A stretch of DNA of 18,423 nucleotides, from contig NW_021824556.1 in the NCBI RefSeq assembly GCF_006345805.1, forward strand, positions 1 through 18,423, read 5' to 3'. Under the pieces are notes generated by a model. The model was not told the origin of the DNA and ran no database searches. It was given only the letters and a program-made list of their open reading frames with translations. A program made the position numbers and the translations under genes. Below, piece by piece: positions 1 through 18,423 of the stretch (the stretch's first letter is position 1; every line of letters starts with the position of its first letter). This stretch comes from Octopus sinensis (Eukaryota).

Positions 1-393
1 GACAGGTAGTCAGGCAGACAGGCAGACAGACGCGGGACGGACGGACAGGCAGACAGACACAGACCCAAATTTCTCCAATCACTACATCTTCCGATATCAA
101 TACATCGCATCTATTTCTGCCCATTCTGACTCCTGCCTTCTCTGTCTCTCTGTCTCTCTGTCTCTCTCTCTCTCTCTCGCTGTCTGTCTCTCTCTCTCTC
201 TCTTTCTCTCTCTCCTCTTATGATCTTTCTTTTTTACTAATATCTACTGTCTGATATCTGTCTGTCTATCTAATCTATCGATCTGTTTACCTATTTTGTA
301 TATCTATATATCTGCCTGCCTGCCAGCCTGTCTGTCTGTCTGTCTCTTTGTTTTCCTCCCTATTCGCCTGCCCGTCCGTCCGTCTGTCCTTCA

Positions 394-470
<77 letters not shown>
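1..470. repeat. Compound microsatellite field: degenerate (CAGA)n, (TC)n, (TCTG)n and pure (TCTA)n at ~395-470
   Basis: Directly visible simple repeats; ORFs 296..496 and 348..650 (YLSI repeats) are its translations. Confidence 0.95.
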
Positions 471-471
<1 letters not shown>

Positions 472-564
472 GCTTATCCACCGCCGCCATCACTGACCAC
501 CATCACCACACACAAAAAAAAACGATATTAAGTACAAATGAAAGCTCATCAATGTGGACCTTCA

Positions 565-750
565 GCATGCCAGAAATAGCAGCTAAATGTCCCTCAAATC
601 ATATCTGCATTTGTTTTAAAAAACGAACGATGGAAGGATGCATTGGATAATAATATAGGCTGGAAAAATAAAATATGTACGATGGGCACGGTTGAGACGC
701 TTAATGATAATAGGTCTGGCTCGTTCAGGACTGTCCAGGGGCTAAAACAC
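565..750 (+). repeat. Degraded dispersed repeat (family D), copy 1
   Basis: Shares 'TGC(C/T)AGAAATAGCA..TAA..TCCCT..AATCA' and a 'TAGGTC..GGGCT(A/T)AA' end with 6284-6480; a shorter match lies at ~7363-7390. Confidence 0.55.
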
Positions 751-1161
751 AGCTATAGTGCTGTTACATATATCATAATATTGGTTTGTTTACAAAATTA
801 TGTTCGCCGAAGTAGAGACATCACATGACCTTAATTTATGCAAACATCGTGTCACCCATCTGTGGTTGTTTACATCTGTGAGAAGTAGATCACGTTGCAC
901 AATCTTTGGGTGAACGTGCGCGCGCGTGCGTGCGCGTGCGCGTGCGTTTGTATATATATATACATAGATATGTACGCGTGCGTGTAACTTAGCCATTTCT
1001 CTTAAAACACGACCTTTTGCCTATATTGGAAATCATTACAGCCTCTTTGTATTGCGTTCTCTCGTTCACAGACATTCAAACATGTGTTTTGACTTTTATG
1101 CCATGTCAGTTTTGGACACATTCTTTATTTCTGACAATTTTCTCCATTCTCGTTTGTAACC

Positions 1162-1371
1162 TATTTCTTTATTACCCTCAAGGGGCTAAACACAGAGGGG
1201 ACAAACAAGGACAGACATAGGTATTAAGTCGATCACATCGACCCCAGTGCGTAACTGGTACTTAATTTATCGACCCCGAAAGGATGAAAGGTAAAGTCGA
1301 CCTCGGCGGAATTTGAACTCAGAACGTAGCGACTGACGAAATACCGCTAACGTTTCTGCTAGCTCGCCGCC
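1162..1371 (-). mobile_element. tRNA-derived SINE family A, monomer
   Basis: Head GGCGGCGAGCT, B-box GAGTTCAAATTCC, end AAAGAAATA. Perfect 15-bp TSD TTCTCGTTTGTAACC at 1147-1161 and 1372-1386. About 21 bp of the head is deleted between two GCTAA microhomologies. Confidence 0.95.
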
Positions 1372-1520
1372 TTCTCGTTTGTAACCGATTGGTCTGCTCC
1401 AGGGGTCGGCGAACTTTTAAATCCAATTATCCCCTAAATATATTTATTTATACCAACGCTACCCCCTTGATTTGAAAGGAAGAAAACCATAGATTCTTTG
1501 AATTCAAAAGGTTTGCTCCC

Positions 1521-1747
1521 TTTTACTCTCTTTTAGTTGTTTCAGTAAATTTGACCGCGTCCATGCTGGAGCACCGCCTTTAGTCGAGCAAATCGAACCC
1601 AGGGCTTATTCTTTGTAAGCCTAATACTTATTCTATCGGTTCTCTTTTGCCGAACCGTTATGTTACGGGGACGTAAACACACCAGCATCGGTTGTCAAGC
1701 GACGTTGGGGGTGACAAACACAGATACACAAACATATATACACACAG

Positions 1748-1786
<39 letters not shown>

Positions 1787-1950
1787 TACGACGAGCTTCT
1801 TTCAGTTTCCGTCTACCAAATCCACTCACAAGGCTTTGGTCAGCCCGAGGCTATAGTAGAAGACACTTGCCCAAGGTGCCACGCAGTGGGACTGATACCG
1901 GAACCATGTGGTTGGTAAGCAAGCTACTTACCACACAGCCACTCCTACGC
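1521..1950 (-). mobile_element. tRNA-derived SINE family B (CORE-like motif, internal TA/CA microsatellite)
   Basis: Minus strand: A-box TGGCTGTGTGG, B-box-like segment, ACCTTGGGCAAGTG (resembles the CORE-SINE core), internal microsatellite, (AAAAGAGT)-type tail. Colinear with 2281-2691, 7405-7893 and 9096-9488. Confidence 0.92.
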
Positions 1951-2280
1951 TTGTGAGTAATAAAGAAATAAGGACAATAGAGATTATAGATGCTGTCAAT
2001 TCTTGAGCACGAAACTGACCATTAATAAAACAGAATTCCTCACTATGCATGCAGTTTTACACCTGTTAATATTTACCCGAGGGATTTATTGATTAATATA
2101 ACGAAACTTAGGTGTTCTGGAAGCTAAGGTTTATTATTTTTTTTTAAATCGGAAGAACACACCTGTTGGCATGAATAGAATTCTAGGTTTAATTTTATCC
2201 TCTCCTATGGTGTACCTAATAAGAATAATGGTCACAATGACATGTCACTTAAACTAAACTTCTTAACCTACCCCGCAGCC

Positions 2281-2691
2281 TTACTCTTTACTCTTTTACC
2301 CTTTTACTTGTTTCAGTCATTTGACTGCGGCCATGCTGGAGCACCGCCTTTAGTCGAGCAACTCAACCCCGGGACTTATTCTTTGTAAGCCCAGTACTTA
2401 TTCTATCGGTCTTTTTTGCCAAACCGCTAAGTGACGGGGACGTAAGCACACCAGCATCGGCTGTCAAGCAATGCTAGGGGGACAAACACAGACACACACA
2501 CACACACACACACGTATATATATATACGATGGGCTTCTTTCAGTTTCCATCTATCAAATCCACTCACAAGGCATTGGTCGGCCCAGGGCTATAGCAGAAG
2601 ACACTTGCCCAAGATGCCACGCAGTGGGACTGAACCCGGAACCATGTGGTTGGTTAGCAAGCTACTTACCACAGAGCCACTCCTGCGCCTA
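2281..2691 (-). mobile_element. SINE family B, full length
   Basis: Colinear with the other B copies from TAGGCGCAGGAGTGGCT to the GAGTAAA-type tail; no TSD seen. Confidence 0.92.
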
Positions 2692-3029
2692 TATATGTTG
2701 AAAATACTTTTTAAAGTGAAGTCTGTTTTACGGCGGACCTGAAGGTTCCAATGAATTTTAAAATTCAGCTGTGAACTTATTCTTCCAGATCCACAACAGT
2801 CATTCTGATTTGAAGCTTATATAAGAGCGATATCCTGTCCATCGTCTCCAGAGCCAACTTGCGCGCTATTTTGCATTCATCCCAGACTACATCTTAGGAA
2901 CTTGTCCCGTCCCCGAATTGTTAGCCATGTTGCGGGCAGGTACAGGTACAGGTGCTTCATTTGCGCACAAGAGAAGCTTGAAAGGAAAATGTGCTGACAG
3001 GACTGTGTCGACAATACTAGAAGAAACAA

Positions 3030-5095
3030 AGGCGGCGAGCTGCCAGAAGCGTTAGCACGCCGGGCGAAATGCGTTGCCGTATTTCGTCTGTCGTTACGTT
3101 CTGAGTTCAAATTCCGCCGAGGTCGACTTTACCTTTCATCCTTTCGGGGTCGATAAATTAAGTACCAGTTACGCACTGGGGTCGATGTAATCGACTTAAT
3201 ACCTATGTCTGTCCTTGTTTGTCCCCTCTGTGTTTAGAGCCCCTTGTAGGTAGTAAAGAAATAGGTATTTTCACCTGTCGCTACGTTCTGATTTCAAATT
3301 CCGCCGAGGTTGACTTTGCCTTTCATCCTTTCGGGTCGATAAATTAAGTACCAGTTACGCACTGGGGTCGATGTAATCGACTTAATTAATCCCTTTGTCT
3401 GTCCTTGTTTGTCCCCTCTGTGTTTTAGCCCCTTGTAGGTAGTAAAGAATAGGTATTTCACCTGTCGCTACGTTCTGAGTTCAAATTCCGCCGAGGTGAC
3501 TTTGCCTTTCAATCCTTTCGGGGTCGATAAATTAAGTACAGTTACGCACTGGGGTCGATGTAATCGACTTAATCCGTTTGTCTGTCCTTGTTTGTCCCCT
3601 CTGTGTGTTTCCCCTTGGTAGGTAGTAAAGAAATAGGTATTTCACCTGTCGCTACGTTCTGAGTTCAAATTCCGCCGCCGAGGTTGACTTTGCCTTTCAT
3701 CCTTTCGGGGTCGATAAATAAGTACCAGTTACGCACTGGGGTCGATGTAATCGACTTAATACCTATGTCTGTCCTTGTTTTGTCCCCTCTGTGTGTTAGC
3801 CCCTTGTGGTAGTAAAGAAATAGGTATTTCACCTGTCGCTACGTTCTGAGTTCAAATCCTCCGCCGAGTTGACTTTGCCTTTCATCCTTTCGTCGGGTCG
3901 ATAAATTAAGTACCAGTTTACGCACTGGGGTCGATGTAATCGACTTAATCCCTTTGTCCTGTCCTTGTTTGTCCCCTCTGTGTTTAGCCCCTTGTAGGTA
4001 GTAAAGAAATAGTATTTCACACCTGTCGCTACGTTCTGAGTTCAATTCCCGCCGAGTTGACTTTGCCTTTCATCCTTTCGGGGTCGATAAATTAAGTACC
4101 AGTTACGCACTGGGGTCGATGTAATCGACTTAATCCGTTTGTCTGTCCTTGTTTGTCCCCTCTGTGTTTAGCCCCTTGTAGGTAGTAAAGAAATAGGTAT
4201 TTCACCTGTCGCTACGTTCTGAGTTCAAATTCCGCCGAGGTTGACTTTGCCTTTTATCCTTTCGGGGTCGATAAATTAAGTACCAGTTACGCACTGGGGT
4301 CGATGTAATCGACTTAATCCGTTTGTCTGTCCTTGTTTGTCCCCTCTGTGTTTAGCCCCTTGTAGGTAGTAAAGAAATAGGTATTTCACCTGTCGCTACG
4401 TTCTGAGTTCAAATTCCGCCGAGGTTGACTTTGCCTTTCATCCTTTCGGGGTCGATAAATTAAGTACCAGTTACGCACTGGGGTCGATGTAATCGACTTA
4501 ATACCTATGTCTGTCCTTGTTTGTCCCCTCTGTGTTTAGCCCCTTGTAGGTAGTAAAGAAATAGGTATTTCACCTGTCGCTACGTTCTGAGTTCAAATTC
4601 CGCCGAGGTTGACTTTGCCTTTCATCCTTTCGGGGTCGATAAATTAAGTACCAGTTACGCACTGGGGTCGATGTAATCGACTTAATCCGTTTTGTCTGTC
4701 CTTGTTTGTCCCCTCTGTTGTTAGCCCCTTGTAGGTAGTAAAGAAATAGGTATTTCACCTGTCGCTCCGTTCTGAGTTCAAAATTCCGCCGAGGTTGACT
4801 TTGCCTTTCATCCTTTCGGGGTCGATAAATTAAGTACCAGTTACGCACTGGGGTCGATGTAATCGACTTAATCCCTTTGTCTGTCCCTTGTTTGTCCCCT
4901 CTGTGTTTAGCCCCTTGTAGGTAGTAAAGAAATAGGTATTTCACCTGTCGCTACGTTCTGAGTTCAAATTCCGCCGAGGTTGACTTTGCCTTTCATCCTT
5001 TCGGGTCGGTTAATAAGTACCGTATAATCGACTTAATCCATTTGTCTATCCTTGTCCCCCTCTGTATTTAGCCCCTTGTGGGCAATAAAAAAATA
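3030..5095 (+). mobile_element. SINE family A concatemer: one full monomer plus 10 head-less ~184-bp tandem units
   Basis: 11 B-box copies (~3104, 3290, 3478, 3661, 3848, 4039, 4221, 4405, 4589, 4774, 4960), period 184 bp in clean units. One perfect 17-bp TSD AATACTAGAAGAAACAA at 3013-3029 and 5096-5112. Confidence 0.95.
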
Positions 5096-5276
5096 AATAC
5101 TAGAAGAAACAATTGCAAGAGCTAAGTTTGTATGTTGTCGGACTCCAGCAATCAATAGACTGTTCAAAAATGTCTTTTCGGTGCTATACCTGATAAAGTT
5201 TACGGGAATAAACAAAAGACGATGGCAGGTGGAGTACAAACAAATGTTTTAGTATAGCGCTCAGGAATAGAAAAAG

Positions 5277-5314
5277 TCTTTTACGTTTCGAGCCTACGCC
5301 CTTCTACAGAAAGA
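5277..5314 (-). ncRNA. Minimal type-I hammerhead ribozyme-like motif (Penelope/retrozyme type), variant core
   Basis: Minus strand reads UCUUU-CUGUAGA-A-GGGC(GUAG)GCUC-GAAAC-GUA-AAAGA: 5-bp stem I, 4-bp stem II, palindromic ACGU stem III, GUA cleavage triplet. Core has U where A6 is canonical. Confidence 0.6.
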
Positions 5315-5752
5315 TACACAGAAAAAAAACAAGGTGAGAACCAAGGAGACAAAAAAATGCGTGTAGGAGCTAACGATCTATCATGGTGTCCTGATATATC
5401 CCATACCTGATACATACTTACAATTCAGTGAACCGTAACAATTATGCGCCTAGCCTAGGAAACACAGGGTAGTGAACTATACTTCTCTGTGGTACTAACT
5501 TTTCTTTTTGGTAACTAGACTATTGATAGTCAAGTGCTTTGGTTATAGACACAAGGACAATGAACCGTATAACAAAGCCCGTAACTATTCGTGTACAGTG
5601 TTTTCACTTCCTGTGAGTGAATGCTGAGTTTGTATTTGTTGTAGACAACAGCACATTGTTTGTGTAGGTTGTTGACAACATATGCACGCGTACACTCACA
5701 CTTAACCATTCTTACAGGCATTACAGATATACACGTGCACTGGCAAACGCAC

Positions 5753-5783
5753 CTGGCGCCTTAGACCACTCGGCCATTCTGAC
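5753..5783 (-). pseudogene. tRNA-Leu 5'-half fragment (31 nt)
   Basis: Reverse complement GTCAGAATGGCCGAGTGGTCTAAGGCGCCAG differs by one base from the metazoan tRNA-Leu(CAA) 5' end as I recall it (GTCAGGATGGCCGAGTGGTCTAAGGCGCCAG). No anticodon or 3' half. Confidence 0.75.
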
Positions 5784-5785
5784 AA

Positions 5786-6203
5786 GGCGGCGAGCTGGCA
5801 GAAACGTTAGCACGCCGGGCGAAATGCTTAGCAGTATTTCGTCTGTATTTACGTTCTGAGTTCAAATTCCGCCGAGGTCGACTTTGCCTTTCATCCTTTC
5901 GGGGGTCGATTAAATAAGTACCAGTTACGCACTGGGGTCGATATAATCGACTTAATCCATTTGTCTGTCCTTGTTTGTCCTTTCTGTGTTTAGCCCCTTG
6001 TGGGTAGTAAAGAAATAGGTATTTCGTCTGCCGCTACGTTCTGAGTTCAAATTCCTCCGAGGTCGACTTTGCCTTTCATCCTTTCGGGGGTCGATTAAAT
6101 AAGTACCAGTTACGCACTGGGGTCGATATAATCGACTTAATCCATTTGTCTGTCCTTGTTTGTCCCTTCTCTGTATTTAGCCCCTTGTGGTTAGTAAAGA
6201 AAT
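5786..6203 (+). mobile_element. SINE family A dimer (monomer plus head-less unit)
   Basis: Junction AAAGAAATAG|GTATTTC at 6018/6019. A 16-bp TSD AGATATACACG(T/C)GCAC at 5725-5740 and 6204-6219 also encloses 5741-5785. Confidence 0.93.
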
Positions 6204-6283
6204 AGATATACACGCGCACACAGGAGTTATTTGAGACAACCTCGTGACTCTCAAGTCAACGAGGAAGCCTTTAAGTGCTGCTA

Positions 6284-6480
6284 TGACCTGCTAGAAATAG
6301 CAATTTAATCTCCCTTGAATCAAACGTCAGCATTTTAAATAAGGAAAGGAGATTGTAGGATTATGTGGTTCTGTATATATAAAAGAAAGAAGAAGAAAAA
6401 GATGGGATGGTTACACGATTGGAATGACTTAGGTCATATGTCTGTTGAGTCAGAGCTGACATGGGCTTAAGAGAGCAACA
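6284..6480 (+). repeat. Degraded dispersed repeat (family D), copy 2
   Basis: Similar to 565-750 (TGCTAGAAATAGCA..AATCTCCCTTGAATCA). Confidence 0.55.
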
Positions 6481-6498
6481 GCGGCACTACCACTCGAC

Positions 6499-6528
6499 GT
6501 GCTAACGTTTCTGCCAGCTCGCAGCCTT
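6499..6528 (-). mobile_element. SINE family A head fragment
   Basis: GTGCTAACGTTTCTGCCAGCTCGCAGCC is the reverse complement of the family A 5' end. Confidence 0.7.
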
Positions 6529-6809
6529 GAGAAATATCAAAGGTTAATGTTCGACCGATTAAACAAGATTTATAAGACGTCATCAGTGGAAGCTAAGCGT
6601 TTTTCATTACAAGACTCGGCGTCATTTCCGCTCCTTTCCCAAGAAGCATCGGTGACACGAGACCTCCACCCAGCACAAAACCCCCCGTCAATAGTCTCTT
6701 CTCAGATGATACCCATAATCTACCTGCCCCCACCCCGCTACCCAGAGAGGTAATATTTATCCCCACTTAAATATGGACGTTCCGTTAGAACGAGGTTTAC
6801 TGTAGTAGA

Positions 6810-7195
6810 GTGGAGGCGCAATGGCCCAGTGGTTAGGGAAGCGGACTCGCGGTCGTAGGATCGCGGTTTCGATTCCCAGACCGGGCGTTGTGAGTGTTTA
6901 TTGAGCGAAAACACCGAAAGCTCCACGAAGCTCCGGCAGGGGATGGTGGTGGTCCCTGCTGTACTCTTTCACCACAACTTTCTCTCACTCTTACTTCCTG
7001 TTTCTGTTGTACCTGTATTTCAAAGGGCCGGCCTTGACACTCTCTATGTCACGCTGAATATCCCCGAGAACTACGTTAAGGGTACACGTGTCTGTGGAGT
7101 GCTCAGCCACTTACACGTTAATTTCACGAGCAGGCTGTTCCGTTGATTCGGATCAACCGGAACCCTCGTCGTCGTAACCGACGGAGTGCTTCCCC
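6810..7195 (+). mobile_element. tRNA-derived SINE family C, tail type 1, full length
   Basis: A-box TGGCCCAGTGG, B-box GGTTTCGATTCC. 11-bp TSD ACTGTAGTAGA at 6799-6809 and 7196-7206. Near-identical to 16429-16816. Confidence 0.95.
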
Positions 7196-7404
7196 ACTGT
7201 AGTAGATGTCCACGAGAGAAACTCTCATACAGGCTTTCGGTGCAAAATTCACGCTTGTTTGATATCGCCAGCAAGGAAATAAATCTCCATCGAATCCAGC
7301 GCCGAGACTATTAGATCACATGAACTCGACCTTCCTTGGTCTCATCGGTGGTGGACGCTCGACTGCTAGAGATAGCAGCGATTCGCCTCGTCACTAGCGA
7401 TATA

Positions 7405-7635
7405 CTCTCTTTTACTCTTTTACTTGTTTCAGTCATGTGACTGTGGCCATGCTAGAGCACCGCATTTTGTCGAGCAAATCGACCCCAGGACTTATTCTTT
7501 GTAAGCCTAGTACTTATTCTATTTTTGCCGAACCCTAAGATACGGAGACAACACACCAGTATCGGTTGTCAAGCGATGTTGGTGGGGGGACAAACACAGA
7601 CACACAAACATATACACACACACACACCACACACA

Positions 7636-7667
<32 letters not shown>

Positions 7668-7696
7668 TATATATTATATATTTATATTTATATATA

Positions 7697-7740
<44 letters not shown>

Positions 7741-7893
7741 TACATATACGACGGGTTTCTTCAGTTTCCGTCTACCAAATCCACTCACAAGGCTTTGGTC
7801 AGCCCGAGGCTATAGTAGAAGACACTTGCCCAAGGTGCCACGCAGTGGGACTGAACCCGGAACCATGTGGTTGGTAAGCAAGCTACTTACCAC
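7405..7893 (-). mobile_element. SINE family B with expanded internal (CA)n/(TA)n
   Basis: Colinear with the other B copies; microsatellite at ~7615-7748; extreme 5' end runs into (CA)n at 7890-7933. Confidence 0.9.
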
Positions 7894-8229
7894 ACCACAC
7901 ACACACACACACACACCACACACACACACACACAAGATGTGCCTGAACAGGCACTAGTATCACGATTAGCCAGTCAGCTTGTTAAAATATATTTTAGCGA
8001 CAGAGGCAGTATTCATAGCGAGAAACTGGAGTTGGTGGGGACTTATCTCACCGCTCACGATATAAACAAGCGTGCATTTTGCACCAAAAGCCTAAATGTG
8101 AGTTTCTCTCGTGGTATCTATCACAGTATAGTCTGTTCTAACAGAACAACCACGTTTAAGTGGGAATAAATATTACCTCTCGGTATTACTACAGCTTCTG
8201 TCGCTAATATATACTTCCTCCATAGATCA

Positions 8230-8445
8230 TGACAGATCTGACCCTCCTCTTTGGTTCTACTGAAGGGTGGCTCTCTCAGCTCTCTGCATATGCGTGCATA
8301 GCATGTGGCTGAATATCTTCCACCGTCACGCGGTGATGAAACCCCAAAAAGGTACTCATCCCGGTTTTTTTCTGTGACTTCTTCGTACGTGATGTAATCA
8401 CACCAACAAATTCTTAATATAGCCTTATGACAACTGTAGTCCAAC
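8230..8445 (-). pseudogene. Degraded RTE-clade LINE ORF fragment (post-RT region)
   Basis: CHKAILRICWCDYITYEEV resembles the RTE motif CLRRIL.I.W.D.ITNEEV; another frame gives ITA*RWKIFSHML, like RR..W.GH.LR. Confidence 0.6.
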
Positions 8446-8499
8446 AAATTCTTTTGGGGTTTTTTTCCCTACGTTTCACAAGAATCTTTTATCTGTTAT

Positions 8500-9060
8500 T
8501 AGTTTCAGGCATTAAACTGCGGCTATGCTGGAGCACCGCTTCGAAGGGTATAGTTGAACAAGTCTGCCTAAGGACTTACTTCTAAGTCTGGTGCTTATTC
8601 TTAGTTCTTTGCTGCCCACAAGGGGCTAAACACAGAGGGGACAAACGAGGACAGACAAACGGATTAAGTCGATTATATCGACCCCAGTGCGTAACTGGTA
8701 CTTGTTTAATCGACCCCGAAAGGATGAAAGGCAAAGTCGACCTCGGCGGAATTTGAACTTAGAACGTAACGGCAGACGAAATACGTATTTCTTTACTGCC
8801 CACAAGGGGCTAAACACAGAGAGGACAAACAAGGACAGACAACGGATTAAGTCGATTATATCGACCCCAGTGCGTAACTGGTACTTGTTTAATCGACCCT
8901 GAAAGGATGAAAGGCAAAGTCGACCTCGGCGGAATTTGAACTCAGAACGTAACGGCAGACGAAATACAGCTCGTCGGCAAGAGAGCCCTGGTGCTTATTC
9001 TGTCGGCTTTTGACGAACTGCAAAGTTAAGGGGACGCAAAGAAAGTAACATGGTGTTTTT
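8500..9060 (-). mobile_element. Old family-B-like 3' portion, split by a SINE A insertion
   Basis: CTGCGGCTATGCTGGAGCACCGC and GGTGCTTATTCTGTCGG..GGGGACG match the B tail; interrupted at 8602-8987. Confidence 0.65.
8602..8987 (-). mobile_element. SINE family A dimer
   Basis: Two units joined at the palindrome GAAATACGTATTTC (8778-8791). 14-bp TSD CTGGTGCTTATTCT at 8588-8601 and 8988-9001. Head partly deleted. Confidence 0.93.
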
Positions 9061-9095
9061 GCGGCTTTAATAATAATATGAACCATATATATATG

Positions 9096-9487
9096 TGTGG
9101 CTGTGTGGTAAGTAGCTTGTTTACCAACCACATGGTTCCGGGTTCAGTCCCACTACGTGGCACATTGGGCAAGTGTCTTCTACTAAAGCCTCGGGCCGAC
9201 CAAAGCCTTGTGAGTGGATTTGGTAGACGGAAACTGAAAGAAGACTGTCGTATATATGTATATATATATGTATGTATGTGTATGTGTATGTGTGTCTGTG
9301 TTTGTCCCCCTAGCATTGCTTGACAACCGATGCTGGTGCGTTTATGTCCCCGTTACTTAGCGGTTCGGCAAAGAGACCGATAGAATAAGTACTAGGCTTA
9401 CAAAGAATAAGTCCCGGGGTCGATTTGCTCGACTAAAGGCGGTGCTCCAGCATGGCCGCAGTCAACTGTCTGAAACAAGTAAAAGAG

Positions 9488-9488
<1 letters not shown>
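9096..9488 (+). mobile_element. SINE family B
   Basis: TGGCTGTGTGGTAAGTAGC..GGGTTCAGTCCC..TTGGGCAAGTG..GAAACAAGTAAAAGAGT. Confidence 0.92.
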
Positions 9489-9557
<69 letters not shown>

Positions 9558-9560
9558 GAT

Positions 9561-9611
<51 letters not shown>

Positions 9612-9612
9612 T
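9489..9612. repeat. Alternating (TA)n/(CA)n microsatellite
   Basis: Three TA and three CA blocks directly after the SINE B tail. Confidence 0.95.
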
Positions 9613-9993
9613 GTAATAAAATCTCTTGCGGTTTTATAGCACTTTTAAAACGAATTCAGTGACATTACACTTTTAAAGACTTATTCAGTGATAGCTCCAT
9701 TGCTGTGTTTTAAAGTCTGTACGAGGTAAACGCTAACGCCATACCACACTTTTCACGCCTTATTCAGAGGAATGTGCGCCAGAAAAGGTAAACATCTCTG
9801 GTGTGGGTGTTAAAGTTGTTTACTGGTTACAGTTGGCTGGTTAAACAGCTTCGACAACAACTATAGTCATAGCAGCTGTGAAAACAATACAACGATTTAG
9901 ATCAATAAGCACAACAGCAATAACAACATTAATAAATTGTGTCACGCAGGTCTGTTTGCTCCCACATACAATAACTTACTGCTTATAAATATA

Positions 9994-10532
9994 TTGGGGT
10001 GTCCGGAAAGTTCGCGCCGATTTTTAAAGAAAAAGGTCAATAAATACTTGCCATTACATTTTTTAATCAACCAAATATGAACCATTTTGTTGCACAATGT
10101 ATCTCCATCTTTCCTTTCACTTGAAAATACCCTCTTCCCAGAATTGAGGTGGTTTCATGGCAAACAATTCATCCAAGGAATTGAAATTTTTACCATTAAG
10201 ACTATACTGCAGAGACCTGAAAATGGAAATCCGAAGGAGCAAAATCTGGTGAATACTGAGGGTGGGGTAACACATCCACCGCAGCTGCAGCAATTTTGTC
10301 TGGTTCCCAAGCATCAAGTGCCGAAATGAACTTTTTTTATCTTCCATTTTAAAGGGTTACAGAATTTAACATCAGGTTATTGGAACATAAACCTTCTTTC
10401 CACGAAAAGATAGCTAAACTGTGGCTCTAAATGGAAGTGTAGTCAAATCCTATTTTATGGACTCAACCATGTTCTAAAATAAGTTGAAAGGTAAGCTACT
10501 ATAAATCAGCACGAACTTTCCGGACAACCCAA
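9994..10532 (-). mobile_element. Internally deleted mariner transposon (539 bp)
   Basis: TIRs TTGGG(G/T)TGTCCGGAAAGTTCG(C/T)GC(C/T)GATTT; TA TSD at 9992-9993 and 10533-10534; transposase remnants inside. Confidence 0.93.
10063..10347 (-). pseudogene. Mariner transposase remnant (N-terminus fused to C-terminus)
   Basis: MEDKK..FRHLML joined to KLLQL / DVLPHPQYSPDFAPSDFH (YSPDLAPxD motif) / FRSLQYSLNGKNF..GIFK*KERWRYIVQQNGSYLVD*, with frameshifts and a stop. Confidence 0.9.
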
Positions 10533-10542
10533 TATATATGTG

Positions 10543-10796
10543 ATGTTGTTGTTTGTTCTTTCGTGCCATGCCTGGCTCATAAGACCCAGATTCCCGTTTT
10601 CATTGGCGTATAGGTTCCCCACCTGGACGGGACGCCGGTCCGTCGCAGGTGAGCTGTAAGATGCAGGAGGAAAGAGTGAGAGAAAGTTGTGGCGAAAGAG
10701 TCAGCAGAAGTTCGCCATTACCTTCTGCCGGAGCCGTGTGTGGCTTAGGTGTTTCGCTCATAAACACAGGCATCGCCCGGTCTGAGATTCGAACCG
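10543..10796 (-). mobile_element. SINE family C relative, tail type 2, 5'-truncated
   Basis: B-box GGTTCGAATC and shared body up to CAACTTTCTCTCACTCTT, then a different tail ending in (AAC)n. Confidence 0.8.
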
Positions 10797-11464
10797 ACCA
10801 CGCATTAACATTGCCAGAACCTCGGACCCTACACTGCGAAAATGTTTTGCTGTTTCTATCAAAGTTGCCCTCAGTAGCTGCCCATCCTCCTCTACTGAAA
10901 GTAGGTGGAATTATATCAGGGAAGCTTTGTATACAAACATCAATAGGTACTTTCAGCTTGAGTGAAAAGCAAAACCCAGATTGGTTCAGTGCTGGACTCT
11001 CAGAGCTGGAACCAGTTATCGAAGCAAAGCGCGCAGCTCTGATGCAATACAAGAGTGATTCTTCTACAAAGTCACTCGAAGAACTCAGAAATGCAAGAAA
11101 TAAAACCCAACTGACTGCCAGACGCTGTGCAAATAGGTATTGGCAGAAAATCTGTCAGACTATCCAGTCAGCTGCTGAAAGTGGCGACACCTGTGGGATG
11201 TATGCCGGTTTGAAGAGGGCCTCGGTTCATCCGCAACCAAGTCAGCCACTCTGAAATCAATTACTGGAGATCTCATCAAGGACCAAAGTAGGCAAATGGA
11301 TAGATGGGTGGAGTACTACTAGGATCTCTACTCACGGGAGACCACGGTAGCTGAGGCTGCAATCGAGGGTGTCAAGATCTTGCAGCCATGTGCGAACTTG
11401 ACAGTCTGCCGTCTATAGCAGAGCTCACCAAGACTAATCTCTCCCTAGCCAGTGGCAAATCCCT
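10795..11464 (+). pseudogene. RTE-clade LINE ORF fragment (between endonuclease and RT)
   Basis: RPRINIART..RWNYIREALY / QNPDWF..LEPVIEAKRAAL..ARRCANRYWQ..GMYAGLKRA / LKSITGDLIKDQSRQMDRWVEYY*DLYSRE..ELD..P..EL..LASGK, with frameshifts and a stop. Confidence 0.88.
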
Positions 11465-11714
11465 ATAAATGTTTCAAAGGTGGGTGGTGTGACACGCTGG
11501 ATAAGCTAGTCCCAGAAATTTTGTTTAATAACAAAATGACAAGATGTCACAGTTTAAACATCCTTGACTTCATAAGTCTTCCTGATCTAGATTTATAAAA
11601 CAACAACCGTAGTTGTTATCAGGACATATTGCTGATGTTTGTTATTCAACCATGACCAAGTGACCAAGTAAAATTATTGTCAAAAATTCTTCTCGTCACA
11701 CACAACCACACATG

Positions 11715-11754
11715 CGTGTCTGTGTGTGTGTGTATGCTTGCATGTATGTATGTG

Positions 11755-11811
<57 letters not shown>

Positions 11812-11813
11812 CA
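11715..11813. repeat. (TG)n/(CA)n microsatellite
   Basis: Directly visible. Confidence 0.9.
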
Positions 11814-11854
11814 CTTTAATATTTTTATCCACATACGCGCTGGCATTGCTATCT

Positions 11855-12135
11855 GTTAAGAGGTTTGCTTCCCAACCACATGGTTCCGGGTTCAGTCCCA
11901 CTGCATGGCACCTTGAGCACGTGTCTCCTACTATAGCCTTGGGCCAACCGAAGTCTTGTGAGTGAATTTGGTAGACGGAAACTGAAAGAAGCCTGTCGTA
12001 TGTATTGTGTTTGTCCCCCACCACCGCTTGTCAACATGGCTTAAAAAAGAAAGTCCTGGGTCAATTCGTTCGATTAAAAACACTCTCCAAAGTGGTGCTC
12101 CAGCATGGGGCTGTCGACTGATTTGGAGTACCTGA
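11855..12135 (+). mobile_element. Diverged, deleted SINE family B copy
   Basis: CCAACCACATGGTTCCGGGTTCAGTCCC..GGTAGACGGAAACTGAAAGAAGC..GGTGCTCCAGCATGG. Confidence 0.85.
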
Positions 12136-12214
12136 TTCATGGTTTTCTTACTCTATCTTTGGATTATGTCACCATTAAATACCTACGGAGTACGTCGTTT
12201 CTGCACCTTTGATT

Positions 12215-12272
12215 GTGTGTATGTGTGTATGTGTGTCTGTGTGTCTATATATATATATATATATTATAATAT

Positions 12273-12305
<33 letters not shown>

Positions 12306-12360
12306 AAACAATTTAATAAATAAAACATATGCATACATACATACATACATACATGTACAT
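12215..12360. repeat. (TG)n, (TA)n and (CATA)n microsatellites
   Basis: Directly visible. Confidence 0.9.
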
Positions 12361-12565
12361 ACTATATCTATGTGTATATACCATGCATATATGAGTACAG
12401 GACACCACAGATAAACGTAGAAAACAACGAAACGAAAACATAAATCAAACAAGGAAACGGACTTTTTTAAAACAACGAAAAAAACAGAGTAACAAGAACA
12501 AACACACAGGAACATTCCCCTTCTTCAGCTGCCCCTGTTTCGACACATGCGTGATACATACATAC

Positions 12566-12571
<6 letters not shown>

Positions 12572-12597
<26 letters not shown>

Positions 12598-13245
12598 TAT
12601 GTATATTGGCATCCTTTTTGTCCCGGAGACAATGGAGTTGCGCCAAAATTCTAGTCCGGTTTTTACATTTCATGTCCTTATACATTTCCTGCTGTGGCTG
12701 TGTAGTCCTATCCTGGACAAACGCTCACTCTGGCAGGTGCCGCAAATATAGCGAAGACTGTTCCTGGCTGGTTGTAATATCATAGTTTCTTGTTGATGTC
12801 TTTTCTTGTCTTTCCATTTCTCCTCTCTTTCTCTGTCACTCCTTTGTGTTCCCTCTTCTATTGTACGTCGCCAATCTCCACGGTTGCTGGCAACTGCTTC
12901 CAAGTTGCTAATATTGATGTCGGCATGCCTTCATGTCCCTTTTGCAAACATCCTTGTATCGTAAGAACTGCCTTCCCACAGACCTAGTGCCCCTAGCAAG
13001 CTCGCCGTAGAGCATGTCCTTGGGGATTCTGCCATCCTCCATACGACTAACATATCCAAGCCATCTCATACGTCTTTGTGTGAGGAGTGCAAACATGCTT
13101 GGTATTCCCGCTTGCTTGAGGACATCTTTGTCGGGGGCATGATTCTGCAATTTGATGCCAAAGATTTTCCAGAGGCAGCGCAGGTGAAAGATATTTAGGC
13201 GACGCTCTTGGCGTGGGTATGGCGTCCATGTCTCAATGCCATATA
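12572..13245 (-). mobile_element. 5'-truncated RTE-clade LINE 3' end with 3'UTR and (TACA)n tail
   Basis: YGIETWT..RLNIFHLRCL..RRMRWLGYVSRMEDGRIPKDMLYGEL..R..GR..LRYKDVCKRDMK, then C-terminal YICGTC..SRIGLHSHSRKC. Short 3'UTR CCATTGTCTCCGGGACAAAAAGGATGCCAA, then microsatellite tail. Confidence 0.92.
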
Positions 13246-13724
13246 TCTTGTTCTTGGACACTCGCAAAGCTTGAAGAAAGTATCAAAAATACTTGTTCGA
13301 ACGACAAGAAATATAGATTTCTAACATCGACGAGTGACTATACATAGTTTCTTGTTATAGGGAAAGGGATCAAGATTATTATAATAATCTTCACTGACTT
13401 CCAATCTCTCTGTGTTGACTGATGTTATTTCATCGACATCTGGGAAGATGGACTGCAATATTGATCTTGATGGAATTAGAAATGAGAACTATTTAGAGAA
13501 GTATTTATAATTGAGAAGCATTTCTTTTTTGTGATATTTTATCGAATCAGTCATTTTGGTACCTGAGAATTCTCTAAAAATAAATGTTTGGTTTTTAAAG
13601 AAATAAAAAGAAAAATTAGAGAAAGACATTGGCAATCATAATAAATCATTTTATTTCAATATTAACATAGGGACCAGGCCACATTTTTGTTGATGTGTGT
13701 ATGTAGGAATATACTCCATTATAT

Positions 13725-13882
13725 AGGCCCCAGAACACGCCTGGAATTCTAATTTTATCGACACCAGAAAAATGAAAGGCGACATTATTTTCGCGGGATT
13801 TGAGTGTAGCATGTAAAATGTCAAACCTAAATACTGCATGGTACTCTGTCCGACGCAGTACGAATTTTACCCGGTCACCCTT
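13725..13882 (-). mobile_element. Highly diverged SINE family A-like copy
   Basis: TTTTATCGACACCAGAAAAATGAAAGGC..GGATTTGA..AAATACTGC aligns by eye to the reverse complement of family A. Confidence 0.55.
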
Positions 13883-14094
13883 GTTATTGTAAGAAGAAAG
13901 CTACATATAATGTGGAAGAATATATGTTAGCTTTATAAAACTCATAGATAGATCGATCCATTCATCGATATTTTCCCCAGTTAAGTTCAAAAACCAATAC
14001 TACCCCCTCATTCTGCATCGTTTACATCGCCCTAAACTGACCCCCTTGGTGTTTTTAGCTTTTAAACATCTCTAGAGGGAGACTTTAGAGATGT

Positions 14095-14155
14095 ATTTGT
14101 TTCAGTCGTTTGACTCCAGGATTCTTTGTAAGCCTAGGACTTATTCTTTGTAAGC
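14095..14155 (-). mobile_element. SINE family B tail fragment
   Basis: TTGTTTCAGTCGTTTGACT and GGACTTATTCTTTGTAAGC. Confidence 0.6.
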
Positions 14156-14174
14156 TCCCGAGTTTTGTATTTGT

Positions 14175-14343
14175 TGACAAGGTTTGGTCTCAAGAGAGGT
14201 CGAATCCACCTGAAGGCAGTTGTAGCTTTCCCAATCCTTCACTTTATGTCCTGATCTGTTCCGTTCTCCTTATTTACAACGCTTTCTTAAGTGTGTGAAA
14301 TGAGTGACATCCTTCAATTTTCTTACCTGTGACTGTGAAGTTC
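14175..14343 (-). pseudogene. RTE-clade RT thumb-region fragment
   Basis: With frameshifts: GKKIE/DVTHFTHL/SVVNKENGTDQDIK*RIGKATTAF, matching the pattern E.V..F.YLGS....GG.D.DI..RIGKA..AF. Confidence 0.75.
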
Positions 14344-14351
14344 ACATCGGG

Positions 14352-14540
14352 TGAGATGGCCCGACAGGCCCAGGCAAGCTGGCAGCCAGCCTATCGAAAC
14401 TTAGATCAAGAAGAGGAATTAGGGTAGGTTGGTTGACACACTTTGGAAACCCGTTTCCAACATTACAAGGTGAGCACTCCGATGGAAGTGAGGCAGACCG
14501 AAAGCAATATGGAGAAGATCTAGAGAAGCTGAAGCACTTT
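14352..14540 (+). pseudogene. RTE-clade ORF C-terminal fragment
   Basis: RWPD..QPIET*IKKRN*GRLVDTLWKPVSNITR*ALRW..GRPKAIWRRS.EAE, matching W.WIGHTLRKP..NITRQAL.W..GRPK.TWRRS. Confidence 0.78.
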
Positions 14541-14749
14541 GGACAAAGCAATCCTTTGCCGAAGATCATCGAGATAAATCAATGAATTGCGAACGAGAAG
14601 GAGTTTTTGTATGCCAATTGCACAGATAATCTCAGATGAATGAAATTTTTCAACTTAAAAGATTATATATAAATTTCGAACATAGGTCACATTTTTGTCG
14701 TGTACGAGTATTTGCGTACGCGCGCATGAGTGTGCGTGCGTGTATATGT

Positions 14750-14979
14750 GCGGCGAGCTGGCAGACACGTTAGCGCGCCGGGCGAAATGCTTAGCGGTAT
14801 TTCGTCTGTCGTTACGTTCTGAGTTCAAATTCCGCCGAGGTCAACTTTGCCTTTCATCCCTTCGGGGTCGATAAATAAAGTACCAGTTTCGCACTGGGGG
14901 CGACATAATCGACTCAATCCCTTCGTCAGTCCTTGTCTGTCCCGTCTATGTTTAGCCCCTTGTGGGCAGTAAAGAAATA
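14750..14979 (+). mobile_element. SINE family A monomer in a (TG)n tract
   Basis: Full head through to GTAAAGAAATA; followed by (TG)n-rich repeats at 14980-15075. Confidence 0.92.
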
Positions 14980-15373
14980 TATATGTGTGTGTGTGTGTGT
15001 ATGTGATTGCGCGTGTGTGTGTGTATGTGATTGCGTGTGTGTGTGTTGTGTGTGTGTGTGTATGTGATTGCGTGTGGGGGCGAGGAGTATATTCGTGTAT
15101 GTCGAAACCAGTAGACGCCTGGTATTTAACTGTACCGATTCCATAGATATATCACATGCATCTCCCCTATATACCAAGGCTGTATACTAGAGGTGGACGG
15201 GGTGGTGGTGGTGGTGGTGTGTGGTGTTATTAAATGTGCGTGGGTGTCGGCGAATGTACAGAAGGAAAATGGGAAATTCCAATTCTTTCAAGTCTGTGTG
15301 AAAAAAAACAAGAAGAAACAAGAATTTCTAAAAATACGAATTCCTTCGTAAAACACCAAAATTCGGTCACACG

Positions 15374-15425
15374 GGTAGGTAGGTAGGTAGGTAGGTGGGT
15401 GGGTGGTTGTTTGGGTAGGTAGGAA
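15374..15425 (+). repeat. (GGTA)n/(GGGT)n microsatellite
   Basis: Directly visible. Confidence 0.85.
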
Positions 15426-15426
15426 G

Positions 15427-15632
15427 GAAAAGGTTCCTGTCTTCGGGTAAAAAGGCAATACGGGAGGATCAGTTAATTATGATTTTATTGAACATATTCC
15501 CCTTTCAGATCCTCACACTTATTGCAGCGGTCCTTCAGTTTCTGTCAGCCCTGTAAAAGAAATCGGAAGGTTGGGCCTCCAATCAGGTCTTTCGCGACAC
15601 CCTTAAAACCAGGAACTTTTGAGCATCCCTCG
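15427..15632 (-). mobile_element. Mariner-derived MITE (~205 bp) retaining the transposase C-terminus
   Basis: TIR CGAGGGATGCTCAAAAGTTCCTGG (minus strand from 15632), degenerate partner GAAAAGGTTCCTG at 15427. Minus translation LEAQPSDFF..KLKDRCNKCEDLKGEYVQ*. Confidence 0.8.
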
Positions 15633-15648
15633 TGTACATATATATATA

Positions 15649-15951
15649 TCACCGTGACCGACCAGGCTATCAGATGTTGCTACGTATCGCTGGTCACAAT
15701 GCGCTTCACATTGTTTTAGCCTTCAAATGACGCCACTCCGCTGGCTAAGCGAGCAGGTCAACAGAAGAAAGAGTGAGAGAAAGTTGTGGCGAAAGAGTAC
15801 AGCAGGGATCACCACCACCCCCTGCCGGAGCCTCGTGGAGCTTTAGGTGTTTTCGCTCAGTAAACATTCACAACGCCCGGTCTGGGAATCGAAACCGCGA
15901 TCCTACGACCACGAGTCCGCTGCCCTAACCACTGGGCCATTGCGCCTCCAC
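15649..15951 (-). mobile_element. SINE family C, tail type 3
   Basis: Head and body near-identical to 6810-6992 and 16429-16612; unrelated tail at 15649-15765 ending in (TA)n. Confidence 0.92.
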
Positions 15952-15956
15952 ACATA

Positions 15957-15994
<38 letters not shown>

Positions 15995-16148
15995 TGACGA
16001 GCTTCTTTCAGTTTCCATCGACCAAATCCGCTCACAAGGCTTTGGTCGGCCCGAGGCTTTAGTAGAAGATACTTGCCCAAGGTGCCATACAGAAGGACCG
16101 AACCTGGAACCATGTGGTTGCAATGCCAGCTTCTTACCCCACAGCCAT
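15995..16148 (-). mobile_element. SINE family B 5' half
   Basis: Head and CORE-like part up to the internal microsatellite, where the SINE C copy abuts. Confidence 0.85.
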
Positions 16149-16428
16149 ATATATAAACACACACACACAAACGCACACATACGTATATATGTGTGTGTGT
16201 GTGTAAGCACACACACATGAGTACTTATGCGCACGCGTGTGTGTGTTGCTTCATCGATGTTATTCTCTTTCTCTTTCAGATTACCTTTGTGCTGTTATTC
16301 CCAGAGAATGAAATGCTTCTGTAATATGAGGAAGAATGGTCAAGCAACAAATTCCTTTAACCTGTTGATTCCAAGAACCAATAATTCCCAGGTGTATGAC
16401 ACGACATTAGCGGCCTATCAAGAAGATT

Positions 16429-16816
16429 GTGGAGGCGCAATGGCCCAGTGGTTAGGGCAGCGGACTCGCGGTCGTAGGATCGCAGTTTCGATTCCCAGAC
16501 CGGGCGTTGTGAGTGTTTATTGAGCGAAAACACCTAAAAGCTCCACGACGCTCCGGCAGGGGATGGTGGTGATCCCTGCTGTACTCTTTCACCACAACTT
16601 TCTCTCACTCTTACTTCCTGTTTCTGTTGTACCTGTATTTCAAAGGGCCGGCCTTGTCACTCTCTGTGTCACGCTGAATATCCCCGAGAAGTACGTTAAG
16701 GGTACACATGTCTGTGGAGTGCTCAGCCACTTACACGTTAATTTCACGAGCAGGCTGTTCCGTTGATCGGATCAACCGGAACCCTCATCGTCGTAACCGA
16801 CGGAGTGCTTCCATCC
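16429..16816 (+). mobile_element. SINE family C, tail type 1, full length
   Basis: Perfect 12-bp TSD ATCAAGAAGATT at 16417-16428 and 16817-16828. Confidence 0.95.
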
Positions 16817-16852
16817 ATCAAGAAGATTCTATAATTCTCCGTGTCGCAGATT

Positions 16853-17069
16853 TTCTTTTGTATTCTAGGCACAAGGCCCGAAATTTCGTTGGGGGCTGGT
16901 CGTTTAGATCGATTCCAGTACGAAACTGGTACTTAATTTATCGACCCTGAAAGGATGAAATGTAAAGACGACCTTGGCGGAATTTGAACTCAGAACGTAA
17001 AGACAAACGAAATATCGCTAATATCGAAATTTCACACGGGGTGCTAAAGGTTCTTCCAGCTCACCTCCT
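16853..17069 (-). mobile_element. Older SINE family A relative with an alternative 3' tail
   Basis: Head and body align to family A; the tail (plus strand TAGGCACAAGGCCCGAAATTT) differs from the TGTCTGTCCTTG..AGCCCCTTG tail. Confidence 0.8.
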
Positions 17070-17122
17070 TTGGAGGACTTATATTCACATATAAAATATA
17101 AAGTGAAGAGAAAATTTGTGAA

Positions 17123-17456
17123 GACGGCGAGATGGCGGAAACGTTAGCACGCCGGGCGAAATGCTTAGCAGTGTTTCGTCTGCCGTTACGTTCTGAGTTC
17201 AAATTCCGCCGAAGTCGACTTTGCCTTTCATCCTTTAGAGATCGATAAACTAAGTACTAGTTACGCACTGGGGTCGATATAATCGACTTAATCCGTTTGT
17301 CTGTCCTTGTTTGTCCTCTCTGTGGGTAGTAAAGAAATAGGTATTTCGTCTGTCTTTACGTTCTGAGTTCAAATTCCGCCGAGGTCGACGTTTCCTTTCG
17401 TCCTTTCGAGGTCGATAAATTAGATCGACCACCAGTACGCAGCTGGTACTTAATTT
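17123..17456 (+). mobile_element. SINE family A dimer, second unit truncated with a short inverted piece
   Basis: Junction AAAGAAATAG|GTATTTC at 17340/17341; 17419-17456 is the reverse complement of the next body segment. Confidence 0.88.
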
Positions 17457-17689
17457 AAGTGCTGCATGTACTCCTCAAATTACACCACATACATTATATA
17501 TATATATATATATAGGTTTAAGCAATTGAGATTCAAGTGAGTTCTAATGAATTCACATGAATATGGTACTTAACTAGGATGCACCGGAAATCTATATGGT
17601 GTTAACCATACGACAAAGTGGGGTGATTACAAATAGGAAAAAAGCAACAAGAATGGATCAATATATCGGTACAATTTATTTTTCCTATA

Positions 17690-18423
17690 TCTATATATAT
17701 AAAACTGTAGTTGTGTGAGTGTCTGTCCCCTTCGATTTAGATTCCTAACTACTCCCACATTTTTTATTCCATTTTAATGCATATTTTTTCGTGTGTCGAT
17801 GGCGGCGGAGTTGGCGTCCACGCTCAAACACCTGCACCTGTGTTGCTTCTCCCCCTTCTTCCATTCCTCGTGAAGCTGTGGGGAAGGGAGTGTAAGGAAA
17901 TCAACGTCGTAATGCGTTGTCAAGGAGACCAGCGTTCTTTTAGAACAACGACTTCATGGCTTGAAGACACCAAAACAGAAATCGCTAAAAAAGCTGAAAC
18001 AGATCCACAAAAACGGCAATTACCGCCACACAGGGCAGGTTTCCTGTGCAAACCGAATGTTTTAGTTGTTGCACAAATCTTTATGTATAAAAGTCAAGTT
18101 GTGTGTCTGTCTCCTCCGATCTAGATTCCTAACTCCTCCCACATTTTGCGGTGCAGTGTAACCAAAACCAGGTATCTTATAGTCGTGATTCATATCGAGC
18201 CCTTCTGGGTATTAGCGCGCGTCTACGATGAGTCTACGATTAAAAAGAAAATTTACCATAATTTTTTATTCCATTTTAATGCATTTTTCGCTATTATATA
18301 AGGGAAGTAACTCTCTTAAAATGTCTACGATGAGTCAACGATTTAAAAAAAAAAATTACCATCATTTTTTATTCCATTTTAATGCATTTTTTGCTATAAC
18401 TCACTAAAAATGCTTTATAGTTA
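17690..18423 (+). mobile_element. Helitron-like element 5' region with two 5' termini, running off the window
   Basis: A|TCTATATATATAAAA at 17690 and A|TCTTTATGTATAAAA at 18078, each followed by GTTGTGTG..TAGATTCCTAACT.CTCCCACATTTT. Internal ~72-bp direct repeats. No CTRR 3' end seen. Confidence 0.6.

Follow-up and report, generated by a model that had tools for sequence, protein, structure and literature searches.

Retrozymes are composed of tandem short units flanked by a TSD, and several octopus SINEs, namely OK, OR1 and OR2, have already been catalogued. A search covering mostly the open-access literature returned no description of multimers or of self-insertion of an octopus SINE, and the family considered here may already have been catalogued as a dimer. 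When considered from a general point of view, the passage from a retroposon to a tandem satellite is usually ascribed to chance unequal recombination. This is also what was proposed by the authors who described, from a blood clam (S. broughtonii), TSD1-(SINE)n-TSD1 arrays of 4-15 units (PMC11481361), while the SINE-derived satellites (sSats) of squamates have been ascribed either to unequal recombination or to insertion at the same locus (PMC10702118). Insertion of a SINE into its own kind is known from Alu, which has a self-insertion hotspot at position 133 where the RNA tail pairs with the target (PMC2836564). For the multimers of Dip, B1 and B2, the choice between insertion and dimeric templates was left undecided by their authors (PMC8466645).

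The array described here lies in a window of 18,423 nucleotides, which is one whole unplaced contig of the 2.72-Gb Octopus sinensis assembly. Element positions are numbered on the natural copy at window 5785-6018, and the A-box-like and B-box-like motifs of the array and of the family head are those that we take to be such from the box consensus. The array comprises the following parts:

3013..3029, forward strand: left TSD, 17 bp, identical to 5096-5112
3030..3078, forward strand: tRNA-like head, 5' portion (element positions 1-49); the A-box-like motif lies at ~3041-3053
3079..3264, forward strand: unit 1 (positions 50-234), young A-type body, with the B-box-like motif at ~3103-3115
3265..4935, forward strand: units 2-10, near-identical and A-type, with markers 57A, 58C, 95T and 218A in common
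4936..5095, forward strand: unit 11, the old last unit, whose tail differs (GGGCAATAAA...)
5096..5112, forward strand: right TSD, identical to 3013-3029

The initial annotation had placed this array within one perfect 17-bp TSD, and this was borne out, as AATACTAGAAGAAACAA is exact at both ends (3013-3029 and 5096-5112), occurs just twice in the window and cannot be extended as a match. It had also counted 11 units, one with a full head and ten head-less ones of ~184 bp; the array is real, and its 49-bp head segment is followed by 11 units of 184-188 bp, the last one of 160 bp (a count as assembled, with indel noise in units 2-6), but the units, which begin at element position 50 within the tRNA-like region and are thus without the A box, keep the B box and are not entirely head-less. 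Their starts lie at 3079, 3265, 3453, 3637, 3824, ~4010, 4197, 4381, 4565, 4750 and 4936, and TRF calls the stretch 3079-5021 with a period of 184, 10.5 copies and 93% matches. The units are not one sequence: unit 1 has a 5' part of its own and an A tail with the end GTAGTAAAGAAATAG, units 2-10 carry 0-3 substitutions each, mostly next to indels, and unit 11, which has its own, different tail and two deletions, departs from the internal majority by 12 substitutions and 23 gap columns. We infer that unit 11 is the original resident copy. Among units 1-10, three family-common states at positions 173-177 follow each other in the order ABC ABC C A C B, and the head shows 5 changes from the family majority in its 49 bases. 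The lack of TTTT in the consensus unit had been read as allowing Pol III to pass through; a typical unit is indeed without T4, the 5 TTTT runs of the array lying mostly at indels, but TATTT stands at every junction and two TGTTT are present in each unit. In HeLa constructs, TATTT stopped Pol III at 42% and TGTTT at 20% (PMC8466645).

It is extremely improbable that the 11-unit array is an artefact of assembly or of long reads, even though the 18-kb contig is unplaced, units 2-6 show the indel noise just mentioned and searching the assembly with the right flank (40 of 2419 candidates scored, repeats only) and with the left flank yielded no allele. The family alleles are ordered among the units, other arrays of 8-14 units occur elsewhere, several of them on chromosome-scale contigs, and two short-read contigs assembled from run X4 (organism C), each at single-copy depth, connect the ends of the array with its flanks. 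One of them (2830-3059; 9 other letters, 6 gaps) comprises the left flank, the TSD and the head, and the second (5074-5236; 1 other letter) comprises the tail of unit 11, the TSD and the right flank. The insertion is thus common to both organisms, and both of its ends are real. Joints of an empty site or of a shorter allele were looked for in four runs; none spanning the array was listed in an output dominated by the repeat, which speaks neither for nor against such alleles. RNA-labelled runs contain part of the window. The perfect TSD of the array is somewhat unexpected for an old resident; the run X4 copy of the left TSD has one substitution.

Further copies of the family are present in the same window:

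5785..6205, forward strand: dimer with its junction at 6009-6025 and a 16-bp TSD with one mismatch (5725-5740/6204-6219)
8602..8971, reverse strand: 5'-truncated dimer with its junction at 8778-8794 and an exact 14-bp TSD (8588-8601/8988-9001)
17122..17422, forward strand: dimer with a truncated second unit and its junction at 17331; a TSD was looked for and none found
1161..1372, reverse strand: A-tail monomer whose TSD starts with GGT, the continuation of the tail
14750..14976, forward strand: monomer of the array's family
16899..17069, reverse strand: older monomer with a C1-type tail

The three dimers (junctions at 6009, 8778-8794 and 17331) share the junction of the array and two of them have TSDs, in agreement with what had been noticed before; the TSD of the dimer at 5785..6205 also takes in 43 extra bases. 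A Pfam scan in three frames of a LINE-like stretch at 12930-13240 returned 0 families and thus no name for the partner LINE.

That multimers with a fixed junction are a property of the family, as previously supposed, is evident from 42,443 exact genomic matches to the junction, with 0 for the reversed control. In a random sample of 60 x 10 kb (600 kb), 104 family elements of at least 100 bp account for 4.1% of the bases, which extrapolates to a copy number of ~470,000, and 17 of the 104 are multimers, the distribution for n=1-5 units being 87, 11, 3, 2 and 1 (three adjacent dimers in locus L241 are probably one array). Only L185-L244 are such random loci; most of the others were chosen by exact motifs and lean young. 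With the chaining of units restricted to downstream starts at 12-30 or 44-70, the restart site of the 27 junctions in the 17 random multimers was 49-52 in 25 and 16 in 2. There are 3,472 exact matches to a second fixed junction, at which position 16 comes after a different tail, GGGCAATAA. The tail before the junction goes with the site: GGGTAGTAA is found at 164 of 283 position-50 junctions, and GGGCAATAA is the commonest tail before position-16 junctions (24 of 48), so that the tail predicts the site. At position-16 junctions, the downstream unit is the older one in 23 of 38 cases and the younger one in 12 (p=0.011). A preference is apparent in random DNA, where a family unit comes after 27 of 61 full units with an A or B tail, as compared with a family share of 4.1% of bases. 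The family's elements are short, interspersed and of high copy number, and its TSDs vary in length, as is the case for tRNA-derived SINEs. The fold of a natural copy's first 95 nt (z -2.65) is closed by a GGCGG/CCGCC stem; for the tRNA-like head, ARAGORN reports 0 tRNAs and Rfam gives no tRNA match.

TSDs do enclose multimers, as had been expected: duplications of at least 10 bp are present around dimers in 29 of 47 cases and around longer multimers in 9 of 16, in comparison with 10 of 372 shuffled pairs and 10 of 585 in a second TSD control, and the layout TSD-(SINE-TSD)n is also present (L104, L145). A fixed junction and a single TSD alone cannot tell the competing explanations apart. Monomers comprise a young A-tail class and three older ones, C1, C2 and C3, whose tails are different, with private-allele scores of ~0.027 for A and 0.05-0.12 for C, and many multimers consist of a head, one or more A units and a C-tailed last unit. 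Among 64 C-tailed multimers, the private-allele rate is 0.030 in first units and 0.071 in last units, the older unit being the last in 57 and the first in 4 (p=2e-10). Last units are drawn from several older subfamilies and are unclustered, with nearest-neighbour distances of 0.05-0.24.

The enclosing TSD goes with the old last unit and not with the young first unit. In a 9-nt core of the TSD, the mean number of mismatches is 0.25 in A monomers (n=24), 1.08 in C-tailed multimers (n=25) and 1.56 in C monomers (n=18), with p=7e-5 for A monomers against multimers and p=0.07 for multimers against C monomers, so that the TSD around C-tailed multimers is about four times more decayed than that of young monomers; perfect cores are found in 18 of 24, 6 of 25 and 2 of 18, respectively. 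These tests kept 164 of 687 elements, namely those with a full head, a tail assigned to a class, and complete flanks of which the 5' one was <88% AT, with two-headed loci excluded, and the means are taken from matches with at most 3 mismatches in 13. The contrast between A monomers and multimers persists in windows of 10, 12, 13 and 15 (p 0.026, 0.004, 0.0007 and 0.049), for C1 alone (p=5e-4) and with 13 A monomers from outside the tail search (p=0.002). Locus by locus, TSD mismatches and last-unit divergence show no correlation (rho -0.31, p=0.14, n=25).

A TSD older than the first unit argues against two explanations that both predict a young one. According to the first, which in its general form was the reading of the initial annotation, multimers are retrotransposed whole, from read-through Pol III transcripts of many sources, each with an old last unit; the enclosure of multimers by TSDs and their mostly young A-type heads (entirely so in A+C1 multimers) accord with it, as does the junction haplotype 58C-62T-65C, which recurs at several loci. 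Whole-multimer jumping should nevertheless leave a TSD no older than the first unit. Sibling multimers were not found among 218: close resemblance in both first units is shown by 3 of 18,933 pairs, where permutation gives a mean of 1.4 and a maximum of 9, so that no tribes of whole multimers were seen at this sample size. In addition, ten TATTT and about twenty TGTTT would leave far <1% of transcripts spanning the array, if the HeLa efficiencies apply (PMC8466645). With the old TSD, the several last-unit subfamilies, the missing siblings and the nested intermediates set out below, jumping of whole multimers is unlikely as the main route. A minority contribution is another matter. L127, L146 and L134-138 have a TSD that encloses a head fragment together with a full copy, and compound transcripts have jumped whole at these loci; moreover, the A allele at position 64 occurs in 11 of 34 C1 last units but in 1 of 19 C1 monomers, indicating that some templates run beyond TATTT. 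Together, these two observations make a minority of whole-multimer insertions likely, for which the perfect TSD cores (6 of 25, against 2 of 18 in C monomers) leave room; a crude mixture estimate puts it at roughly a fifth. It is likewise likely that junction-bearing copies serve as templates, as had been suggested earlier.

According to the second explanation, reverse transcriptase begins with an old copy's RNA as its template and, at GGTATTTC, changes over to an A-tail RNA at the 3' end of the latter, with the chimera formed at insertion. This would account for the fixed junction, the varied old last units and the A-type heads, with no collapse of heads needed, but besides young TSDs it predicts neither remnants of the resident head nor a duplication of positions 49-62 around a full copy, and both are found, which together with the age of the TSDs makes it distinctly improbable. 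The remnants are seen as the haplotype 20T+37A, present in 6 of 30 C2/C3 multimers as opposed to 4 of 115 A-class heads (p=0.006); among C2/C3 monomers, 49 of 85 have it, and the resident alleles in C2/C3 multimer heads fall off from position 20 to 51. Extra private alleles at head positions 2-16 are found in A/B/T-ended (p=0.002) and C3-ended multimers (p=0.011). Most multimer heads are A-type throughout, and in A+C1 heads an old resident has left no trace, these heads being no older than A monomers (private alleles 35/539 vs 48/761, p=0.91).

Close to the junction, 21 of 29 last units carry the C allele at position 60, as do 4 of 28 first units. The A type is reached by position 51-64 in first units and the C type holds from 60-64 in last units, and this switch to the resident type, adjoining the junction, counts in favour of self-targeted insertion. 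Scattered switch points would instead be expected if multimers arose from dimers already present, through unequal recombination or ectopic gene conversion and with no reverse transcription involved. In favour of such an origin are the ~470,000 copies, which amount to many donors, and the local duplication that is plain in long arrays, but it cannot yield TSD-flanked nested copies or monomer TSDs starting with GGTA; as a general origin it is very improbable, and it likely accounts for late expansion only.

The nested copies are recognized by a new head that appears 3-12 bases after the start of a body, a pattern with 159 exact matches (control 0), which compared with the 42,443 fixed junctions makes such intermediates rare; none of the 17 random multimers is two-headed. 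In 14 of 24 distinct loci, the resident head or junction runs up to position 61, is followed by a full A copy and resumes near position 50. A full young copy thus sits at position ~50 of the resident, with positions ~49-62 doubled. Positions 57-62 were compared between their two copies in the 17 nested cases that could be scored and proved identical in 11, where 3.7 are expected and 0 of 5000 permutations come as close, and this identity within loci marks a true duplication of resident sequence. A-tail copies terminate in part of GGTATTTC, which corresponds to the family's own positions 49-56, and their TSDs begin with GGTATTTC. At non-family sites, most of the 15 listed TSDs of A-ended elements start with GGT or GGTA. 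The ends of A copies match GGTATTTCG over 3-8 bases in 42 of 54 ends; 11 full GGTATTTCG matches are probably unchained junctions.

The explanation that we regard as probable is that the array and the multimers arose by growth in place, through self-targeted insertion plus local expansion. The process would begin with A-tail ends that carry part of GGTATTTC, the end of the young tail, GGTATTT, matching the internal site. A leaky Pol III stop at TATTT, judged by the HeLa values, would yield in this animal the RNA ends seen in A copies, and such a 3' end may pair with matching nicked DNA, for which family copies would offer the best and commonest match. The insertion would put a full A copy within the resident, with positions ~49-62 duplicated and two heads, as in the nested loci. 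The two 61-bp heads would then collapse to one, either at integration or later, to give a head, the new unit and the resident body within the resident's old TSD, with the target rebuilt and the step repeatable. Finally, unequal exchange or slippage would expand the array, in keeping with the private mutations and block repeats that are common to the units of most arrays of at least 5 units. For the array at 3013..5112, an old resident would have contributed unit 11, the TSD and perhaps the head, at least three A donors (given the three states at 173-177) would have followed, and a homogenising expansion would have completed the array. The passage from two heads to one is the weakest step, as A+C1 heads without a resident trace would require near-complete head replacement, and it counts against growth in place that no pair of filled and unfilled alleles was seen. 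Also against it are the rarity of two-headed forms, the lack of a locus-by-locus correlation between TSD mismatches and last-unit divergence, the perfect TSDs of some C-tailed multimers and long arrays, the compound transcripts that jumped whole and the templates that run beyond TATTT. A more specific version is possible, although we hold it with some doubt: the family may be a homing SINE whose 3' guide is copied from its own internal site and whose young copies overwrite the promoter head of old ones.

Local expansion, which the initial annotation had envisaged as a later addition of copies, is well documented in long arrays. The pairwise distance among units 2-10 of the array at 3013..5112 is 0.025, as compared with 0.103 among independent A units (1% quantile 0.043). 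Tetramers are of two kinds, one made of unrelated units (pairwise 0.09-0.20; L058, L031 and L262), as serial insertion would give, and one whose units have private mutations in common. Adjacent units share at least 2 rare alleles in 18 of 135 pairs, vs 0.4% at random, and arrays of at least 8 units all have common private mutations (L083, L060, L293, L338 and L350), with an exact 4-unit block repeat in L338 and at least 13 near-identical units in L350. Mutations private to a locus and block repeats imply that long arrays, including the one at 3013..5112, grew locally. Perfect TSDs of 14-19 bp surround 8 of 25 scorable arrays of at least 4 units, among them the array at 3013..5112, these 25 having been selected for resemblance to its young units. 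Two relationships between arrays were considered and rejected. L013 is not a daughter copy, since it has the markers 218A/57A/58C/95T in common with the array but differs in head and tail, and L342/L343 are not sibling arrays, as their closest units lie at 0.017 yet show no unit-by-unit match.

The near-identity and head-to-tail order of units 2-10 could also be obtained from a 184-nt circular RNA by rolling-circle reverse transcription as in retrozymes, a route that had been put forward for this locus. However, the middle units carry three family alleles in blocks, the ends of the array are distinct, many tetramers consist of unrelated units, a second junction type exists, shuffled sequences fold as well as the unit does (z +0.99) and no ribozyme is among the 45 Rfam matches in the window, none of which lies in the array. 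A circular origin thus has next to no probability, the lowest that we give to any of these explanations.

Clearly, a single TSD around a multimer is no proof of a single insertion, and this warning bears on the dating and counting of SINEs in a family that makes up ~4% of the genome. One genome holds a series consisting of the old monomer, the two-headed nested form, the one-headed dimer, the mixed tetramer and the homogenised 8-14-mer; since this series is found at a fixed site in tens of thousands of loci, its steps can be dated and tested. Growth in place would represent a direct route from a jumping element to satellite DNA. Head replacement, if real, would mean that old loci are put to use again, and perhaps re-armed, by a young subfamily. 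A homing SINE, if true, would rebuild both target and guide in a self-reinforcing loop, with two guide/site pairs and tens of thousands of loci, and would seed satellites across the genome.

When compared with described systems, the array resembles those of the blood clam, which likewise have a headed first unit, head-truncated repeats, a distinct last unit and one TSD, and among which the TSD-(SINE-TSD)n form is also present (PMC11481361). In the clam, however, middle units are 3'-truncated as well, with 64 elements in long arrays (PMC11481361), whereas the octopus family keeps a full tail in its middle units, has its junction fixed at tens of thousands of loci and includes nested insertion intermediates. 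With nine middle units, where the squamate definition asks for four or more, and with homogenisation within the array, the locus corresponds to an sSat as defined for squamates, where units also derive from part of a SINE, the terminal unit is longer, longer arrays are more homogeneous and di-/trimeric patterns occur (PMC10702118). Squamate sSats reach up to 1000 units with a subtelomeric bias, octopus arrays at least 14 units, and the squamate account holds no TSD analysis, with 0 occurrences of 'TSD' or 'target site' (PMC10702118). As with the Alu hotspot, a SINE inserts in sense orientation at one position of its own family, but in Alu a poly(A) meets an A-rich linker and both heads are kept (PMC2836564), while the octopus family would have a short, complex, head-derived guide, with two tails for two sites and products that are nearly all one-headed.

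A large share of multimeric copies is shared with Dip, B1 and B2, whose multimers have at most 8 units (PMC8466645); their units are full-length (according to PMC10702118) and head-to-tail, whereas octopus units are truncated at a fixed internal site. The octopus units and TSD are not of one age and few dimer masters are not apparent, in contrast to what a dimeric SINE would show, although a minority contribution of this kind is possible. As in RTE-mobilised SINEs, the first TSD bases match the RNA 3' end, but in RTE-mobilised animal SINEs the microhomology is 1-2 bases and TSDs are mostly at most 13 bp (PMC6007223), in comparison with mostly 3-8 bases and an average of 16-18 bp here. Unlike retrozymes, the array has heterogeneous units and a tRNA-like head, and its units have neither an Rfam ribozyme match, although they may hold an uncatalogued ribozyme, nor a fold better than that already given; LTR-like ends were not seen. 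An assignment of the body to the 66-bp Meta domain of MetaSINEs found no support: four short body motifs gave 0 matches in the PMC4824008 supplement, and the BivaMeta sequences compared look unlike the octopus body by eye. Thus, the layout is known from the blood clam and reptiles, and self-insertion at a hotspot is known from Alu. What appears to be new is their combination, with a sequence-guided self-insertion site in the head, two tail/site pairs, one-headed products within the old TSD and tens of thousands of loci from which locally grown arrays are fed.

Besides the multimers with a fixed junction, the main tRNA-like SINE family also occurs in other tandem arrangements. Repeats of the head only (element positions 1-61, counted on the natural copy at window 5785-6018; period 65) precede a full copy at the sampled genomic loci L134-L138 (G000:C1:195.36 Mb), L139 and L132-133, and the same type is found at G000:C7:15.32 Mb. 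These head-only repeats are a second type of SINE-derived tandem, and at L134-138 the tandem is enclosed by a single TSD starting with GGTATTTC. At two further loci (L104:1037-1640 and L145), full copies of the young tail class A lie in tandem with the same TSD between them, nested inside an older copy, a layout of the TSD-(SINE-TSD)n form.

Some arrays consist of shortened units, of 165 bp at L100 (G000:C1:181.81 Mb), 174 bp at L109 and about 168 bp at L360. Since several units of each array carry the identical deletion, this points to local duplication of units once the deletion was present. The locus of the 11-unit array in the window is polymorphic next to the insertion, as its left flank (2883-3001) is represented in sequencing runs X1 and X2 by two alleles that differ by 3 substitutions and a 6-base gap.

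The start of the TSD is specific to the tail class, namely GGTA for A, AGAA for B, ATAT for T, AATAT for C1 and ATTAT for C2 and C3. Common to all classes is the motif CCTTGTG, placed within a small hairpin in A and B tails, which is likely the LINE-recognition element.

The window contains these further features:

5741-5784, 43-base segment separating the head of the main-family dimer at 5785 from its left TSD copy
1529-1950, 2282-2690, 7408-7893, 9090-9490, 11840-12110 and 15990-16150, second abundant SINE family
6808-7195 (+), 15650-15950 (-) and 16430-16812 (+), third SINE family, tRNA-headed
10870-11480 (+) and 12610-13240 (-), two degenerate coding fragments, LINE-like
17690-18400, duplicated blocks

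On its minus strand, the 43-base segment apparently resembles the 5' half of a tRNA-Leu, and it is possibly a captured, inverted tRNA fragment; ARAGORN reported no gene at 5741-5784. The third-family copy at 16430-16812 apparently has a ATCAAGAAGATT repeat on both flanks. The 17690-18400 blocks look like another type of repeat, one that is internally duplicated, and include GATTCCTAACT..CTCCCACATTTT at about 17740 and 18125, and TTTTTATTCCATTTTAATGCAT at about 17760, 18262 and 18365. Pfam gave no match for 12930-13240; both LINE-like fragments are presumably RTE-like, and the second SINE family, with its internal (CA)n/(TA)n microsatellites, presumably resembles the octopus OR CORE-SINEs.

What the first reader, a model, noticed from the sequence alone, without database searches (positions are those of the whole stretch)
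5725..6219. Antisense tRNA-Leu 5' half co-inserted with a SINE dimer inside one TSD
Seen: a 16-bp TSD (1 mismatch at a CpG) encloses 12 unassigned nt, a 31-nt tRNA-Leu-like 5' fragment in antisense (5753-5783), AA, then the SINE dimer head-to-head. The fragment starts at the mature tRNA 5' end and stops before the anticodon loop, like a 5' tRNA half. Inference: the second target strand primed reverse transcription on a tRNA fragment (twin priming in trans), a fossil of tRNA halves in the retrotransposition complex.
Basis: partly seen in the sequence, partly recalled or inferred. Interest (0 to 1): 0.7.

Follow-up and report, generated by a model that had tools for sequence, protein, structure and literature searches.

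The report
Broken pre-tRNA co-inserted backwards with SINE
A jumping repeat sits here head-to-head with a 44-base piece of a broken tRNA-leucine copy (anticodon deleted, intron remnant kept) rather than a normal tRNA half, and the two were likely reverse-copied into the same DNA break in one event, a process already described for mammalian LINE-1.

Summary
The anatomy is real, but the RNA was misnamed. A 16-bp TSD encloses an antisense tRNA-Leu-like piece and a full-length SINE dimer. The piece is 43-44 nt, not 31. The 12 "unassigned" bases continue into a variant of intron-containing pre-tRNA-Leu(CAA) that lacks 18 nt, including the anticodon loop: 41/44 ungapped, against 2-4/13 for genes or spliced tRNA over the last 13 nt. 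AA is the SINE's usual 5' start.

I found 17 copies of this variant in the genome. Seven are 5'-only pieces ending at nt 43-49. Four of the seven sit head-to-head with another element; TSD clear in 2, weak in 1, not found in 1. Eight others are fused in sense to repeats. One decayed copy lies in a tRNA-Leu gene array.

Best reading: twin priming in trans on the RNA of this anticodon-less pre-tRNA (0.72). Antisense small-RNA/L1 chimeras, tRNA halves included, are already published for mammals. What differs here: a SINE partner, a probably cephalopod genome and a defective pre-tRNA as template. The empty site and the RNA itself were not seen.

The parts
5725..5740 (+). Left target-site duplication (16 bp); its last base is shared with the captured piece (1-nt microhomology)
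   Evidence: alleles in other runs
   Evidence: 10/13 to L020, L024, L079; 2-4/13 to intact or spliced tRNA; alignment; 11/13 with the 5744 allele of X1, X2, X5
5753..5783 (-). nt 1-31 of the captured piece: tRNA-Leu(CAA) 5' exon from +1, with the variant's A at position 6
   Evidence: all 3 exact A6 hits continue into the deletion junction, all 14 G6 hits continue into the anticodon loop
5784..5833 (+). SINE 5' head, including the AA that this family usually starts with
   Evidence: 45,951 exact 15-mer heads in G000
5834..6203 (+). Two tandem 185-nt SINE body units (94.6% alike), ending at the family's 3' end with 2-nt microhomology to the TSD; at most 94.1% to any other copy in the window, so not a copy of the local array
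6204..6219 (+). Right target-site duplication

Best explanation
One 16-bp TSD encloses a full-length SINE dimer joined head-to-head to the first 43-44 nt of an anticodon-loop-deleted, intron-retaining pre-tRNA-Leu(CAA) variant, and the two were likely written in one retrotransposition event by twin priming in trans. SHOWN: the anatomy; the identity of the template; the 17-copy family; repeated 3' endpoints at nt 43-49; repeated head-to-head joints. INFERRED: a LINE enzyme (not identified) made a staggered cut. One free 3' end primed reverse transcription at the SINE RNA 3' end (2-nt microhomology). The other primed on the variant RNA near nt 44 (1-nt microhomology) and copied it to its 5' end at +1. 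The two cDNAs were joined 5' to 5' and the gaps filled, which gave the TSD. Which end primed first cannot be told. INFERRED: the RNA came from a deletion allele in the tRNA-Leu(CAA) array on C27. Without its anticodon loop it would not splice normally and would stay in the nucleus, which would make it frequent cargo. Whether nt 43-49 is a cut end or an internal priming site is open; I favour internal priming, since ends vary over 7 nt and most overlap the flank by 1-2 nt.
For: (1) Template identity: 41/44 ungapped to L020, the best of 25 loci compared; intact genes score 40-41 against 73; clean 18-nt gap in the alignment. (2) Recurrence: 7 of 17 variant copies are 5'-only pieces ending at nt 43-49. 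Four are head-to-head with another sequence: the window (16-bp TSD); L008 (12-bp TSD, 3' end of a (GAT)n-tailed element); L023 ((GAT)n-tailed element, TSD not found); L032 (12-bp low-complexity TSD, local repeat copy). The partners all differ, so these are separate events. (3) RNA and RT marks: L021 and L024 end at nt 44 and carry (ATG)n tails; L008 has two short extra copies of the tRNA 5' end at the joint, like repeated template jumps; 3 of 4 head-to-head pieces begin exactly at +1 and none has the 6-nt leader, while 4 of 5 sense copies with an intact 5' end have it (post hoc Fisher p=0.048). (4) Pre-tRNAs are retro-cargo in this genome: 8 of 9 sense, non-array variant copies run through the trailer (or, in L028, its remnant) into a repeat; L185 and L190 are intron-less yet keep the trailer and are fused to a repeat tail. 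(5) Chance adjacency of a SINE head to +1 of any of 17 copies in this orientation is about 1.4e-4 (hand arithmetic; ignores target bias). (6) Precedent: PMC4476161 (U5/L1, passages); PMC13174262 and its preprint (tRNA/L1, passages).
Against: No empty allele was seen, so co-insertion rests on the TSD. Contigs from other samples join flank to fragment but stop at 5780 and do not bridge into the SINE. No intact source gene was found: the array copy L026 has G6 and C16 and a different leader, so it is not the direct template. No RNA evidence was obtained. The window piece differs from the closest copy at 3 of its last 13 nt (2 in the allele of three other runs). Priming microhomology is only 1 nt. 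A T at -1 in the three +1 cases fits a leader base as well as a non-templated A, so 'RNase P-processed 5' end' is not shown. In L032 the partner is a 97-nt copy of a repeat 900 bp away, joined through a 5-nt overlap, so DNA-templated jumps do occur at such joints. TSDs are clear in only 2 of 4 head-to-head cases. The predicted fold of the variant is ambiguous around nt 37-49.
Confidence: 0.72

Rival explanations
1. DNA-templated filler: while the SINE's 5' joint was being resolved, a polymerase (RT or a repair enzyme) copied 44 nt from a genomic copy of the variant, with no second RNA involved.
For: L032 shows a locally templated 97-nt piece next to the same fragment. The -1 base matches the gene's leader in 3 of 3 +1 cases. 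No RNA evidence was obtained.
Against: Only 17 copies were found in 2.7 Gb, yet the same 5' piece recurs at 4 head-to-head joints and as 3 stand-alone pieces with the same start and end zone. None carries more than 1-2 nt of upstream flank. (ATG)n tails and stuttered 5' ends fit RT on an RNA.
Confidence: 0.13
2. Two sequential insertions: a tailless retrocopy of the variant made the TSD, and the SINE later landed exactly at its 5' end (or the reverse order).
For: Stand-alone 5' pieces exist (L021, L024, L077). SINE heads are dense (45,951 exact 15-mers). L021 looks like two separate neighbouring insertions.
Against: No second TSD: nothing from the fragment's 5' end is repeated after the SINE, whose 3' end abuts the right TSD. 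Chance adjacency is about 1.4e-4 by hand arithmetic.
Confidence: 0.06
3. Pre-formed composite RNA: a transcript from a locus that already had fragment and SINE head-to-head was retrotransposed as one unit.
For: It would also give one TSD, with a single priming event.
Against: No second copy of this joint: 1 of 10 hits and 0 of 6 is a true tRNA 5' end by eye, and that one is the window. The other three head-to-head cases have different partners.
Confidence: 0.05
4. One reading: the second strand primed on a mature tRNA-Leu 5' half cut before the anticodon loop, with 12 non-templated or unrelated bases added.
For: Start at +1; 30/31 identity to real genes; published tRNA/L1 chimeras are mostly half-length and antisense.
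Against: A6 and the next 13 nt both match the deletion variant (10/13, P 1.3e-4) and not spliced tRNA (4/13). All 3 exact A6 hits of the 31-mer are variant copies. A different degenerate Leu-like copy, L076, needs a 4-nt gap and scores 54 against 73.
Confidence: 0.03

Closest known systems
Antisense tRNA/LINE-1 chimeric insertions (PMC13174262, Cell Genomics 2026; preprint 10.1101/2025.02.02.635956; passages read)
   Same: tRNA 5' portion from about +1, antisense to the retroelement, inside one TSD; the authors propose twin priming. The preprint reports 21 loci, with TSDs of 9-19 bp in 8 of 8 checked.
   Different: There the partner is L1 itself and the piece is described as half-length (1-37 nt), matching tRNA halves. 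Here the partner is a full-length SINE dimer and the piece is 43-44 nt of an unspliced, anticodon-deleted variant. I did not read their supplementary locus table, which could include intron-containing tRNAs.
Twin-priming U5/L1, U1/L1, U2/L1 chimeras (PMC4476161; passages read)
   Same: 3'-truncated small nuclear RNA in opposite orientation within a TSD, truncations clustered in one region (U5 positions 36-48), junction complementarity, internal priming proposed. This is the closest mechanistic match.
   Different: snRNA template, mammalian L1 machinery. Here a defective pre-tRNA and an unidentified LINE.
Tailless retropseudogenes (PMC5322556; passages read)
   Same: 3'-truncated tRNA copies, processed or unprocessed, ending at defined positions and attributed to internal priming; resembles L077 and L006.
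   Different: They stand alone and, by that paper, depend on L1. The window's piece is co-inserted, and L021 and L024 carry (ATG)n tails.
U6/L1-type sense chimeras (template switch or RNA ligation; PMC4476161, PMC13174262 passages)
   Same: The same variant, and intact pre-tRNA-Leu(CAA) and pre-tRNA-Lys(TTT), are fused in sense through their oligo-T trailer to repeats.
   Different: The window is the opposite-orientation class, not this one.

Membership tests
Twin-priming small-RNA/retroelement chimera | Both parts inside one TSD, no internal second TSD | tested here: met
   16-bp TSD, 15/16 here, 5736 mismatch absent in 4 of 4 other runs; no second TSD
Twin-priming small-RNA/retroelement chimera | Opposite orientation, 5' ends joined | tested here: met
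Twin-priming small-RNA/retroelement chimera | Small RNA 3'-truncated at a recurrent position with microhomology to the target end | tested here: inconclusive
   Ends at nt 43-49 in 7 of 7 5'-only copies; microhomology only 1 nt here, 2 nt in L008
Twin-priming small-RNA/retroelement chimera | Empty orthologous site lacks both parts | tested here: inconclusive
   No empty allele among the rows shown for 8 runs; 1378 joints were not shown
Twin-priming small-RNA/retroelement chimera | Endonuclease signature of the driving LINE at the target | not tested
   The LINE partner of this SINE was not identified
Mature 5' tRNA half (about 30-40 nt, cut in the anticodon loop) | Sequence of a mature, spliced tRNA ending at or in the anticodon loop | tested here: not met
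   43-44 nt, anticodon loop deleted, continues into intron remnant; 4/13 to spliced tRNA against 10/13 to the variant
Mature 5' tRNA half (about 30-40 nt, cut in the anticodon loop) | Fragment present as a discrete small RNA | not testable with these tools
   No small-RNA raw-read run was offered
SINE family (for the 17-copy variant) | Copies share one head-body-tail unit from a composite master | tested here: not met
   Sense copies are fused to at least four different repeats, by eye; only head and trailer are shared
SINE family (for the 17-copy variant) | Internal Pol III A and B boxes and oligo-T end; dispersed copies with TSDs | tested here: inconclusive
   D- and T-arm sequences and T-run kept; clear TSDs for 2 of 9 non-array sense copies (L020, L027); transcription not shown
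Functional tRNA-Leu(CAA) gene (for the variant) | Anticodon loop with CAA | tested here: not met
   The 18-nt deletion removes it; ARAGORN finds nothing in 4 of 6 variants and a spurious Ile call in 2

The most novel reading that the evidence does not exclude
A tRNA-Leu(CAA) array allele that lost its anticodon loop made an unspliceable nuclear RNA that became favoured cargo of several LINE machineries over a long time (at least three sequence subtypes; one copy, L032-like, is shared with run X9 of another organism label). It left 16 retrocopies from perhaps one or a few source loci, against about 12 from more than 20 intact genes. It is captured in all modes: sense fusion at the oligo-U end, tailed 5' pieces and antisense twin priming. 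That would be a SINE head caught before it gained a fixed tail, and evidence that misprocessed pre-tRNAs, not cytoplasmic tRNA halves, feed second-strand priming, a possibility worth re-checking in the mammalian tRNA/L1 set.
Probability: 0.3. Interest if true: 0.6.

Novelty: new variant of a known kind. Interest (0 to 1): 0.38.

Why it matters
The mechanism is published for mammalian L1, so this locus alone is not a surprise. It adds three things. It extends twin priming in trans to a SINE insertion in what looks like a cephalopod genome (organism type recalled from the SINE sequences, not determined by a call). It shows the captured RNA can be an unspliced, defective pre-tRNA, which points to recruitment in the nucleus at the target site. 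It gives a small, traceable family for asking whether second-strand priming uses cut RNA ends or internal loops, and how tRNA-derived SINE heads get started.

Tried and rejected
ARAGORN found no tRNA in the window or in 17 loci without the intron option. With introns it found 15 genes in the C27 array but misread the anticodon. Rfam gave only microsatellite-driven hits below threshold and no tRNA hit at the fragment.

Empty site: no second copy of the left flank in G000. No RNA holder listed. No joint skipping the insert among 15 rows shown, 1378 hidden. No loose end at 5740. X4, X9, X8 and X20 had no cover of the unique left flank. All this is uninformative, not negative. The two RNA-guess runs laid nothing and say nothing on expression.

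Local copying of the SINE dimer from the array at 3029-5095: rejected, 91.6% or less to it.

The 12 nt read as a CCA-added end, a primer-binding site, or a decayed SINE head: considered by eye and dropped, since each needs gaps or coincidence while the variant fits without gaps. L076 as template: rejected. Splice-site cleavage as the source of the 3' end: the gene's 5' exon ends at nt 38, not 43-49.

Hidden large array of identical source genes: no sign. In X2 the exact 33-nt piece has depth 158.8 against 42 for the flank, in line with 3 exact copies; contig depth is a poor copy number.

Other tRNAs at this SINE's head: two A-box patterns gave 16 hits among 45,951 exact heads, and only the window's is a real tRNA 5' end by eye. 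The patterns miss truncated or mutated SINEs and many tRNAs.

tRNA-Lys(TTT) control: 26 of 94 hits examined, 23 had the 3' half, 3 were 5'-only, none head-to-head within a TSD. The control was confounded by intron-containing Lys genes and is not a matched sample.

L029 was dropped as a chance match. L032 was first taken for a retroelement partner, then found to be a local repeat copy. Earlier-findings look-ups returned nothing. Pfam found nothing in three ORF fragments elsewhere in the window.

Full report
SETTING. The window is the whole of contig C1027 of G000, a 2.72-Gb genome. Its SINEs look cephalopod-like; that label is recalled and comes from no call. The stretch 5725-6219 reads: TSD, an antisense tRNA-like piece, a SINE head, two 185-nt SINE units, TSD.

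THE TSD. The copies at 5725-5740 and 6204-6219 match at 15 of 16. No shuffle of the two junction regions reached this (0 of 2000); 26 of 2000 random window pairs did, in a window full of arrays and microsatellites. Single contigs from four runs of four studies (X1, X2, X3, X5) run from the unique left flank through the TSD to 5780. All four read C at 5736, which removes the mismatch. Three (X1, X2, X5) also differ at 5729 and 5744. These contigs stop before the SINE, so they confirm flank-to-fragment linkage only. No empty allele was seen, and the outputs were too swamped or too thin to exclude one.

WHAT THE PIECE IS. An exact search for the 31-mer with either purine at position 6 gave 17 hits. 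Fourteen have G6 and continue into the anticodon loop and an intron; these are tRNA-Leu(CAA) genes and copies (the in-script spliced L012 is called Leu(caa)). Three have A6 (the window, L008, L016), and all three skip the anticodon loop. The alignment shows a clean 18-nt deletion that removes the loop and the first part of the intron. The 13 nt after the 31-mer match the variant at 10/13 without gaps (chance 1.3e-4), three intact copies at 2-3/13 and spliced tRNA at 4/13. The 5744 allele of three runs raises this to 11/13. Over 44 nt the best of 25 loci is L020 (= L016), 41/44. So the piece is the first 43-44 nt of a defective, intron-retaining pre-tRNA, not a mature half. The AA belongs to the SINE start: 6 of 7 heads in the window and 16 of 16.

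THE FAMILY. A junction pattern gave 15 hits (reversed control 0), 14 real and one chance match dropped (L029). Searches added L077, L079 and L080: 17 copies, a lower bound. Classes, read by eye:
(a) 1 decayed copy inside the C27 tRNA-Leu(CAA) array (L026; 15 genes there), with array-type upstream flank but G6 and C16.
(b) 9 sense copies with the 3' half or part of it. Eight run through the trailer or its remnant into a repeat: SINE heads, a (GAT)n-tailed element, or short repeat tails of two subtypes. Clear TSDs were found for L020 and L027 only.
(c) 7 copies that are 5'-only and end at nt 43-49. Two stand alone with (ATG)n tails, both from nt 44 (L021, L024). One has no partner or TSD found (L077). 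Four are head-to-head with another sequence: the window; L008 (12-bp TSD, about 60 nt of the 3' end of a (GAT)n-tailed element, two stuttered copies of the tRNA 5' end at the joint); L023 (same kind of partner, no clean TSD); L032 (12-bp low-complexity TSD; the partner is a 97-nt copy, 91% alike, of a repeat about 900 bp away, joined through a 5-nt overlap).
The name RTE for (GAT)n-tailed elements is recalled and untested; PMC9115989 (passages) reports a transcribed RTE LINE in Octopus, but I did not compare sequences.

CONTEXT. Intact pre-tRNA-Leu(CAA) copies are also fused to repeats: L004, L017, L061, L074, L078, L081, L082 and L083 keep the intron, while L185 and L190 lack it yet keep the trailer. 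The last two show an RNA intermediate. L005 and L006 are 3'-truncated intact-type copies without a partner found. Intron-containing pre-tRNA-Lys(TTT) copies fuse in sense the same way; of 26 examined (of 94 hits) 3 were 5'-only and none was head-to-head in a TSD. At exact heads of the window's SINE (45,951), two A-box patterns found one true tRNA 5' end, the window's, among 16 hits. The event is rare, and within these limited searches it was seen only for the variant.

MECHANISM. The SINE ends at its family 3' end flush with the right TSD, sharing 2 nt, and is not a copy of the local array, as expected for target-primed reverse transcription. The piece abuts the left TSD with 1 shared nt and runs to +1, where it meets the SINE's 5' end. 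One TSD and opposite orientation are the marks of twin priming as defined in PMC4476161 and PMC13174262. RNA as template is favoured by the fixed start and end zone across separate events, the (ATG)n tails, the stutter in L008 and the lack of upstream flank. The leader is absent in 4 of 4 head-to-head pieces and present in 4 of 5 sense copies (post hoc p=0.048); the -1 base is ambiguous. In the intact pre-tRNA the corresponding intron segment is predicted unpaired; in the variant the fold is ambiguous. Against this stand the missing empty site, the missing intact source gene, no RNA data, and L032, which shows DNA-templated jumps at such joints. I put twin priming on the variant RNA at 0.72, DNA filler at 0.13, sequential insertion at 0.06, a composite transcript at 0.05 and a mature half at 0.03.

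WHAT IS KNOWN. Passages of the preprint 10.1101/2025.02.02.635956 report 21 tRNA/L1 chimeras, mostly half-length and antisense, ascribed to twin priming; passages of the journal version PMC13174262 repeat the half-length, antisense and twin-priming statements. Passages of PMC4476161 describe antisense, 3'-truncated U5, U1, U2 and U6 copies with L1 or SVA, with internal priming in a loop. Passages of PMC5322556 describe tailless retropseudogenes and favour internal priming. PMC6007223 (passages) added nothing used here. Five library searches (titles and abstract starts of 25, 20, 15, 3 and 15 listed papers) showed no title on such chimeras in a mollusc or with a defective pre-tRNA. The library lacks most subscription papers, and no supplements were read; the locus table of PMC13174262 could bear on the template question.

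VERDICT. New variant of a known kind; interest 0.38. The bolder reading, that a misprocessed anticodon-less pre-tRNA acts as favoured cargo and a proto-SINE head, has probability about 0.3 and would merit 0.6.

Noticed in passing
window 3029-5095: One SINE head followed by about 10.5 tandem 184-nt body units: a SINE-derived tandem array. Dimers also lie at 5784-6203 and 8602-8971.
   Followed up: partly
L185 (C2:8192695) and L190 (C28:979905): tRNA-Leu(CAA) retrocopies with the intron removed but the 3' trailer kept (L185 also has the array-type leader), fused to a repeat tail; this suggests splicing can precede end-processing here.
   Followed up: partly
G000 C6:34.5-35.0 Mb and C10:21.9-22.0 Mb (L162-L164 and hits): Large clusters of tRNA-Lys(TTT)-like hits; the three C6 loci read carry an intron, and many dispersed intron-keeping copies are fused to repeats. 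The C10 cluster was not read.
   Followed up: partly
L016:1470-1860 (C1750): Whole variant with leader and trailer fused in sense to a full SINE inside a TSD of about 19 bp, itself inserted at the end of an older SINE: a U6/L1-like chimera with the same SINE family as the window.
   Followed up: partly
L008:1420-1560 (C20): Two short imperfect repeats of the tRNA 5' end lie between the antisense fragment and the (GAT)n-tailed element, like repeated RT jumps at the template end.
   Followed up: partly
L032:1475-1640 (C26): Antisense variant piece joined to a 97-nt copy of a repeat 900 bp away; run X9 of another organism label shows a matching flank, so it may be an older event.
   Followed up: partly
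L069 (C1:185134062): A second, different deletion of the anticodon region in a pre-tRNA-Leu(CAA) retrocopy fused to a repeat tail.
   Followed up: no
L085, L087, L088, L092, L093: The same joint between this SINE and another tRNA-derived repeat recurs on several contigs, probably a segmental duplication or satellite unit.
   Followed up: no
window 16899-17070 (-) and 17121-17422 (+): Two SINE copies head-to-head about 50 nt apart; not checked for a shared TSD.
   Followed up: no
window 6917-7147 and 16537-16767; 15764-15951: A 231-nt repeat at 97% identity, with an inverted copy of an overlapping stretch: a young repeat family not examined.
   Followed up: no
window 8121-8468 (-), 10583-11254 (+), 12908-13282 (-): Open frames that resemble decayed LINE ORF pieces by recall; Pfam found nothing.
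   Followed up: partly
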